Below are positions 1 through 64,000 of a stretch of 64,000 nt of DNA, piece after piece. A model generated the notes under the pieces. It searched no databases, was not told the origin of the DNA, and saw nothing but the letters and a program-made list of their open reading frames with translations. The stretch's first letter is position 1; every line of letters starts with the position of its first letter. A program made the position numbers and the translations under genes. The DNA is from Fimbriimonadales bacterium. GTDB lineage: Bacteria; Armatimonadota; Fimbriimonadia; Fimbriimonadales; JABRVX01. Location: assembly GCA_045862955.1 (NCBI GenBank), contig BTVI01000012.1:18453-82452 (forward strand), read 5' to 3'.

Positions 1-2855
1 CTGAAGTGGTGGGGGAACTCCTCGCCGTTCGAGCCACTGAACTCGTTGATCAAACAGCACATCGGTCCCGGGAAGTAACTGCCCTGCCGCGTCCATGGCT
101 GCGGGTTGTTGCGCGAGTTGAAGTAGGCTACCAGCTTCTCGTTCAGGATTCGGATGATGTTCGTCGAAACGTTGCCGCCCCCGTTGAAGCGCACGTCCAC
201 TAACAACGCCTCCTTGTTGCGCTGCGGATAGTACTGCTTCAAGAACTCCGCCATCCCCCATTCCCCCATGTCCGGGATGTGGATGTAGCCGAGTCTGCCG
301 TCGGAGGCCTTCGTGACGTACTCGCGCTGTCGTGCCACCCAGTCGTAGTAGCGTAGACGCCACTCGGACGCCATCGGCTTTACGTACACGGTCCGTGCGC
401 CCTCTGCGTCGGGCTTGTCGTTCACCCGAACCGCTACCACCTGCCCTGCCCGTCCTATCAGCGCACCGAACACGTCCGACCCCAGGCGGGCAGGCGTCCC
501 GGCGACCTCGATGAGATACTGCCCCTCTCGTACGTCTACTCCCGGCGCGGCGAGCGGCGAGCGGTCCCCTTCGCTGAAACCATCCCCACGAAGCACTCGC
601 GTGATCTTGTAGTAGCCGCCGGCATCCGGCTCCACCTCGATGCCGAGGAACGCAGGCGAGGCGCCTCGGAAGGTGCCACGCGTGTCCCCACCCCACACGC
701 CGATGTGCGAAATGCTCAGCTCGGAGTAGAGGAACCGTATCACCTCGTTGAGTTCGTCGCGCGAGCGCACGCTGGGTAGCATCCTAGCATACTTCTCCCC
801 AACCGCCGGCCAATCGTTGCCGTGCATGTTGGCAACGTAGAAGTAGTCACGCGCGAGTCTCCAAGCGTCCCAATACATGTTTTCCCACTCGGCACGCGGA
901 TTGATGCGAAGATGGTAGTTGGCAAAGCTCACACGCCCATCGTCGGCCTTCGCATCGGTGGCAGTGACATCGATAACTCGCAGATTGGCACCTCGTGCGA
1001 TCAGCAGCTTCTTGTTATCCGCCGAGACCTGAAAGCTGCCTACGCCCGTCGTCACGGTCCCCCACTTCTTGTCCTTCAAGTGGTAGTAGTACAACGTGTC
1101 GTCCTTCTGAACCAGCACGCGGTCCCCCAACACTGCGAGGTCCGAGTAGTCGTCTGGTGATATGGGTAGCTCGATCCACCGGTCAGCTATGCCGTCGAGA
1201 TCGATCTTTGTCTGGGGGGTCTCTTCCTTCTTCTCCTCGTCCTTCTTGGTTTCGGGGGTAGCTGCAGCCTCCTCGTCGCTCTCTGGCAGCAGCGGGTTCT
1301 TCACTTCCTTATTGAGCGGCACGAGGCACACACGCAGCACCTTCTTCGCGTTCATGTGTCCCTGTACCGAGTCCCATTCCGGCGAGAAGTTGCGGCGCGA
1401 GAAGAATGCCAACCACTTACCATCCGTACTGAACACGGCCTGGTAGTCGTTGGACATCCGTGGCCCGAGTGGTGTGCGCTTGCCAGTCTCGATTTCGTAG
1501 AGCACAGGCCACGAGAAGTAGGTCATCCTATCCACGTCGTCGTACACCAACCACTTGGAGTCGGGTGAGAAGGAGCAGTGTGGTCCTTCCCATCCCGTAC
1601 CACGCGCCACCTCCACGCTCGTACCATTCTCCACTTGGATCAACTGGAGACGTGTGAGGTTGTCGGAGAGTGCGATGCGCTTGCCGTCGGGCGACCACTG
1701 GATGCGCACCAGTTGCCTTCCGCTGTCGGATGTTAGCTGCTTCGGCTCGGAACCGTCCGCGTTGGCCACGTACAGCTGTTGCTCCCGTGTCTCGTCCGAG
1801 ACGTAGGCGATCCTCTTGCCATCCGGCGAGAAAGTGGGCAGGCGGTAGCGCACGCCGTCCTTCGCCAGTACCGTCCGCACGTCTCCCTCTTTGGCCGGCA
1901 GCGAGATGACCTGTCCGCGGGTCTCCACCAGCACCCGCTTGCCGGTGGGCCCTAGGTGCGCCGAGAACACGTTCCGGTCGGCGGGCGACAGATAAGGCAG
2001 CGTGTGCATCAGCTCCGACGAGAGGCGGAACCGCGGCCGCGTCGTCTGTCGTGTGGCCGGGTCCAGCACCTCCAATCCCGCGCCCTTCTCGTACACCAGC
2101 CGCTTGCCATCCGTCTGCAGCCCGCGGATCTCCAAGTCCGATGACGGCGTCAGGCTCTCGGCATTTCCGCCGGAGGGGGGTACTGCGTACACCGAGAACC
2201 GCGCACCCTCGTCGTGCACGAAGCACACCTTCTCACCCACCCAAGCAGGGTACTCGTTGGAGAAGCGGCTCTCGTACACCTTGCGGAACTTCTTGGCCCG
2301 TAGCTCTCCCACCCAGATGTCGTTCTTCTGTCCGCCTTCGTATCGGTACCAAGCGGCACCGGCGCGCGCGAAGCGGGTGAAGGCGAAGCGGTTTCCATCG
2401 CGCGCGAAGGACACGTGCTGTCCGAACTCCAGTGGGAAGCGCTGGGGGAAGCCACCCTCCACCGGCACGGTATACAAGCCGTACCAGGCGGGTTGGTTGG
2501 AGGTGCGGTACAGCACGCTCTTACCGTCCGGCGTCCAGTCCAACAGCAACGCCATCTCGTTGGTGAACGTGATGCGGCGCGGGACGCCCCCTTCGGCAGG
2601 CATTACGTACACCTCGCGGATGCCATCGTACTCGGCGGTGAAGGCGATGCTGCTCCCGTCCGGCGAGAAGCGGGCCGCCGACTCGCGTCCTTCGCTGCGA
2701 GTCAGGCGCTGCGTCTGACCGGTGGCGATGTCGCCGAGCCATAGGTCGCCCTCGCAAGTGAAGACGACGCGGTCGCCGTGAATGTCCGGGTCACGCAGGA
2801 AAGGCTGGGCGGGTTCCTGAGGCGGAAGGGCGAGCAATAGGAGCGCGAATAGCAT
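1..2855 (-). CDS. Tricorn-like S41 family protease (PD40/WD40-like propellers + PDZ + S41); 3' end runs off the window
   Basis: Manual minus-strand translation from ATG at 2855 gives MLFALLLLALPPQEPAQPFLRDPDIHGDRVVFTCEGDLW...ARFSPDGSSIAFTAEYDG, with GRLGYIHIPDMG and LLVDVRFNGGGNVS near the window start. It is absent from the ORF track because there is no stop inside the window. Confidence 0.9.
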   Translation of the reverse strand, partial: MLFALLLLALPPQEPAQPFLRDPDIHGDRVVFTCEGDLWLGDIATGQTQRLTRSEGRESAARFSPDGSSIAFTAEYDGIREVYVMPAEGGVPRRITFTNEMALLLDWTPDGKSVLYRTSNQPAWYGLYTVPVEGGFPQRFPLEFGQHVSFARDGNRFAFTRFARAGAAWYRYEGGQKNDIWVGELRAKKFRKVYESRFSNEYPAWVGEKVCFVHDEGARFSVYAVPPSGGNAESLTPSSDLEIRGLQTDGKRLVYEKGAGLEVLDPATRQTTRPRFRLSSELMHTLPYLSPADRNVFSAHLGPTGKRVLVETRGQVISLPAKEGDVRTVLAKDGVRYRLPTFSPDGKRIAYVSDETREQQLYVANADGSEPKQLTSDSGRQLVRIQWSPDGKRIALSDNLTRLQLIQVENGTSVEVARGTGWEGPHCSFSPDSKWLVYDDVDRMTYFSWPVLYEIETGKRTPLGPRMSNDYQAVFSTDGKWLAFFSRRNFSPEWDSVQGHMNAKKVLRVCLVPLNKEVKNPLLPESDEEAAATPETKKDEEKKEETPQTKIDLDGIADRWIELPISPDDYSDLAVLGDRVLVQKDDTLYYYHLKDKKWGTVTTGVGSFQVSADNKKLLIARGANLRVIDVTATDAKADDGRVSFANYHLRINPRAEWENMYWDAWRLARDYFYVANMHGNDWPAVGEKYARMLPSVRSRDELNEVIRFLYSELSISHIGVWGGDTRGTFRGASPAFLGIEVEPDAGGYYKITRVLRGDGFSEGDRSPLAAPGVDVREGQYLIEVAGTPARLGSDVFGALIGRAGQVVAVRVNDKPDAEGARTVYVKPMASEWRLRYYDWVARQREYVTKASDGRLGYIHIPDMGEWGMAEFLKQYYPQRNKEALLVDVRFNGGGNVSTNIIRILNEKLVAYFNSRNNPQPWTRQGSYFPGPMCCLINEFSGSNGEEFPHHF

Positions 2856-2948
2856 GGGCTGTCCCTCTCAGATCGACGTTTGGCCTTCCGATTCCTCGCA
2901 AATCCCCCGCGTTCCTTGCGCTCCCTGCCGTAGCGCGACGGCCGGCAT

Positions 2949-2977
2949 TGGACAAAAACCGCTTCTTGGATTAGAAT
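2949..2977 (+). promoter_or_regulatory. Putative sigma70 promoter for the prepilin-like gene
   Basis: TGGACA-N17-TAGAAT about 60 nt upstream of the AGGAGG RBS and GTG start at 3038. Confidence 0.5.
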
Positions 2978-3037
2978 GGAGGCTGTCATCGCTCGGCTGC
3001 GCGCGAGCCGCGCCGCTAGCAAGGAGGAATCGTTGTT

Positions 3038-3817
3038 GTGAAACATCGTACAGGCTTTACACTCATCGAGCTTCTGGTAGTCATCGCGATCATCGCCATC
3101 CTTGCCGCGATTCTCTTCCCGGTCTTTGCGCAGGCGCGCAACGCGGCAAAGAAGACCGCGTGCATCAGTAACGGGAAGCAGCTCATGGTCGCGCACCGCA
3201 TGTATTCGGACGAGTTTCAGGGCACGCTGATGGGGGGTCGCACGCATGGCCTGCCGCCGAACTGGGCAACCGAGATCATGTGGCCCCGATTCCTGCTCCC
3301 TTACATGAAAAGTAAGGAAGCCTATCTGTGCCCTGCCGAGCCCAAGACGCACTACGCGGACTTAGGCGATGCCGATCGGTACAACAACCGCGGTTGGCTC
3401 TCCATCGGCTACAACGCCAGCGTCTCGATCTGGTACTGGACAAACGACAACTCGCTGGTTCGGATCAAGCAGAACCAGGTTCGCGTGCCTGCTATGACCG
3501 CCATGTTCGCAGATACGATGTCCGGCGACGTGCAGGAAGGATACTACGGCTACTGTGCGGACAATACCGGCATCAACATTACCGGCGGCTGCAACCTGAG
3601 CGACCGCCACGGTGGTGCGAGAACAGCCGCGAACCCCTACGGGCAGATCAACGTGCTGCTCTTGGACGGGCACGTGAAATCCTATAGTTGGAACCAGATC
3701 AAGGCCGGTCAGGTAAGCGACATGTACCCGGGCTGCAACGCCGAGGAAGCCAGAGACTTCAACGCTGCCGGCCTCAAGTGGATGCTATGGGGCAAGTGCA
3801 AGCACCCGGATAACTAG
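3038..3817 (+). CDS. Prepilin-type N-terminal cleavage/methylation protein (DUF1559-like, H-X9-DG motif)
   Basis: [30 protein letters not shown]-terminus, CxSNxKQL, and RH...[10 protein letters not shown] near the C-terminus. Confidence 0.92.
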
Positions 3818-3819
3818 AT

Positions 3820-4014
3820 ATGAAACAAGGAAGTTCGAAGCTGGTACTGATCGTAGTTCTGGTGCTCGTCATCGTAGCGGCTGCAGCGTATGTGTTCCTC
3901 GGCCCCGGGCGTGATGCCTTCGGTTCGGGTCCGCGCGCTCCCGGCGAGAAGATCGACTTGACGCCTACGCCGGAGCACCCGGCAACACCCGGTGTGGGCG
4001 GAGGTGGAAACTAG
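3820..4014 (+). CDS. Small single-pass membrane protein
   Basis: Starts 2 nt after the prepilin gene stop; one hydrophobic helix followed by a Pro/Gly-rich tail. Confidence 0.65.
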   Translation: MKQGSSKLVLIVVLVLVIVAAAAYVFLGPGRDAFGSGPRAPGEKIDLTPTPEHPATPGVGGGGN

Positions 4015-4039
4015 CATCCTCGATTCGTATCATGCGTAG

Positions 4040-4071
4040 ACAGCCCCTTCTGATGCCGCAGAGGGGGCTGT
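4040..4071 (+). terminator. Hairpin, probable terminator
   Basis: ACAGCCCCTTCTG...CAGAGGGGGCTGT inverted repeat just after the two-gene unit; U-tract weak. Confidence 0.45.
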
Positions 4072-4199
4072 AGCTTCTTCATGGATAGTTCCGTCCCAGC
4101 ATCCGCTGCAGGAGCAGTGGAAGGTTCCTGACGGCGAGTGTGCATCCGGCGTCCTTCCCAATGGCAGTACCGGAATAGCCGGATGCCGGAGGTGAACGA

Positions 4200-4616
4200 A
4201 TGAAGACGCTTTGGGCGATAGCAGTGGTTTCCATGCTCGCGGTCCTCGCTGGCTGCGGAGGCGGCAGCGGGATGCATGATGCCAACCCTTGGCAGGGGCG
4301 CTACGTGGGCGAGTATGAGATGGCCAACGACCATGGCGATCTGGATGTAGTGATCGACTACCGCGGCAAGATGGAAGGCGAGTGGTTCAGCCGGGTGGAT
4401 GGAGCCCGTGGTCCACTGTGGGGCGACATCTCTCGCTCGGGTCGCTTCACCTTCTACACGAGCTGGGTCACCGCCTACGGACACGGCGAGGTCTGGAACG
4501 GCACGCGGGTGCTAATCATAGACGGGTATTCCACGCGCGGCCCAGTGCAGCCCAAGATTTCCAACCTCAAGAAGGTGGACGATAAGCGGACCTCGGGCGA
4601 CATAGTTGGCAGCTAG
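4200..4616 (+). CDS. Hypothetical lipoprotein
   Basis: GGAGGTG RBS; signal peptide with LAGC lipobox. Confidence 0.8.
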   Translation: MKTLWAIAVVSMLAVLAGCGGGSGMHDANPWQGRYVGEYEMANDHGDLDVVIDYRGKMEGEWFSRVDGARGPLWGDISRSGRFTFYTSWVTAYGHGEVWNGTRVLIIDGYSTRGPVQPKISNLKKVDDKRTSGDIVGS

Positions 4617-4664
4617 TACTCCGCGGCATGGCGTTTCGGGCGACGCCACGGGCTGCGAGTGCTA

Positions 4665-5537
4665 TCATCGTTGGCGGAGTCGGTCTAGAGTAACGAACTC
4701 GAAACCGCGTCTGCGAACAGCCTCGATAAACGCCGCTAAGGTATCCACCGTGTCCTGCGAACCGTCATGGAGCAGGACAATCGCTCCGCGCCGCAGAGCC
4801 CGGATTTCTCGTCTCATGAGCGCGACATCGCCCGGGTTGGAGTAATCGGCGGGGTCGTCCGTCCACAGTACCACGGTAAGCCCGAGCGCTGCGGCTGCTC
4901 GCAGGGTGGTGCTATTGAAGTCCCCTCCCGGTGGACGGCAATACCTCGGCCGCACGCCTGTTAGTCGCTCGATGACTCGGTTGTCGGCTTCCCACTCGAC
5001 CAGCACCTCGTCTTCGCTGAGTTTCGTCAAGTTCGGATGGCTGTAGGTGTGATTGCCGACTGCATGGCCATCGGCAGCGATGGCCTTCACCAACTCGGGA
5101 TAGCGTTCTGCCATGAAGCCCACGACGAAGAAGGTTGCGTGGACTCGCTGCTCTCGAAGGATGCGCAGCAGCTTCGGTGTGAAGCGAGGGTGCGGTCCGT
5201 CGTCGAAGGTCAGGGCAACCTCCCAACGCCTCGGATTGCCGGCGCGCAGGACGTGGCCTCTCAGAGCTTGATTGGACAGCCCTGCGAGACGATGAGCGAG
5301 CTGCTGCTGGTCCGCGTAGACCTCCGCCTGTGCACTGCGCCAGTCCGGGTCGGTGCTGCGAACCCGGGAGGCGTTCATCCGAGCACTGACCGCCGAGCGA
5401 GGGGCTGGATCGGATGAGACGGCTGCATTCTTAGGCCTAGTAGGCGTATCGGAAAGCGAACAACCTGTCATCAGAGCGACTGCCGCGAGACCTATTACCA
5501 TGGCAGCTAGTGCGCGGGAGCCTACTTGGGGCGTCAC
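4665..5537 (-). CDS. Polysaccharide deacetylase (CE4/NodB) lipoprotein
   Basis: ALTFDDGP, GNHTYSH, RPPGG and IVLLHD motifs; N-terminal MTGC lipobox. Confidence 0.92.
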   Translation of the reverse strand: MTPQVGSRALAAMVIGLAAVALMTGCSLSDTPTRPKNAAVSSDPAPRSAVSARMNASRVRSTDPDWRSAQAEVYADQQQLAHRLAGLSNQALRGHVLRAGNPRRWEVALTFDDGPHPRFTPKLLRILREQRVHATFFVVGFMAERYPELVKAIAADGHAVGNHTYSHPNLTKLSEDEVLVEWEADNRVIERLTGVRPRYCRPPGGDFNSTTLRAAAALGLTVVLWTDDPADYSNPGDVALMRREIRALRRGAIVLLHDGSQDTVDTLAAFIEAVRRRGFEFVTLDRLRQR

Positions 5538-5541
5538 GCAG

Positions 5542-5991
5542 TCACCTCGTGCGCAATTCGAGCTTGTCGGCTATTTGACGCAGAAGCTCTTCCTGACGCT
5601 CCAAGCGGTGCAACAGGTTCCGGACCTCGCGCTCCGTCTTCAGGTTCACCCGGTAGTCGTTCTCTGCGCGCAGCTCCGCATGCCGTCCCTGAAGGTTCTG
5701 GCCTACCATGATCAGTGGCATGAGAAGGATCTGGATCATGTTCGAGATGAAGAGCCACAATACGAAAGCCATCGGCGGATCGAAGCGTAGGCTCTTCGGC
5801 GCGGACAGATTCCAGCTAAGCCAGAGGAGCGTCCAGGTCGCCACTAGCAGGAAGAATCCCATGGACCCAACACGCTCCGTTATGAACACTGCAACGCTCT
5901 CGAGGACCGAGAGGCTATTCCTGTGCTGTTCGTTTACGTTTACGAAGATATGGTCGTTGGCTGGTTGCACTCCCGCAGACCTCGCTACCAT
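5542..5991 (-). CDS. DUF1003 family membrane protein
   Basis: ITERVGSMGFF, FDPP, PLIMVGQN...AENDYRVNLKTE; start trimmed to the ATG at 5991. Confidence 0.85.
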   Translation of the reverse strand: MVARSAGVQPANDHIFVNVNEQHRNSLSVLESVAVFITERVGSMGFFLLVATWTLLWLSWNLSAPKSLRFDPPMAFVLWLFISNMIQILLMPLIMVGQNLQGRHAELRAENDYRVNLKTEREVRNLLHRLERQEELLRQIADKLELRTR

Positions 5992-6158
5992 GCATTGGGT
6001 TTCCCTAGCTGTCCAGTATAGCCGAACAGCGCAGGAGGCGGAGTACGGTGCACGCGCCGGAGCTCGCCCCATGCGGTAAGATGGCCTCAGCGCTCTTGCG
6101 GGGCCCTTCCCGTCTGCACGAGCGCTCGAATCCAAGAGAACCCGAGGAGTTGCCGACC

Positions 6159-7511
6159 GTGACTACGCTCGCTGAGACCTTCGCCCGCTTCGCCTATGAA
6201 CTGGACTACGCCAGTCTGCCCGAGGAGGCTCGCCACGAAGCCAAGCGCCGGCTCATCGACTCGCTGGGCTGTGCGATGGGAGCCTACCTCGCTGAACCAT
6301 CCAGGATAGCCAGGCGTATTGCCCACTCGGTGCGTGGCGGCGCGACGGTCATAGGCAGTTTCCATCAGACTTCGCCCGACCTCGCCGCGTTCGCAAACGG
6401 CGTGCTTATCCGCTATCTGGACTACAACGACACCTATCTTTCGAAGGAGCCCGCGCATCCGAGCGACAACATTGCGGCACTGCTCGCAGTCGGCGAGCTG
6501 GTGGATTGCAGCGGACAGGATTTGATTGCTGCCATCGTCGCATCCTACGAGGTGCAGTGCCGGTTGTGCGATGCATTTTCGATCCGCAGCAAAGGGTGGG
6601 ACCATGTCAACTATGGTAGTTTCTCCACGGTTGCCGGTTGCGGCATGTTGTTAGGCTTCGAGCCGGAGCAGTACGTGCACGCCTTCGGGCTAGCAGGCGT
6701 GCCGAACAACGCGATGCGTCAGACGCGTGTGGGCGAACTGAGCATGTGGAAAGGCTGCGCGTTCGCTAACGCTTCTCGCAACGGTGTGTTCGCATCGTTA
6801 CTGGCATCCGAAGGCATGACCGGGCCAGCGCCGGTGTTCGAGGGAGAGATGGGCTTCTTCGCACAGGTCTCACACGAACCGTTCGACGTGGCACCGTTGG
6901 GTGGCGACGGGTACATGATCAACCGCACCTATATCAAAAAGTATCCCGCGGAATACCACAGCCAGAGCGCGATCGACGCTGCCCTCGAACTCCGACCGCA
7001 TATCGAGGACCCATCGCAGATCGAGAGCATTCTGATCGAGACGTTCGACGCGGCGGTGGAGATCATAGGCGGAGAGCCGGAGAAGTGGCGGCCTCAGAGC
7101 CGCGAGACCGCCGACCACAGCCTGCCTTATTGCACCGTGGTAGCGCTGGTGGATGGAGAGGTGACGCAGGACAGCTTCGCACCCGCTCGCTTCACCGATG
7201 ATAGGCTACTGCAGATCGTGGCCAAGGTGCAGGTCAAGGCCGACCCCGCGCTGAACGCCATGTATCCAGAAAAGGGCATCCCCAACCGTGTGACTGTCAC
7301 GTTAAAAAACGGAGAGCGGCACGTGAGCGAGGTTGCGGCGCCCCGAGGACACGCGCTCAACCCGATGACCGACCAAGAGGTGACTGCCAAGTTCCTGTCT
7401 ATGGCGACGAAGGTGTTAGGTCCGGCAGAGGTGGACGAAGCGTTGGAGCGGCTGTGGAGCCTGGAAGACGAGCAGGACCTAACCGATCTGCTCGCGCTGT
7501 TTGCAGTCTAG
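6159..7511 (+). CDS. prpD: MmgE/PrpD family protein (2-methylcitrate dehydratase-like)
   Basis: RYLDYNDTY, HPSDNI, KGWDH, SMWKG, PAEYHSQ and ETADHSLPY; GTG start at 6159 after GAGGAG. Confidence 0.88.
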   Translation: MTTLAETFARFAYELDYASLPEEARHEAKRRLIDSLGCAMGAYLAEPSRIARRIAHSVRGGATVIGSFHQTSPDLAAFANGVLIRYLDYNDTYLSKEPAHPSDNIAALLAVGELVDCSGQDLIAAIVASYEVQCRLCDAFSIRSKGWDHVNYGSFSTVAGCGMLLGFEPEQYVHAFGLAGVPNNAMRQTRVGELSMWKGCAFANASRNGVFASLLASEGMTGPAPVFEGEMGFFAQVSHEPFDVAPLGGDGYMINRTYIKKYPAEYHSQSAIDAALELRPHIEDPSQIESILIETFDAAVEIIGGEPEKWRPQSRETADHSLPYCTVVALVDGEVTQDSFAPARFTDDRLLQIVAKVQVKADPALNAMYPEKGIPNRVTVTLKNGERHVSEVAAPRGHALNPMTDQEVTAKFLSMATKVLGPAEVDEALERLWSLEDEQDLTDLLALFAV

Positions 7512-7514
7512 TCG

Positions 7515-8090
7515 CTAGCGAGTAGACAGGAGTACGGCACGCACCCAAGTCGCATCTGCTCCGGGGATACGTAGTGGTAGGGCTATCAACTCGTACTCAC
7601 CTTCCGGCACATCTGACAGGTGGAGGCTCTCGAGAATGGGGATGCCCGCACCGAGCAGAGCGCGATGATTGGGATAGGTGTCATCATCCAGGGCATCCAC
7701 CGACACGAGGTCCAGGCCCACTAGTGGTATCCCTGCGGCAACGAGCCGCGCTACCAACTCGGCCGGTGGCGCGCCCTCGCCTTCACAGCGAAAAAGCGGA
7801 CACACCCCGGACGACCATTCACGCCCAAGGAGTGCGCTCCAACTGCTGACACGTACCACCTCGGCGGGGCCGATGAAACGATCCAAATGGGGCTCCGGCG
7901 CATCGGCAAGGAAGTGTGGGGGCAAGTCTACGTGCGTCCCTGCGTGGGCGCTGCCGAGCAACACACTTACAGCATAAGGGTCGCCGCGTGCATAGCTATG
8001 GACCTCTATGCGTGCAAACGGCAGGTCCCCCGGATAGACCGGTGCAGTAGCGTCCAGCGGTCGAGTAATATCGAACACGACGTGCGACAC
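7515..8090 (-). CDS. kynB: Cyclase family protein (kynurenine formamidase-like)
   Basis: HAGTHVDLPPHF motif, GLDLVSVD, ILESL, YELIALPLRI; adjacent to a kynureninase-like gene. Confidence 0.75.
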   Translation of the reverse strand: MSHVVFDITRPLDATAPVYPGDLPFARIEVHSYARGDPYAVSVLLGSAHAGTHVDLPPHFLADAPEPHLDRFIGPAEVVRVSSWSALLGREWSSGVCPLFRCEGEGAPPAELVARLVAAGIPLVGLDLVSVDALDDDTYPNHRALLGAGIPILESLHLSDVPEGEYELIALPLRIPGADATWVRAVLLSTR

Positions 8091-8092
8091 GG

Positions 8093-9244
8093 CTACGTAT
8101 TCGCCCTCATCGAAGGCAGAAGCGCATCCACTGCGTCGAAGAAGCGGTCTACGTCCGCGTCCGTGTTGTAGAAGTGGGGAGAGACGCGAATGCCCGCTCC
8201 GACGCGGAAGTCCACATAGATGTTCTCTTTGCGCAGTGCATCGGCTAACGCCTGGTCCCCCGGTATCACCAACGAGACCGCGCCCCCGCGTCTCTCGGGC
8301 TCCTCCGGGGTGCTCAGCGGAAAGCCCCTCGCTTTAGCCCCAGCGATCAGCCGGTCCGTCATCCGCAACGAGTTCGCACGAATTGCGCCGATGCCCAGTT
8401 CGCCGATGATGTCCAGACCCGGCTCGCACGCGAACAGCCCTGCCATGTAGTACCCGCCGTTCTGAAAGCGCTGTGCGCCGCCCGTCGGCTCGAACGAGTG
8501 AATGTCGAAATCGGCCGCCCTCGCGTGTGCCATCGCTCCCGTCAGCTTCGGCACCCACTGCTTCGCAAGGTCTGGACGCGCGTACAGGAATCCCGTCCCC
8601 GACCCGCCACAGAGCCACTTCGCGCAGCCACCGATGGCGAAGTCCACGCCCCACTTCTCGCAGCGCACCGGAAGAACACCCACGCTCTGGTACACGTCGA
8701 GAACGACGTACGCGCCGACTTCGTGTGCGCGTTGGCAGACCGCCTCTGCGTCTAGGACGTATCCGTTTCGAAAGAACACGTGGGAGACGGGTACGAAGAG
8801 CGTGCGCTCGTCAATCGCAGACAGCAGCTCGTCCATGTCCGGGCCAATACCGTCGCGCAGGGGAACGATGACAACCTCTGCACCGATACGCTCCTGCTGC
8901 ATGCACAAGTAGGCCTGCGAGGTGAAGCACCCCTCGGTGAACACGATCTTGTTGCGCTGCGGGCTGGGCTCCACGCAGGACATCGCCACGGCACATGCCA
9001 GCGTGCTGTTCATGTGGAAGCTGATCGTGTCCGCCTCGGCCCCGATGAGCGCGGCGATCTTATCTCCCACTCGCCGCATGATGGAAGGCCCGATCGCCTC
9101 CCAATCGGTGTGGAGCCAGTGCTCTGCGTACTCCTTCAGCCGCTCCGCACCCAGCACGGGGGGTGCGCCTGCAGAGGCCGTCATCAAGTAGGTGTGTTCC
9201 GTCACAGACGGGAATTGGTCCCTTCTATGTCCCGATAGGTTCAT
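8093..9244 (-). CDS. Class V PLP aminotransferase, kynureninase-like
   Basis: SHVFF, LDVYQSVG, GGCAKWLCGGSG, RRGG, IRVSPHFYNT; start set to ATG 9244 because the longer ORF overlaps the tRNA. Confidence 0.85.
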   Translation of the reverse strand: MNLSGHRRDQFPSVTEHTYLMTASAGAPPVLGAERLKEYAEHWLHTDWEAIGPSIMRRVGDKIAALIGAEADTISFHMNSTLACAVAMSCVEPSPQRNKIVFTEGCFTSQAYLCMQQERIGAEVVIVPLRDGIGPDMDELLSAIDERTLFVPVSHVFFRNGYVLDAEAVCQRAHEVGAYVVLDVYQSVGVLPVRCEKWGVDFAIGGCAKWLCGGSGTGFLYARPDLAKQWVPKLTGAMAHARAADFDIHSFEPTGGAQRFQNGGYYMAGLFACEPGLDIIGELGIGAIRANSLRMTDRLIAGAKARGFPLSTPEEPERRGGAVSLVIPGDQALADALRKENIYVDFRVGAGIRVSPHFYNTDADVDRFFDAVDALLPSMRANT

Positions 9245-9378
9245 GGCGTCCTCACCACGATGGACTCCAGTGGCGATTCGACAGTGCTTGCCGGTCGCCT
9301 CTTGCCCGCCTGCTGATTTTCGGGACCTCGCGCTATGTGCCCCTGCTGCAACTTCCACCGAAGTACAATGCGGCACAC

Positions 9379-9453
9379 GCCGGCGTAGCTCAGGGGTAGA
9401 GCGCCCGCCTTGTAAGCGGATGGTCAGGGGTTCGAATCCCCTCGCCGGCTCCA
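9379..9453 (+). tRNA. tRNA-Thr(UGU)
   Basis: GCCGGCG acceptor stem, TAGCTCAG D-arm, anticodon loop CT-TGT-AA, GGTTCGAATCC T-loop, encoded CCA. Confidence 0.95.
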
Positions 9454-9595
9454 GCGGTTTGCGCAGCGAGTCGGCTGCGTCCCGCGCCGTAATCGGCAGA
9501 CCCACACCGCTCGAGATAATCCTTAGGGTATATAAATAAATCGGCGGAGACGAGGTAGTCTGCGCCACACTCACCGGAAGCAGAGGTGCTTTCCC

Positions 9596-11581
9596 GTGCC
9601 AACGACAACCCGTACGCGCTCGGCGACTTCCAAGCCGCTAGACAAGCGAGAACTGCTGGAGACCATGCTCCTCGCTCGGGAGGGCGACCGGCGCGAGGCC
9701 ATTCTGATTCGCCAGTCGAAGGGCTGGTTTCACATTCACGGCATGGGCCACGAGGCACTAGCCGCACTCGTCGCTCACCTGAGGCCGGACGACTACCTGT
9801 TTCCCCATTACCGAGATCGCGCAATGGTGCTCGCCAAGGGGATCACCAACTACAAGTTGGCGCTCGCCTTCCACGGAAAGGCGACCTCTAGCTCGGCGGG
9901 ACGACAAATGCCTGGGCACTTCTCGGACCGTGCGCTCAACATCTTTAGCATGCCTTCGCCCGTTGGCGCGAACTGCTTGCCCGCTGTCGGGGCCGCCTGG
10001 GGGATGAGGCTGGACGGAAAGGACACCGTGGTGCTCGTCAGCATCGGCGAGGCTTCGAGCCGGCAGGGCGAGTTCTATGAGGCAGTCTCCTTCGCGCTGG
10101 AGCGCAAGCTGCCAGTCGTCTTCCTGGTGCAGGACAACCGATACGGCATCAGCACGAACACCGACCAGAAGAACCCATTGCGCCTCGGCGTGTTCAACGA
10201 GAAGAACGTCGTCCGGGTCAACGGCCGCCTGGCCGACGAGGTGTACGCAAAGGGCGGCGACGCCATAGCGAAGGCCCGCTCCGGTGGCGGCCCTACCATC
10301 CTCTGGCTCGAGCTGGACCGCCTCGGCTCGCACAGCTCGTCGGATGACCATCGAGTGTATCGTGACCAGTCGGACATAGACAAGATGTTCGAGCGCGACC
10401 CCATCACGCTGCTCGCGCAGGAACTGATCTCGTGTGGCGAGATGACCGAGGCCGAATGGACCCAGCTTCAGGAAGAGACCCGCGAGCGGGTGGACGCCGA
10501 GTACCGCGAGGCCGAAAGTGCTCCCGATCCCGATCCGGCGCGCCTAACCGACCAGCTGTACGGCGAGCCTGCGCCGGGCCTGCCTCCCGTCATCGAGAGC
10601 GGCTCCCGCACCACGATGGTGAAGGCGATCGGCGAGACCCTTCGCAACGCACTGGCGGAGAACCAGAAGGTGATCCTGTTCGGGCAGGACATCGAGGACC
10701 CGAAGGGCGGCGTGTTCGGCTTCACCAAGGGCTGCTCGGAGGCCTTTCCGGACCGCGTGATCAACTCGCCGCTGGCCGAAGCGACCATCGTCGGTGTGGC
10801 TGTGGGCCTCGCGGCCTACGGGTGGCGTCCCGTCTTCGAGGTGCAGTTTACGGACTTCATCCCTCCAGCGTTCAACCAACTTATCACCAACGTCGCGACG
10901 TTGCGATGGCGAACGAACGGCGACTGGAAGTGTCCGATGGTCTTGTACGCGCCGTACGGCGCCTACTTGCCCGGCGGCTCGATATGGCACAGCCAAAGCA
11001 ACGATGGGCTGTTCGCGAAGCTACACGGGGTCCGGTTCGCGATACCTAGCACACCGGAAGACGCGTCCGCACTATTCCAGACGGCAATCCACGGCGACGA
11101 TCCCACGCTCATCCTGGTTCCGAAACACATCTTCCGCAAGCAGATGGAGGTCCCGACCCGATTGGAGCCCGTGCCGCTCGGAAAGGCCCGGATCGTCAGA
11201 GAGGGCTCGGATGTCACTCTCGTAACGTGGGGTAACTGCGTGGAGCTGGCTGAGCAAGTAGCCGAGCAGATGGCGGCAGAGGCCGACATCGAAATCCTCG
11301 ACCTCCGCAGCCTCGTCCCCTGTGATTGGGACGCCATCGAGCGGTCGCTGGCCAAGACGGGGCGCCTAGTGGTGGTGCACGAGGACAGCCGGACCTGCGG
11401 CTTCGGGGAGGCCATCATCACCGAGATGACGAGCAACCCCGAGCGCTGGGACCTGTTCCTTTCCCCGCCGCAGTTGGTCGCACGCGAGGACGTGCACATA
11501 GGATATAACCCCATTTGGGAGTACGCGAGCCTGCCGGACGCCGAGCGCATCGCGAACGCCATCCGGCTGACCATGGAGTAG
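9596..11581 (+). CDS. 2-oxoacid dehydrogenase E1, fused alpha+beta subunits (branched-chain type likely)
   Basis: GRQMPGH, TPP-binding SIGEASS..GEFYE...QDN, HSSSDD, GQDIEDPKGGVF, NSPLAEATIVG. Confidence 0.93.
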   Translation: MPTTTRTRSATSKPLDKRELLETMLLAREGDRREAILIRQSKGWFHIHGMGHEALAALVAHLRPDDYLFPHYRDRAMVLAKGITNYKLALAFHGKATSSSAGRQMPGHFSDRALNIFSMPSPVGANCLPAVGAAWGMRLDGKDTVVLVSIGEASSRQGEFYEAVSFALERKLPVVFLVQDNRYGISTNTDQKNPLRLGVFNEKNVVRVNGRLADEVYAKGGDAIAKARSGGGPTILWLELDRLGSHSSSDDHRVYRDQSDIDKMFERDPITLLAQELISCGEMTEAEWTQLQEETRERVDAEYREAESAPDPDPARLTDQLYGEPAPGLPPVIESGSRTTMVKAIGETLRNALAENQKVILFGQDIEDPKGGVFGFTKGCSEAFPDRVINSPLAEATIVGVAVGLAAYGWRPVFEVQFTDFIPPAFNQLITNVATLRWRTNGDWKCPMVLYAPYGAYLPGGSIWHSQSNDGLFAKLHGVRFAIPSTPEDASALFQTAIHGDDPTLILVPKHIFRKQMEVPTRLEPVPLGKARIVREGSDVTLVTWGNCVELAEQVAEQMAAEADIEILDLRSLVPCDWDAIERSLAKTGRLVVVHEDSRTCGFGEAIITEMTSNPERWDLFLSPPQLVAREDVHIGYNPIWEYASLPDAERIANAIRLTME

Positions 11582-11584
11582 AGC

Positions 11585-12784
11585 ATGCCGAGCCAAGTGA
11601 TCCACGTTCCCGCCATCGGTGAGGGCCTTCAGGAAGCGCGCATCGTTCAGCACCTGAAGAAGCCCGGCGATGCCGTGAAGCGCGATGAACCGCTGTACGA
11701 GATGGAGACCGACAAGGCGGTAATGGCAGTCGAGTCGCCCGTGAGCGGGGTTGTGGAAGAGTGGCTCGTGCCCGAGGGCGAGGTGGTGCCCATCGGCGCC
11801 GAAGTGCTGCGGATGAACACCGACGAGAAGGTGAGCGCTCCCGCCGAAACGGCCAAAGCCGAACCCGCGATGGCGGCCGTAGAGGTGGCGGCCTCGCCGC
11901 AGAAGTCCACCGCACCCAAGGGAAATCTCTCCATCCCCCCACGCACTCGCGCCTACGCCAAAGAGAAGGGACTGGCAGAAGACGTTCTGTCTACCATCCC
12001 CGCGAAGGGCTCGAAGCTGACCCCTGCAGACATAGACGCATACCTGCAGTCAACCGAAAAGCCCGCTGCGGTAGCCAAGGATGGTGCCTTTGTAGAGGTC
12101 CCGCTCTCTCAGCGGCAACGCACCCTGGCGTACCGACTGAACCGAGGCGCACAGGTGGTAGTGCCCGGGACCATCGAGCGCCCTGTGGATTGGAGCGGTA
12201 TCGAGGCGGCCAGGCAGCGCTTCCGTGATGCCGGTGGAGACTTCCAACCTTCCACCTACACCATCTTCGCCTATGGCGTGGCACAGGCGGCCAAGGGACA
12301 TCCCAAGTTCCGATCTTCCATGCCGGACGACAGCAAGCTGCGCACCTACCATCATATCAACCTCGGAACGGCGGTGGCTTTGCCAGACGATGAGCTGGTG
12401 ACAGCAGTGGTGCCCGAGGCCGACACGTTGGATTTTCGTACCTTTGCGCAGCGCATGCGCGAGGCGATAGAGAAGGCACGCAAGGGCCAGGACCAAGCGA
12501 CGGAGAGCACCCAGCTGACTATCACTAACATGGCGGCATTCGGTCTACGCGCTGCCGTGCCGGTGTTAGTGTCCCCCGCGGCCTCCGTGCTGTTCTTGGG
12601 CGAACCGTACGACGCGCCGCGGCCGATCCAACGCGGCTTCGGCTTCGAGTTCGTGCGGGTGGCAAACTTGTCGCTGACTTTCGATCACCGACTGATCAAC
12701 GGGGTGGGAGCAGCACAATTCCTGCTGGATGTGTGCGATCGGACGGAGAACGTCCTCCACTACCTGAAAGCCGATCTACCATAA
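11585..12784 (+). CDS. Dihydrolipoamide acyltransferase E2
   Basis: Lipoyl domain EMETDKA, peripheral-subunit binding segment, catalytic FDHRLING. Confidence 0.92.
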   Translation: MPSQVIHVPAIGEGLQEARIVQHLKKPGDAVKRDEPLYEMETDKAVMAVESPVSGVVEEWLVPEGEVVPIGAEVLRMNTDEKVSAPAETAKAEPAMAAVEVAASPQKSTAPKGNLSIPPRTRAYAKEKGLAEDVLSTIPAKGSKLTPADIDAYLQSTEKPAAVAKDGAFVEVPLSQRQRTLAYRLNRGAQVVVPGTIERPVDWSGIEAARQRFRDAGGDFQPSTYTIFAYGVAQAAKGHPKFRSSMPDDSKLRTYHHINLGTAVALPDDELVTAVVPEADTLDFRTFAQRMREAIEKARKGQDQATESTQLTITNMAAFGLRAAVPVLVSPAASVLFLGEPYDAPRPIQRGFGFEFVRVANLSLTFDHRLINGVGAAQFLLDVCDRTENVLHYLKADLP

Positions 12785-12836
12785 TCCCGCAGCCCGGAAG
12801 CTGTCATCCCCACAGGCTCGCCGTACTCGCCTTCGC

Positions 12837-12986
12837 GTCGTCCCCGCGCTGGCGGGGACCCAGAGTCCTGCTCGGTATAAGCCCCCGATGCTAGTATGTC
12901 GTCCCCGCGCAGGCGGGGACCCAGATACGTGGTGCGTGAGGTGCAGCAGTGAAAACACGTCGTCCCCGCGCAGGCGGGGACCCAGA
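12837..12986 (+). repeat. Three direct palindromic repeats GTCGTCCCCGCGC(A/T)GGCGGGGACCCAGA with a 61-nt period (REP-like or CRISPR-like mini-array)
   Basis: Copies start at 12837, 12898 and 12959; 28-nt repeat with two unrelated 33-nt spacers; a truncated copy GTCATCCCC at 12803. Confidence 0.85.
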
Positions 12987-12989
12987 AGC

Positions 12990-13112
12990 CCTCCCCAAAA
13001 AACGGTTCCCCCTGAAGGCTCTGCGGAAGGGGGAACCTAAAGGAGGGGGTCCACCCATGCCCTGGCCCACGTCCACCGCCCAGCACCCACCCAAGGACTG
13101 CGCCAGGGCACC
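12990..13112 (-). repeat. Single inverted copy of the 15890-16615 repeat family
   Basis: GGTTCCCCCT..GGGGGAACC..CCACCCATGCCCTGGCCCAC..CACCCACCCAAGGACT.CGCCAGGGCACC is the reverse complement of the start of the 15890 array. Confidence 0.85.
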
Positions 13113-13189
13113 CTCTGCGCCTCATACGTACACGTCTCGGCTGCCGGATGGCCACGACCTCGCGCCCAGCCGACCGTCGAGGCCGCAGC

Positions 13190-14242
13190 TCACCTCACAC
13201 TCAACTCCGCCACCAGCTGAAAGTACCGCAGCAGATTAGATAGGGGAATATTCGCCGGTAGGTGATTCCCGGTCGCGAAAACGAACCCAGGGCAGTGCTT
13301 CGCCACTCCGAACACCCACTGCAGTTCGCGCTCTATGTCTGCCTCCGTGCCGAAGGTGAGCGTCCGACAATCCGCACCACCCATGATCACATGCGTCCGT
13401 CCGAACCGCTCTACCATGCCTACCAGGTCATTGCACGGCTCGAAGCAGAACCCGTCCGCCCCCGCCTCCGCCAGGTCATCCAGGAACATGTCGAATCTGC
13501 CGTCCGAGCAGAAGATGATGCGCTTACCCGCCTCGCGCAGCGGCCGCCACAGCTCTCGGTAGCGCGGGAAGATGTAACGCCGGTAGAACTCCGGACGGAA
13601 GATGGGGCCCTCCGTCCATACCATGTCATCATGACACATAAACGCCTCGATAGAGGTCTCCGCCCACGCCTGGTAGTGACAGAGGGATAGGCGGAAGATG
13701 GAACCTAATACCTGTTCGCCGAAGCGCTCGGGGTCCTCTCCCGCTGCTTCTAACAAACGCTCCCATCCGAAGGCTTCGATGGCACCCGACACGATGGTCT
13801 TGTAGTACCCGCCCGGGACGAGCTGGTCGTAAGCACTTTGCTCTCGCTGGTACCACTGCTCGTAGAACGATACTAACTGTGCATGGCCGGGCGCGCCGTA
13901 TTCGGCAATAGCGTCGAATGCTAACACGTCCTGTGCATCGCGAAAGGGGCTGGGCTGATGGGGGCGAAAGTCCGAGGAATCCTCCACGTACGTGGCGTGT
14001 CCCATGTCCGTGACACGACCTCTCTCGCTCCATGGTACGGGCCCGTCGTGTGTGCACCACAGGAAGTCCAGGCCGACGGCGTCATAGAAGTCCTTGTTCG
14101 CCGAGGGGTCATCACGCGGGTCACGTCCGGTGAAGTGCCGCACGACCTCCCAGTTGTCGTTGTATTCGGTGTGTGCGACGCGCTCGGCCATTTCCAGCCT
14201 CACCGCCGCCCTCCCGACGCGATAGGACATATCACTGACCAA
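13190..14242 (-). CDS. Uroporphyrinogen decarboxylase/MtaA-CmuA fold family protein
   Basis: HDDMVWTEGPIFRPEFYRRYIFP, FCSDG, GFVFATGNHLPANIP. Confidence 0.85.
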   Translation of the reverse strand: MVSDMSYRVGRAAVRLEMAERVAHTEYNDNWEVVRHFTGRDPRDDPSANKDFYDAVGLDFLWCTHDGPVPWSERGRVTDMGHATYVEDSSDFRPHQPSPFRDAQDVLAFDAIAEYGAPGHAQLVSFYEQWYQREQSAYDQLVPGGYYKTIVSGAIEAFGWERLLEAAGEDPERFGEQVLGSIFRLSLCHYQAWAETSIEAFMCHDDMVWTEGPIFRPEFYRRYIFPRYRELWRPLREAGKRIIFCSDGRFDMFLDDLAEAGADGFCFEPCNDLVGMVERFGRTHVIMGGADCRTLTFGTEADIERELQWVFGVAKHCPGFVFATGNHLPANIPLSNLLRYFQLVAELSVR

Positions 14243-14333
14243 TGTACCCGGCCCGCTGCTGAGTGGGTCCGAGCGGAGTGTGCCGTCGCAGCGTGATCCC
14301 GCGAGGGTATAGTCTTGATCCGAGGGACCCTGT

Positions 14334-15221
14334 ATGCATCTGCTAGCTCTGTGGAAATACGAGAACTACTGGCGGGACATGGAGGAGTACGGCGGGGGCT
14401 ACAACTTCAACTCCCGACAGAAAGTGCTCCACGACTGCCTCGAGTTGGGGGACCACTTGTGGCTCGTCACGCTTGCTCGTGACGCAACACCTCGCTTGGT
14501 GGTCGTAGCGCGGTTGGTGGTGGTGGATAAGACGATCAACCTACCTGGGTCGCCATATGGGCAGTACTGTGTTTGGGGCGACAAGCGTAACAGCAAGTAC
14601 TTTCTCGACGATGGTAAGCGCGATGACCACGCATTGTTGTCTGGGTTGGCATACGCTGGCAAGGCAGCATCGGGGCTGAGTCACCGAAGGATGGCTCAAG
14701 CCTTTCAGACGATGAGACGCCTAAGTGATGCAGCAGACCGCGAACTGGAGGCGGCTACCCGCCTCCTCCCTCTCGATCCGAGGGCTAGGCCTTTTCCCGA
14801 TGAGGAGCTCTTGGAGGCATACGCCACAGGATTGTCTCAGCAGCTTCCTCTCGGGCCTCATCCTCCGATCCGACGCGCACGATGGCGTCGGAGAGCCGGA
14901 CAAGCACTGGCGTCCAAGTTGATCGGCATGTATGGGGGCAGATGTCAGCTTTGCGGTTTTGATCCAGTGACTACCTACGGTGTGAGCGTGTGCGAAGTGC
15001 ACCATGTCGTGCCGTTGTCAAAGGGCGGAACGCACAACAGCGAGAATGCGGTCTTGCTCTGCCCGAATCATCATCGCCTGGTACACAAAGCCGATGCACA
15101 CTTCGATTACGGCAGGCTCGGCTTCAGCTTCTCCCATTTGGGGCGCTATGAGCCACTTATCATCAACAAGCACATTCGGGGATCCGATGGGTCCGGATTC
15201 GAGAGTTCAGAGCTACATTGA
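14334..15221 (+). CDS. HNH endonuclease with an uncharacterised N-terminal domain
   Basis: CQLCGF...EVHHVVPLSKGG..NSENAVLLCPNHHRLVH. Confidence 0.88.
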   Translation: MHLLALWKYENYWRDMEEYGGGYNFNSRQKVLHDCLELGDHLWLVTLARDATPRLVVVARLVVVDKTINLPGSPYGQYCVWGDKRNSKYFLDDGKRDDHALLSGLAYAGKAASGLSHRRMAQAFQTMRRLSDAADRELEAATRLLPLDPRARPFPDEELLEAYATGLSQQLPLGPHPPIRRARWRRRAGQALASKLIGMYGGRCQLCGFDPVTTYGVSVCEVHHVVPLSKGGTHNSENAVLLCPNHHRLVHKADAHFDYGRLGFSFSHLGRYEPLIINKHIRGSDGSGFESSELH

Positions 15222-15579
15222 ACTGATAAGGGCTAACCTCAGCGACGATCTGCTCTCGGCGCAACAGCGCCGGAGGTTGAGTGGGGAACGTCGGCCGACT
15301 GCAGGCCACTGCTATGTAGCCGTGGAGGCGTTGTGGCACCTTGCGGGGGGTGCGGATCGTGGCTGGCAGACGAAGGTTGCCAGACTGCCTGATGGCAACA
15401 CGCACTGGTGGATCGTCACCGAAGCTGGCGAGGTCCTGGATCCGACTGCAGTGCAATTCGAACATCCCCCCGACTACTCTCGGGGTACGGCCCGAGGACT
15501 GCTTACGCGGGATCCATCACGACGCTGCCGGGTGCTTCTCGAGCGTGTCAGAGGCGTGCTTGAGCGCAGACTAGAATAG
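15187..15579 (+). CDS. Hypothetical protein with a Cys-His-Asp (papain/transglutaminase-like, YunG-like) signature
   Basis: GHCYVAVEALWHL...THWWI...EVLDPTAVQF; ATG at 15187 overlaps the end of the HNH gene. Confidence 0.7.
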   Translation: MGPDSRVQSYIELIRANLSDDLLSAQQRRRLSGERRPTAGHCYVAVEALWHLAGGADRGWQTKVARLPDGNTHWWIVTEAGEVLDPTAVQFEHPPDYSRGTARGLLTRDPSRRCRVLLERVRGVLERRLE

Positions 15580-15889
15580 ACCGGAGAGGAGCTCGGTTAG
15601 CAAGCAGGCGACCTCGTTTTCCCCCGACTACGCATTCGCATTGGCAGTGGGGTTGTTAGCACGAAGGGGATTGGGGCGGTGTCCAGGCGTGCTGGTAGGA
15701 TGCGGGGCGGACATCTTCGGGGCACTGGTGAGGGCTGTTGGGTGGGGGATCTGCTCGAGGTGCGGCTCCTAGTCGAGGCGGAGTCAGACAGCCCACTGAA
15801 GTCGGTGCGGGCAGTCGGGTAGGTGGTGGCAGCAGCCGACCCGTCAGGGAATGCACTCGGACTGGGTCCCTGCCTGCGTGGGGGGGATG

Positions 15890-16615
15890 GGTGCCCTGGC
15901 GGAGTCCTTGGGTGGGTGGTGGGCGGTCGGGGGGGTGCCGGGCGGTGGACGTGGGCCAGGGCATGGGTGGACCCCCTCCTCGAGGTTCCCCCTTCCGCAA
16001 AGCTTCAGGGGGAACCGTTCTGGGTGGTAGGCGTGGGCCAGGGCATGGATGGACCCCCTCCTCGAGGTTCCCCCTTCCGCAAAGCTTCAGGGGGAACCGT
16101 TCTTTGGGGAAGGAGTCTTTCCGCACGGCCTGCAGGGGGAACCGTTCTGGGTGGTAGGCGTGGGCCAGGGCATGGGTGGACCCCCTCCTCCAGGTTCTCC
16201 CTTCCGCAGAGCTGCAGGGGGATCCGTTGTGTGCGGTGGAGGTGGGCCAGGGCATGGTCGACCCCCTCCTCGAGGTGCCCCTTCCGCAAAGCTTCAGGGG
16301 GAACCGTTCTTTGGGGAAGGAGTCTTTCCGCAGAGCCTCGAGGGGGAACGGTTGTGTGCGGCGGACGTGGGCCAGGGCATGGGTGGACCCCCTCCTCAGG
16401 TTCCCCCTTCCGCAAAGCTTCAGGGGGAACCGCTCTTTGGGGAGGGAGTCCTTCTGCAGAGCCTGGAGGGGGAACGGTTGTGTGCGGCGGACGTCGGCCA
16501 GGGCATGGATGGACCCCCTCCTCCAGGTTCCCCCTTCCGCAGAGCCTACAGGGGGAACCGTTCTTTGGGGAAGGAGTCTTTCCGCATGGCCTGCAGGGGG
16601 AACCGCTCTGGGCGG
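15890..16615 (+). repeat. Tandem modular palindromic repeat array (REP/BIME-like), about 6 units
   Basis: GGCCAGGGCATGG recurs near 15953, 16034, 16161, 16243, 16368 and 16494; most copies are followed by a GGTTCCCCCT...AGGGGGAACC hairpin. Confidence 0.9.
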
Positions 16616-17263
16616 CGGGACTCCGTGTCCCCACCTCCGCGGGAGGACCAGGAAGAGCCGACGACAGGAAAAGCTGAGGACTCCGCCCACGCAGCCCTAC
16701 CGATTTCACCCCCCGGTGGGATCCACAGGTTCCTAGTGGGCGCTCGCTGGGTGCAGCTCGGCGGACATTTGGCAGGGCGTTGGGAGCCAGGGGGTCACCC
16801 CGAATGGCGAACTCTGGCAAGAATCCGGAGCGGTATGTGAACCTTGGGGCTCCGGCGCGAGTCCTATAGAGTGGGCAGACTCCCGGAGGGGGGAATGCCC
16901 GGAACGGGCGAGGAAAAGTGCGACAATTGGAGCGACGGTATGGAAAGAGCAAGTAGCGGGAGTACGCTGAGAGTCTTGCCCGTCGCCGTGCGTATTACGG
17001 GATAGAGGTGATAATGACTCGAGGCGTTCGACTAGTTTCCTGTTGTCTAGGTTTCGGTGATGAGGTCGGGGACCGGCGGTCGGGCCGTCTTCCGGGGGTG
17101 CGGGGTTCGGTGAGGCCCCTCCACGGAGGCAGTCCGCCCGAATAGGGGCTGGAAATCAGCTTTCCGAAGAGCCTCGGCCTCGAGAGAGTGCCGGGGCTCG
17201 GTAGCTTTGTGGGACGAACGGGACACCCTCGACCCCGAGACACCGGGGGAGGTCGGGAGAACA

Positions 17264-19189
17264 ATGAGCACGCATGACTTTTTGAAGCGAATCGAACAGC
17301 AACGCGGGCAAGAGATGGAAATGGGGTGGAAAGGCACCTTCGCCGACTACCTCGCCATCGTGGAGAAGAACCCGCGGGTCGCCGACCTTGCCCATGCCCG
17401 AATCTACAACATGCTGCGGGCGGCGGGCTACGACGAGGAGGAGGGTCGGCCGACGCGCTACCACTTCTTCGCAGACGATCTGTTCGGCTTGGACCGCAGC
17501 CTGCAGCTCATCGTCGAGGAGTATTTCGCTCCGGCGGCCAGGCGGCTGGACGTGCGCAAGCGCATCCTGATGCTTGTGGGCCCGGTGGGCGGTGGTAAGT
17601 CCACTTTGGTCACGCTCATCAAGCGCGGGCTGGAGCGGTATTCGAAGACCGAAGGTGGGGCTGCTTATGCTATAGATGGGTGCCCGATGCAGGAAGAGCC
17701 GCTGCACCTGGTGCCCGAGGACCTGCGCGACGACTTCCGAAATCGCTTCGGCGTGATGATAGAAGGCGACCTGTGCCCCGTGTGCCGCTACCGGCTGGAG
17801 CACGAGTGGGGCAGCAACATCCACTCCGTGCCCGTTAGGCGGATTGCCTTCTCGGAGCGGGAGCGCTGTGGCATCGGCACCTTCAAGCCGAGCGATCCGA
17901 AGAGCCAGGACGTTGCGGAGCTCACCGGAAGCGTGAACATCGCATCGCTCACCCAGTACGGTGTCGAGTCCGACCCTCGCGCCTACAACTTCGACGGCGA
18001 ATTGAACAAGGCGAACCGGGGCGTGATGGAGTTCATCGAGATGCTCAAGGCGGACAAGCGGTTCCTCTACGAGTTGAACACCGTCGCCGGGGAGCAAATG
18101 ATCAAGGTTGGCCGCTTCGCCCTGATCTATACGGACGTAGCTGTCATCGCCCACACCAACGAGTTCGAGTACAACTCGTACTTCAACAACAAAGAGAACG
18201 AGGCGATGATTGACCGCATCTGGGTGGTGCGGGTGCCTTACAACCTGAAGCTGAGCGAGGAGACGCGCATCTACGAGAAGCTGATCAAGCAGTCACAGTT
18301 CACGGAAGGCACCGAAGACCTCACCCAGGTGCACATCGCACCCAACGCGCTGAAGATGGCAAGCATGTTCGCCATCCTCACGCGCCTGAAACCCAGCAAG
18401 AAGAGCGGCCTCAGCTTGATGACCAAGCTGAAGCTGTACGACGGCGAGAAGCAGGTCGGTGATTGGGACCAACGCCACGTTCGCGAGCTGCAAGAGGAGT
18501 ACTCCGACGAAGGCATGGCTGGCGTCTCGCCGCGGTTCATCATCAACCGCATCTCGTCGGCGCTGGTGCGGGGCAAGAAGTGCGTGAACGCGATTGACGT
18601 GCTCCGCTCTTTGCGCGACGGGTTGCACGAGTACACGAACAACGAGGAAGAGCGCAAGAAGCTGCTCGGCTTCATTGACGAAGCTCGCAAAGAGTACGAC
18701 GAGACGGTGAAGAAGGAAGTACAGCGAGCGTTCGTCTACTCGTACGAGCAGGCGGCGCGAACGCTGCTCGACAACTATCTGGACAACGTGGATGCGTTCT
18801 GCAACCGCAACAAGATCACGGACCCCATCACCGGCGAGGAAGTGGACCCGGACGAGCGGCTGATGCGCGCGATCGAAGAGCAGATCGGCGTCACGGAAAA
18901 CGCGAAGCGCGAGTTTCGCGAGGGCATCCTGCGGTCGGTTGCGTCGCTGGCCAGACGAGGCGAGGGTTTCGAGATTCGAAGCGACGAGCGGCTGAAGGAA
19001 GCCATTGAGAAGAAGCTGTTCTCGGACATGAAGGACATGGTGAAGATCACGACGTCCACCAAGACGCCCGACGAGGAGCAGCTTCGCAAGATCAACGAGG
19101 TGGTGGAGCGGATGGTCTCGGAGCAAGGCTACTGCGTGCACTGTGCCAACGAGACGCTCCGCTATGTGGGAACTCTGCTGAATCGCTGA
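17264..19189 (+). CDS. prkA: PrkA/YeaG family AAA+ serine kinase
   Basis: GPVGGGKST Walker A, GCPMQEEPLHL, SDPRAYNFDGELNKANRGVMEFIEMLK. Confidence 0.95.
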   Translation: MSTHDFLKRIEQQRGQEMEMGWKGTFADYLAIVEKNPRVADLAHARIYNMLRAAGYDEEEGRPTRYHFFADDLFGLDRSLQLIVEEYFAPAARRLDVRKRILMLVGPVGGGKSTLVTLIKRGLERYSKTEGGAAYAIDGCPMQEEPLHLVPEDLRDDFRNRFGVMIEGDLCPVCRYRLEHEWGSNIHSVPVRRIAFSERERCGIGTFKPSDPKSQDVAELTGSVNIASLTQYGVESDPRAYNFDGELNKANRGVMEFIEMLKADKRFLYELNTVAGEQMIKVGRFALIYTDVAVIAHTNEFEYNSYFNNKENEAMIDRIWVVRVPYNLKLSEETRIYEKLIKQSQFTEGTEDLTQVHIAPNALKMASMFAILTRLKPSKKSGLSLMTKLKLYDGEKQVGDWDQRHVRELQEEYSDEGMAGVSPRFIINRISSALVRGKKCVNAIDVLRSLRDGLHEYTNNEEERKKLLGFIDEARKEYDETVKKEVQRAFVYSYEQAARTLLDNYLDNVDAFCNRNKITDPITGEEVDPDERLMRAIEEQIGVTENAKREFREGILRSVASLARRGEGFEIRSDERLKEAIEKKLFSDMKDMVKITTSTKTPDEEQLRKINEVVERMVSEQGYCVHCANETLRYVGTLLNR

Positions 19190-19284
19190 GGAGACTACCG
19201 GGCCGCCGCCCGACCACTGGCGGCGGCCCGTAGCCCTTTCAGGAGGGTCGGGCGTACGAGACTTGCGCCCGGTTGGAGAAGAGG

Positions 19285-20448
19285 ATGAACGGCAAAGGTT
19301 ACGCCCTGAGCGATGACCCCTGGGACCTTCACCGGCGTGCCGACCGCGACCGCATGAGGCACAACGAGAAGCTGAAGGAAGTCATCAAGCAGAACCTGGG
19401 CGAGATCATCAGCCAGCAAGACATCATCACCGCGGACGATGGCAAGATCGTGAAGGTGCCCGTCCGCGGCCTGGAGCTACCGCGCCTGCGATTCGACCCC
19501 CACAGCGGGAAGGAGGTCGGGCACGGCGAAGGCGGAACGCAGCCGGGCGACATCATCGGCAGGGCACCCTCTGAGAAATCGGGCCAGGGCAAGCAAGCGG
19601 GCCAAGAGCCGGGAGTGGACTTCTACGAGGCGGAGTTCACCATCGAGGAGCTCGCCGAGATGGTGTTCGAGGACCTTCACCTGCCCGACCTGAAGGACAA
19701 GGGTGCACAGAACATCCTGGGGGAAGAGGCCGACTTCAACACGGTGGCTCGCAAGGGCCTGCAAGCGAACCTCGACCGCAAACGCACGCTGCTGGAGGCG
19801 TGGAAGCGCAACGCGCGAGAGGGCAAGCCGGGTTGGGAGATTCGCCCCGAGGACCGCAGATACCGAACCTGGGAGATGGTTCCGCAGCCTCAGCGCAACG
19901 CGGTCATCTTCGCCATGCGCGACGTTTCCGGCTCGATGGGCGAGTTCGAGGCGTACATCTGTCGCAGCTTCTACTACTGGATGGTCCGGTTCCTGCGCAA
20001 GTTCTACACCGGCCTGGAGATCGTCTTCATTACCTGCCACACGGAGGCGAAGGAGGTCAGCGAGGCCGACTTCTTTGCCGCAGGCGATTCGGGCGGCACG
20101 AAGCTGTCGGCTGCTTACAAGCTGACGCTGGACCTGATCGAGAAGCGATACGACAGCCGAGAGTGGAACATCTATCCTTTCCTGTTCTCCGACGGCTACA
20201 ACTGGGGAGATCAGGAGTGCGTGGAGCTGGTTCGAAAGCTGCTCGACCACAGCAACCTGATCGGCTACGGGGAGATCGCCAGCGACGTCTGGAGCCAGCA
20301 GCCCGGCCTCGCGCCTCTGGGACAAGCGTTCATGGACGCCTTCGAAGGCGACGAGCGCATGGTGGTCGTGAAGGTGTGCAAGAAGGAAGACGTTTGGCCT
20401 GCGCTGCGAGAGTTCTTCTCGAAGAGCAGGGACGCGGCACGCATCTAG
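19285..20448 (+). CDS. yhbH: YeaH/YhbH (DUF444) vWA-like protein
   Basis: AVIFAMRDVSGSMG, SGGT, WNIYPFLFSDGYNW; located downstream of prkA. Confidence 0.92.
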   Translation: MNGKGYALSDDPWDLHRRADRDRMRHNEKLKEVIKQNLGEIISQQDIITADDGKIVKVPVRGLELPRLRFDPHSGKEVGHGEGGTQPGDIIGRAPSEKSGQGKQAGQEPGVDFYEAEFTIEELAEMVFEDLHLPDLKDKGAQNILGEEADFNTVARKGLQANLDRKRTLLEAWKRNAREGKPGWEIRPEDRRYRTWEMVPQPQRNAVIFAMRDVSGSMGEFEAYICRSFYYWMVRFLRKFYTGLEIVFITCHTEAKEVSEADFFAAGDSGGTKLSAAYKLTLDLIEKRYDSREWNIYPFLFSDGYNWGDQECVELVRKLLDHSNLIGYGEIASDVWSQQPGLAPLGQAFMDAFEGDERMVVVKVCKKEDVWPALREFFSKSRDAARI

Positions 20449-20536
20449 TTCCCCACGTCGGGTTCAGGCGTGCGCATCGGGCTGCGCCGAAGCACCTTGA
20501 AAACCAGGGAATCCGAAAAAAATCACGCCGGCACTC

Positions 20537-20565
20537 TTGACAATGCCGCCACTCTTTGATATGCT
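20537..20565 (+). promoter_or_regulatory. Near-consensus sigma70 promoter with extended -10
   Basis: TTGACA (20537-20542), 17-nt spacer, TGn-TATGCT (20560-20565). Confidence 0.7.
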
Positions 20566-20625
20566 AAGCATGTAATTGGAATGCGCGCCGTTCGGGGTTA
20601 GGCAGCCCGAGGCGCGGTTGGGAGG

Positions 20626-21537
20626 ATGGTAGTGCGCCCTATGCTTGGTATGGGGTCGGCCGCGCTGGCCCCTCTGTTTCTCTTCTCCTCGGCTCTAGCC
20701 GACCAGCCCGTATACACCAGCTCTATAGGTCTGGCACTGGATCCCTTCGACATGTCGAAGGGGGTCGTCACCTACACGGTCACGACCTCATGGGAGTTCG
20801 ATGGCGGCGTGTCGAACCCCACGATTGAGGAAGGAGAAGCCCTCGGCTTCACTTGGGAGATCCGGTTCGCCATCACCCAGCGTGGAGGGCGAGGCTTCAC
20901 CCCTGCGATCGTGCTGCGAATGCCCGACGGCGTCTATACGCCCGGGCAACCCGTGTGGGGGCAGACCGGCGAATGCTGGCTGGGTGTCATGGGTGACGCC
21001 GTGTTCGACTACGACTTGCCGTGGAGCGTGGAGTCGGACAACGGTCTCGGCACGGATCAAGGCCTCACCGCTGGGCCCGGTGAGATGATGGGTGAGATGT
21101 GGGCTGTTGCCCACGCAGAGACCATCTATGATCCTCGCGGCCTGGAGTACTGCCGTAACTTCTATGGCGACGGTGGCTGGGTCCGAATACGTGGGTGGAT
21201 CCGGGGTATGCGGATGCCCGGCATGCCAATGAGCGAACACTTCGTGATCGATGGCATGTGGGGACATGTCCCGCCGCACGGAATGTGGGGCGAAGGGCAG
21301 CGCTGCTTCCCCACCGGCATCGTGACAGATCCCGATGTCTCGACTGCTCCGTGGGAAGGGGGCACTCTGTGGGCTCACGGCGGTAAGGGCTACACCGACA
21401 ACATGGCCTGGCGCTCCTTCAACGTGGTGCCAGAACCGGGTTCCCTGGCAATCTTGTGCTTCGGCTTCGCTGCTCTCGGACTGAGAGGTAGGAAGCATGA
21501 CACAAGCGGAACGAGAGGAACTGAACCGATGGCTTGA
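20626..21537 (+). CDS. PEP-CTERM sorting domain secreted protein
   Basis: N-terminal signal peptide; C-terminal VPEPGSLAILCFGFAALGLRGRK. Confidence 0.88.
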   Translation: MVVRPMLGMGSAALAPLFLFSSALADQPVYTSSIGLALDPFDMSKGVVTYTVTTSWEFDGGVSNPTIEEGEALGFTWEIRFAITQRGGRGFTPAIVLRMPDGVYTPGQPVWGQTGECWLGVMGDAVFDYDLPWSVESDNGLGTDQGLTAGPGEMMGEMWAVAHAETIYDPRGLEYCRNFYGDGGWVRIRGWIRGMRMPGMPMSEHFVIDGMWGHVPPHGMWGEGQRCFPTGIVTDPDVSTAPWEGGTLWAHGGKGYTDNMAWRSFNVVPEPGSLAILCFGFAALGLRGRKHDTSGTRGTEPMA

Positions 21538-22939
21538 GGCCATCTACGAGAAGGCGCTGGAGATGGGACTCGACCCATTTCCGGTGCACTTCGAGGTGGT
21601 ACCGGATCATGTCATCTATGAGCTGGGGGCCTACGGGCTCCCGGCTCGATTCTCACACTGGACCTTCGGGCGGGACTACCACCGCATGAAGACCAGTTAC
21701 GAGTACAACCTGACACGCATTTACGAGATCATCTTCAACACCGATCCCTCGCAGGCCTTCCTGTTAGACAGCAACTCGATGCTGAGCCATAAGCTGGTTG
21801 CAGCTCACTGTTACGGACACAGCGACTTCTTCAAGAACAACACCTACTTCCAGCACACGGACCGCAGCATGATCGAGCGGGCCCGCCTTCACGCCGAGCG
21901 GATTCGTAAGTATCAGATGGAGCACGGCCCGGAGGTCGTAGAGCGTTTCCTCGATGCCGCTATGAGTATTCAGGAGCATCTGGACCCGGCAAAGATGTCG
22001 CGGCCTACTACCGAGCCTTCCTCGCAACCGAAGGAGAGTGAACCCCCTCCCCGGGGCCCCTATGACGACATCTGGTACGTTGTCGAGGAGAAGCCAGCGC
22101 CTCCGCCTCGCGAGCAGCGGTTCCCGCCGGAACCCGAGAAGGACCTACTCCTGTTCCTGCGCGACTACGCCCGCGATCTCGAGCCGTGGCAGCGAGACTG
22201 CCTAGAGATTCTTCGCGACGAGATGCTGTACTTCTTGCCCCAGATGCGAACCAAGATCATGAACGAAGGATGGGCCTCATACTGGCACGAGAAAATCCTG
22301 GAATCCTTGCCACTCTCATCGGAAGAGCATCTGGAGTTTCGTCGCATGCATAGTGCCGTGCTATCTCCCGGTGGCAGCGTGCACCTCAACCCATACTACG
22401 TGGGCTACCAGCTCTTCAAGGACATCGAGAGACGATGGAACGGCGAACCCGACCCCGATGGCGAGCCAGAGGAAGACTGGCTGGGTGACATTATCCAGCG
22501 GCCGACCGGGCAAGGGCGTGAGAGAATATTCCGGGCACGCCTGGAGGACGATGATCAGAGCTTCCTGGGCAAGTACCTAACTGCCGGACTGTGCAAGCGC
22601 ATGGACCTTTTCACCTATAAGATGGAAGAGGTCAACGGCGAGATGGTGTGGGTGGTGCAAGAGACCGATTGGCGCAAGGTGCGAGATGCGCTGGTAGCGC
22701 AGATGACGAACCTCGGCGCCCCGTATGTGACGGTGGAGGATGGCGACTTCGAGCACCGCGGTGAGCTGCTGCTGCGACACCACTACGACGGTCGTCCTCT
22801 CGACTTCGACTACACGGCGCGTACCCTGCGCAACATCACCTACATCTGGGGCCGACCGGTCCACATCGATACCGTGTCTAACGATGAACCGGTACGCATC
22901 TCCTGCGACGGAGAGAACATCACTCAGACTGGGACGTAG
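21497..22939 (+). CDS. spoVR: SpoVR/YcgB family protein
   Basis: AYGLPARFSHWTFG, AHCYGHSDFFKNN, PQMRTKIMNEGWASYWH, NPYYVG. Confidence 0.95.
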   Translation: MTQAEREELNRWLEAIYEKALEMGLDPFPVHFEVVPDHVIYELGAYGLPARFSHWTFGRDYHRMKTSYEYNLTRIYEIIFNTDPSQAFLLDSNSMLSHKLVAAHCYGHSDFFKNNTYFQHTDRSMIERARLHAERIRKYQMEHGPEVVERFLDAAMSIQEHLDPAKMSRPTTEPSSQPKESEPPPRGPYDDIWYVVEEKPAPPPREQRFPPEPEKDLLLFLRDYARDLEPWQRDCLEILRDEMLYFLPQMRTKIMNEGWASYWHEKILESLPLSSEEHLEFRRMHSAVLSPGGSVHLNPYYVGYQLFKDIERRWNGEPDPDGEPEEDWLGDIIQRPTGQGRERIFRARLEDDDQSFLGKYLTAGLCKRMDLFTYKMEEVNGEMVWVVQETDWRKVRDALVAQMTNLGAPYVTVEDGDFEHRGELLLRHHYDGRPLDFDYTARTLRNITYIWGRPVHIDTVSNDEPVRISCDGENITQTGT

Positions 22940-23039
22940 CACGTATGCTGCTGGCCAGGCGAGTCTATCGCGTGGCTTCATGCCCTGGCCCGCGCCCTGG
23001 TCGGCAACTACCCTCCCACCCGCGACGAGGCCAGGGACC

Positions 23040-23730
23040 GCGCCGGGGCATGGAAAAGCGGGCTGGGGCATGGAGACGTTTCGGCATAGAATCTCCCTCC
23101 CTCTCCCCCGTTCGCGGGGGAGAGGGTTGGGGTGAGGGGGGCATCACCAGCCGCTGGAGTCGGGTGCCTCGACGTTCGGCTGCTCAAAGAGTCGCTGGGA
23201 GAGTAGCTTGGCGGCAGACGGCAGCCGAAACGTCTAGGCATGGGAAAGCGGGCCGGGGCATAGAGACGTCTCGGCATAAAAACGTCTAGGCATGGAAACG
23301 TCATGCTGAGCTTGTCGAAGCATGCCCTCGCCTGCCGCATGGTAGTACCGGGAGTCCGTCATGCTGAGCTTGTCGAAGCATGCGCTGGAGCGCCGCCACC
23401 TAACACCTCTTCGCACTATGCCACAGCCGAAACCTTCAGACATCTTCTGTCCGGGGAGTACGCTGACACCGCGCCGTCGAGGCATGCCCCGGCGCGGTCC
23501 TTGGGTTCGCGCTGTTCGTCTGGTGGATGCAGAGCGACGGACGCGGGCCGGGGCATGGAGACGCCTCGGCATAAAATCTCCCTCCCTCTCCCCCGTTTGC
23601 GGGGGAGAGGGTTGGGGTGAGGGGGCATCACCAGCCGCTGGAGTCGGGTGCCTCGACGTTCGGCTGCTCGAAGAGTCGCTGGGAGAGTAGCTTGGCAGCA
23701 GACGGCAGCCGAAACGTCGAGGCATGGAAA
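23040..23730 (+). repeat. Mosaic repeat region: a duplicated ~190-nt unit plus two GTCATGCTGAGCTTGTCGAAGCATG repeats
   Basis: Near-identical units at ~23058-23247 and ~23543-23730 contain a CCCTCTCCCCCG..CGGGGGAGAGGG hairpin; the 25-mers lie at 23300 and 23358. Confidence 0.88.
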
Positions 23731-24077
23731 CACCTTCATCGGGGTTCATTGCGTATGCCCTACCCGGCTGAACGGCTACGACGAGCCACGCAGAGTCCGA
23801 CGTCGGCGTCTCGGTTCAGGTGTTGTGGCGGAGCGGGCAGCCGGTCACGCTGATGCAGTTGGTGGACCCGCGCACGATGCTCCTGGGCAGGGGCAAGGTG
23901 CTTCGGAACCACAACACCCCGCCCGTGGGTGGGTGCCGAACCTCGGTAGAGATCGCCCTGGATGGACCCGCCGACACGCGAGAGAAGGGCTTCCATCAGC
24001 CCTTCATCTGTGGCGACCACGTCCGCGACTTTCAAGCTTACGGTCAGATGTACGACATAGCAACCGAGCCCATCTAG
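23729..24077 (+). pseudogene. C-terminal remnant of an L-fucose-isomerase-like protein
   Basis: NTFIGVHCVCPTRLNGYDEP, then a frame change to HAESDVGVSVQVLWR...GGCRT...GFHQ...GDH; no N-terminus, truncated at the repeats. Confidence 0.6.
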
Positions 24078-24180
24078 CTCGCAACTCCCCTCCGATAAGC
24101 CCGAGATGCCTCGGAACCGACAATGATTTGGATATGTGCGAAGTTCCAGATGCCTCGGGCCACGTCGAGGGGGGTTGCCA

Positions 24181-25518
24181 ATGAACGATTACCGCAAGCT
24201 GGGAGAATTGCTGGTATCGAAGGGATTGATCAGCAGCCTTCAGCTATCTATCGCCCTCGCGGCACAGCGCACCTCCAGCAGGCGGCTGGGGGAGATTCTG
24301 GTCGAGCGCGGGTTCGCCACCGAAGCCGCCATCGCGCACTGCTTGGCGGAGCAGTACGGCTACCCGCTTCTCACCCGGGATCAGATGCAGGCCCAGCCAG
24401 AAGCTCTCGCCCTGATCCAGCCTGAGACTGCCATCACGATGAGGGTCTTGCCGCTCGCCCTGTCGGGAACGACGCTGGAATGCGCAATCTGTGACCCGCT
24501 CGATATCCAGAGCACCGACGCCATCACCCGAATGACGGGGCGAAATCTGGCGGTGAAGATCGCATCGCCGTCCGACCTGTTGGCCGCCATTCGCGTGGCA
24601 TACGGCCTTGCCGAGTCCCTTCCGGAAGGCGTTTTCTCGCGAGTGCAGTCCCTGCCGAAGCGGTTTCGTAACGCCGAGCCTCGTCGCTGTGTGGATTCCG
24701 TGGCGCTTTTCGACGCGTGGGACGAGGTTCTCGAGCGACCCGTCACCCTTGCTTCCGTGCCCGAGCAGTCGCCCGAGGCCACACACCAGTTCGTCTTGGC
24801 CAAGTCGGCGGCACGAGTGCACGCCGATACGGTCGCGGCGGTGTACGACTGGTTCCCATCCGAAGGCTACCGCTGGACGGTGTTCGAACAGCTCGAAGGC
24901 GAGAACCTGCAGCACGTGCTGCGAACCCGAGGCTCACGCTCGATCGCTCAGGCAACCCAACTCGTGGCAGCTCTGGCGGATGGGGTGGACGCACTGAGCC
25001 GCAAGGGGGGTTCGTGTGACATCGTATGCCCGGCGAACGTGCTGATCACGCCGGGCGGACCGCTGTGGGTGCCTCTGGTTCGCCCTCCGGCGGACTACCT
25101 CGCGCCGGAAAGCCTCGGACAAGCGGGCGGGGCGACGAGCGCCGTGTTCCCGCTCGGCACCCTACTGTGGCACTGCGTGACGGGCAGAAACCCACACGAG
25201 ACGGGCGCGAGCCAAACGAAGTGGGCGCATCCGCACGAGGAGGACTGCCGGCTGCCGGCAGCTCTGCGGGAGATCCTAGCCCGGTGCCTCGATGCCGATC
25301 CGGAGCAGCGGTTCTCCTCGCCGCTGCAGCTCAGCCAGGTGTTGCGCTCCTACAGCTGGTCTGCTGAGACGCCGGAAGCTCCTTCTCCGACGGTCGAAGC
25401 GAACCAAGATCGAGACCGGCTGCTCGATCTGGTGGTGGTGCACGGGGAGCAGCAGAGTCGCGAGCCGTTCTGGAGGCGCTGGCTCGGAGGTCGGGACCGC
25501 GGCGCGAGGATGGCATGA
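24181..25518 (+). CDS. MshEN (GspE N-terminal) domain fused to a degenerate Ser/Thr kinase-like domain
   Basis: RKLGELLVSKGLI..QL..ALAAQ and RRLGEILVERGF motifs; kinase-like D.VLERPV, VYDW, PANVLI, YLAPE, LGTLLW..VTG..P, RCLDADPEQRF. Confidence 0.82.
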   Translation: MNDYRKLGELLVSKGLISSLQLSIALAAQRTSSRRLGEILVERGFATEAAIAHCLAEQYGYPLLTRDQMQAQPEALALIQPETAITMRVLPLALSGTTLECAICDPLDIQSTDAITRMTGRNLAVKIASPSDLLAAIRVAYGLAESLPEGVFSRVQSLPKRFRNAEPRRCVDSVALFDAWDEVLERPVTLASVPEQSPEATHQFVLAKSAARVHADTVAAVYDWFPSEGYRWTVFEQLEGENLQHVLRTRGSRSIAQATQLVAALADGVDALSRKGGSCDIVCPANVLITPGGPLWVPLVRPPADYLAPESLGQAGGATSAVFPLGTLLWHCVTGRNPHETGASQTKWAHPHEEDCRLPAALREILARCLDADPEQRFSSPLQLSQVLRSYSWSAETPEAPSPTVEANQDRDRLLDLVVVHGEQQSREPFWRRWLGGRDRGARMA

Positions 25519-25551
25519 CGGTGCGGAGACTAGGTTGGGGGCTCGCGTAGG

Positions 25552-26358
25552 ATGAAAACGATTGCAGTAACCAGCGGAAAGGGCGGAGTCGGCAAGACGA
25601 ACCTGTCGGCGAACCTCGGACTTGCGCTCGCTTCGCTGCAGAAGCGAGTGGTGATCTTCGATGCAGACCTCGGCCTGGCCAACTTGGACGTGGTGCTGGG
25701 TACGCGGGCTCCGTTCAGCTTGCAGAACGTCGTGTCTGGCGAGAAGAGGCTCGCCGACGTCGTCGCCTCGGGACCCGGAGGGGTCCGGTACATCGCAGGG
25801 GGGTCCGGTGTGGATGCGCTAGTCAACCTGAGCGGTCCCCAACTCGAGTCGTTCCTCATGGGATTGGAGGAACTTCAGGGCACGACCGACTACCTCATCT
25901 TCGATACCGGCGCCGGGGTGGACGCCCACGTAATGATGTTCCTAGAAGCTGCGGACGAGACGCTGCTGGTCGCGACTCCCGATCCCGCTAGCCTTACGGA
26001 CGCTTACGCAACCGCCAAAGTGCTGTACGGCCGCAAGCCGGATGCGGTGGTGCGGCTAGTCGTGAATATGGCGGAGGACGACGCCCAGGCTTCCGCCCTC
26101 TGTGTGAAGCTGCAGTCTATCGTCAAGCAGTTCCTCGGGAAGTCCCTGCAGTATGCCGGCGCGATCCGCCACGACCCCAAAGCGGTCCAGTACATTCGGC
26201 AGCGCAAGCCGTTCTTGCTTGCCGATAGGGGGCTGCCTGCCTCACGTGGCGTGCTCGCGATAGCGTCTGCCATGGTGGGACAGACGATGGAACAAGAGCA
26301 GGGAGGACTTGTCAGCCGCCTCCGCTCGGTATTCGGGCTGGACCGCAAGTCGGCCTAG
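25552..26358 (+). CDS. flhG: MinD/ParA-like ATPase, FlhG/FleN type
   Basis: IAVTSGKGGVGKT, DADLGLANLDV, DTGAG, TPDPASLTDAYA. Confidence 0.85.
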   Translation: MKTIAVTSGKGGVGKTNLSANLGLALASLQKRVVIFDADLGLANLDVVLGTRAPFSLQNVVSGEKRLADVVASGPGGVRYIAGGSGVDALVNLSGPQLESFLMGLEELQGTTDYLIFDTGAGVDAHVMMFLEAADETLLVATPDPASLTDAYATAKVLYGRKPDAVVRLVVNMAEDDAQASALCVKLQSIVKQFLGKSLQYAGAIRHDPKAVQYIRQRKPFLLADRGLPASRGVLAIASAMVGQTMEQEQGGLVSRLRSVFGLDRKSA

Positions 26359-26936
26359 CGCAGTTCTGCCTGGTCAATGGTGTGGATGAGGCTCTGAGCG
26401 ACCTGACGCGCGTTGGCTAGGAACTCCTCGAACTCGCGTCTCAGCCGGGTCTGCTCGGCCTCGAACTCCTCGCGCTTCTGGCGCGTCTCCTTGTCGAACC
26501 GCTCCGCTCGCTCCATGGCGGCCCGAAGGATGCCGTCGCTCTCCTTGCGAGCTCGAGCTTTCATCTGCTCTGCCGCTTCCTGCGCCGCCGCGAGGATCTC
26601 TTCCGTGCGGTTGCGGTCGGCGGTTATCTGTTGGCCCAGCGCAGCACGCTCCGTCTCGAGCCGAGCCACTTCCTGGCGAAGCGCCTCCAGCTCGGACTCG
26701 GCCTGTGCGCGGGCCGCCCGCTCAGCATCCAACTCCGCACGCAGATTGGCGAGTTCGGCCGCGGCCGCATCGGCCTGCTCTCGAAGGCGCACTCGTTCGG
26801 CCTCCAATGCCCGAACCTGAGCCGTCGTCTGCTCGATCTCGCGTCCTAGCTGGTCCAGATACTCGTGAACTTCCGGGGGCGAGTAGCCTCGGAAGGCGAG
26901 CCGAAACAGCGGTTCGCGGTCAGTTTCCCTTGCCAT
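26355..26936 (-). CDS. divIVA: DivIVA domain coiled-coil protein
   Basis: F...FRGYSPPEVHEYLD N-terminal motif followed by a long coiled coil. Confidence 0.78.
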   Translation of the reverse strand: MARETDREPLFRLAFRGYSPPEVHEYLDQLGREIEQTTAQVRALEAERVRLREQADAAAAELANLRAELDAERAARAQAESELEALRQEVARLETERAALGQQITADRNRTEEILAAAQEAAEQMKARARKESDGILRAAMERAERFDKETRQKREEFEAEQTRLRREFEEFLANARQVAQSLIHTIDQAELR

Positions 26937-27079
26937 GGGTTCGCCTCTTCGCTGGTCTATACGCCACTACGGCAAGTGGCGTGCCGCAGGCGAGGCCCGC
27001 CGCAGCCAGCCCCAGAACCCGCCGATTTGCCGGGGCTGCCCAGCATAGCTTGACCCGCGCGACTTGACCTACGGTTGTC

Positions 27080-27373
27080 TCAGACGCACACCTTCGCGGG
27101 GGTGGCGAACACGCGCAAGGCCACCGGCTTTCGGCTCTCGTGGGTCTCGCAGAACTCCTTGAGCTTCTCGCAGACTTGAGCGGCGAGTTCGTCCGGCATG
27201 ACGCTGATGAACAGAGTGTTCTGGCCAGGCGACATGTGCGAGCCTCGCCGTCCGGCCTCGCCGACACCCGAGAAACCGGACTGTCGCGTGTATCCCGGCA
27301 CTTCGAGTTCCTCCAGGATCTTCGTGACGCGGTAGTCCACTCCCGTCTCGCACACGATGAACAGCATCTGCAT
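27080..27373 (-). CDS. P-II/GlnB-like small protein
   Basis: 97 aa; GYT....GVGEAG.R.....PG.N pattern; AGGAGG RBS. Confidence 0.75.
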   Translation of the reverse strand: MQMLFIVCETGVDYRVTKILEELEVPGYTRQSGFSGVGEAGRRGSHMSPGQNTLFISVMPDELAAQVCEKLKEFCETHESRKPVALRVFATPAKVCV

Positions 27374-27516
27374 CTCCCGCCTCCTGTTGCGTAGGGTAAG
27401 AGTGCGATGCCGCAGCGCCGCGGCTCACGCCGTCCCGCGCCGCGCAGCTCCATTATAATGATCCACGCACGAATCGTGTCTCTCTGCCCTCTCTGCCCCC
27501 GAGGTAAGCTAGCCGC

Positions 27517-28170
27517 GTGAGCGCACCTGACGAACTGATGGCCCGGCTGCAGCGGCACGGCCCTGGTTCTCTGGCCCCGGTCGAGCTGCTTGCGCTCCTG
27601 GTGGAGTCCGGCCCCTGCGGCGAAGACCCACTGGATACGTCTCGCGAGCTGCTACAGAACTTAGGGGGCATCCGACGCCTCGGGAACATGGCGCCCGCCG
27701 ACTTACAAGGTCTTCCGGTGACTCCCGCTGCGTCGTGTCGGGTGCTGGCCGCCATCGAGCTCGGCCGGCGCGTATTTCACGCAGGTCTCGGCGAACGCAC
27801 GGTCATCTCTGGCCCCGAGGACGTCGCCCGGGAGTTCGCGCACCTCCGCGATGAGCGGCGCGAGCACTTCTGCGCCATCCTACTGGACTCGAAGGGGCAC
27901 ATCCTGAAGAGCCGGACGGTGTCCATCGGAGCGCTCGACACTACGGTGGTCCAGCCGCGAGAGGTGTTTCGGGAAGCCGTTCGCGAGGGCGCTGCCAGCG
28001 TCATCGTGGCGCACAACCACCCGAGCGGCGATCCCGAGCCGAGCGAGGAAGACTTGGCCGTGACGCGACGGTTGGCGGAGGCCGCACGGATTCTGGGCGT
28101 GGACCTCTTGGACCACGTGATTTTGGGAGAGAACCGCCACGTCAGTCTGCACGAGAGAGGTGTGATATGA
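27517..28170 (+). CDS. radC: RadC/UPF0758 JAB domain protein
   Basis: ELLALL, AAIELGRR, EHF, PREVFREAV, AHNHPSGDPEPSEED, LLDHVI. Confidence 0.93.
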   Translation: MSAPDELMARLQRHGPGSLAPVELLALLVESGPCGEDPLDTSRELLQNLGGIRRLGNMAPADLQGLPVTPAASCRVLAAIELGRRVFHAGLGERTVISGPEDVAREFAHLRDERREHFCAILLDSKGHILKSRTVSIGALDTTVVQPREVFREAVREGAASVIVAHNHPSGDPEPSEEDLAVTRRLAEAARILGVDLLDHVILGENRHVSLHERGVI

Positions 28171-28805
28171 GCGACTCGAGTTGGGCACAGGTGATGGAAG
28201 AATTGCGGCAAACCCTGAACCTTCAGCACCAAGGTCGAGAGGCAGCCTTGCCCCTGTGTAGGCAGGTGGTGCAATCCAGCTCCCGAGCGATCCGAAGCAT
28301 CCATCGTAAGGAGTTCGATGCGGCGCGCGCTAAGCTGGACGCGACCAGGCAGCTGGTGCGCGAGATGCAGGCCGCCCTGGCCCCCTACCCCGAGCTCTGC
28401 TATTCCAACTACCGGAGCGACGCCGAGAAGGAGTATGTCGAGGGTGAAGCAGTACTGGCAATGGTGCTAAACCAGCCGCTGCCCAACCCCGAGGACCTCG
28501 AAGTAACGATTCCGGCGTACCTGAACGGCATGGCGGAGGCAGCTTCCGAGTGCAGGCGGTACGTGCTGGACCTCATGCGTGCCGGCAACCTCTCCGAGGC
28601 CGACCGAATCATGGCCACGATGGAGGAGATCTACGACGAACTCATCACCGTGGACTTTCCCGATAGTCTTACGGGTGGGCTGAGACGAGCGTGCGACGCG
28701 TTGAGGACCGTGTTGGAGCGCACGCGCTCCGACCTCGCCCTTACGCACATCCAGACGGAGCTTCTCCGCGCGATCGGCAACGCGATGGACAAGTTGAACA
28801 AGTAG
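28167..28805 (+). CDS. Translin-like protein
   Basis: RE..L..CR......AI..IHR, KEYVEG, YLNGMAEAASECRR, GLRR.CD..R..LERT; ATGA overlap with radC. Confidence 0.8.
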   Translation: MSDSSWAQVMEELRQTLNLQHQGREAALPLCRQVVQSSSRAIRSIHRKEFDAARAKLDATRQLVREMQAALAPYPELCYSNYRSDAEKEYVEGEAVLAMVLNQPLPNPEDLEVTIPAYLNGMAEAASECRRYVLDLMRAGNLSEADRIMATMEEIYDELITVDFPDSLTGGLRRACDALRTVLERTRSDLALTHIQTELLRAIGNAMDKLNK

Positions 28806-28930
28806 GTTGGGCGCGATAACGCAATCCTGTGGTTGCTAGCTCGCTAAGCCGGCGTTATAATGATTGCGGGACACCCTGGCGATCCGAATCCCCATTCGCC
28901 GGCATTCGACCGTGTCCCAAGGAGAGTGGC

Positions 28931-30043
28931 ATGAACCGAGCGATCATCTTTGCGCTTCTCGGATGCCTGGCCCAGTCGGCGAGTGCCGTCAACGTGGGCA
29001 TTTTCGACAACTCCCGCCTCTTGGGCACGTCCTGGAACATCGCGACCGCCGGCCAGCTCTCGCAGTTTCGTGCAGAGTGGGAGAGCCGCGGCGCGGTCTG
29101 GCAACAGACCTCCGCGCTAACTCCCACTTTTCTCGAGGGCGTCCAGGTGTTCGTCACCAGCAAGATCAGCACGCAGACCCTCGGCTCCGCCGAGAAGACC
29201 GCGCTGGTGAACTGGGTTCAGGCGGGCGGCACGCTGGTCGTGACGGCCGAGTGCAACTGCTACAACAATCAGACGGCTTACAACAGCATGTTGGCCCTAT
29301 TCGGCTTCGTGCTCAGCGGCACGATTCCGGAGGCTTATGGGAGCGTTGTCGCTTCGCACCCCATTACGCAGGGGTTGAGTTCGCCGTATATCGGCCAGAA
29401 CGGGTATCTCGTTCTTCCCGACGGGGCTCAACGGCTGATCGTGGATCAAATGGGAAACGACTGCGCTGCAGTCCTAGAGGGTAGCCCGATCGTGGGTCTC
29501 GGGCGCGTGTTCGTAATCGGCGACTGCGACATGTTTATCGATTTCTTCCTCACGTTGGAAGAGCAGAATGTGAAGCTGGTAAGGAATCTTGCCAACTGGG
29601 CCATGAACCCCACGGTCAGGCTCACGGGAACGATATCCTTGGCAGACTACGTCGGCGTCATGACCGGCATGCCCGTTACGCTGGACGTGTACGAAGACGG
29701 TGTGTTGGTGTCCTCGCTCTTTACATGGATCGAGGACGAAGCCGGCACGTACACCTTCGAGCTGCCTGGAACAGGGACCTACACCTTGCGCTGCAAGGCC
29801 TGGCACTGGCTGAGCGTGCTGAGGACCGGCGTGACGATAACGGGCGCGACCACCATGAATTGGCACTTCCCGTACAACGGTGACGTGTGGAACGACAACA
29901 CGATTGACCTCGCGGACCTCAACATGGTGCTAGTTGACTTCGCGAAAAGCGGGTTCAACTTGGCCGATGCCAATGGCAACGACCTGGTGGACCTGCTCGA
30001 CCTCAATATCGTGCTGCTCAACTTCGCCCGCGTGGGTCAATAG
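28931..30043 (+). CDS. Secreted protein: class I GATase-like (DUF4350-like) domain + Ig-like domain + dockerin-like C-terminus; CxC motif
   Basis: Signal peptide; E..AL.NWVQAGGTLVVTAECNC, HPITQG, GRVFVIGD; paired GDVxNDNxID/DANGNDLVDLLDL repeats. Confidence 0.85.
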   Translation: MNRAIIFALLGCLAQSASAVNVGIFDNSRLLGTSWNIATAGQLSQFRAEWESRGAVWQQTSALTPTFLEGVQVFVTSKISTQTLGSAEKTALVNWVQAGGTLVVTAECNCYNNQTAYNSMLALFGFVLSGTIPEAYGSVVASHPITQGLSSPYIGQNGYLVLPDGAQRLIVDQMGNDCAAVLEGSPIVGLGRVFVIGDCDMFIDFFLTLEEQNVKLVRNLANWAMNPTVRLTGTISLADYVGVMTGMPVTLDVYEDGVLVSSLFTWIEDEAGTYTFELPGTGTYTLRCKAWHWLSVLRTGVTITGATTMNWHFPYNGDVWNDNTIDLADLNMVLVDFAKSGFNLADANGNDLVDLLDLNIVLLNFARVGQ

Positions 30044-30046
30044 CCG

Positions 30047-30086
30047 TTCTTCGTGGCTGCGCGGCCGAGGCCGCGCAGCCACAGAA
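30047..30086 (+). terminator. Strong hairpin after the first paralog
   Basis: GTGGCTGCGCGGCC-GA-GGCCGCGCAGCCAC perfect inverted repeat. Confidence 0.55.
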
Positions 30087-30386
30087 GTATCACGATCGCA
30101 TCCCCACGTCCGCTTCCTCAGAGCGAGCGCATCACGGGAATGCGCGACCTGGGATTGCACTACGATGACCTATTTGCGTTCTCCGCGGATCTCTGCGAGC
30201 CCCGCGTGAGATCCCATCGTGGCAACGGGCCGCACCACAGAGGCGGCAGGGTATAGCCGGGGGGTTGTCGCGCGGAGATCGCAAAGAGCTCGCCGAGTTC
30301 GCAGTAGCGTGCCCAAGTGGTACGAGATATCTTCGATCGTCCTCGGCCCGTCACCAACTCCGCTCTAGAGGATGCGCGAGCGCGTA

Positions 30387-30435
30387 CTCCCTCCCCTTGG
30401 AACGCAGTGGAAGGGGGAGGGCCGGGGTGGGGGTC
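30387..30435 (+). repeat. REP-like palindrome
   Basis: CTCCCTCCCCTT...AAGGGGGAGGGCCGGGGTGGGGGTC has the same design as the CCCTCTCCCC..GGGGAGAGGGTTGGGGTGAGGGG units at 23100 and 23585. Confidence 0.6.
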
Positions 30436-30748
30436 AGGCTCGATGCCTCGACGTTTCTGCTGCTGAACATACCGAACCCTCCGCCGAGCACCGACCCGAG
30501 CAGCCGAGACGTCGAGGCTCTCATGCCCCACCCCTCTGCCGACGGCACGCCCACGGAGTGTGTGCCGAGGCATCATGCATCCGTCCCCCGCCAGCTCGCC
30601 CTCGCTATCCAGACATTCCTGCGTTATAATGTCCAAACCTACCGGCTAGTCGAGTGACCGGCTGTCGTAATGGGCAGCACCTACCCGATGAAGCGACCCG
30701 TAGCGAGCCGTCACATTGATTACGCGCCGGCGACAAGGAGAGAGGCCT

Positions 30749-31855
30749 ATGAAGCGCATCGCGGCTGCGTTGGCGCTATGCGTCGGCGGAGCCTCCTGGG
30801 CCGCGGACGTCGGCATCTTCGCCGACAGCCTGCTCATCAGCTACGTGTACAACATGGAAACCGGGTCGTACATGTCCGGCGTGCGTGCTCTTTGGGACGC
30901 GAGGGGCGTCACGTGGCGGCAGACCACGGTGCTGTCCGAGGAGTTCCTGAGCTCCGTTGACGTCTTGTACTTATCTCACTTCAAGGGCCCGTCGATCACC
31001 GGACCGGAGCAGGCCGCACTGTTCCAGTGGGTACGCGACGGCGGCACCCTGATCTTCTTCGGGGACTGCGGGTGAGGCATTGATCAGTCCGTACTGAACT
31101 CCGTTGTGGGCACGTTCGGTGTGAGTATCTGGAGTTCGACGACGTACGGCTGGGGTCAGGTCGTGACCCCGCACGCAATCAACCAAGGCGTTACGCGGAT
31201 GTATGTCCCGAAAAACGGAGTGGTCACCGCTCCGGCTTCCGCCGTCACCCTCTTCAACGATCCCTATAACACCAAAGACTGCATCGTGATGGAGCAGACC
31301 CTGGAAACGGGCAATGGGCGAGTGTTGGTATTCGGCGACTGGGACGGCTTCACGCAAACCTACTTCCCGAACTACGCCGAGAACCAGACGGTGGCCGCGA
31401 ACATCGCAGATTGGGCGCTCCGCACGGCCACGATCTCGGGCTACGTCCAGCTATCGGGATACGCCGGCTCGACTGCAGGCAAGCCCGTCCGGTTAGACCT
31501 CTATCGCGAAGGGCGCCTGGTCAAATCGGTGGCAACGGTGCTCGGGGCATCGGGCGAATACAGCGTGTCGGTATATCGCTCTGGCACGTACGACTTGGTG
31601 CTGAAGCCAGAGGGGTACCTCTCGGTGAAGCAAGTGGGCATCCCGCTGACATACGGCTACAACACGGTGGACTGGCAGGTGCCATACATCGGCGACGTCA
31701 ACGGGGACAACGCCGTGGACATCCGCGACGTGAACCCTATCCTGATCCACTTCGGAGCTCCGGGCCCACACCCGTGCGACGTGAACGGGGACGGTACGGT
31801 CGGGGTGGACGACATGGCCGCGGCTCTCGTGAACTTCGGCCGTTTCGGGCAGTAG
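30749..31855 (+). CDS. Secreted paralog of 28931-30043 with one in-frame TGA (31073-31075): candidate selenoprotein (CxU), alternatively a nonsense pseudogene
   Basis: ORFs 30716-31075 and 31106-31855 share a frame with no other stop. Read-through gives 368 aa versus 370 aa for the paralog. GGTLIFFGDCG* aligns to GGTLVVTAECNC. Confidence 0.75.
31090..31123 (+). promoter_or_regulatory. Candidate bacterial SECIS hairpin
   Basis: CGTACTGAAC/GTTCGGTGTG lower stem, TCC/GGG upper stem and a GTTGT apical loop starting 27 nt after the TGA (folded by eye). Confidence 0.45.
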
Positions 31856-31872
31856 GCTCTTTCCGGAGATGC

Positions 31873-31903
31873 AGCCCCCCGAACCTAGGCTCGGGGGGCT
31901 TTC
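31873..31903 (+). terminator. Rho-independent terminator
   Basis: AGCCCCCCGA...TCGGGGGGCT followed by TTCATT. Confidence 0.65.
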
Positions 31904-32117
31904 ATTATGCTGTGGCAGCCACGAGGGACGCCCGAACTTTCGGCGTCTCGAGGATACACATGCGGTCCGGCGAGACGCCGGTGTTACTCCGCACAGGCGC
32001 CGACCGCCATGGCTAGCACAGTCCGTCGACGATCTCCGGCCTCCCCGCCGACGTCGGAGTTGTTTAGCATGTATAATAATCAGGGCCTAGCGCCCAGATA
32101 TCTGAAGAGGTGTCCCG

Positions 32118-32876
32118 TTGCAGACCGTTTCCGTCAACCCGACCGCAATCACGCAGGCCGATGTGGACCTTTACCGCCAGCAGGGCTACATCCGCTTCGG
32201 ACGCATACTCACCGACGACGAGCTCGCAGCCGCGCGTGAACACGTGGACTGGCTGATGGCCAATCTGAAGGAAGACGAGTGGCCGGAACGCATGAACGGA
32301 ATCCACAACGAAGACGAGAAGATGTATGCCCTCTGCACCAACCCTCGCCTTCTGGATGCCGTCGAGAAGTTCATCGGCCCGAACATCGTGTTGTTCTCCA
32401 GCCACCTTTTGTGCAAGCCCGAGCGCGAGGGGCACGCTGTCCCGTGGCATCAGGACGGCATCTTCTGGCCGCTGGAGCCCATGGAAATCCTGACTGTGTG
32501 GCTCGCGCTCGACGATGCAGGACCAGAGAACGGCTGCATGAGGGTCATTCCCGGCACGCACACCCGTGGGCCCATCGAGCACGTGCCGCAGGACACCGGC
32601 ACCCAGGTGCTGCACCTAGGCCTACCGATGAGCGAAGTGGACGAGAGCAAGGCGGTAGACATCGAGCTGAAAATGGGCGAGTTTTCCATACACGAGCCAT
32701 GGCTGATCCACGGCTCGAACGTGAACCGCTCGAACAAGCGCCGCGCCGGCTACACGATGCGCTTTATGCCGGCCACCACCAAGCTGACGCGCACGCCGGG
32801 CTTCTACGAGACGCTCAAGATGTATCTCGTCCGCGGCAAACCGGTCCCCGGCATCAACGACTACGCGAACGTGTAG
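32118..32876 (+). CDS. Phytanoyl-CoA dioxygenase (PhyH) family protein
   Basis: PWHQD, VWLALDDA..ENGCMRVIPGTH, IHGS..N.S.KRR. Confidence 0.92.
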   Translation: MQTVSVNPTAITQADVDLYRQQGYIRFGRILTDDELAAAREHVDWLMANLKEDEWPERMNGIHNEDEKMYALCTNPRLLDAVEKFIGPNIVLFSSHLLCKPEREGHAVPWHQDGIFWPLEPMEILTVWLALDDAGPENGCMRVIPGTHTRGPIEHVPQDTGTQVLHLGLPMSEVDESKAVDIELKMGEFSIHEPWLIHGSNVNRSNKRRAGYTMRFMPATTKLTRTPGFYETLKMYLVRGKPVPGINDYANV

Positions 32877-32888
32877 GCCGCGACCCTA

Positions 32889-32978
32889 TGCATGCCTCCA
32901 TCCGCCTTCGGATGGAGGCTCGGGACCCTTGGTACTTCCTGCATGCCTCCATCCGCCCTCGGATGGAGGCTCGGGTCC
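32889..32978 (+). repeat. Two REP palindromes flanking the RAYT 3' end
   Basis: GCATGCCTCCATCCGCC(T/C)TCGGATGGAGGCTCGGG x2. Confidence 0.9.
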
Positions 32979-33005
32979 CTTCCTGTACTTCAGCAGAGGG
33001 GAAGT

Positions 33006-33605
33006 TCAGGGCATCACACTTACACTGCCGCCCTTTATCACCAGCAACTCAGGCGAGCAATAGTAGCGGACGAGTTCAGGGTCGAGATGCAGACCCCGCT
33101 CCTCGGACCAGACACCCTGATCGTAGAGAAAAGCACTGGACCACCGATACTCGCTCTGCAAAGCTACGAGCCCTGCGCGAACGGGGTTGTTGTGGATGTA
33201 GTCGGCCTTCTGCCGAAACAGCGAGTCTCGGTTGATGGGGAACGAGCGATAGCTCCTGTCCCACAAGACTCGCTCATTGCTCCCCGACTGCCTACCAAGC
33301 TCCTCCAGGACCTCTGCGGACAGCGCGCTGAGCAGCCTCTTGGCTGCATTGGATTTCAGCCGAGCCATGAGCCAGGCGATGGACCGTCCCGTCGGCACTC
33401 GAAGAATGGCGTGCCAGTGCGACGATAGCACGACGTAGGCGTCCAGGATTGCCCCATAGTGTAGGCAGTCATGAATCAGGCTGGCAGTCATGATGTCGCG
33501 TGCTATGGTGGTACGAAGCGCGTGCACGCGATTCAGGCACGTGCTGGTGACGAACGTGCATGCGCCTTCTGGCCCCCAATTCCTGTAGTGGTGATCGCAG
33601 GGCAT
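33006..33605 (-). mobile_element. REP-associated tyrosine transposase (RAYT, IS200-like Y1 HUH)
   Basis: FVTSTC, AYVVLSSHWH (HUH), LKS..A, LWDRSY, YIHNNPVRAGLV...YRWSSA; REP arrays on both sides. Confidence 0.9.
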
Positions 33606-33699
33606 CCCAAGGTCGTTCTCTGGTTGTCCGATGGCTTCCTGTCCAACTACTGAAACTGCCTCGGCCGTGGGTAGGACCCTCCCCTCCTTACAGCTCTCC

Positions 33700-34655
33700 A
33701 TCTCTCCACCCGAGGGCGGGTGGAGAGATGGGATGATCGCGGGTGGAGAGATGGCAGCCCCTGCATGCCTCCATCCGCCCTCGGATGGAGGCTCGGGACC
33801 CTTGGTACTTCCTGCATGCCTCCATCCGCCTTCGGATGGAGGCTTCGTGCTACCAGGTAGGAGATGCCGACCTGCGCGACCGTGCATGACCAGACCGCGC
33901 CCCCTCTCCACCCGAGGGCGGGTGGAGAGATGGCAGCCCCTGCATGCCTCCATCCGCCGTCGGCTGGAGGCTTCGTGCTACCAGGTAGGAGATGCCAACC
34001 TGCGCGAACGTGCATGACCAGACCGCGTTTCCTCTCCACCCGAGGACGGGTGGAGAGATGGGGGTTTCCCCATGCCTCCATCCGCCTTCGGATGGAGGCT
34101 TCGCGCTCTCTGGTGGGGAGATGCCAACCTGCGCGAGCGTGCATGACCAGACCCCGTTTCCTCTCCACCCGAGGGCGGGTGGAGAGATGGCGGTTTCCCC
34201 ATGCCTCCATCCGCCCTCGGATGGAGGCTTCGTGCTCTCTGGTGGGGAGATGCCAACCTGCGCGAGCGTGCATGACCGGACCCCGTTTCCTCTCCACCCG
34301 AGGGCGGGTGGAGAGATGGGAAGCGTGCATGACCAGACCCCGTTTCCTCTCCACCCGAGGGCGGGTGGAGAGGTGGGATGCGTGCATGACCAGACCGCGT
34401 TTCCTCTCCACCCGAGGGCGGGTGGAGAGATGGGATGCATGACCGACCGATTCCTCTCCACCCGAGGGCGGGTGGAGAGATGGGATGCATGACCACACCG
34501 ATTCCTCTCCACCCGAGGGCGGGTGGAGAGATGGGATGAGCGTCCTGCCAGACCGCGCCCCCTCTCCACCCGAGGGCGGGTGGAGAGATGGGATGAGCGT
34601 GCATGACCAGGCCGCGCCCTCTCTCCACCCGAGGGCGGGTGGAGAGATGGGACAA
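33700..34655 (+). repeat. REP/BIME array with two palindrome types
   Basis: About 11 copies of CTCTCCACCCGAGGGCGGGTGGAGAG interleaved with 5 copies of GCCTCCATCCGCCYTCGGATGGAGGC. Confidence 0.93.
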
Positions 34656-34674
34656 GCATCCATAAGTGGCGCCC

Positions 34675-36390
34675 CTACTCTGGCCCCATGCGGTCGAGGG
34701 AGAGCCAGATGCGGAGAGCCATCGCGATGGCTCCCACGAACACCCCGAACGAAATACCTCGTTGCACCGCCGAGTTCGCGAGGTCCAGATACCACTGCCT
34801 GATGGATGCCATCCCCCACGACTCCTCGAGCCCTGGCGGAAGCCAGGACGTAAGCAAGTCGCCTATGGGCACTTGAGCAAGCATGATGATGGTAGCCGAG
34901 ATGGCGAGCACCGTGGCGTCCCGTCCGCGGATGCGGAATGCGCGGTACGCCGCAGAGACGAGGAACGCGGCCAGCAGAGAAAACATCGTGGAACCCAGCG
35001 GTACCTGCAACTTCGCCCAAAGTAAGTCGTACCACCGCTCCACGGCCGCCCGGTAAGCGGGGTCCACTGCCTCGGTGCCGTTCACGGGGGGCAGCAGCTT
35101 GTACATGATCACTACCACGCACATGGCTACCATAGAAACTAGGAAGGCAATCGAATCGAACCAACCCTTCTGCTTTCTCCCCAAGCGCACGAGGTGAATG
35201 CGCAGAAGGCCGATGAGTCCGATGCCGACGGAAAACGCGGAGACGATCTGAAGCCACTTCGCAACCGTCTCGAGCTTGAGCGGCATCACGCCCGTGCCTT
35301 GCTTGCCCGGTCCCACCGGCGGACCAGACACGCGCCACGCCGAGCCGCCGTCGCCTTCATACACAGCGAGCGACTGGCGGTTTTTCTCCCCCAAGTAGGA
35401 AACTAGTAGCCGATAGCCCCCGCCGTCTCGCACGGCGTCTGCCGAAGCATACTCGCGTTCCGAAGGCGCGGCGGGCAGGGTGAGTGGCGTCCCCACCTGC
35501 GCTCCCGGCTCCAACACCATCAGCTTGTGGTCGCCGACGATCAACAGGCGCCACCCGCCGTTTGCGGCCACTGCGGATACGGAGCCGATGTTCACGAACT
35601 CGTCGGGCCATGGGAGAGGCTGTTGCGACAGCGTCCACCGACGGCCATCTGGGCTAGTAGCGGTCCCGATGCGGTCATACTCGGCGCCGACACCCACGAA
35701 CCACATGCGATACCCGTCGCCGTCTCGGCGGACGCACACGCCGTTGATACCCTTTGCGACCCAGCGGGTCTCGCGGCGCAGAGCGGCCACCTTCTCTTCG
35801 TAGGCCGATTTCAGCTTGGCCAGATCGTCGGCGACTTGCTCGCGCGTGCGCCCGTCTCGTGCCAGAAGAGCAGTCCGCTCTCGATCCATCTCCCGATCCA
35901 AGGCTTTGAGTCGGGCGTCCAAATCCAGGGGGTCCTCGATGACTTTCACTGGAGCGGACCAGTGTTTGCCGTCTCGGCTCTCCGTGTACAGCACTCCCGG
36001 CTTCCGCTCTTTATAGTCCAGGCCGATGTACCACATGCGCAGCAGCCCGTCTTCCTCCAAGATCGAAGGGCTCTTGCTTCCGAAGTAGTCCACCCGACGG
36101 AAGGGCGAAGGAGCCAGCACGACCTCGCGCTTGGTCGGGTCGTCGAGAGGGAAGCGCGTGATGCGGTATTGCATCAGTTTCTCGTCTGGGGTGTCATCGG
36201 CCTTCTTCGGGCCGGAGAGCGCCGAGTAGTAGACCGTCCAGGCGCCGTCTCGATACACCGCTGTCGCCGAGCCGATGCCATTCCTATCGAAGGCGCCGCC
36301 GATCTCGGCGGGAAGCATGAACTCCAGGATGTAGTACAGCCCGAAGAGGAACGTGAGGCTGACGATGAGCCACTTCTTCCAACGACTCAT
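34675..36390 (-). CDS. Membrane protein with an extracytoplasmic glycosidase-like beta-propeller and a multi-TM C-terminus
   Basis: N-terminal TM; LRMWY.G, ESRDGKHW, YRMWF.G, IGTATSPDGRRW repeats; C-terminal MFSLLAAFLVSAAYRAFRIR. Confidence 0.75.
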   Translation of the reverse strand: MSRWKKWLIVSLTFLFGLYYILEFMLPAEIGGAFDRNGIGSATAVYRDGAWTVYYSALSGPKKADDTPDEKLMQYRITRFPLDDPTKREVVLAPSPFRRVDYFGSKSPSILEEDGLLRMWYIGLDYKERKPGVLYTESRDGKHWSAPVKVIEDPLDLDARLKALDREMDRERTALLARDGRTREQVADDLAKLKSAYEEKVAALRRETRWVAKGINGVCVRRDGDGYRMWFVGVGAEYDRIGTATSPDGRRWTLSQQPLPWPDEFVNIGSVSAVAANGGWRLLIVGDHKLMVLEPGAQVGTPLTLPAAPSEREYASADAVRDGGGYRLLVSYLGEKNRQSLAVYEGDGGSAWRVSGPPVGPGKQGTGVMPLKLETVAKWLQIVSAFSVGIGLIGLLRIHLVRLGRKQKGWFDSIAFLVSMVAMCVVVIMYKLLPPVNGTEAVDPAYRAAVERWYDLLWAKLQVPLGSTMFSLLAAFLVSAAYRAFRIRGRDATVLAISATIIMLAQVPIGDLLTSWLPPGLEESWGMASIRQWYLDLANSAVQRGISFGVFVGAIAMALRIWLSLDRMGPE

Positions 36391-37175
36391 TGTCCGAGCA
36401 ACCCGAGTACCCAGGAGAAATCAGGTGACTGCCCACGCAAGACGGCTACCATAGCGGCTGCGGCGCCGACCAAGATCAGCAGGCAAACGGCGAGCTTGCC
36501 GATGTCTTGTCCGCTGATGCTGCCGAGTTGCGTCGGCTCACGGCCCAGGTAGGCGCTCGCGGCGAATAGCTCTTCGCCGATGAGGGTGTAGTCGCAGGCG
36601 CACAGGAAGAAGGGAATCTGGAAGGCGTCGTTGGTAGCGGCGACCTGGATGGCGCCCACGCGTTGTCCCGTCTCGGCGAGCAGCAGCGACTCGAAGCCGA
36701 AGGACCCGAAGTAGAAAACGCCGGCGATGCGGTCGCGCTCGATGATGCCCGCGGCAGCCGCCGCGAACGCACTCTGGCTGTCCGAGAGGAAGCGCACGTC
36801 GTTCGGGTCGAAGACGTCCAGCCTATCTTCTGCCCGGCACACCTCTTGATACATGTCGCGCGCCACTGGGAGCACGACTGCCGAAAGGATTGGCACGATC
36901 ATTCGCACACCGAAGCGTGCGCACTGCCGCCCGACGTACTGCATCACCTGCAGGCCGGCGGGGGTGGCCATGTTGTTGAAGTCCGCGATGCCCGGGACGA
37001 ACATCACGGAGCGGCCCATCTCTGTGGCTCGTCCGACGGCCTCCTCCAGCGCGTCTATGCCCCGGATTCGGCGGATGAAGAGCTGCGCGCCGCGCCGGGC
37101 GGCCAGGATTCGGCCCAACACTGCGAAGGCGAAGAGCGCGAACAGTATGCGGATTGTCCAGCTAGCGTGGTCCAA
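36387..37175 (-). CDS. DUF6754-like membrane protein
   Basis: FIRRI.GIDALEEAVGRATEMGR, ESLLLAETG...GAIQVA, QIPFF...CDYTLIGEELFAASAYL.REP..LGS..GQD. Confidence 0.8.
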   Translation of the reverse strand: MDHASWTIRILFALFAFAVLGRILAARRGAQLFIRRIRGIDALEEAVGRATEMGRSVMFVPGIADFNNMATPAGLQVMQYVGRQCARFGVRMIVPILSAVVLPVARDMYQEVCRAEDRLDVFDPNDVRFLSDSQSAFAAAAAGIIERDRIAGVFYFGSFGFESLLLAETGQRVGAIQVAATNDAFQIPFFLCACDYTLIGEELFAASAYLGREPTQLGSISGQDIGKLAVCLLILVGAAAAMVAVLRGQSPDFSWVLGLLGQ

Positions 37176-37260
37176 GCGGGCTCACCGAGCGAGTCTCATT
37201 CAGCGTCGGCGCGGGGAATCCTTCCGGCGTAGTTCGACCCCGTAATGCTGCCAGGGGCGG

Positions 37261-37887
37261 TTAGTCCACCAGAGTGGCTTCGAGGAAGCGGACGGCGTCG
37301 TCGTTCACTACCCGATGGAACTGAGCGACGTCCTCGACCAGCAGCTCTAACGACACGGGCGCCTGCCCGGAGGCCGAGAGCTTCAGGAAGTATCGAGTCG
37401 CGTTCTGGAAGTAGGGTTCCACGTTCAGGTCGCAGATGTACGGCGGGCGCTCGAAGTTGATGCGAAGGCCCACGCCGCGCAGGCCGTCGAAGCGCGCGCG
37501 CATGTCGTCTTCCGGCAGCGGCGCGAAGCAGTGAACGGACTGTTCGGTTGCCGACCCATCGGCCTCCACGTGCGCCACGATCTGCACCATCGCGGGGAAC
37601 CTATCGTCCAGCAACAGCGCCTCGCGCAGACCGCTTAGCGAGTGCAGCCAATTCGCAGAGTCGAACTGAAGCGATTCGCCGTCGTGGGTGGCGTTCAGCT
37701 GAGCCTCGGCGACGAAGACAGTCTTCCGGTGGGCATGATTGACCAGCAACATGGAGTTTGGCAACGGAGTGGGTTGCGGAACGTACTCCGGGCCGAGGAA
37801 CTCTACGATCCTATGCCTGCGCGCTTCGGTCAGAGGCCCAATCGGCGTGTTCAATACAATCTGGATCTGCTTCGTCTCACCGTACAT
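37261..37887 (-). CDS. Hypothetical protein
   Basis: 208-aa ORF with AGGAGG RBS, co-directional with its neighbours. Confidence 0.7.
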   Translation of the reverse strand: MYGETKQIQIVLNTPIGPLTEARRHRIVEFLGPEYVPQPTPLPNSMLLVNHAHRKTVFVAEAQLNATHDGESLQFDSANWLHSLSGLREALLLDDRFPAMVQIVAHVEADGSATEQSVHCFAPLPEDDMRARFDGLRGVGLRINFERPPYICDLNVEPYFQNATRYFLKLSASGQAPVSLELLVEDVAQFHRVVNDDAVRFLEATLVD

Positions 37888-37917
37888 TTCGCACCCTCCT
37901 TTCCATACGGCAGGCCG

Positions 37918-38265
37918 CTAGTTTCCGTTGTCGGTACCCAAGTCCTCGTCGGGTGAGGGGTCACCATACCGGTCGAGTTCGGTTCCGTGGTACACGCAGG
38001 TCACGAAATCGAGGCGGTCGTACGGGGGTAGCACACACGACACCAACTGGTCATCAATCGTTGCGACCAGTTCCGAGATACGCTCCTCTCCCAAGACGCG
38101 GGTTAGGATGAGCGTCGCATAGCCGGTACCCTGGCCGAAGTGGATGTCCACCTGGCCTATCGGCTCGTCGTCCTCGAAGATCGTGTAACTCTCGGAACTC
38201 AGCGTGCGCACAACGCGCGTGAAGTTGAAGGGAACGGGCTTATCCACACATGCCTCCTCGTCCAT
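37918..38265 (-). CDS. Hypothetical acidic protein
   Basis: 115-aa ORF with a plausible protein sequence (RT..SE.Y, G.VD.HF); start may be the GTG at 38247. Confidence 0.7.
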   Translation of the reverse strand: MDEEACVDKPVPFNFTRVVRTLSSESYTIFEDDEPIGQVDIHFGQGTGYATLILTRVLGEERISELVATIDDQLVSCVLPPYDRLDFVTCVYHGTELDRYGDPSPDEDLGTDNGN

Positions 38266-38309
38266 GATAGCAGGTTTTCGGCTCCCGCGGTTAGCGGTAT
38301 CCTACTGGC

Positions 38310-39293
38310 GTGCTGCTTCCCAGTCCGATCTACACACTTCTGCTTCAGCGTGGTGCCCGTCTGCAGGGCATGGAGATCACCGACTTCGGCGATCCCGTCC
38401 GCGAGTACGAGGCAATGGACAAGGCCGCCGGCCTCGTGGACCGTTCCTACCTAACGAAACTGCGCATCGCTGGCTCCGACGCCGCCGAGTGGCTTCAGGG
38501 CCAAGTGAGCAACGATGTAACCAAGCTGCAGCCGGAAGGAAGGCTCTCTTGTCTCGTCTGCACGCCAACCGGGCAGATCGTCGCGGACTGCTCGGTGTGG
38601 CGCGTGCAGGACCACTTCGTGATGCTTGCGCCCGGCTCACAGCGAACAGCCTTGATCGAGCGTCTCCAGCGGATGCTCGTCTCAGAGGACGTGCGCATCG
38701 AGGACGTCACCGAGCGCTATGCCCTGCTCTCTTTGATCGGACCCCATGTTAGCAAGGAGTGGTCCGAAGGCCACCCCTTCGGACCGACGAACGCGGTTCG
38801 TGGGAACGGCCTGGACGTGCTGGTCGCCAACGAAGGCGAGCAGGATTTCCTGGCGTCGCTGGTGGAGCGGGCGGCTCCCGTCGGGACCATTGCCTATCAC
38901 GTGCGGCGCATCGAGGACGGCGTCCCGCTGTATGGCGTCGAAATGGATGCCCGCACGCTGCCCCAAGAGATGGGTGCCGATTTCGAGCGCGACCACATCT
39001 CGTATACCAAGGGGTGCTACACGGGGCAAGAGGTGGTTGCACGCATCCACTCGCGAGGCCACACCAATCGGCAGTTGTGCGGCGTTCGCTGGGAGGCCGA
39101 TGTGCCGGTTGGGGCACGGGTGTTCGCGGGTAATGCCGAGGTAGGGATCGTTACCAGCACCTGCCGCTCCTTCGCGCTAGGCGTGCCCATCTCGCTGGCC
39201 GTGTCGAGGCGCGAGGCGGCAGAGCCGGGCACGAAGGTGCGAGCCGAAGGGGTCGAGGGCGAGGTCTGCGAGCTGCCCTTCGTGCGCAGATGA
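38310..39293 (+). CDS. ygfZ: Folate-binding YgfZ/GcvT family protein
   Basis: G.DA..WLQGQ.SND, RIEDGVP..G.E, ISYTKGCYTGQEVVAR. Confidence 0.9.
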   Translation: MLLPSPIYTLLLQRGARLQGMEITDFGDPVREYEAMDKAAGLVDRSYLTKLRIAGSDAAEWLQGQVSNDVTKLQPEGRLSCLVCTPTGQIVADCSVWRVQDHFVMLAPGSQRTALIERLQRMLVSEDVRIEDVTERYALLSLIGPHVSKEWSEGHPFGPTNAVRGNGLDVLVANEGEQDFLASLVERAAPVGTIAYHVRRIEDGVPLYGVEMDARTLPQEMGADFERDHISYTKGCYTGQEVVARIHSRGHTNRQLCGVRWEADVPVGARVFAGNAEVGIVTSTCRSFALGVPISLAVSRREAAEPGTKVRAEGVEGEVCELPFVRR

Positions 39294-40282
39294 GAGATAA
39301 CCTGGGCCCGGGTTGGCGGCGGGACTTCGCGATCCTGTGCCTGATGAACGTTTGCTGGGCGCCGGTGTTCTTCTTCCTGAAAGACCTGCGCGCGGTGATG
39401 TCGGACACCGGGGTCGGGCTGGCCCGCTTCGGTTATGCGGCGTCGTTCTTCTGGCTCGTGGTGTGGTCGCCTCGGCTCCGCCAGATGCTGCACATCCGGA
39501 TGCCGGTTAGCTGGGGCGAGCGCATTGGGAGCATGGTGATCGGTGCCGCGTTGGTCGCACCCGCGCACCTGATGTACTTTTGGGGTCTGAGCACCTCACT
39601 GGGCACCGAGGCGACGCTGCTCGGCGCGTCCGGTCCGATCATTCTGGCGCTGGCCGGAGCGGCGTTTCTCAGCGAGCGGCTGACGCTAGGCCAGTGGATC
39701 GGCGTCTTCCTCGGCTTCGTGGGCGTGTACGGTGTGGTGACGGGCAAGTGGGCGTGGATCGAGCTCGGGAGCACCAATCGGAGCGGCAATCTACTGGTGC
39801 TGAGTGGTTTCGTGCTGGAGACGACCGGTACGCTTCTCGCAAAGCCGCTAGTACGTCGCTCCTCTGGCCTCGGCTACACGGTCTGGTCGTTCACGGGAAA
39901 CGCGCTGGTGTTCGTGGGCCTCACCATTCTGTGGAACCGTCCCATGTTCACCGCGATGCCGGAAGCGTCGGACGTGCTGAAGCTTTTGTACTTGGCGGTG
40001 TTCTCTGCGAGCATTCTGTGGGCGGCGTGGTTCTGGGTAATGGAACGCCTTCCCGTCGGGCTGATGGGAGTGTCCCTCTATTGTCAGCAGATTGCCGCGG
40101 CGCTGCTGGGGTACCTGGTGTATTCCGATCGGCTTGCGGCAGCGGCCTGGCAGGGCGGTCTGCTGATCCTATTCAGCATCTGGCTCTGCACACGGAAGAG
40201 CGGTGCTCGGCGGGAGCCCGCGCGTGAGGCGGCTCGAGGTGATCGCGACGGTTCCTCTGCCACAATGGGGACGCGGCGCTAA
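39290..40282 (+). CDS. EamA/DMT family transporter
   Basis: About 10 TM helices in two EamA repeats; FLSERLT..QWIG. Confidence 0.85.
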   Translation: MRDNLGPGWRRDFAILCLMNVCWAPVFFFLKDLRAVMSDTGVGLARFGYAASFFWLVVWSPRLRQMLHIRMPVSWGERIGSMVIGAALVAPAHLMYFWGLSTSLGTEATLLGASGPIILALAGAAFLSERLTLGQWIGVFLGFVGVYGVVTGKWAWIELGSTNRSGNLLVLSGFVLETTGTLLAKPLVRRSSGLGYTVWSFTGNALVFVGLTILWNRPMFTAMPEASDVLKLLYLAVFSASILWAAWFWVMERLPVGLMGVSLYCQQIAAALLGYLVYSDRLAAAAWQGGLLILFSIWLCTRKSGARREPAREAARGDRDGSSATMGTRR

Positions 40283-40362
40283 GATTGACTTTGCCCGGGA
40301 GCGCTTGGCCCGACGCCCGTGGCTGCCGTGAACGACAGAGTGCCTTTAGTGGGAGAGTGAGA

Positions 40363-40719
40363 ATGCAAGGGAAACTGGGAGCCGTAATGCTGTACGCAGA
40401 GGATCACGTAGGGTTAGCTACGTGGTACCACGAGGTTCTTGGCTTGCCACCGGCCAAGCAATACGAGGAGACGCACCTAGGCTGCGTGCATGAAGACATG
40501 TACTTCGGGTTCAACCGGCACACTCCGCAGCCGGTCCCTGGGGCCGTGTCCCTGTGGTTCATCGTAAACGATTGCGACTCGGAGTTCGCTGCGGTCGAGG
40601 GCAGAGGCGGCGTGCCGTTACACGAACCGCACGATACGTCCTGGGGTGCACGCGTCTGTTGCTTCTCGGACCCCGCGGGCAACCGCGTGTGGCTATACAC
40701 CTATCTACCGAAGGAGTAG
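40363..40719 (+). CDS. VOC/glyoxalase family protein
   Basis: WYHEVLGL, EP.DTSWGAR...F.DPAGN. Confidence 0.85.
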   Translation: MQGKLGAVMLYAEDHVGLATWYHEVLGLPPAKQYEETHLGCVHEDMYFGFNRHTPQPVPGAVSLWFIVNDCDSEFAAVEGRGGVPLHEPHDTSWGARVCCFSDPAGNRVWLYTYLPKE

Positions 40720-40724
40720 ACGCA

Positions 40725-41675
40725 ACGGACGCTCGCGAGTTCTCGGCACGACGAGAGGCCGATTGGAAGAGGCTCTCCGAGCTATTGGATCGGGTGCGCT
40801 CCGGCAGGCGAGCCTCCATGACTCATGACGAATTGCGCGAGCTGCAGACGTTGTATCGCCGCGTCGGCAGCGACCTGGCTTACGCCCAGAGCAACATCAG
40901 CAACGAGCGGGTGATCGACTACCTCAACGACCTCGTGGCGCGAGGCCACGCGCTGATTTACGCTCCTGAACGAAAGAGCCCTGCGGCCGTGCTTCGGGAG
41001 TTGGCCCATGCGGCGCCACTCGCCCTTCGCCGGAGGATGGGCTACGTCGGCGTGGCAGCGCTGATCACCGCGCTGGGTGCAGGAGTTGGTGCGCTTGCCC
41101 AGAGTGTGGACTCGTCGTGGATGGACGCGATGGTGCCGGGGGAGCTTAGGCAGTCCATAGAGATCTGGCAGACCGGGCAGTTCCCCGAGGCGACAGGCTC
41201 CGAGCAGTTCGGGTTCATGGCTGGCCTGAACCTGAACAATAGCTGGGTGGCTATTCTGATGCTCGCGTCGGGCCTTACATTCGGGTTGTTGACCACGTAT
41301 CTGCTGGCGATCAACGGCATGGTGCTGGGAGTGGTGATAGTAGAGGTTGGCCGGGTGGGGCAACTGGGGCACCTGCTTTCCGGGATCGCTGCGCATGGTG
41401 TTCCCGAGTTCGGGGCGATCCTGATTGCCGGCGGGGGAGGACTGGTGCTGGCCGATGCGCTGCTTCGGCCCGGTGAGCTCTCCCGCCCCGACGCCCTACG
41501 GAAGGCAGGCCCAGATTGCTTCTGGATGATCGCCTTCGCCCTCCTGTTGCTAGTGGTTGCGGCTATCTTGGAGGCGTACGTATCTCACTCGACGCTGCCT
41601 CGGGGCATGAAGGTGGGCATCGCCGGACTGCTTCTGGTGCTGCTGGCGGGTTTCGTGTACGGCGTCAGGCGGTAA
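40725..41675 (+). CDS. Stage II sporulation protein M (SpoIIM/DUF95) family membrane protein; start uncertain
   Basis: W.RL..L, LYR....DLA.A, YLN.LV.R.H..IY, NN..V, NG.VLG, HGVPE, LE.YVS. Confidence 0.85.
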   Translation, partial: TDAREFSARREADWKRLSELLDRVRSGRRASMTHDELRELQTLYRRVGSDLAYAQSNISNERVIDYLNDLVARGHALIYAPERKSPAAVLRELAHAAPLALRRRMGYVGVAALITALGAGVGALAQSVDSSWMDAMVPGELRQSIEIWQTGQFPEATGSEQFGFMAGLNLNNSWVAILMLASGLTFGLLTTYLLAINGMVLGVVIVEVGRVGQLGHLLSGIAAHGVPEFGAILIAGGGGLVLADALLRPGELSRPDALRKAGPDCFWMIAFALLLLVVAAILEAYVSHSTLPRGMKVGIAGLLLVLLAGFVYGVRR

Positions 41676-41690
41676 GAAGTCGTACCGCTC

Positions 41691-41718
41691 GGCCCTGTCG
41701 GGTCGGTCCGACAGGGCC
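41691..41718. terminator. Hairpin between convergent genes
   Basis: GGCCCTGTCGG...CCGACAGGGCC. Confidence 0.55.
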
Positions 41719-41727
41719 GTCAGTCCC

Positions 41728-42837
41728 CTATCCTACCGACATAGGCATGATCACGTACAGGAAACTGGGTTGGTCCACTGCCGGCTTCAGCACTGCGGGG
41801 CGTACCGGCTCCGTCATCTCTACGCACACGCCCTCCGAGCCGAGCACGCCCAGCGCGTCCAGCATATAGCGAGCGTTGAACGCAACCCGGACGTCGCCTC
41901 CGTCCGCGGCAATCTCCAGTCGCTCCGTTGCCGTTCCGAAACCCTCGGCTCGAGCGGAGAGTGTGAGCACCTGGCCCTCGCTCTCGAACGTCACGCGGTG
42001 GGATGCCTGCTTAGCCACGATGTCCGCACGCTTGATGGCCGCGGAGAACTCCTCGGTGGGCACCGTCCACTTGCGGTTGCACTCTTGCGGTACGACCCGC
42101 TCGTAGGCGGGGAAACCGCCAGGGATGAGGGTTGCGACGAGGCGGTCTCTTCCGACCTCCATACCTATCCGATTGCCTTCGATGGCGATCTGCACCTCGG
42201 CGTCGGGGCCCGCCCCGGAGTGGATCAGCGTGTCGAACGCGCGCTGCGGAATGATGGAGCTGATGCTGAGACCCGAAGCACCGGACGGAGCGGGGGCCGT
42301 GCGCATCGCGAGGCGGTGCGTGTCCGTGGCGACCATGCGAATTTGGCCGCCCTCGCACTGGAAGAGTACGCCCGTCAGGGCGGGCCGTGCCTCGTCCTTC
42401 GAGACGGCGATGCTTACCTGATCGAACATGTCCTTCAGAAGGCCCAGTGAGATGCTCATCGTGGCATCAGGAGCGAACTCCGGCATGGGCGGAAATTCGT
42501 CGGCACTGAGGCCCATCAGCGTGTATCGCGCGCTGCCGGACCGGACCTCGATCTCGTTTCGCTCGCCGATGGTAATCTGCGCGTCCCCGTCCGGTAGAGC
42601 AGACAGAATCTCGGTGAACATGCGTGCGGGGACGGTAGTGGCACCCATCTCCCCTGGAACCGACGGGAGGGATCTTCGGACCCACATCTCCAGATCGGAG
42701 GACATCAGGGCTATGCCGTCGTCCTCCGCCGCCAGCCAGACGTTCGAGAGGATGGGCAGCGTGCTGCGGGCCGACACTCCCTGGCCGACGAACTGCGCTG
42801 CTTCGAGTAGGTCCTTTCTGGGACATGTGATCTGCAT
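41728..42837 (-). CDS. dnaN: DNA polymerase III beta sliding clamp
   Basis: STLPILSN, SDLE, EARPALTGV, VATDTHRLA, FPAYERVVP, AFNARYMLDAL, VIMPM. Confidence 0.96.
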   Translation of the reverse strand: MQITCPRKDLLEAAQFVGQGVSARSTLPILSNVWLAAEDDGIALMSSDLEMWVRRSLPSVPGEMGATTVPARMFTEILSALPDGDAQITIGERNEIEVRSGSARYTLMGLSADEFPPMPEFAPDATMSISLGLLKDMFDQVSIAVSKDEARPALTGVLFQCEGGQIRMVATDTHRLAMRTAPAPSGASGLSISSIIPQRAFDTLIHSGAGPDAEVQIAIEGNRIGMEVGRDRLVATLIPGGFPAYERVVPQECNRKWTVPTEEFSAAIKRADIVAKQASHRVTFESEGQVLTLSARAEGFGTATERLEIAADGGDVRVAFNARYMLDALGVLGSEGVCVEMTEPVRPAVLKPAVDQPSFLYVIMPMSVG

Positions 42838-42930
42838 CTCGGTCACTTCCTGCTTCAAAATCGTTTTATGGACTGGCTTTATTCTGCGCCGTTCCGCCGG
42901 AGCCCTGCAAGTTCGCTAATAGGTGGCATC

Positions 42931-43827
42931 TTAGACGCGCACCGCCTTCGCTCCCGCTTCCAGCAGGCGCAGGTTGCCCGCGTTGGTGCTGTCGTATTCG
43001 GGCCACTCGCACGCCGAAACCTTACGGCCTTGCGAAAGGGCGTGCAGGCCGATCTCTTGCATCACACCGCCCTCGCGCACCTCTACGAAGAGCAGCTCCT
43101 CCGCAACCGCGGCGATCAGCCAGTCACGTGCTTTGTTGTGCACGCCGAGCAGGTGATCTCCGGGACGGTGCGCCGAGATGACGAGGTCGGTCTGCGGGTC
43201 GAACCGATATCGCCACAGCCTCGCCGTGGAGAAGGGTTCGCGGTCCAGCTGCTCGCTAAGCGCATCGAACATACCGCAATCCAGCACGAGAATCCGCGGG
43301 CTTCCCCAGCGGAGCGGAACCACGGCTGCTCGGCGATAGGCAGTCGTGTCATGACCCGCTACCAGCACTCCGGGCTTCAGGACCCACTTTTCCACGATGC
43401 GCTCCAGCCGCTGCAGTGCGTCCGCCGTGGCGTCACGCGACGCTAACGCCGCGAGCGTGGGTCTGTCGAACAGCGCGCGATTGCCGAACAAGTAGAGCAC
43501 GGTGGGCGGATCCGGGTGTCGTTCCGCCACGCAGGCAGGGTAGGAGGCATCGTGCCGGGTGACCCACTCGACGCCGAGCGTCCGCAGCTTCTCCTCCGTG
43601 GGCCCATACGTCTCCTCGAGCGCCGCGAGGGGTCTGCTGAGCGCCGCTGCGACCGAAGCGCTCAGGCCGAAGCCTTCTCGCTTTCGGTCCGCGGGCAGGC
43701 GGAGAAACTCCTCGGGGCTTAGCCCTCGTAGTGCGAGCCGGTCCAGGATTCTGCCGATTCCCTTGTTCCCCAGGCGCGGGGTAAGGCTTAGCCAGAGGAC
43801 GAGGCGTCGAACGGGAACCTCGGCCAT
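42931..43827 (-). CDS. dprA: DprA/Smf-like protein (divergent)
   Basis: SYP......DPP.VLYLFGN..L, SRDAT, LVIS...P, ARD.LIA, VEV...G; no C-terminal winged helix. Confidence 0.75.
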   Translation of the reverse strand: MAEVPVRRLVLWLSLTPRLGNKGIGRILDRLALRGLSPEEFLRLPADRKREGFGLSASVAAALSRPLAALEETYGPTEEKLRTLGVEWVTRHDASYPACVAERHPDPPTVLYLFGNRALFDRPTLAALASRDATADALQRLERIVEKWVLKPGVLVAGHDTTAYRRAAVVPLRWGSPRILVLDCGMFDALSEQLDREPFSTARLWRYRFDPQTDLVISAHRPGDHLLGVHNKARDWLIAAVAEELLFVEVREGGVMQEIGLHALSQGRKVSACEWPEYDSTNAGNLRLLEAGAKAVRV

Positions 43828-43839
43828 CAGCCCTCCTAG

Positions 43840-44940
43840 CTACTGCCTATAGCGTCGCAGGAACGAGGGGATGTCTATCGTCTCTTCTTCCGCAGGCTGA
43901 TTTACGCGCGGTGCCTCGGCTTGCGTCGCTGCCGCCTGGGCTTGGCGCATGTGCTGCTCGAGACGGAAGCCTCCGTCTCTCTCGCCGTGTCGCGGAAGCC
44001 CTGCTGCTAGAACGATGACTCGTGCCTGGCCTTCCATCGCCGGATCGCAAACGTGGCCCATGATGATGTTGCCGTCGTCCGGGTCCACGAACTCCTGGAT
44101 GTAGGACATCGCGTCGTTGGCTTCTCCCAGCGTCAGGTCCTCTCCGCCGGTCAGGTTTACGAGCACCCTGCTCGCGCCTTCGATGCTGCGTTCCAACAAG
44201 GGGCTGGAGACTGCTCGAGATGCCGCATCCATCGCCTTGTTGTCGCCTCGTCCGTGGCCGATACCCATCATCGCCGGGCCCGCGTCGCTCATGATGGAGC
44301 GCACGTCGGCGAAGTCTACGTTGATGACTCCTGGGACCAGCACGATGTCCGTGATGCTTTGCACCGCCTGCCGCAGCACGTCGTCCGCATAGCCGAACGC
44401 CTCGTTGAGGGTCGTGGTCTTGGAGACCACGTCCAGCAGCCTGTCGTTCGGCACACAGATGATGGTGTCCACCGAGTCCCGCAACTCGGCCACGGCCGCT
44501 TCGGCGTTGCGGCACCGCTTCGGCCCTTCGAAGGTGAACGGCTTGGTGACCACGGCGACGGTGAGGGCACGCTCTTCACGGCAGATTCGGGCTACGACAG
44601 GCGCTGCTCCCGAACCGGTACCTCCACCCATGCCGCAGGTGACGAACGCCATGTCCACACCGGCAACGCAAGCCCTAATCTCTCGCTCGGCAGCCTCGGC
44701 CGCCTCACGTCCGATCTCCGGGTTGCCTCCGGTGCCGAGTCCCCTGGTGATGTCCTGGCCGATCGGCAGCCGGGTGGGAGCCGAAGACCGGGCCAGCGTC
44801 TGCACGTCCGTGTTGAGTGCGACGAACTCCACGCCGGCGACGTTCGCACCAATCATTCGCTCCACGGCGTTGCACCCGCCGCCCCCGATACCAAAGACCT
44901 TTATGCTAGCCTGCACGTCGTACAATCCCCTTTGCTGCAT
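43840..44940 (-). CDS. ftsZ: Cell division GTPase FtsZ
   Basis: GIGGGGCNA, GMGGGTGSGAAP, PFTFEG, INVDFADV, C-terminal IDIPSFLR. Confidence 0.97.
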   Translation of the reverse strand: MQQRGLYDVQASIKVFGIGGGGCNAVERMIGANVAGVEFVALNTDVQTLARSSAPTRLPIGQDITRGLGTGGNPEIGREAAEAAEREIRACVAGVDMAFVTCGMGGGTGSGAAPVVARICREERALTVAVVTKPFTFEGPKRCRNAEAAVAELRDSVDTIICVPNDRLLDVVSKTTTLNEAFGYADDVLRQAVQSITDIVLVPGVINVDFADVRSIMSDAGPAMMGIGHGRGDNKAMDAASRAVSSPLLERSIEGASRVLVNLTGGEDLTLGEANDAMSYIQEFVDPDDGNIIMGHVCDPAMEGQARVIVLAAGLPRHGERDGGFRLEQHMRQAQAAATQAEAPRVNQPAEEETIDIPSFLRRYRQ

Positions 44941-45706
44941 TTGCCGTAGTCATCCATGATTTCGACCCGACGGCCGTCTCCCCTTGGCGAATCTCGCGCG
45001 TCGCGAGTCGAAAAGGCTCGAGTAGGTCCGGGGTTCGCGGCGACCGCACTACTCGTTCGCTGTCGGGCTCTGTCAGACCGGTGCTTCCACCCATCCGAGC
45101 ACAGCGCGACGACCATTCCGACATGGGGCGTCCGCTTGACAATTGCCCCACCTGCGCGATGCCACTCACCCTACGCCGGATCTGCCGGCGACGAAACACT
45201 ACTCGAGCCGATGCCGCGTTGCGGCGACACCCTATAGGCTACACAGGGAGTGGCGTGGAAGTCAACACCTCGACTTATGGCAACCATCTGGAGTCTGGGG
45301 TGATACGGGCGTTACAATGCGTGGGCCGTCGGCCCGGCGGTTTCATCGTTTTGGGGCCGTGCGCGAAGTTGCCGCGAGCCCTAACGCCCCACTAATAGTT
45401 ACGCTTTTTGTCACTGCCGGAACGAAAGTACCAATGGGTAGATCGGAGGTCGCCGGCGACATTTTTGAGAATCTTGTTTCGATTCGCACTGAACGAGTGA
45501 GCGGAGAAATCAGTAGAAATCAGCTCATATTTGCCCGAGGATGGACTTGGTCGGACTCGCGGACTCCTTGACTCGCAGCCCTCGGCTTGTCTAGACTAGT
45601 GGTGTTGATGAGATGCGGCGGCCACCCCCCGGTGCGCCGTGATGGCCAGAATAGGCCCATTACCTTACACTTATTATGCCATTTTAGGCAATTGTTGGGA
45701 GAAGTT

Positions 45707-46762
45707 GTGAACTGCGAGTATGCGACCAAGGCGGTTGATTGTGCGAACGGCCTCGGAGGGAACGGACAGCCGGCGGCATACAGGCTCGCTCTCCCCCGCG
45801 CCACGGATCCGGCAGTTAGGTTAGGCGACTGGGCACGTGGTATTACCAAAGCCCCCTACAACCTCGAGGCCCTTGCTTCGACTCAGCGATTCCTGGACTC
45901 GGGTGAGTCTCGGCTCCTCGTCTGCGGTCCCCAAGGCTCCGGAAAAACTCTCTTGCTTCACGCCATTCAGTCGGCGCTCGTAAGGCAGTCCGGTCGCAGG
46001 TCGGTACGGATGTACCGTGCCGATCAGTGGTTGCTTCAGCGGCAGCCCGTGCGAAATGTGCGGGCGCTTCTCGTGGACGATATCCATGCGATTCTCGTCG
46101 CAAGGCCGGCTGCCGAGGCACTGGCCGAGGCCGTTCGAGCAGTGGTGGACGATGGAGGTCAAGTCGTGCTGAGCTGCCTAAAGCCTCCGACGCCAGGGGA
46201 GCGTCAGCGCTTCGGGTTCGGGGGCGATGGTTGGAACCATGCCGTGCTGCATCAGCCAGGGCTTGCAGACCGCGTGATGCTCATGTCGCAGATGGCCCAG
46301 CAGCGTGGCCTTCAGCTCGACGATGAGGCGCTTCGCGTGATCGCCGAGCGCGTCCGCGGGGGCCTGAACGGTCTACAGGGAGCCCTCCACAGGCTGCTCG
46401 TGCTGCGAGACCACGCCGGGCATGCGGCGTTGAACCCGGCGAGGCTCGCGGGTCTTTTGGGCCCGCTGGAACGTGGGGGCTCCTATGCCGAGCTGCCCGA
46501 GGCGGTGGACTCCGTGCTCACCAAATTCGGGCTCGCCGGTGAGGAGAAGTTGGACTGGGCGGCGTTCTTGCTCACCCGGTACGCGAGTGTGACCGAGGCC
46601 ATTGCGGCCGACTGGCTCGGCGTAAGCCGCTCGCGAGTACACCATGGCGCTCGGCAGGTCGAGGCGATTACGGACATCGAACCTGGCAAGAAGGAGACGA
46701 TGCGTGCCGTGACCGCGGCGCTGGATGCCGAGATCCTGGGCCGCTCCACCCTACCGTGCTGA
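45707..46762 (+). CDS. Degenerate DnaA/Hda-like AAA+ protein (start uncertain)
   Basis: GPQGSGKTLLLHAI Walker A, LLVDDIH Walker B, G.QVVLS, QPGLADRV.L, LQGAL.RL, C-terminal HTH-like WLGVSRSRVHHG. Confidence 0.75.
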   Translation: MNCEYATKAVDCANGLGGNGQPAAYRLALPRATDPAVRLGDWARGITKAPYNLEALASTQRFLDSGESRLLVCGPQGSGKTLLLHAIQSALVRQSGRRSVRMYRADQWLLQRQPVRNVRALLVDDIHAILVARPAAEALAEAVRAVVDDGGQVVLSCLKPPTPGERQRFGFGGDGWNHAVLHQPGLADRVMLMSQMAQQRGLQLDDEALRVIAERVRGGLNGLQGALHRLLVLRDHAGHAALNPARLAGLLGPLERGGSYAELPEAVDSVLTKFGLAGEEKLDWAAFLLTRYASVTEAIAADWLGVSRSRVHHGARQVEAITDIEPGKKETMRAVTAALDAEILGRSTLPC

Positions 46763-46858
46763 AAACCGGCATAGGCCCTGCTGCTCCCCTCTGGCGCGCT
46801 TGCGGAACCTGGGGCATAATGAAGTGCCGAGGAAGGAACCGAACGCATTAGCCATGGA

Positions 46859-48244
46859 GTGGCGGTGAACACCACAGAATACGCGCTCGTGCAAGGGGCT
46901 CGACCTTTTGTACCGGCTATCGAAAGACGACCTGCGGACGTGAAGCTGGTTTCCGACGTCATGGAGGCGCCGCTCTGGCTGTGCCCCGACCATACGGTTC
47001 GAATGGCCCTCGCGATCATGAAGGGCCTTTCCGTTGAACTGGTCGCCATCGTCGAAGGCGGCGCGTATCTCGGCACAGTGGACTGGAAGGACCTGATTAC
47101 CGCGCCTCCCGACGAACCTCTGCTCCGGGTCATGCGCAAGGACGCCCCGTACCTTGCACCGGATGCCTCCGTTCGCGAGGCAGCCGAGATGCTGACGAAT
47201 CAGAAGCTGAGCAGGGTGCCCGTAGTCCGCAACGATGCGCTCGTAGGACTTCTGGGAGCAGTGAACCTGCTCGACGAGGTCGGGCGTTCCGAGGACCCGC
47301 TTACGGGACTCCCTTGGTCCGATAGTTTGCGCGAATGGGCGCTGGCCAAGTTTCGATCCGGCAAGGAGCTCTCCATCCTATTCTTCGACCTCGACAATTT
47401 CGGGCAGTTCAATAAGCGGTTCGGCCACCTGGTCGGCGACCACGTGCTGCAAGAGGTGGCCGGAGCTCTGCGCGAAGGCGTGGACCCCCACATGGATTTT
47501 CTCTGCCGATACGGTGGGGACGAGTTCACTATCGCAACCATGCGGCGGTCCGAAGCAGCGAACGCCCTCGCCGCGGACCTTGCGCACGCAGTGGCGTGCT
47601 TGCGCCCGAGCGGCTCCGAGGAGCCAATCACCGTGTCGTGGGGAGCGTTCGGCGGGCAGCGCGACCGAGAGCGCGAGGACGTTCACTACGCCGCAACACT
47701 CGACGCGCTCATCAACCAGGCCAGCAAGAACTGCCAGAAGATGAAGGACCGCAAGAAGGAAGAGGCGCAAGTGGCTCCTTCGGCGCAGGCCGTGGTCGCG
47801 GTGGATATCGGCGAGGTGGGGCCGATTACACTCCGGTCGTTGAGCGTGGTGGCAGGGGATGGGGACAGCGTGGCGTCGGTCGAGCTGCGAGTGGGGGAGA
47901 GCCTTTTCAGTGCTACGCTATCTGGCCCTCCGGACCGCGCCTCGACACTGAAGACTGTGGCGCAAGCGGTGGCGGATGCTATCAGTCATGCATTGCCGAA
48001 CGACTGCACGATGGTCGTGCACGATTGTCAGGTTTCGTCCGAAGTCGATGGTAGCGAGTTCGTTAGGGTCAAGTCCACGTTATATACCGCGGACGCCATG
48101 CGGGAGCTGACCGGATCTCACTCGGTGGAGGGCGATCCTCAACGGGCGGTGGCACTTGCAACGATCGCCTCCGCCCAGGCAGAAGTTCTCAGCGCTGTAG
48201 AACGTGGCTCCCTCCGCGAGAACGGCCCATCTCCGGTCACCTAG
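46859..48244 (+). CDS. CBS-domain diguanylate cyclase (GGDEF) with an extra C-terminal domain
   Basis: Tandem CBS repeats, DPLTGL, FDLDNFGQFNKRFGHLVGD, RYGGDEF. Confidence 0.92.
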   Translation: MAVNTTEYALVQGARPFVPAIERRPADVKLVSDVMEAPLWLCPDHTVRMALAIMKGLSVELVAIVEGGAYLGTVDWKDLITAPPDEPLLRVMRKDAPYLAPDASVREAAEMLTNQKLSRVPVVRNDALVGLLGAVNLLDEVGRSEDPLTGLPWSDSLREWALAKFRSGKELSILFFDLDNFGQFNKRFGHLVGDHVLQEVAGALREGVDPHMDFLCRYGGDEFTIATMRRSEAANALAADLAHAVACLRPSGSEEPITVSWGAFGGQRDREREDVHYAATLDALINQASKNCQKMKDRKKEEAQVAPSAQAVVAVDIGEVGPITLRSLSVVAGDGDSVASVELRVGESLFSATLSGPPDRASTLKTVAQAVADAISHALPNDCTMVVHDCQVSSEVDGSEFVRVKSTLYTADAMRELTGSHSVEGDPQRAVALATIASAQAEVLSAVERGSLRENGPSPVT

Positions 48245-48329
48245 CGCACCTCTCCTCTGGGGCTCACATCGCAACGAGACCGTACGGGCGGATTGCGTTG
48301 GTACGGGCATCACCGTATGCGAGTGAGAC

Positions 48330-48575
48330 GTCATGCTGAGCGTGTCGAAGCATGCGAGCGAGAGCGTCCACCTAACACCTCCACCCGATTGTCTGCGGCA
48401 GCCGGCGTCATGCTTCGACCCGCTCAGCATGACGATCTGCGCCAAACACCCGTGATGGTCTGTCTGCCAACACACGCAGCGATTATCCCTCGCCCCTGCG
48501 TGTGGGGAGGGATAGGAACTGCGAGCGGTACCGCGTGCTATCTTTGCCCCTCACCCCTGCGTGTGGGGAGGGATA
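48330..48575. repeat. REP cluster between convergent genes
   Basis: GTCATGCTGAGCGTGTCGAAGCATG (48330) with an inverted copy (48409-48433), plus 2x CCCTCRCCCCTGCGTGTGGGGAGGGATAG. Confidence 0.85.
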
Positions 48576-48590
48576 GTAGTAGGCAGCGCC

Positions 48591-49994
48591 CTATACCTCG
48601 ACGTGCTTCCACTTCCCTCGGTGGAAGACGTACATGGCCACGAAGGCACCGAGGAACGTAGCGATGGTCATGGACCACCACGCTGCGTCCGCACCGCCGT
48701 GCAATGGCAACGCCCACACGTAGGTTAGTGGCACTCGGAACACCCACATGGCGAAAATGGCCACCAGCATCGCGCGGAACGTGTCGCCCGCACCCTGAAG
48801 GGCCATCATCAATACCATGAGAAACGCGAGCGGGGGCTGAGAGATGGCGGCGATCTTCAGGTAGCTCATCGTACACTGCAAGACAGCAGGGTCGGACGTG
48901 AAAATGCGTGCGAATGGCTCGGCGAATACGAACATGGGGATTGCCATGAAGGTCATGATGGCGCAAGCCTGCGCGCCAGCGATCCATGCCAGCCGCTCGC
49001 CCTTCTCCGGCACTTTCGCCCCCAGCGATTGCCCGACGAGCGCGGCCGCGGCCATCGCATAGCCAAAACCCGGCATGAAGGCGATGCCTTCTATCACCAT
49101 GCCGATATTCAGCGTGGCTAGAGCGGCTTCTGCCTGCGGTGTGCGTGCCAAGATCCCCGTGAACACCGACATGCCCAGCGTGCGCGCGCTGGTCTGGATG
49201 GCAGTAGGATATGCGATGCGGACGATGCGAGCCACCCATTCCCAGTCGGGGATCAATCCCAAGTGAAGCCCACCTAACACCCGTCTCCGAAGAACAGGCA
49301 TATACAGGAACAGTGCCACCCAGACGGACACAGCGAAGCCCGTGGACGCGCCCGGCAGACCCAACCTCGGAGCTCCGAGGTGACCGAAGATCAGCACCCA
49401 CGACACCGCGATGTGAATCACCACCATGATGGACATCACATACATCGGCGCTCTCGTGTCGCCGATCGCCCGCAGCGACCCCGCAAGAACGTTGCCCACG
49501 AAGATTGCGGGGATCGCGAACAGCGTCGGGATTAGGTACTGCCGTGCAGCCGTCTGCGCCCCCGCGCCGACACTTCCCATCATCACCGCGATCAGCCAGT
49601 CGAGCAAGAGGAAGCCTGCTACGGACACGAGCAACCCTAGCATGACCGCCAGTCGCACGCACTGGTTCATCGCCTGCTTCGCGGTCGGCAAGTCGGACGC
49701 GCCATAGAACCGAGCAACGAGAGCGGTAGTAGCGCTGCCCAAAGCGAAAGCTAAGGACATCATAATGAACACGATCATCATGCCCACACCGCTGCCGGCG
49801 AGAGCGTCCGTTCCGAGCGCGCTGATGAACTTGCGGTCCACGAAGGTGTTGACCGTCTGCACCAGGTTCAGCACAATGACCGGCCAGGCCAGCTCCCAGA
49901 CCATGGAGGAGAGCGGCCGTTGCGACAAGACCAAGGGCTCGGAGCGGCTCGGCAGGTTCGCCCGATCCTCGAACGTAGAGGTGGTGGTGGCCAT
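48591..49994 (-). CDS. MATE family efflux transporter
   Basis: LAWP, LG..ALA, LRAIGDTRAPM, LGL.GA, GQSLGA, LQGAGDT, GKWK; about 12 TM. Confidence 0.93.
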   Translation of the reverse strand: MATTTSTFEDRANLPSRSEPLVLSQRPLSSMVWELAWPVIVLNLVQTVNTFVDRKFISALGTDALAGSGVGMMIVFIMMSLAFALGSATTALVARFYGASDLPTAKQAMNQCVRLAVMLGLLVSVAGFLLLDWLIAVMMGSVGAGAQTAARQYLIPTLFAIPAIFVGNVLAGSLRAIGDTRAPMYVMSIMVVIHIAVSWVLIFGHLGAPRLGLPGASTGFAVSVWVALFLYMPVLRRRVLGGLHLGLIPDWEWVARIVRIAYPTAIQTSARTLGMSVFTGILARTPQAEAALATLNIGMVIEGIAFMPGFGYAMAAAALVGQSLGAKVPEKGERLAWIAGAQACAIMTFMAIPMFVFAEPFARIFTSDPAVLQCTMSYLKIAAISQPPLAFLMVLMMALQGAGDTFRAMLVAIFAMWVFRVPLTYVWALPLHGGADAAWWSMTIATFLGAFVAMYVFHRGKWKHVEV

Positions 49995-50107
49995 CGGACA
50001 ATGCGAATAGTACCACGACTGCTGGCGGGCAGCCGGTAAGCCGGGTCAGCGCCCGGGCCAACCGGGACCCTGCGCTGGAAGCGAATAGCGCTGTGCCGCT
50101 CCGCCTT

Positions 50108-52579
50108 CTATGGCCGCGACGGCGTGTACTGGAGGTCCCCCTTTGGATCGGCGATGCGGAACGCCACTCCCCACGCGCCGTCTCCCTGCCCCGCCTTGAT
50201 CAACACCTCGTTCGTGCCTTTCTTGAGCCGGACCGGCACGGCGTACTTGTCCGCAAGCATGTGGTTTACACCGGGGACTGCCCAGACCAGCTCGCCGTTC
50301 ACCCACAGCTTGCCCGCGTCGTCCACGCTGACCAGTGCGGTGGCAGTGCGCTCGTCCGGACAGATGACATAGGTGTGCAAGTACGCCACACTGCGGGAGC
50401 TCGGCTTCACTATCTCGTGCAGCCACAGGGGCCCGTTCGCATCCTGGGTGCGCCAGCCGATTCGCTGATCCCCCGCCTGATAGGTAGCAGACAGATCCAC
50501 CTTCGATTCAGGGCCGAAGTCGGTGCTATAGCCAAAATCGGGGCCGGCCGGAAAACCACCTATCAGATTCCACTGCTTGGGGAAACTGCCGGCGCTCTGC
50601 ACCTTGTAGGCTCCTAGCCCCATGCCGTAACCGCTGCTCTTCTCGTTCTGACCTACCACTCGTAGTTCCAAAACGTGAGGTCCAGGCTGAAGGCTAATGG
50701 GCTCCGAGCGCAGGTGCATGTCGTGGAAGAAACGCTCGCCGTACAGGTCGAATCGCTGGCCCGTGGGCTGGCCGTCCACAACCAGCTCTACCACGCCGAA
50801 GTCCGGTCTGCGCATTGCCATGATCTCTATGATGTAGCGGTCCTCGATCTCGGTGCCGACGTCCCAGCGGAGGTATCCGCCCGGCGAGGGAGAGGTGAGA
50901 AGGAATCTCTCGGGCCCGTGGTAGCCTTCCGCGAGCTGCTGCAGAGGCACGAAGCGCGCATCCCCACCCCCTGCCTGGAGCCCGGCCTCGACGTCTAGCG
51001 ATGCCGCGAGTTGGTTGAAGTTGGTCATGTTCTCGTAGTTGGTAAGCACGGTTCCGGGGAAGCGCAGTGCCGTGGCCGCGGGGAGGTGGTAGGAGCGCAC
51101 ATGCTCCGGCGTGTCTTGATACCAATAGGTCACGATGGCGTAGTACGTGTCCGGCTTGTTGTTCGATTCACCGTGCTCGATCTCCACCTTCAGACTCCGC
51201 TGGAAGGGCACGAGGTCCGGTATGTGCATTCTGTACTGGCTCGTTCGCGCCTGGGGGTCGCCGATAACGGTGATACCATGGTAGGGCTTCACCACTGGAC
51301 CTTGGTTGTAGTACCAGCCGCAGTTGAAGTAATCCTCGGTCCCCGTGCCGTGGATACTCGGGCGAAGCTCACCGTCCACGGTGAACTTCTCGTCGCCCTC
51401 GAGGTAGGTGAGCCACCATGGGCTCTGCATGCTGAGCACCGTGCCGACGTAGTGCCCCCGCCCCGATGTTTCGAGCAGCGGAACGTGTTGTCCCTCGACT
51501 GTGTAGTGCTCCTTCCACTGCGCATGGAAGTAGGCTTGGTCGGACATCACCTGCCCGCGCTCCACCACGGCTTGCCATCCGAGTTCGACGTCCTCGGCGA
51601 GGCCGCTCTCTACCGTGATGCGGGCGTTTCTTCGGAAGGGCATAGGAAAGCGGATGTAGCAGTACTCGTCGGTGATACCGAAGGGCACTGCGGCATAGCG
51701 CATCGGGATGATGTGAGACCCAGGGTTCCAACCGGGTCGCACATCGCCATAGCCCGTACCTACCAGATCGCCGAGCGGGGCTTCGACCGCGGGTGTGGTG
51801 GCACCATCCCAATAGATGCGAACTACCACGCGGCGAAGGGCGTCCTCTTGGTTGCTATGTACCTTCATGCGGAGCACGCGCAGGGTGGCCGGACCGCGCA
51901 GGTCCGCGAGCTGGGTAATCCTACCGGACGGCAGCTCGATACGCTTGAGTGCCACCGGTGCCATCGCCCGCTCGACCGCTGCTAGGTCAGAGAGCTTGGC
52001 CTGCACCTCCGCCAGGGTCACGGTCTTGCCGTCGGGCTTGCTGGGCGAGAAGGTGGTGACCGGAGTGCCCGGATCGTACTTGTGGTAGGCGATGGCAAGG
52101 AACCCAGTCTGCTGTTCGGTGGCGATCACGCATCGCTTTGCAAACGGCATGGGAAGATAGCTGTACCACCCACCGCTCGACTTGCCAGTGATCGGTGACG
52201 CGAACGGCGGCACCTTGTCTTCGAACATAGCTCGAAACTCGCACTCTATGGCTGGCGTTGTGGAGTTGTCGAAGTAGAACTTCACCTTGCCCTCGGGCGG
52301 CATGGCACTCCAGATACGATAGATGCACCCCGGACCTTCCGCGTCGAAAATGACGTAGTCGCCGTTCTCGGCACGTCGCAGGTGCGTGTAGCGACCCGAG
52401 AAGCCGTCGTCGTTGCCGCCTGTCCGGTCGTAGCTGGAATGCTGAACACAGCGGAAGTCCCGCAGTAGCGAGAGATGCCCGATGTCCGCGAGTGCGTCCA
52501 GGCCGATGGGGGCTCTCGACTTACCGTCGTCTGTGCCGAGAGCGAGAAGCGCGAACAGAGCCAGAATGCCAGTCGCCAT
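50108..52579 (-). CDS. DUF2961/GH172 family secreted glycoside hydrolase with C-terminal beta-sandwich modules
   Basis: SSYDRTGGNDD, GPGCIYRIW, PMPF x2, RIYWDG...PAVEAPLGD, LEGDE, GTGTEDYFN.GWY, IEHG. Confidence 0.88.
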   Translation of the reverse strand: MATGILALFALLALGTDDGKSRAPIGLDALADIGHLSLLRDFRCVQHSSYDRTGGNDDGFSGRYTHLRRAENGDYVIFDAEGPGCIYRIWSAMPPEGKVKFYFDNSTTPAIECEFRAMFEDKVPPFASPITGKSSGGWYSYLPMPFAKRCVIATEQQTGFLAIAYHKYDPGTPVTTFSPSKPDGKTVTLAEVQAKLSDLAAVERAMAPVALKRIELPSGRITQLADLRGPATLRVLRMKVHSNQEDALRRVVVRIYWDGATTPAVEAPLGDLVGTGYGDVRPGWNPGSHIIPMRYAAVPFGITDEYCYIRFPMPFRRNARITVESGLAEDVELGWQAVVERGQVMSDQAYFHAQWKEHYTVEGQHVPLLETSGRGHYVGTVLSMQSPWWLTYLEGDEKFTVDGELRPSIHGTGTEDYFNCGWYYNQGPVVKPYHGITVIGDPQARTSQYRMHIPDLVPFQRSLKVEIEHGESNNKPDTYYAIVTYWYQDTPEHVRSYHLPAATALRFPGTVLTNYENMTNFNQLAASLDVEAGLQAGGGDARFVPLQQLAEGYHGPERFLLTSPSPGGYLRWDVGTEIEDRYIIEIMAMRRPDFGVVELVVDGQPTGQRFDLYGERFFHDMHLRSEPISLQPGPHVLELRVVGQNEKSSGYGMGLGAYKVQSAGSFPKQWNLIGGFPAGPDFGYSTDFGPESKVDLSATYQAGDQRIGWRTQDANGPLWLHEIVKPSSRSVAYLHTYVICPDERTATALVSVDDAGKLWVNGELVWAVPGVNHMLADKYAVPVRLKKGTNEVLIKAGQGDGAWGVAFRIADPKGDLQYTPSRP

Positions 52580-52773
52580 GCTTCGAACCTCCCCAATGCC
52601 GAGCGATGCTCGGCCGGATAGGCTCGGGGGTTCCACTCGGCCTTCCTTCCTTCCTGCACGAGTGCGGTTCTGGAACCGTGAAGCCTCCCGAGAGGTTCCC
52701 AGTTACGAGGGCGCCATGAGCGCGTCTGACCCGTTGAGAGGCGGACCGGGCCGTCTGTGCGAGTTCGGAAAGG

Positions 52774-54924
52774 ATGAAGGCCATGATCTATCGGTTTTTC
52801 GGAGTCCTCGCGGCCACGGTCGCATTCGCCACGGTGTGGTCGAGCATAGACCTCGGTGTTCGGTGCATCAGCCGCAGCCCGCTCTACTGGCGCTACAACG
52901 TGCAGTACGACGGACAGAATCTGCCGTACCTCGCGCCGACGCATGGCGGACAAGACCCCAACTTGGACCAGCACTGGCCGAATCCTGGCGAGACCGTCAC
53001 CTTCACGGCCCACGTGCGCAATCATGGCGATCAGGCAGTGAGCGGTTTCGAGTATCGCTGGCTGATTGACGGGCAAGCCCAGGGGTCGGTGCAGACCTAC
53101 TCTGGCACAGTCAGCCCCGGACAGACGGTTACGGTGATCTTTCAGTGGACGTGGCCAGCTAACTTGGACGACCACACCGTGACCATCATCGTGGACCCGA
53201 ACTCCCTCATCGCAGACGCCTACCGGCAGAACAACACCTATACCGACCACACCAATGCGCTGAGCTACAGCATCTGGGTGGAGCAGGGGTTGTACGAGCG
53301 GTTCGCGTTCAAGACCAACGGCTTCGGGACCAAAGGGTTCGACGACTGGATTCGGTGGCAGTTCGACGCGCTGCGTGACATGTTCTCACGGTCGGTGTAC
53401 CCCGCGGTCGCGCCGAACGGAGTGCTGGAGCGTGTGCGGATCGAAGAGATCAACGTGATGCCCTTCGATCCGAACAACCTGAACAACTGGCAGTCCATCA
53501 TGGCGGCAGACCCGCACATTTACCTGAACGACGGGCGCTGGCAGTTCGTGTCCGCAGCGAGCACCCTGGCCCAGAAGCAGACCGAATGGCAGCAATACGT
53601 GGACACCTTCGCAACTACCATTGATTGGGGCCTGGTCCACGAGCTGATGCACCAGCTGGGCGTGATCGACGAGTATCGCTTGAACCTGGACCAGGCGTCG
53701 AATCTGGTCACCTGGGCTGACGGCTCTCGGGTGAACACGCAGCACTACTTCCACAACGGGGGACTAATGGGTGGCGGGTACGTGCTACCGGGCTACGACG
53801 GCACCTATCTCGATTCGCGCTCGGCAGGGTTTTTGAACCGAAACTTGCACTACCGACGCGGGTTCTACGGGGAGTACCTGTGGGACATCCCGGACATGAA
53901 CTATGGAGTGGTGTACGATGTGAGGGGCGCACCGATGGCAGGCGTGCAGGTATCGGCGTACCAGAAGAGTTCCACGAACGAACGGATCAACAACACCCCT
54001 GTGTTCACTGCCACCACCGATGCGAGCGGCCGGTTTCTCATGCCGAATCGTAGTACCACGGGCAGAACGACTGCGACGGGTCACACACTGAAGAACAATC
54101 CCTTCGCGCGCATTCATGTGGTGGGTATCAATAGTACGATGCTGCTGAAGTTCGCCAAGAACGGGCAAGAGGACGTGCGGTGGTTCGAGACGTATCAGCC
54201 CAACATTGCCTATTGGTCGGGAAATACCGCCAGCGCGGAGTACCCATTCTACACTCAGCTCATCCCGACGTTCGGCCGTGCGCGCATCGGTACCGGTAAC
54301 GTCGCGCTGAACAAGCCTGCCACTGCCAGCAGCAGCTCGTCGCAGGCATACTTCGGCAATGATGGAGACAAGGCAGACCCCGCCCGCTCGTGGGCCCCGT
54401 CACCGCCGTCGGCCGGCCAGTGGTGGCAGGTAGACCTGGAGCAGCCACGTTGGATCGCACGTGTGAAGGTGTTCCCGTGGGCCACGAACTGGCACGACTG
54501 GTACACGGCGTTCCACCTGGAGGCGTCCATGACCGGGGCGTTTGCTGGCGAGCAGAAGGCGATTCCGCTGGAGGAGTATTGGGACGAGACGCGCGGTATG
54601 GCCGACTACGAGGTGCAACGTCTGAGCGGTATGGTGGATCAGGTGTGGTACACCTTCGCGCCGGTTCGCGGTAGGTACTTCCGCATCGTCAGTGATGTCT
54701 ACCAGAACTGGGTTCGATTGCAGGAAGCGGAGTTCTACGAGATGACGAGCTATCCGGAGGGCGACGTGAACGGCGACGGTGTGGTGGATATGCTGGACCT
54801 GAATGCCGTGCTGTTAGCATTCGGCGCTACCGGCACGGGGCTGCCAGCGGATGCGAATGGAGACGGCGTCGTGGACCTGAACGACCTGCAGATCGTTTTG
54901 CTGCAGTTCTCCATGGGCTCGTGA
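52774..54924 (+). CDS. Secreted modular protein: CARDB + zinc metallopeptidase-like + discoidin (F5/8C) + dockerin-like
   Basis: G.TVTFTAHVRN.G, HELMHQLGVIDEY, NVALNKPATASS..WWQVDL, GDVNGDGVVD/DANGDGVVD. Confidence 0.85.
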   Translation: MKAMIYRFFGVLAATVAFATVWSSIDLGVRCISRSPLYWRYNVQYDGQNLPYLAPTHGGQDPNLDQHWPNPGETVTFTAHVRNHGDQAVSGFEYRWLIDGQAQGSVQTYSGTVSPGQTVTVIFQWTWPANLDDHTVTIIVDPNSLIADAYRQNNTYTDHTNALSYSIWVEQGLYERFAFKTNGFGTKGFDDWIRWQFDALRDMFSRSVYPAVAPNGVLERVRIEEINVMPFDPNNLNNWQSIMAADPHIYLNDGRWQFVSAASTLAQKQTEWQQYVDTFATTIDWGLVHELMHQLGVIDEYRLNLDQASNLVTWADGSRVNTQHYFHNGGLMGGGYVLPGYDGTYLDSRSAGFLNRNLHYRRGFYGEYLWDIPDMNYGVVYDVRGAPMAGVQVSAYQKSSTNERINNTPVFTATTDASGRFLMPNRSTTGRTTATGHTLKNNPFARIHVVGINSTMLLKFAKNGQEDVRWFETYQPNIAYWSGNTASAEYPFYTQLIPTFGRARIGTGNVALNKPATASSSSSQAYFGNDGDKADPARSWAPSPPSAGQWWQVDLEQPRWIARVKVFPWATNWHDWYTAFHLEASMTGAFAGEQKAIPLEEYWDETRGMADYEVQRLSGMVDQVWYTFAPVRGRYFRIVSDVYQNWVRLQEAEFYEMTSYPEGDVNGDGVVDMLDLNAVLLAFGATGTGLPADANGDGVVDLNDLQIVLLQFSMGS

Positions 54925-55032
54925 GACCGTAGCGAAGCTGCAACGACTATCGTGAAGCCGGCCTTCGGCGCCGCTTTCAGCGCTTGCCGCTGTGCGGAAG
55001 CACGCGGTATCCTAACCGCGGAGGTATCGCCG

Positions 55033-57357
55033 ATGCTCACCTCGCTTCTGATCGCGGGCCTCGCGCTAACCGCAGCATCCTTAGCAAGCGCCGACGACAA
55101 GGAGACCGTTCCCATGAAACTCCACGAATTCGACCTGAAGGATGTGCGTCTGCTGGACGGTCCGTGCAAAACCGCAGTCGAGACGAACCGCAAGTACATC
55201 CTGTCTCTCAACCCCGATAGTCTGTTGTTCAACTTCCGCACCACGGCGGGACTGCCTGCTCCGGGCAGACCGTATGCCGGATGGGAGGCGCCCGAAATCG
55301 AAGTGAGGGGACATTTCGTCGGTCACTACCTCTCTGCCTGCGCCATGCTCTACGCTGCGCTAGGCGATGAGCAGTGCAAACAGCGCGGAGACTTCCTGGT
55401 TGCTGAGATGGCGAAGTGCCAAGCGGCTCATGGCAATGGTTACCTATCGGCGTTCCCCGAGAGCTTCTGGGATCGTCTGGAGGGATTGGAGCGCCCACCG
55501 TGGGCACCTTACTACGTGATCCACAAGATCATGGCAGGCATGTATGACATGTATCGGTTGTGCGGGAACACGCAGGCCCTAGAAGTGCTGAAGGGAATGG
55601 CGGACTACTTCGCGCGAAGGTCGGAGCGCATCTCCGATGCCCACTGGGACCGCATCCTGAACGTGGAGTACGGCGGCATGTCCGAAGTGCTGCACAACCT
55701 GTACTCCGTGACGAAGGACCCGAAGCACCTGAAGCTTGCACACCGATTCGATAAGGCAGCCTTTCTCGGGCCGCTAGCGCTAGAGCACGACAACCTGAGT
55801 GGGCTGCACGGAAACACCCACATCCCCATCGTGATTGGCGCGGCCAGGCACTACGAGCTGACGGGTGACGAGCGCTATCGAACCGCTGCCACGTACTTCT
55901 GGAAGCAGGTGGCAGAGGCGAGGTCCTACGCGACGGGCGGAAGTACCGAGGGCGAGGTGTGGCCCGAACCTTACGAGTTGGCAGGAACCTTCGCCCACCA
56001 CAACCACGAGACCTGCAAGACTTACAACATGTTACGCCTAACACGGTATCTGTACCGCTGGACAGCCGAGCCGAAGTACGCGGAGTTCTATGAGCGGGCA
56101 TTCTTCAACGGCATTCTCGGTACGCAGCAGCCGGAGACTGGCCAGCTCATGTACTACGTGCCGATGGCCACCGGATACCGACGGCTCTTCGGAACGGCGG
56201 ACAGCGCGTTCTGGTGCTGTTACGGAACGGGTGTGGAGAACTGGGCGAAGACCGCAGAGGGCATCTACTACTACGACGATGATGGTATCACGGTCTGCCT
56301 ATTCATACCTTCCCTGGTGGAGTGGAGGCAGAAAGGCGTACGGCTGGAACAGCACACCGCTTTCCCGGATGACCCGAGCACGAAGTTGACCGTGCGCTGT
56401 GGGAAGCCCACCGAGTTCACTGTGCGGATGCGAGTACCGCTCTGGTGCACGCAGGGTTATGTGGTCAAGGTGAACGGAGCGCCGGTCGGAGCCGATGCCA
56501 TCTCCGAGGGGTACGCGACACTGCGACGTGTGTGGTCGGACGGTGATACCATCGAGGCGGTGATGCCGATGGCTCTTCGCGCGATGCCGCTGCCAGACGA
56601 TGCCAACATGGTAACCGTTCTTTATGGGCCTATCGTTCTGGCAGGAGTGCTGAAGGAGACGCTACCTGAGAAGCCCTCGCAGAACAGTGGCAACATGCAC
56701 GGCTTTGCCCCACCCGTGCCATTCGACGGGTATTTCCTGGGCGACCCTACCAAACCTTCTGAGTGGCTGAGGCCTGTCCCGGGTGCGCCGCTCGAGTACG
56801 AGACGGTGGGACAGGAGCACAGCATCCGTTTCCGGCCCTTCTACAAGGTAGTAGAGGAGCCCTACGGCATCTATTGGCGCGTGGTGCAGAAAGGTAGCCC
56901 GCAGCACCAGGAGATACTGGACCGCGAGGCCGAGATGAAGGCGCTCGAGGCGCGAGTCGTGGACGAGGTATTGATAGGCAACAGCGAGTCGGAGCGCGCA
57001 CACGACCTGCAAGGAGAGCGAACTGCCAGCGGTACCTATCAGGGCAAGGTCTGGCGTCACACCGATTCGTGGTTCTCGTACTCACTGGAGACGAAGGGGC
57101 GGACCGACCTCGTACTGCTATGCACCTATTGGGGTGGGGAGCGTGGCAATCGACGATTCGACATCCTAGTGGAAGACAAGGTGATAGCGAGTCCGTCGCT
57201 CGGCCAGCAGGCTCCCGGCAAGTTCTACGACGTGGAGTATGTCATCCCGCCCGAGCTCCTGCAGGGTCGTGAGAAGGTGAAAATCGAGTTTCGGGCGAAA
57301 CCCGACAACACCGCGGGCGGCATCTTCCGCTGCGCACTGCTACGTCCCAAGGGCTAA
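55033..57357 (+). CDS. GH127/GH146-type beta-L-arabinofuranosidase-like protein
   Basis: RGHFVGHYLSA, GYLSAFPE, WAPYY..HKI.AG, EYGGM, LHGNTHIP, ETCKTYNML, FWCCYGTG.E. Confidence 0.92.
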   Translation: MLTSLLIAGLALTAASLASADDKETVPMKLHEFDLKDVRLLDGPCKTAVETNRKYILSLNPDSLLFNFRTTAGLPAPGRPYAGWEAPEIEVRGHFVGHYLSACAMLYAALGDEQCKQRGDFLVAEMAKCQAAHGNGYLSAFPESFWDRLEGLERPPWAPYYVIHKIMAGMYDMYRLCGNTQALEVLKGMADYFARRSERISDAHWDRILNVEYGGMSEVLHNLYSVTKDPKHLKLAHRFDKAAFLGPLALEHDNLSGLHGNTHIPIVIGAARHYELTGDERYRTAATYFWKQVAEARSYATGGSTEGEVWPEPYELAGTFAHHNHETCKTYNMLRLTRYLYRWTAEPKYAEFYERAFFNGILGTQQPETGQLMYYVPMATGYRRLFGTADSAFWCCYGTGVENWAKTAEGIYYYDDDGITVCLFIPSLVEWRQKGVRLEQHTAFPDDPSTKLTVRCGKPTEFTVRMRVPLWCTQGYVVKVNGAPVGADAISEGYATLRRVWSDGDTIEAVMPMALRAMPLPDDANMVTVLYGPIVLAGVLKETLPEKPSQNSGNMHGFAPPVPFDGYFLGDPTKPSEWLRPVPGAPLEYETVGQEHSIRFRPFYKVVEEPYGIYWRVVQKGSPQHQEILDREAEMKALEARVVDEVLIGNSESERAHDLQGERTASGTYQGKVWRHTDSWFSYSLETKGRTDLVLLCTYWGGERGNRRFDILVEDKVIASPSLGQQAPGKFYDVEYVIPPELLQGREKVKIEFRAKPDNTAGGIFRCALLRPKG

Positions 57358-58632
57358 GTTGTCCTCGGGCCGCGACCGCGTCATCAAGGAGCTTGTCTGA
57401 AGCAGTTCGTAGAATGTGGGTGATTGCTCCAGCAGTAGCACCTCTTGCACGCACCAAGGTGTGAGCGGACTACCTGCACGGACCCATTGCACCAGCTCGT
57501 CCCAAGGCATCCAGCGAAAGTCGGCGACCTCCTCTGGCAGCGGATTGGGCTCTTGATCCGTAAAGCCGACCAATACGGGGCAGACCTCGTTTTCTACGAT
57601 GCCATTCAACTCGGCCCTGTAACGGAAGTTTGGCAGCACAACCCTCAAGTCCATCTCGTTTATCCCGAGCTCGATGGCGGTGCGCCTGCGCACGGCGTCT
57701 TCTAGCGACTCTTCCGGAAGGAGATGGCCACAGCAACTATTCGACCAGTGCAGCGGCCAGGTCAGCTTCTGTCCACTACGTTGCTGCAACAGAACCCTAC
57801 CCCGTCGGTCGAAGAGGAACAACGAAAAAGCGAGGTGAAGGGGAGTGGACGATGTGTGTACTTCTGACTTCGGGGCCGTTCGCACGGTACGTCCATGGTC
57901 ATCTACTACTACCACGTGCTCCTCCGCTTCTCTTCGATAATTCGAGAACGGATACGAAACCACGGAGGCCAGACGGAACAACCCGAAGGTGAAGAAAGCA
58001 GAGAGAAGGAGGTACTTGGCGAGCATGGTTAGCACACCATACTCACGGAACCGTCGGTCAGAGACCTGCAATCGTGTGCTAAGGCACCCGAACCTGCACG
58101 AACGCGCTACGCGACGGATGAACTCGGCGTCGTCATACACGAGGTCGCTCCGAATGCCACCACACCGCAATGCGTGCGACCTCTCGACGAAGATACAGCT
58201 ACCTGCACCAGAAGGCAAAACACCGGACAGCAGCGAGAAAAGGCCGTTAAACATCCAGTAAACCGCGCGGATCCCCGGGCTCGTAGCACCTGGATCGTAC
58301 TTTGGACACGCGGCCTGCAGCTTCCTGGCACGCATCTCGGCGACGCTCTCCTCGAGAAAGGTTGGGCTCGGTCGAGTGTCCGCATCCAGAAATACTACCA
58401 TTTCGCCAGTGGCCTCGCGCAGGCCCAGATTCCGTTGAGCTCCCACGGGCGGCTCGGCATTTACAATCCTCACTTCTCGAAAGCTAGCGGCAATTCGGAC
58501 CGTAGAATCTCCAGAGCCTGCGTCCACGACTAGTATTTCCTTGGGTGGCAGCGTCTGGCGCCTCAGAGCAAGGAGCAGAGCAGCGATGCGCATCTCCTCG
58601 TTCAGAGTCGGGATCACGACAGAGATATTCAT
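57340..58632 (-). CDS. idi: Fusion of a family 2 glycosyltransferase and a type 1 isopentenyl-diphosphate isomerase
   Basis: ISVVIPTLNEE, VVDAGS.D, FLDAD, S.RRF; then LHLAFS.F.F, LLQQRS..K..WP..WSNSCCGH, ENEVCPV, TPW. Confidence 0.9.
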   Translation of the reverse strand: MNISVVIPTLNEEMRIAALLLALRRQTLPPKEILVVDAGSGDSTVRIAASFREVRIVNAEPPVGAQRNLGLREATGEMVVFLDADTRPSPTFLEESVAEMRARKLQAACPKYDPGATSPGIRAVYWMFNGLFSLLSGVLPSGAGSCIFVERSHALRCGGIRSDLVYDDAEFIRRVARSCRFGCLSTRLQVSDRRFREYGVLTMLAKYLLLSAFFTFGLFRLASVVSYPFSNYRREAEEHVVVVDDHGRTVRTAPKSEVHTSSTPLHLAFSLFLFDRRGRVLLQQRSGQKLTWPLHWSNSCCGHLLPEESLEDAVRRRTAIELGINEMDLRVVLPNFRYRAELNGIVENEVCPVLVGFTDQEPNPLPEEVADFRWMPWDELVQWVRAGSPLTPWCVQEVLLLEQSPTFYELLQTSSLMTRSRPEDNLALGT

Positions 58633-59474
58633 CCCTTCGGTACCACCAAGAGGAATGCGAGCCCTCCCACTAGACCATTGATCAAAGGAAAGCGCCAGTA
58701 CGCACGCTCGACTACGCAGGGTGGTGCTGACACCAGTGCCAGTGGGATCGCTGGATAAACGATAGAACCAAGTGACCATGGCCAGAGCGTGCCAGACGCG
58801 ATCAGGATGACTGCTGCAGTAGTCCATAAGATACTGCATGCGATCAGCGAACCGTGTGGTCCCAGCATCGTCGCAGTCGTCTGGAGGCCGACCCTCCTGT
58901 CGCTCTCTATATCTGGAACCGCAGAGAATAGGTGCATGGCCGCGGTCCAACACCATGCTGCAATCACCGCAGGAGCTACCGGCAGCGAACCCGATGCCTG
59001 GTAGTATCCTAGGAAGCCGGGCAGAGCATATAACACGTTAGAGCAGGAATCCAGCAGAGCCCTTGCCTTGAAACGAAGAGGTGGTACGCTGTAGCCTATT
59101 GACAGCGCGAGGAATGCTGCCAGCATCACTCGCTCGAAAGCGCTGGATGCCAGCACGACGAGAGCTATGAGGAGCCCCGCGCAGATGGCAACACCGATTG
59201 CGACAACGCGTCTCTCCTCTCCTGATACCCGGTGTTCTCGGAGCTGCTTTTTCGGGTTCTGGGAATCCGTGTCGGTATCGAAAAGATCGTTAACTCCATA
59301 GAGGAGAAGGTTCGCTGGAACCAAGAAGAAGATCAGGTACCACGCAAAGAGAGGCGAGGCCAGATCTCGTAGCTCAGAGGCTCCAGCGGCATACCCGACC
59401 AAGTACGTTCCCCCTAGGTACAACCAGAAACGGAATCGCGATACGCGAAACAGGAGGGAGAGCGGACTCCTCAA
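58629..59474 (-). CDS. UbiA-family prenyltransferase, lycopene elongase (CrtEb/LyeJ)-like
   Basis: SRFRFWLYL.G, PANLLLYGVNDLFD.DTD..NPKK, YS.PPLRFK, MHLFSA.PDI..DR..GL.TTA; inside the crt operon. Confidence 0.85.
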   Translation of the reverse strand: MRSPLSLLFRVSRFRFWLYLGGTYLVGYAAGASELRDLASPLFAWYLIFFLVPANLLLYGVNDLFDTDTDSQNPKKQLREHRVSGEERRVVAIGVAICAGLLIALVVLASSAFERVMLAAFLALSIGYSVPPLRFKARALLDSCSNVLYALPGFLGYYQASGSLPVAPAVIAAWCWTAAMHLFSAVPDIESDRRVGLQTTATMLGPHGSLIACSILWTTAAVILIASGTLWPWSLGSIVYPAIPLALVSAPPCVVERAYWRFPLINGLVGGLAFLLVVPKG

Positions 59475-60301
59475 ATCCGAACTCCTATCTGGTTGGCTAG
59501 TCCATGGATGAGAATGCGAACGCCCGTCGGCCTAACCTTTCTTTGAAGAACTACCAAAGGGTCTCGCTCGATAACATCCGCTGTATAGTCGTACATGTCT
59601 GCAGCCGTCAATATGGCCGTGCGGTATCGCGAGGGGATCAACCTGAACCCCAAGTCGGCTTCCGATCGCCACGAGCGATATCTTGCGAGTTGGGTCCGCA
59701 TCAGGCGGCAGAAGGCATCCGGGCTGTCCCGTATCGCCTGGCGGGACACCGATAGCAGGCCAGACGCTCGAACATCAGACTGCGGAAGGTAGACGCGCCC
59801 GAGATCGAGATCCTCTACCACGTCTCTGATGAAGTTGATATACTGAAACGCCCTGCCCAGAAGCCTTGCGTAATGAGATGCCTCACTATCTAGACTCATG
59901 ATTCTAGCCATCATGAGGCCCACGGTCTCCGCCGAGCCGTACACGTAGCGAAGGGTGTCATCCAACGTTGCATACGTGCGGATACTCAAATCGCTTTCCA
60001 TAGCATCTAGGAATGACTCCACCCAATCGAGAGCGAACCCTCTTCGATTCTGCAGAGCGACGAAGTCAGCGATAATAGCAGGAACATCCGCGCTTCCTTC
60101 GATAGCACGCCTGTAGGTCGAGCGGAACTCGATGAGACCCTCCGCATCCTGAGGTCGGGCATCCACGAAGTCGTCGGCGGTGCGGACGAATGCATAGAGC
60201 GTCACTACGTCCTCACGGATCTCTGACGGCAGGAACCTCGCACTGTTGAAGAAGGTTCGACTACCCGACCTCATGATTCGCAGAGCCAGCTTGTTAGGCA
60301 T
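59471..60301 (-). CDS. crtB: Phytoene synthase
   Basis: SRTF, LYAFVR.ADDFVD, YVYGSAETVG, LG.AFQYINFIRDV.EDL.LGRVYLP. Confidence 0.93.
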   Translation of the reverse strand: MPNKLALRIMRSGSRTFFNSARFLPSEIREDVVTLYAFVRTADDFVDARPQDAEGLIEFRSTYRRAIEGSADVPAIIADFVALQNRRGFALDWVESFLDAMESDLSIRTYATLDDTLRYVYGSAETVGLMMARIMSLDSEASHYARLLGRAFQYINFIRDVVEDLDLGRVYLPQSDVRASGLLSVSRQAIRDSPDAFCRLMRTQLARYRSWRSEADLGFRLIPSRYRTAILTAADMYDYTADVIERDPLVVLQRKVRPTGVRILIHGLANQIGVRI

Positions 60302-61769
60302 GGTGGCCCATCTCCTCCGCCAAGGTCTGCGCAGTCACGGTAGCCGATATGAGTGTCATGGGCAAACCGATCCCAGGATGCGTGTACTGGCCCGAGTAGA
60401 ACAGATTTTTGACCCTTTTACTGCGACGCCTCGGCCGGAAAACCGCAGTCTGTCGGAGAGTGTGACTAAGCCCTAGAGCCGTGCCGCGAAACGCGCGAAA
60501 TGCGGACATGAAATCACGTTGACTGAAGAGGTTCCGCGACTGCACGAGGGGAGCTATCTTCTGACCAATCAGACATTCGACGCTGCTTATTATCCGGTCT
60601 GCGTACTTCTCTCGAACCGAATCGCTGTCATCCAGTCCTACGGCGAGTGGCACCAAGACGACGAGATTTTCTCCGCCCTCTGGGGCTATCGTATTGTCAG
60701 TTTTGGTCGGGCAGCAGATGTAATACGATGGTTTGTCCGGCCATGCTGGGGCATGGAAGATGGAGTCGAAGTGTTTCATCCAGTCATGCTCAAACGATAG
60801 CGTATGGTGCAAGAGGCCGTCTAATGGTTGGCTCAAGCCCAGATATATGAGCAGCGCAGACGGAGCCAATGTCCTACTATGCCAGTAGCGCTCACCGTAC
60901 GTCCGGTCACTCTTGCTAAGCAGATCGAGCTCTGCGTGGGCATAGTCTGCAGTTACCACCACTGCATCTACTGGATACTCGCCATGTATCGTCCTGAGCG
61001 CTTTCGCGTTACGTCGTTCCGTCGCAATGCCGAGCACTTCGTGATCGAACAATATACGTGCGCCCTGCGACTCCGCCAACGCTTGCAGGGCTGCCACCAC
61101 GCTGCCGATCCCACCCATCGGATACCACACGCCGAGGTTGAAGTCCACATGCGATAGCAGCGAGTACATTGCAGGCGTGTTCTTCGGGGAGCCTCCTAGG
61201 AAGACAACGCTGTACTCCAGGATTCTGCGCAGCCGCTCGCTCGCGAAGTACCTCCTAGCATAGTCGTCCATGCTCTGAAAGACATGCAGCTTGCGCCCTT
61301 CCACCATTGTCCTGCGGTTGAAAAAGTCGAAGAGAGAACGATAGTCCTTGTAGAGGAACTCGCGCATTGCGGCGCCATACTGGTACTCGGCGACCTCGAG
61401 GTATTCATCCAGCTTGGCTGCCGCTCCCGGCTCGTGATGCTCGAAGAGCTCTCGGACGCCGTCGAGTTCCCCCGGAACATCTACATAGTCAGAAGGGCCG
61501 AAATAGATGCGATAGGACGGGTCTAACCTGACTAGCTCGTAGTAATCGCTAGGATGCCGGCCGAACTCTGAAAAGAACCTTTCGAAGACATCGGGCATTA
61601 GATACCAGCTCGGGCCCATGTCGAAGCAGAAGCCGTTCGTCCGAAGCACGCCAGCGCGGCCACCAGCACCTGCGTTCCTCTCGAACACCGTAACCTCATA
61701 ACCATCTTTAGCTAGTAAAGCGGCAGAGGCGAGGCCACTGAACCCTGCACCGACTACACCGATCCTCAA
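60294..61769 (-). CDS. crtI: Phytoene desaturase family protein
   Basis: VVGAGFSGL, GGRA, FDMGPSWYLMP, GVWYP.GG, GTALGLSHTLRQT..FRP, THPGIGLPM; TTG start at 61769 after GGGAGG. Confidence 0.93.
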   Translation of the reverse strand: MRIGVVGAGFSGLASAALLAKDGYEVTVFERNAGAGGRAGVLRTNGFCFDMGPSWYLMPDVFERFFSEFGRHPSDYYELVRLDPSYRIYFGPSDYVDVPGELDGVRELFEHHEPGAAAKLDEYLEVAEYQYGAAMREFLYKDYRSLFDFFNRRTMVEGRKLHVFQSMDDYARRYFASERLRRILEYSVVFLGGSPKNTPAMYSLLSHVDFNLGVWYPMGGIGSVVAALQALAESQGARILFDHEVLGIATERRNAKALRTIHGEYPVDAVVVTADYAHAELDLLSKSDRTYGERYWHSRTLAPSALLIYLGLSQPLDGLLHHTLSFEHDWMKHFDSIFHAPAWPDKPSYYICCPTKTDNTIAPEGGENLVVLVPLAVGLDDSDSVREKYADRIISSVECLIGQKIAPLVQSRNLFSQRDFMSAFRAFRGTALGLSHTLRQTAVFRPRRRSKRVKNLFYSGQYTHPGIGLPMTLISATVTAQTLAEEMGHHA

Positions 61770-61968
61770 CCTTCCTCCCAAATCCGCATCTGGAATGTAC
61801 CATATATCACATGGTGGACTGCGCTTTGACCAGCACCCCAGCTTCAAAACCCTTCGACAAGAAAACCTCCCTGCGTGAAAGGGCCAATAGTCGGAACGAC
61901 TTGCAGGCATACGCTGTCTCCAGAGGACCCAAGACGGCCTAAGCCGCGTACGGTTGGTTGCGGGGTGA

Positions 61969-63318
61969 CTAATCCAGCAGCAGGTGGTGATGTACGATGA
62001 GTTCGGGGAGGCCACCGTGGAGGACCCGTGCGGCGGCGCGGTAGTCCTGTCGGCCCGTGTCACGGTTCGGTAGGGCGACCGCGCAGCCCACACCTGCCGC
62101 TCTCAACGCAATGATGCCCGGCTCGGTGTCCTCCAAACCGATGCAGTAGCGATACTCGTCCTTCCGAAGTCCCATTTGATAGAGAGCGATGCTGAACAGG
62201 TCGCGGTGCGGCTTCAGCCGTGCCTCGCTCGAATCGGAGGCCGTGACGAATCCGTCGTAGAAAGCCCGATGGTCCGAGAAAGCCCTCGCCGCTCGTTCCC
62301 GGACTTTGGGTGACACGTCCCACTGGTGCGCTTCCTCGGCCATCACGCGGAACACCTCCTGCACCACCGCGTGCGCCTCGTACGAGATAGACGCCGTGAC
62401 CAAGGCGATCTTGGCGGGCGCCTCGGCGAAGCGGCGTCCGAGTTCGGCAAGCCGACCTCGCGGAGTCTCTTCTCCCCCGAGCAATGGAGCCAATCGCCCT
62501 GCCTCTTCACCCAACAGCCCCTTAATCAGGGCTAGGAACACTCCGTAGCCCGGCATCGGCTCGATCAGGCGTCGCCCGCTCTCTCCGAGCAGCTCGTGCG
62601 AGAGCCGCTCTCCCTCTCCCCGCTCCACCGCCTGCAAGATGGTGTGGTATCGGGTGTAGTACACGTCCAGCGACGCGCTCACCTCCGCCGAGAAAGTGGC
62701 GGGGCGGAAGGCCGCGGCGAACCGCTGCACAAGGACTTTCGTCGCCTCGGCGAGCCGTTCTCCCTCGAGGCCCGGCTGCGAGGTCGCCGAGCAGAACTCT
62801 GGGTCCTGCAGCATGGCTTCCAGGCCGCAGTTGGCAGCGTTCAGCATGACGTCTTCGCGCCGTCGGCGGTCGTTCATGTTGCTCAGGGTCCACAGCGCGC
62901 TCTCGATAAACGCCTCGGCTATCAAATCCTGCCTTACCCAATCGCGATAGCGCGTCAGCAGGAACTCCGTATGCCGGAAGTTGCTGTTGCCGATGACGAA
63001 CGGGTGGTCCTTCACGGGGTCGAGGCCAGACCACTGCTCCTTGCTCATCCTTCCGGTGACGCGCCGGACCATGTACTCCAGTGCGTGCAGCGCGAGGGGC
63101 TCGGTGGTGGTCGAGGTGCCGTCCATGTCTACGGCAAAGGCGGCGACGCGGTCCAGCGGCCCTGGGTTCTTCGGTGCGAGGGGGTAGAGCTCGAATGGGG
63201 CGCTGACGAAGTCGAGGTTCTTCACCACCGCCACTTCGTCGGCACCCATCTCTCGGCACTGTTCACGCAGCAGGTCGGCAGCCTGTTCGGGGGTCAGGTA
63301 GCGTGCAAGTGGTTCCAC
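61969..63318 (-). CDS. HAD superfamily hydrolase with a large cap insertion
   Basis: DMDGT motif I, LVTAS motif II, LKP, GLEDTEPGIIA.RAAG. Confidence 0.82.
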   Translation of the reverse strand: MEPLARYLTPEQAADLLREQCREMGADEVAVVKNLDFVSAPFELYPLAPKNPGPLDRVAAFAVDMDGTSTTTEPLALHALEYMVRRVTGRMSKEQWSGLDPVKDHPFVIGNSNFRHTEFLLTRYRDWVRQDLIAEAFIESALWTLSNMNDRRRREDVMLNAANCGLEAMLQDPEFCSATSQPGLEGERLAEATKVLVQRFAAAFRPATFSAEVSASLDVYYTRYHTILQAVERGEGERLSHELLGESGRRLIEPMPGYGVFLALIKGLLGEEAGRLAPLLGGEETPRGRLAELGRRFAEAPAKIALVTASISYEAHAVVQEVFRVMAEEAHQWDVSPKVRERAARAFSDHRAFYDGFVTASDSSEARLKPHRDLFSIALYQMGLRKDEYRYCIGLEDTEPGIIALRAAGVGCAVALPNRDTGRQDYRAAARVLHGGLPELIVHHHLLLD

Positions 63319-63393
63319 GGGACCCCGAGCATACCGCGAGAGAAGGCCCGCGCGGCAGCTGCGGCCCAGACCCCGAGGACCGACCTGCAGCCG

Positions 63394-63918
63394 CTAATTC
63401 ACCCGGCGCAGTGTAATGCGGTGAGATGGGCCGGGCTTACCATCCACTATCTGGGACATCGTGGTCTCGTAGGTGTCGTCATCCGTGAACGAGCCCTTCG
63501 ACTCGAACTCCGCGCTGCCACCCACCAGCATCTTGAAGCGGGCGACGAGCCGACCCTCTTCGAGCGTGAAGTGGCCGAAAAAGACAGCCTCGGGCCCGTG
63601 AGAGTCGAGGTAGTAGACCTTCTTCGCAGCGGGGTCCCAGCCGACTCGGACGTCTACGGGGGCGCCCAATATGGTGCCCCTGCCGAGCAGCAGCTTCTTG
63701 TCCGCGCTCCATTCGTACCGCAGCGTGCCGATCGGCTTCCCGTCTTCACTCTTGGCATCCGTTACCCATGTGCCGCCTACGAGCCGGCCGATTTCGCGCA
63801 TCACACTGTCCCGCTCCGCGTCCGGTTTCACGTTCTCGACCTCACCCGTCTGAGCGCCCGCCCATGCCGCAATCGCCAGCACGCCGATCGCGCTCCAGAG
63901 CTTTGTTAACTGGGACAT
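63394..63918 (-). CDS. Hypothetical secreted protein (beta-barrel-like)
   Basis: Signal peptide (AWA-GA), LVGGTW, GWDP.....Y.DS.G. Confidence 0.75.
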   Translation of the reverse strand: MSQLTKLWSAIGVLAIAAWAGAQTGEVENVKPDAERDSVMREIGRLVGGTWVTDAKSEDGKPIGTLRYEWSADKKLLLGRGTILGAPVDVRVGWDPAAKKVYYLDSHGPEAVFFGHFTLEEGRLVARFKMLVGGSAEFESKGSFTDDDTYETTMSQIVDGKPGPSHRITLRRVN

Positions 63919-64000
63919 CGTTCCCCCCCCGGTCTGTTCGCCTCCCCCTCTCGGCGGGATGGGACATGATACACGATTTTGGCGCGCGAGCCCGACGGGC

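Follow-up and report, generated by a model that had tools for sequence, protein, structure and literature searches.

The window, a stretch of 64,000 nucleotides from a Fimbriimonadales genome (contig BTVI01000012.1), carries a gene split by an in-frame TGA that most probably encodes a real exported selenoprotein, displayed at the cell surface and with its UGA109 decoded by SelB and tRNA-Sec. Insertion of selenocysteine (Sec) at position 109 is itself very probable from the comparative evidence. The gene belongs to a well-supported candidate selenoprotein family which, judged by family descriptions and NCBIfam models, appears absent from the current catalogue, narrow in range and dependent on standard decoding.

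Read-through of the TGA as U gave a protein of 368 aa with one recoded codon. The TGA was the sole break of the 368-codon frame, in agreement with the original prediction of a single split gene with no further lesion. The surrounding motif, FFGD-C107-G-U109 (D106-C107-G108-U109), aligned without a gap with TAE-C108-N-C110 in the 370-aa product of the neighbouring gene, and U109 thus stands where that protein has the latter Cys of its CxC, as had been proposed. The predicted colinearity of the two proteins was borne out from end to end, over 369 alignment columns at 35% identity. The ribosome-binding site and terminator announced for the gene were also found, with the qualification given for the terminator in Table 1.

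Table 1. Features of the target gene and its Cys paralog, in window coordinates
Feature	Position	Strand	Basis
Predicted selenoprotein gene, 368 aa with U109	30749..31855	+	Read-through; same-TGA orthologue, 90% identity, in a second species (G001)
Shine-Dalgarno-like AAGGAG	30735..30740	+	Seen in sequence
Predicted signal peptide, aa 1-18, ending ASWA	30749..30802	+	Read by eye
GIFT/DUF4350 domain, aa 20-224, class I glutamine-amidotransferase-like fold	30806..31420	+	Pfam, 5fms, neighbour's Atlas model
C107-G108-U109 motif, TGA at 31073-31075	31067..31075	+	Sequence, alignment
Candidate SECIS hairpin, apical loop GUUGUG 27 nt after UGA	31090..31123	+	Folding; silent-site over-conservation over the stretch
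Ig-like / carboxypeptidase-regulatory-like domain, about aa 227-312	31427..31684	+	Weak PF13620 match, E 0.039; Atlas matches of neighbour's tail
Dockerin-like double Ca-loop tail, about aa 313-368	31685..31852	+	Atlas match of neighbour's tail; tail common to 73 ORFs
Intrinsic terminator-like hairpin	31873..31900	+	Computed; 2 such hairpins, chance expectation 1.5
Cys paralog, 370 aa, C108-N-C110 (codons 29252-29260)	28931..30043	+	Alignment; sigma70-like site 28833-28861

The bases of the TGA were corroborated by independent assemblies: contigs (not raw reads) of two runs from two other studies, X7 and X13, cover the codon and read TGA with no other letter, though 15 further positions deviate from the window. 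Holders of the window stretch were mostly sludge and bioreactor metagenome runs, and a relative of the Cys paralog with 91% identity was labelled 'Fimbriimonadia bacterium'. Two 151-nt contigs of an RNA run (X15) mapped downstream of the TGA, too little to demonstrate transcription. The genetic code is the standard one, since 431 of the 1186 long ORFs of the genome end in TGA and its tRNA-Trp anticodon is CCA. Between the two paralogs (30176-30437) lie short intergenic elements that match many other contigs and resemble dispersed repeats. Overlapping spurious ORFs elsewhere in the window arise from two blocks of long, imperfect repeats of tandem-like type (about 22900-23750 and 32900-34660); the latter block flanks an ORF (33006-33953) which we take to be transposase-like.

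Among 228 genomes of the class, full-length members were restricted to one family (f1), with five paralogs in each of three genomes: the one holding the window (G000), one of another species (G001) and one of another genus (G002). The aligned codon of these 15 paralogs was TGA in seven (three, three and one per genome, respectively) and Cys in six. The two others, both from G002, had neither Cys of the motif, which is therefore dispensable in some members. An acidic residue preceded the first Cys position in 15/15 members. The target shares 37-47% identity with the other two Sec paralogs of its own genome, and in G002 three members carrying CxU, no Cys and CxC follow one another in tandem (L022, L029 and L026, respectively; contig C2, 68473-71656). 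The possibility that the TGA was peculiar to one strain was thereby dismissed, the same codon being TGA also in a second species, in a second genus and on metagenome contigs. The metagenome scan yielded three close members among at least 56 loci, and the two contigs that cover the codon among the matches listed (L065 and L066) both read TGA.

Wider searches were in keeping with this narrow range. The class search matched 5/228 genomes at E<=1e-12 and the phylum search 91/301 at E<=0.001; the phylum matches outside G000 were weak and partial (best E 5e-15), and no internal stop occurred among those listed. A DNA pattern scan of GTDB returned seven loci, as pattern matches alone, three in one Fimbriimonadia genome and four in unrelated taxa. 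Thirteen database proteins end exactly at [DE]-C-x, one residue before the Sec position, as seen from protein ends and not from stop codons. They comprise all 7 short N-terminal matches among the best 150 of 2443 representatives of the wider domain family (E<=0.001), all 5 matches of a short-protein search and one cluster member; two are halves of genes that we read as DNA, six resemble the three Sec paralogs of the G000 genus and five represent further lineages at <50% identity. With U counted as C, the two motif columns held Cys in 19/21 and 18/21 clade rows, against about 0% and 2% of the other domain rows (n=228). The wider domain family also includes giants of 3000-7000 aa with up to eight repeats of the domain and no CxC (P0007, P0008, P0012, P0014 and others). 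With the motif masked, monophyly of the seven Sec genes was rejected (AU p=0.0025), a minimum of four changes being needed; either Sec is therefore of early origin within the family, or repeated gains and losses have occurred. Since no other stop codon can be reached from a Cys codon in one step, the recurrence of TGA in preference to other stops is no evidence by itself.

A further line of evidence was the selection acting after the TGA. Between G000 and G001, dN/dS downstream of the codon was 0.094, 0.104 and 0.102 for the three TGA pairs, compared with 0.078 and 0.105 for the Cys pairs (dS 0.6-0.96 across pairs). These ratios, the dN/dS check that the original prediction had named, indicate that the sequence after the TGA is under purifying selection, and a pseudogene is therefore disfavoured. 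Silent differences were also depleted in the 15 codons following the TGA (5/42 versus 331/848 elsewhere in those genes, p=1.5e-4; each of the three pairs being one between G000 and G001). The same test after the Cys codon gave 8/27 versus 205/556 (p=0.29).

The machinery for Sec insertion, which the prediction had named as a check, was present in full in G000 (97.6% complete, 63% GC). We detected selA (E 2e-133, contig C5), a single selB over cut-off (contig C40), one canonical-looking tRNA-Sec with a UCA anticodon (81 bits, standard threshold) and a selD with its own in-frame TGA (CAG-U-ASK). The tRNA-Sec gene lies just downstream of selD (contig C2, 120031-121151, minus strand), with selA and selB elsewhere. 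A second Rfam match for tRNA-Sec proved to be tRNA-Ser(CGA), and one ordinary tRNA-Cys was found; Rfam scoring covered 150 of 479 tRNA candidates, and a divergent second copy may remain among the others. G001 also possesses selA, selB, selC and selD. Searches of G002 (94% complete) recovered selA, selC and a TGA-containing selD and no selB over cut-off, which either counts against the Sec reading or reflects an assembly gap. More broadly, selA and selD occurred in 21/41 related genomes, with TGA in 20 of the 21 selD matches (a tally that includes G036). We considered whether the family explains the retention of Sec in the order and rejected this, because most of the genomes with selA and selD lack the family.

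The SECIS-like hairpin that had been invoked in support of recoding exists, at -11.8 kcal/mol, but its stability is that of shuffled sequences (z -0.8 to +0.8). It conforms to the bSECIS consensus published in PMC13188914, and the G001 orthologue of the target folds with a loop 32 nt after the UGA. A loose re-implementation of the bSECIS test (G in the first two loop positions, 16-37 nt after UGA, MFE <= -7.5) was passed by 5/8 TGA members, 1/6 Cys members and, in this 63%-GC genome, 222/300 ordinary in-frame Cys codons. Because these controls pass the same test, the hairpin on its own proves nothing. The Sec gene of G002 had no hairpin passing this loose test, and that of one Cys orthologue scored -12.1. 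We found no single SECIS common to the family, unlike the selD genes of the order, in which a clear stem recurs whose G-led loop lies 32-33 nt after UGA; the selD of G015, with Cys instead of TGA, lacks that stem. The best SECIS case in the family is the orthogroup of the Sec paralog on contig C28 (four sequences). Between its positions +7 and +47 only two columns vary, each in the loop of one of a tandem pair of hairpins; the latter loop (AGUUY, 37 nt after UGA) fits the bSECIS consensus. The SECIS is thus the weak link of the Sec reading, and the interpretation as a selenoprotein is upheld by conservation and not by the hairpin. According to PMC13326102, about 13% of BSepDB entries lack a canonical SECIS.

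A genome-wide scan placed the family at the head of the candidates in G000. The top four of its 68 read-through candidates adjacent to Cys were the three family genes and selD. Twenty further candidates, picked by hand out of 16,601 scored, yielded no pairing of Sec with Cys: in 12 of them Pfam domains flanked the TGA on one side or both, as at ordinary gene ends, and eight had no Pfam match, two of them looking broken. Other Sec-prone families gave no TGA in 15 AhpC-TSA and three molybdopterin matches, and Rdx gave no match. Three of the four selenoproteins found in G000 by this non-exhaustive search are members of the family. Two related repeat proteins carry in-frame TGAs not next to Cys, L143 (contig C24, 9631-10185, minus strand; TGA followed at 18 nt by a strong hairpin) and L145 (contig C22, 13607-14434, plus strand; two TGAs), and both are probably broken genes. 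In both G000 and G001 a Sec paralog (contig C28 of G000, about 38600-40765; L027) lies directly downstream of trxB on the same strand, which is a weak hint to function because the two genomes are syntenic. Inspection of the three G000 paralogs gave no other neighbourhood clue beyond trxB.

As for architecture, the GATase-like domain originally proposed was right as to the broad fold and could be narrowed specifically to GIFT/DUF4350. DUF4350 was detected in 14/15 members and IFT52_GIFT in 11/15 (E<=0.01; best member E 4e-12), the window proteins themselves scoring 17-28 bits, below the curated cut-off of 30.4. The best PDB match was IFT52N (5fms, E 6e-8), and the neighbour's Atlas model superposed on DUF4350/GIFT clusters with TM 0.81-0.87 over about 200 residues, a comparison between predicted models. 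In combination these matches show, as far as predicted models can, that aa 20-224 adopt the GIFT/DUF4350 fold. By the conserved GATase motifs, G105 would occupy the elbow position and be closely followed by C107 and U109; a comparison with 11 GATase domains by hhalign returned a probability of 0.3% and no usable alignment for placing U109 relative to the elbow. IFT52N has an amidotransferase fold without catalytic residues, GIFT domains being described as non-catalytic in PMC4818760, and archaeal DUF4350 proteins are extracellular according to PMC5898192.

At the N-terminus, C11 of the target is S in the orthologue and is therefore not part of a lipobox. The C-terminal tail of the neighbour had an Atlas top match of 0.96 to a cluster in which 60% of members carry Dockerin_1. 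The NF041540 dockerin model reached one member at E 0.015, below its cut-off, and the Pfam scan gave no match to the PF00404 dockerin. The same tail is found on 73 ORFs of G000 from many contigs (for example at C12:71189), and is C-terminal in 72 of them. Such recurrence suggests a general surface anchor, putatively lineage-wide.

We propose that UGA109 would be translated as selenocysteine by the SelB and tRNA-Sec of the genome, aided by an RNA element within the ~45 nt that follow. The protein would then be exported by its predicted signal peptide and displayed through the Ig spacer and dockerin-like tail, a tail that may be put on about 70 secreted proteins of the lineage. The [DE]-C-x-U/C motif would have been added onto an otherwise Cys-free GIFT/DUF4350 scaffold. 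The site could cycle between selenol/thiol and a C-x-U selenenylsulfide and so reduce oxidants or disulfides at the cell surface, the selenol attacking the oxidant or disulfide and C107 resolving; Cys paralogs would be slower, selenium-independent isoforms. If Sec is inserted, we give such a surface thiol/selenol redox site an even chance of being correct. We favour it over a soft-metal site and over a structural or nucleophilic role of the motif, a preference that draws on general knowledge of CxC and CxU motifs and on statements in PMC13188914.

The main alternative given Sec, a soft-metal site, is possible though doubtful. As an account of the whole gene it holds that the [DE]-C-x-U motif of a selenoprotein captures or sequesters Hg, Cu, Ag or As at the surface without redox catalysis, and we judge that account somewhat unlikely. 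The acidic residue before the Cys in every member, the sludge and bioreactor origin of the holders, and the non-catalytic character ascribed to GIFT domains in PMC4818760 are all compatible with it. So is the suggestion, in PMC13188914, that Sec may be a metal ligand in the exported or transport selenoproteins SaoB, SaoX and SaoC. Against this, the genes are monocistronic, and no metal-resistance or transporter genes were found by eye beside the three G000 paralogs or in the ORF list of the window.

Three explanations dispense with Sec altogether. Reading of the UGA as Cys by SelC*/tRNA-ReC has a precedent in the phylum, tRNA-ReC-like genes being reported, in PMC13582414, in 5/5 Armatimonadota genomes with UXXU hydrogenases. 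We consider it very improbable here in view of the one canonical-looking UCA tRNA beside selD, the one tRNA-Cys and the one selB, within the 150/479 candidates scored by Rfam. A nonsense mutation, pseudogene or assembly error would require a single step from TGC or TGT to TGA, and broken-looking genes with in-frame TGAs do exist in G000 (L143, L145). Yet the same codon recurs in three paralogs and in two more genomes, no second lesion has accumulated, dN/dS stays at about 0.1 downstream at dS 0.6-0.9, and independent runs read TGA, all of which leaves this explanation with hardly any probability. We find just as little to recommend a deliberate split into a secreted N-half of 108 aa and a C-half with a start of its own (GTG 31106). 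Each half is annotated as a gene by gene callers, but the interruption lies within a single fold, the C-half lacks a signal peptide, and its called starts vary between members (218-251 aa). The selenoprotein reading is thus the one that we retain.

A fuller scenario, offered tentatively, is that a new surface selenoenzyme evolved in one small Fimbriimonadia family, where CxU arose on a non-catalytic GIFT scaffold and the gene expanded to give isoforms with Sec, with Cys or without the motif, in a surface array anchored by dockerins. This family, and not formate dehydrogenase or peroxiredoxins, would be the main use of Sec in G000, with a non-canonical, paralog-specific SECIS. If the selenoprotein reading is true, selenium chemistry may take place outside the cell in sludge bacteria, and a Cys/Sec site would have arisen on a scaffold described as non-enzymatic. 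The Sec, Cys and motif-less paralogs would form a natural series for studying the contribution of selenium outside the cell. Diversity among the downstream elements may also help to define non-canonical bacterial SECIS classes, such as those implied by the 13% of BSepDB entries mentioned above (PMC13326102).

The original prediction that the protein falls outside known selenoprotein families stood up to comparison. The window proteins matched no model of NCBIfam (June 2026). Compared by description, DUF4350, GIFT and dockerin are named in no entry of the 119-family selenoprotein table of PMC13188914. The family would extend the selenoproteins to a fold for which the catalogue has no Sec protein. 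A literature search found no work on the family among the papers listed, judged by titles and the openings of abstracts; the family may be on record under another name. The family is invisible to current catalogues because annotation presents each member as a hypothetical protein split in two.

Among known systems, the CxU selenoproteins described in PMC13188914 (UshA-like NF041198, rhodanese form 3 NF041203, ferredoxin-thioredoxin reductase NF041072 and Trx-like Sec.1) resemble the present family in their UGA/Cys pairing, CxU motif and SelABCD-encoding genomes. They differ in fold and architecture, and neither the window proteins nor the scanned members match any of their NCBIfam models (E<=0.1). 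The nearest entry is the CTP synthase C-terminal-related selenoprotein NF004836, which belongs to the same broad class I GATase-like superfamily (PMC13188914 and PMC12013277). Its motif is GxUxG, whereas the family has [DE]CxU (DCGU in the target), no NF004836 match, and a signal peptide and dockerin-like tail. The GIFT/DUF4350 proteins (IFT52N, GldG, arCOG01314) are alike in fold, in weak sequence match and in the extracellular location of prokaryotic members (PMC5898192); in contrast, the known members are described as non-catalytic interaction domains (PMC4818760), and they lack CxC or CxU. Exported selenoproteins as such are already catalogued. SaoB, SaoX, ExtKL and a TonB-dependent receptor with FCYXU carry Sec in proteins that probably work outside the cytoplasm. 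Those proteins are parts of transporters or cytochromes, whereas the family described here is stand-alone and dockerin-tagged and, unlike them, combines Sec, Cys and motif-less isoforms in a multi-paralog set.
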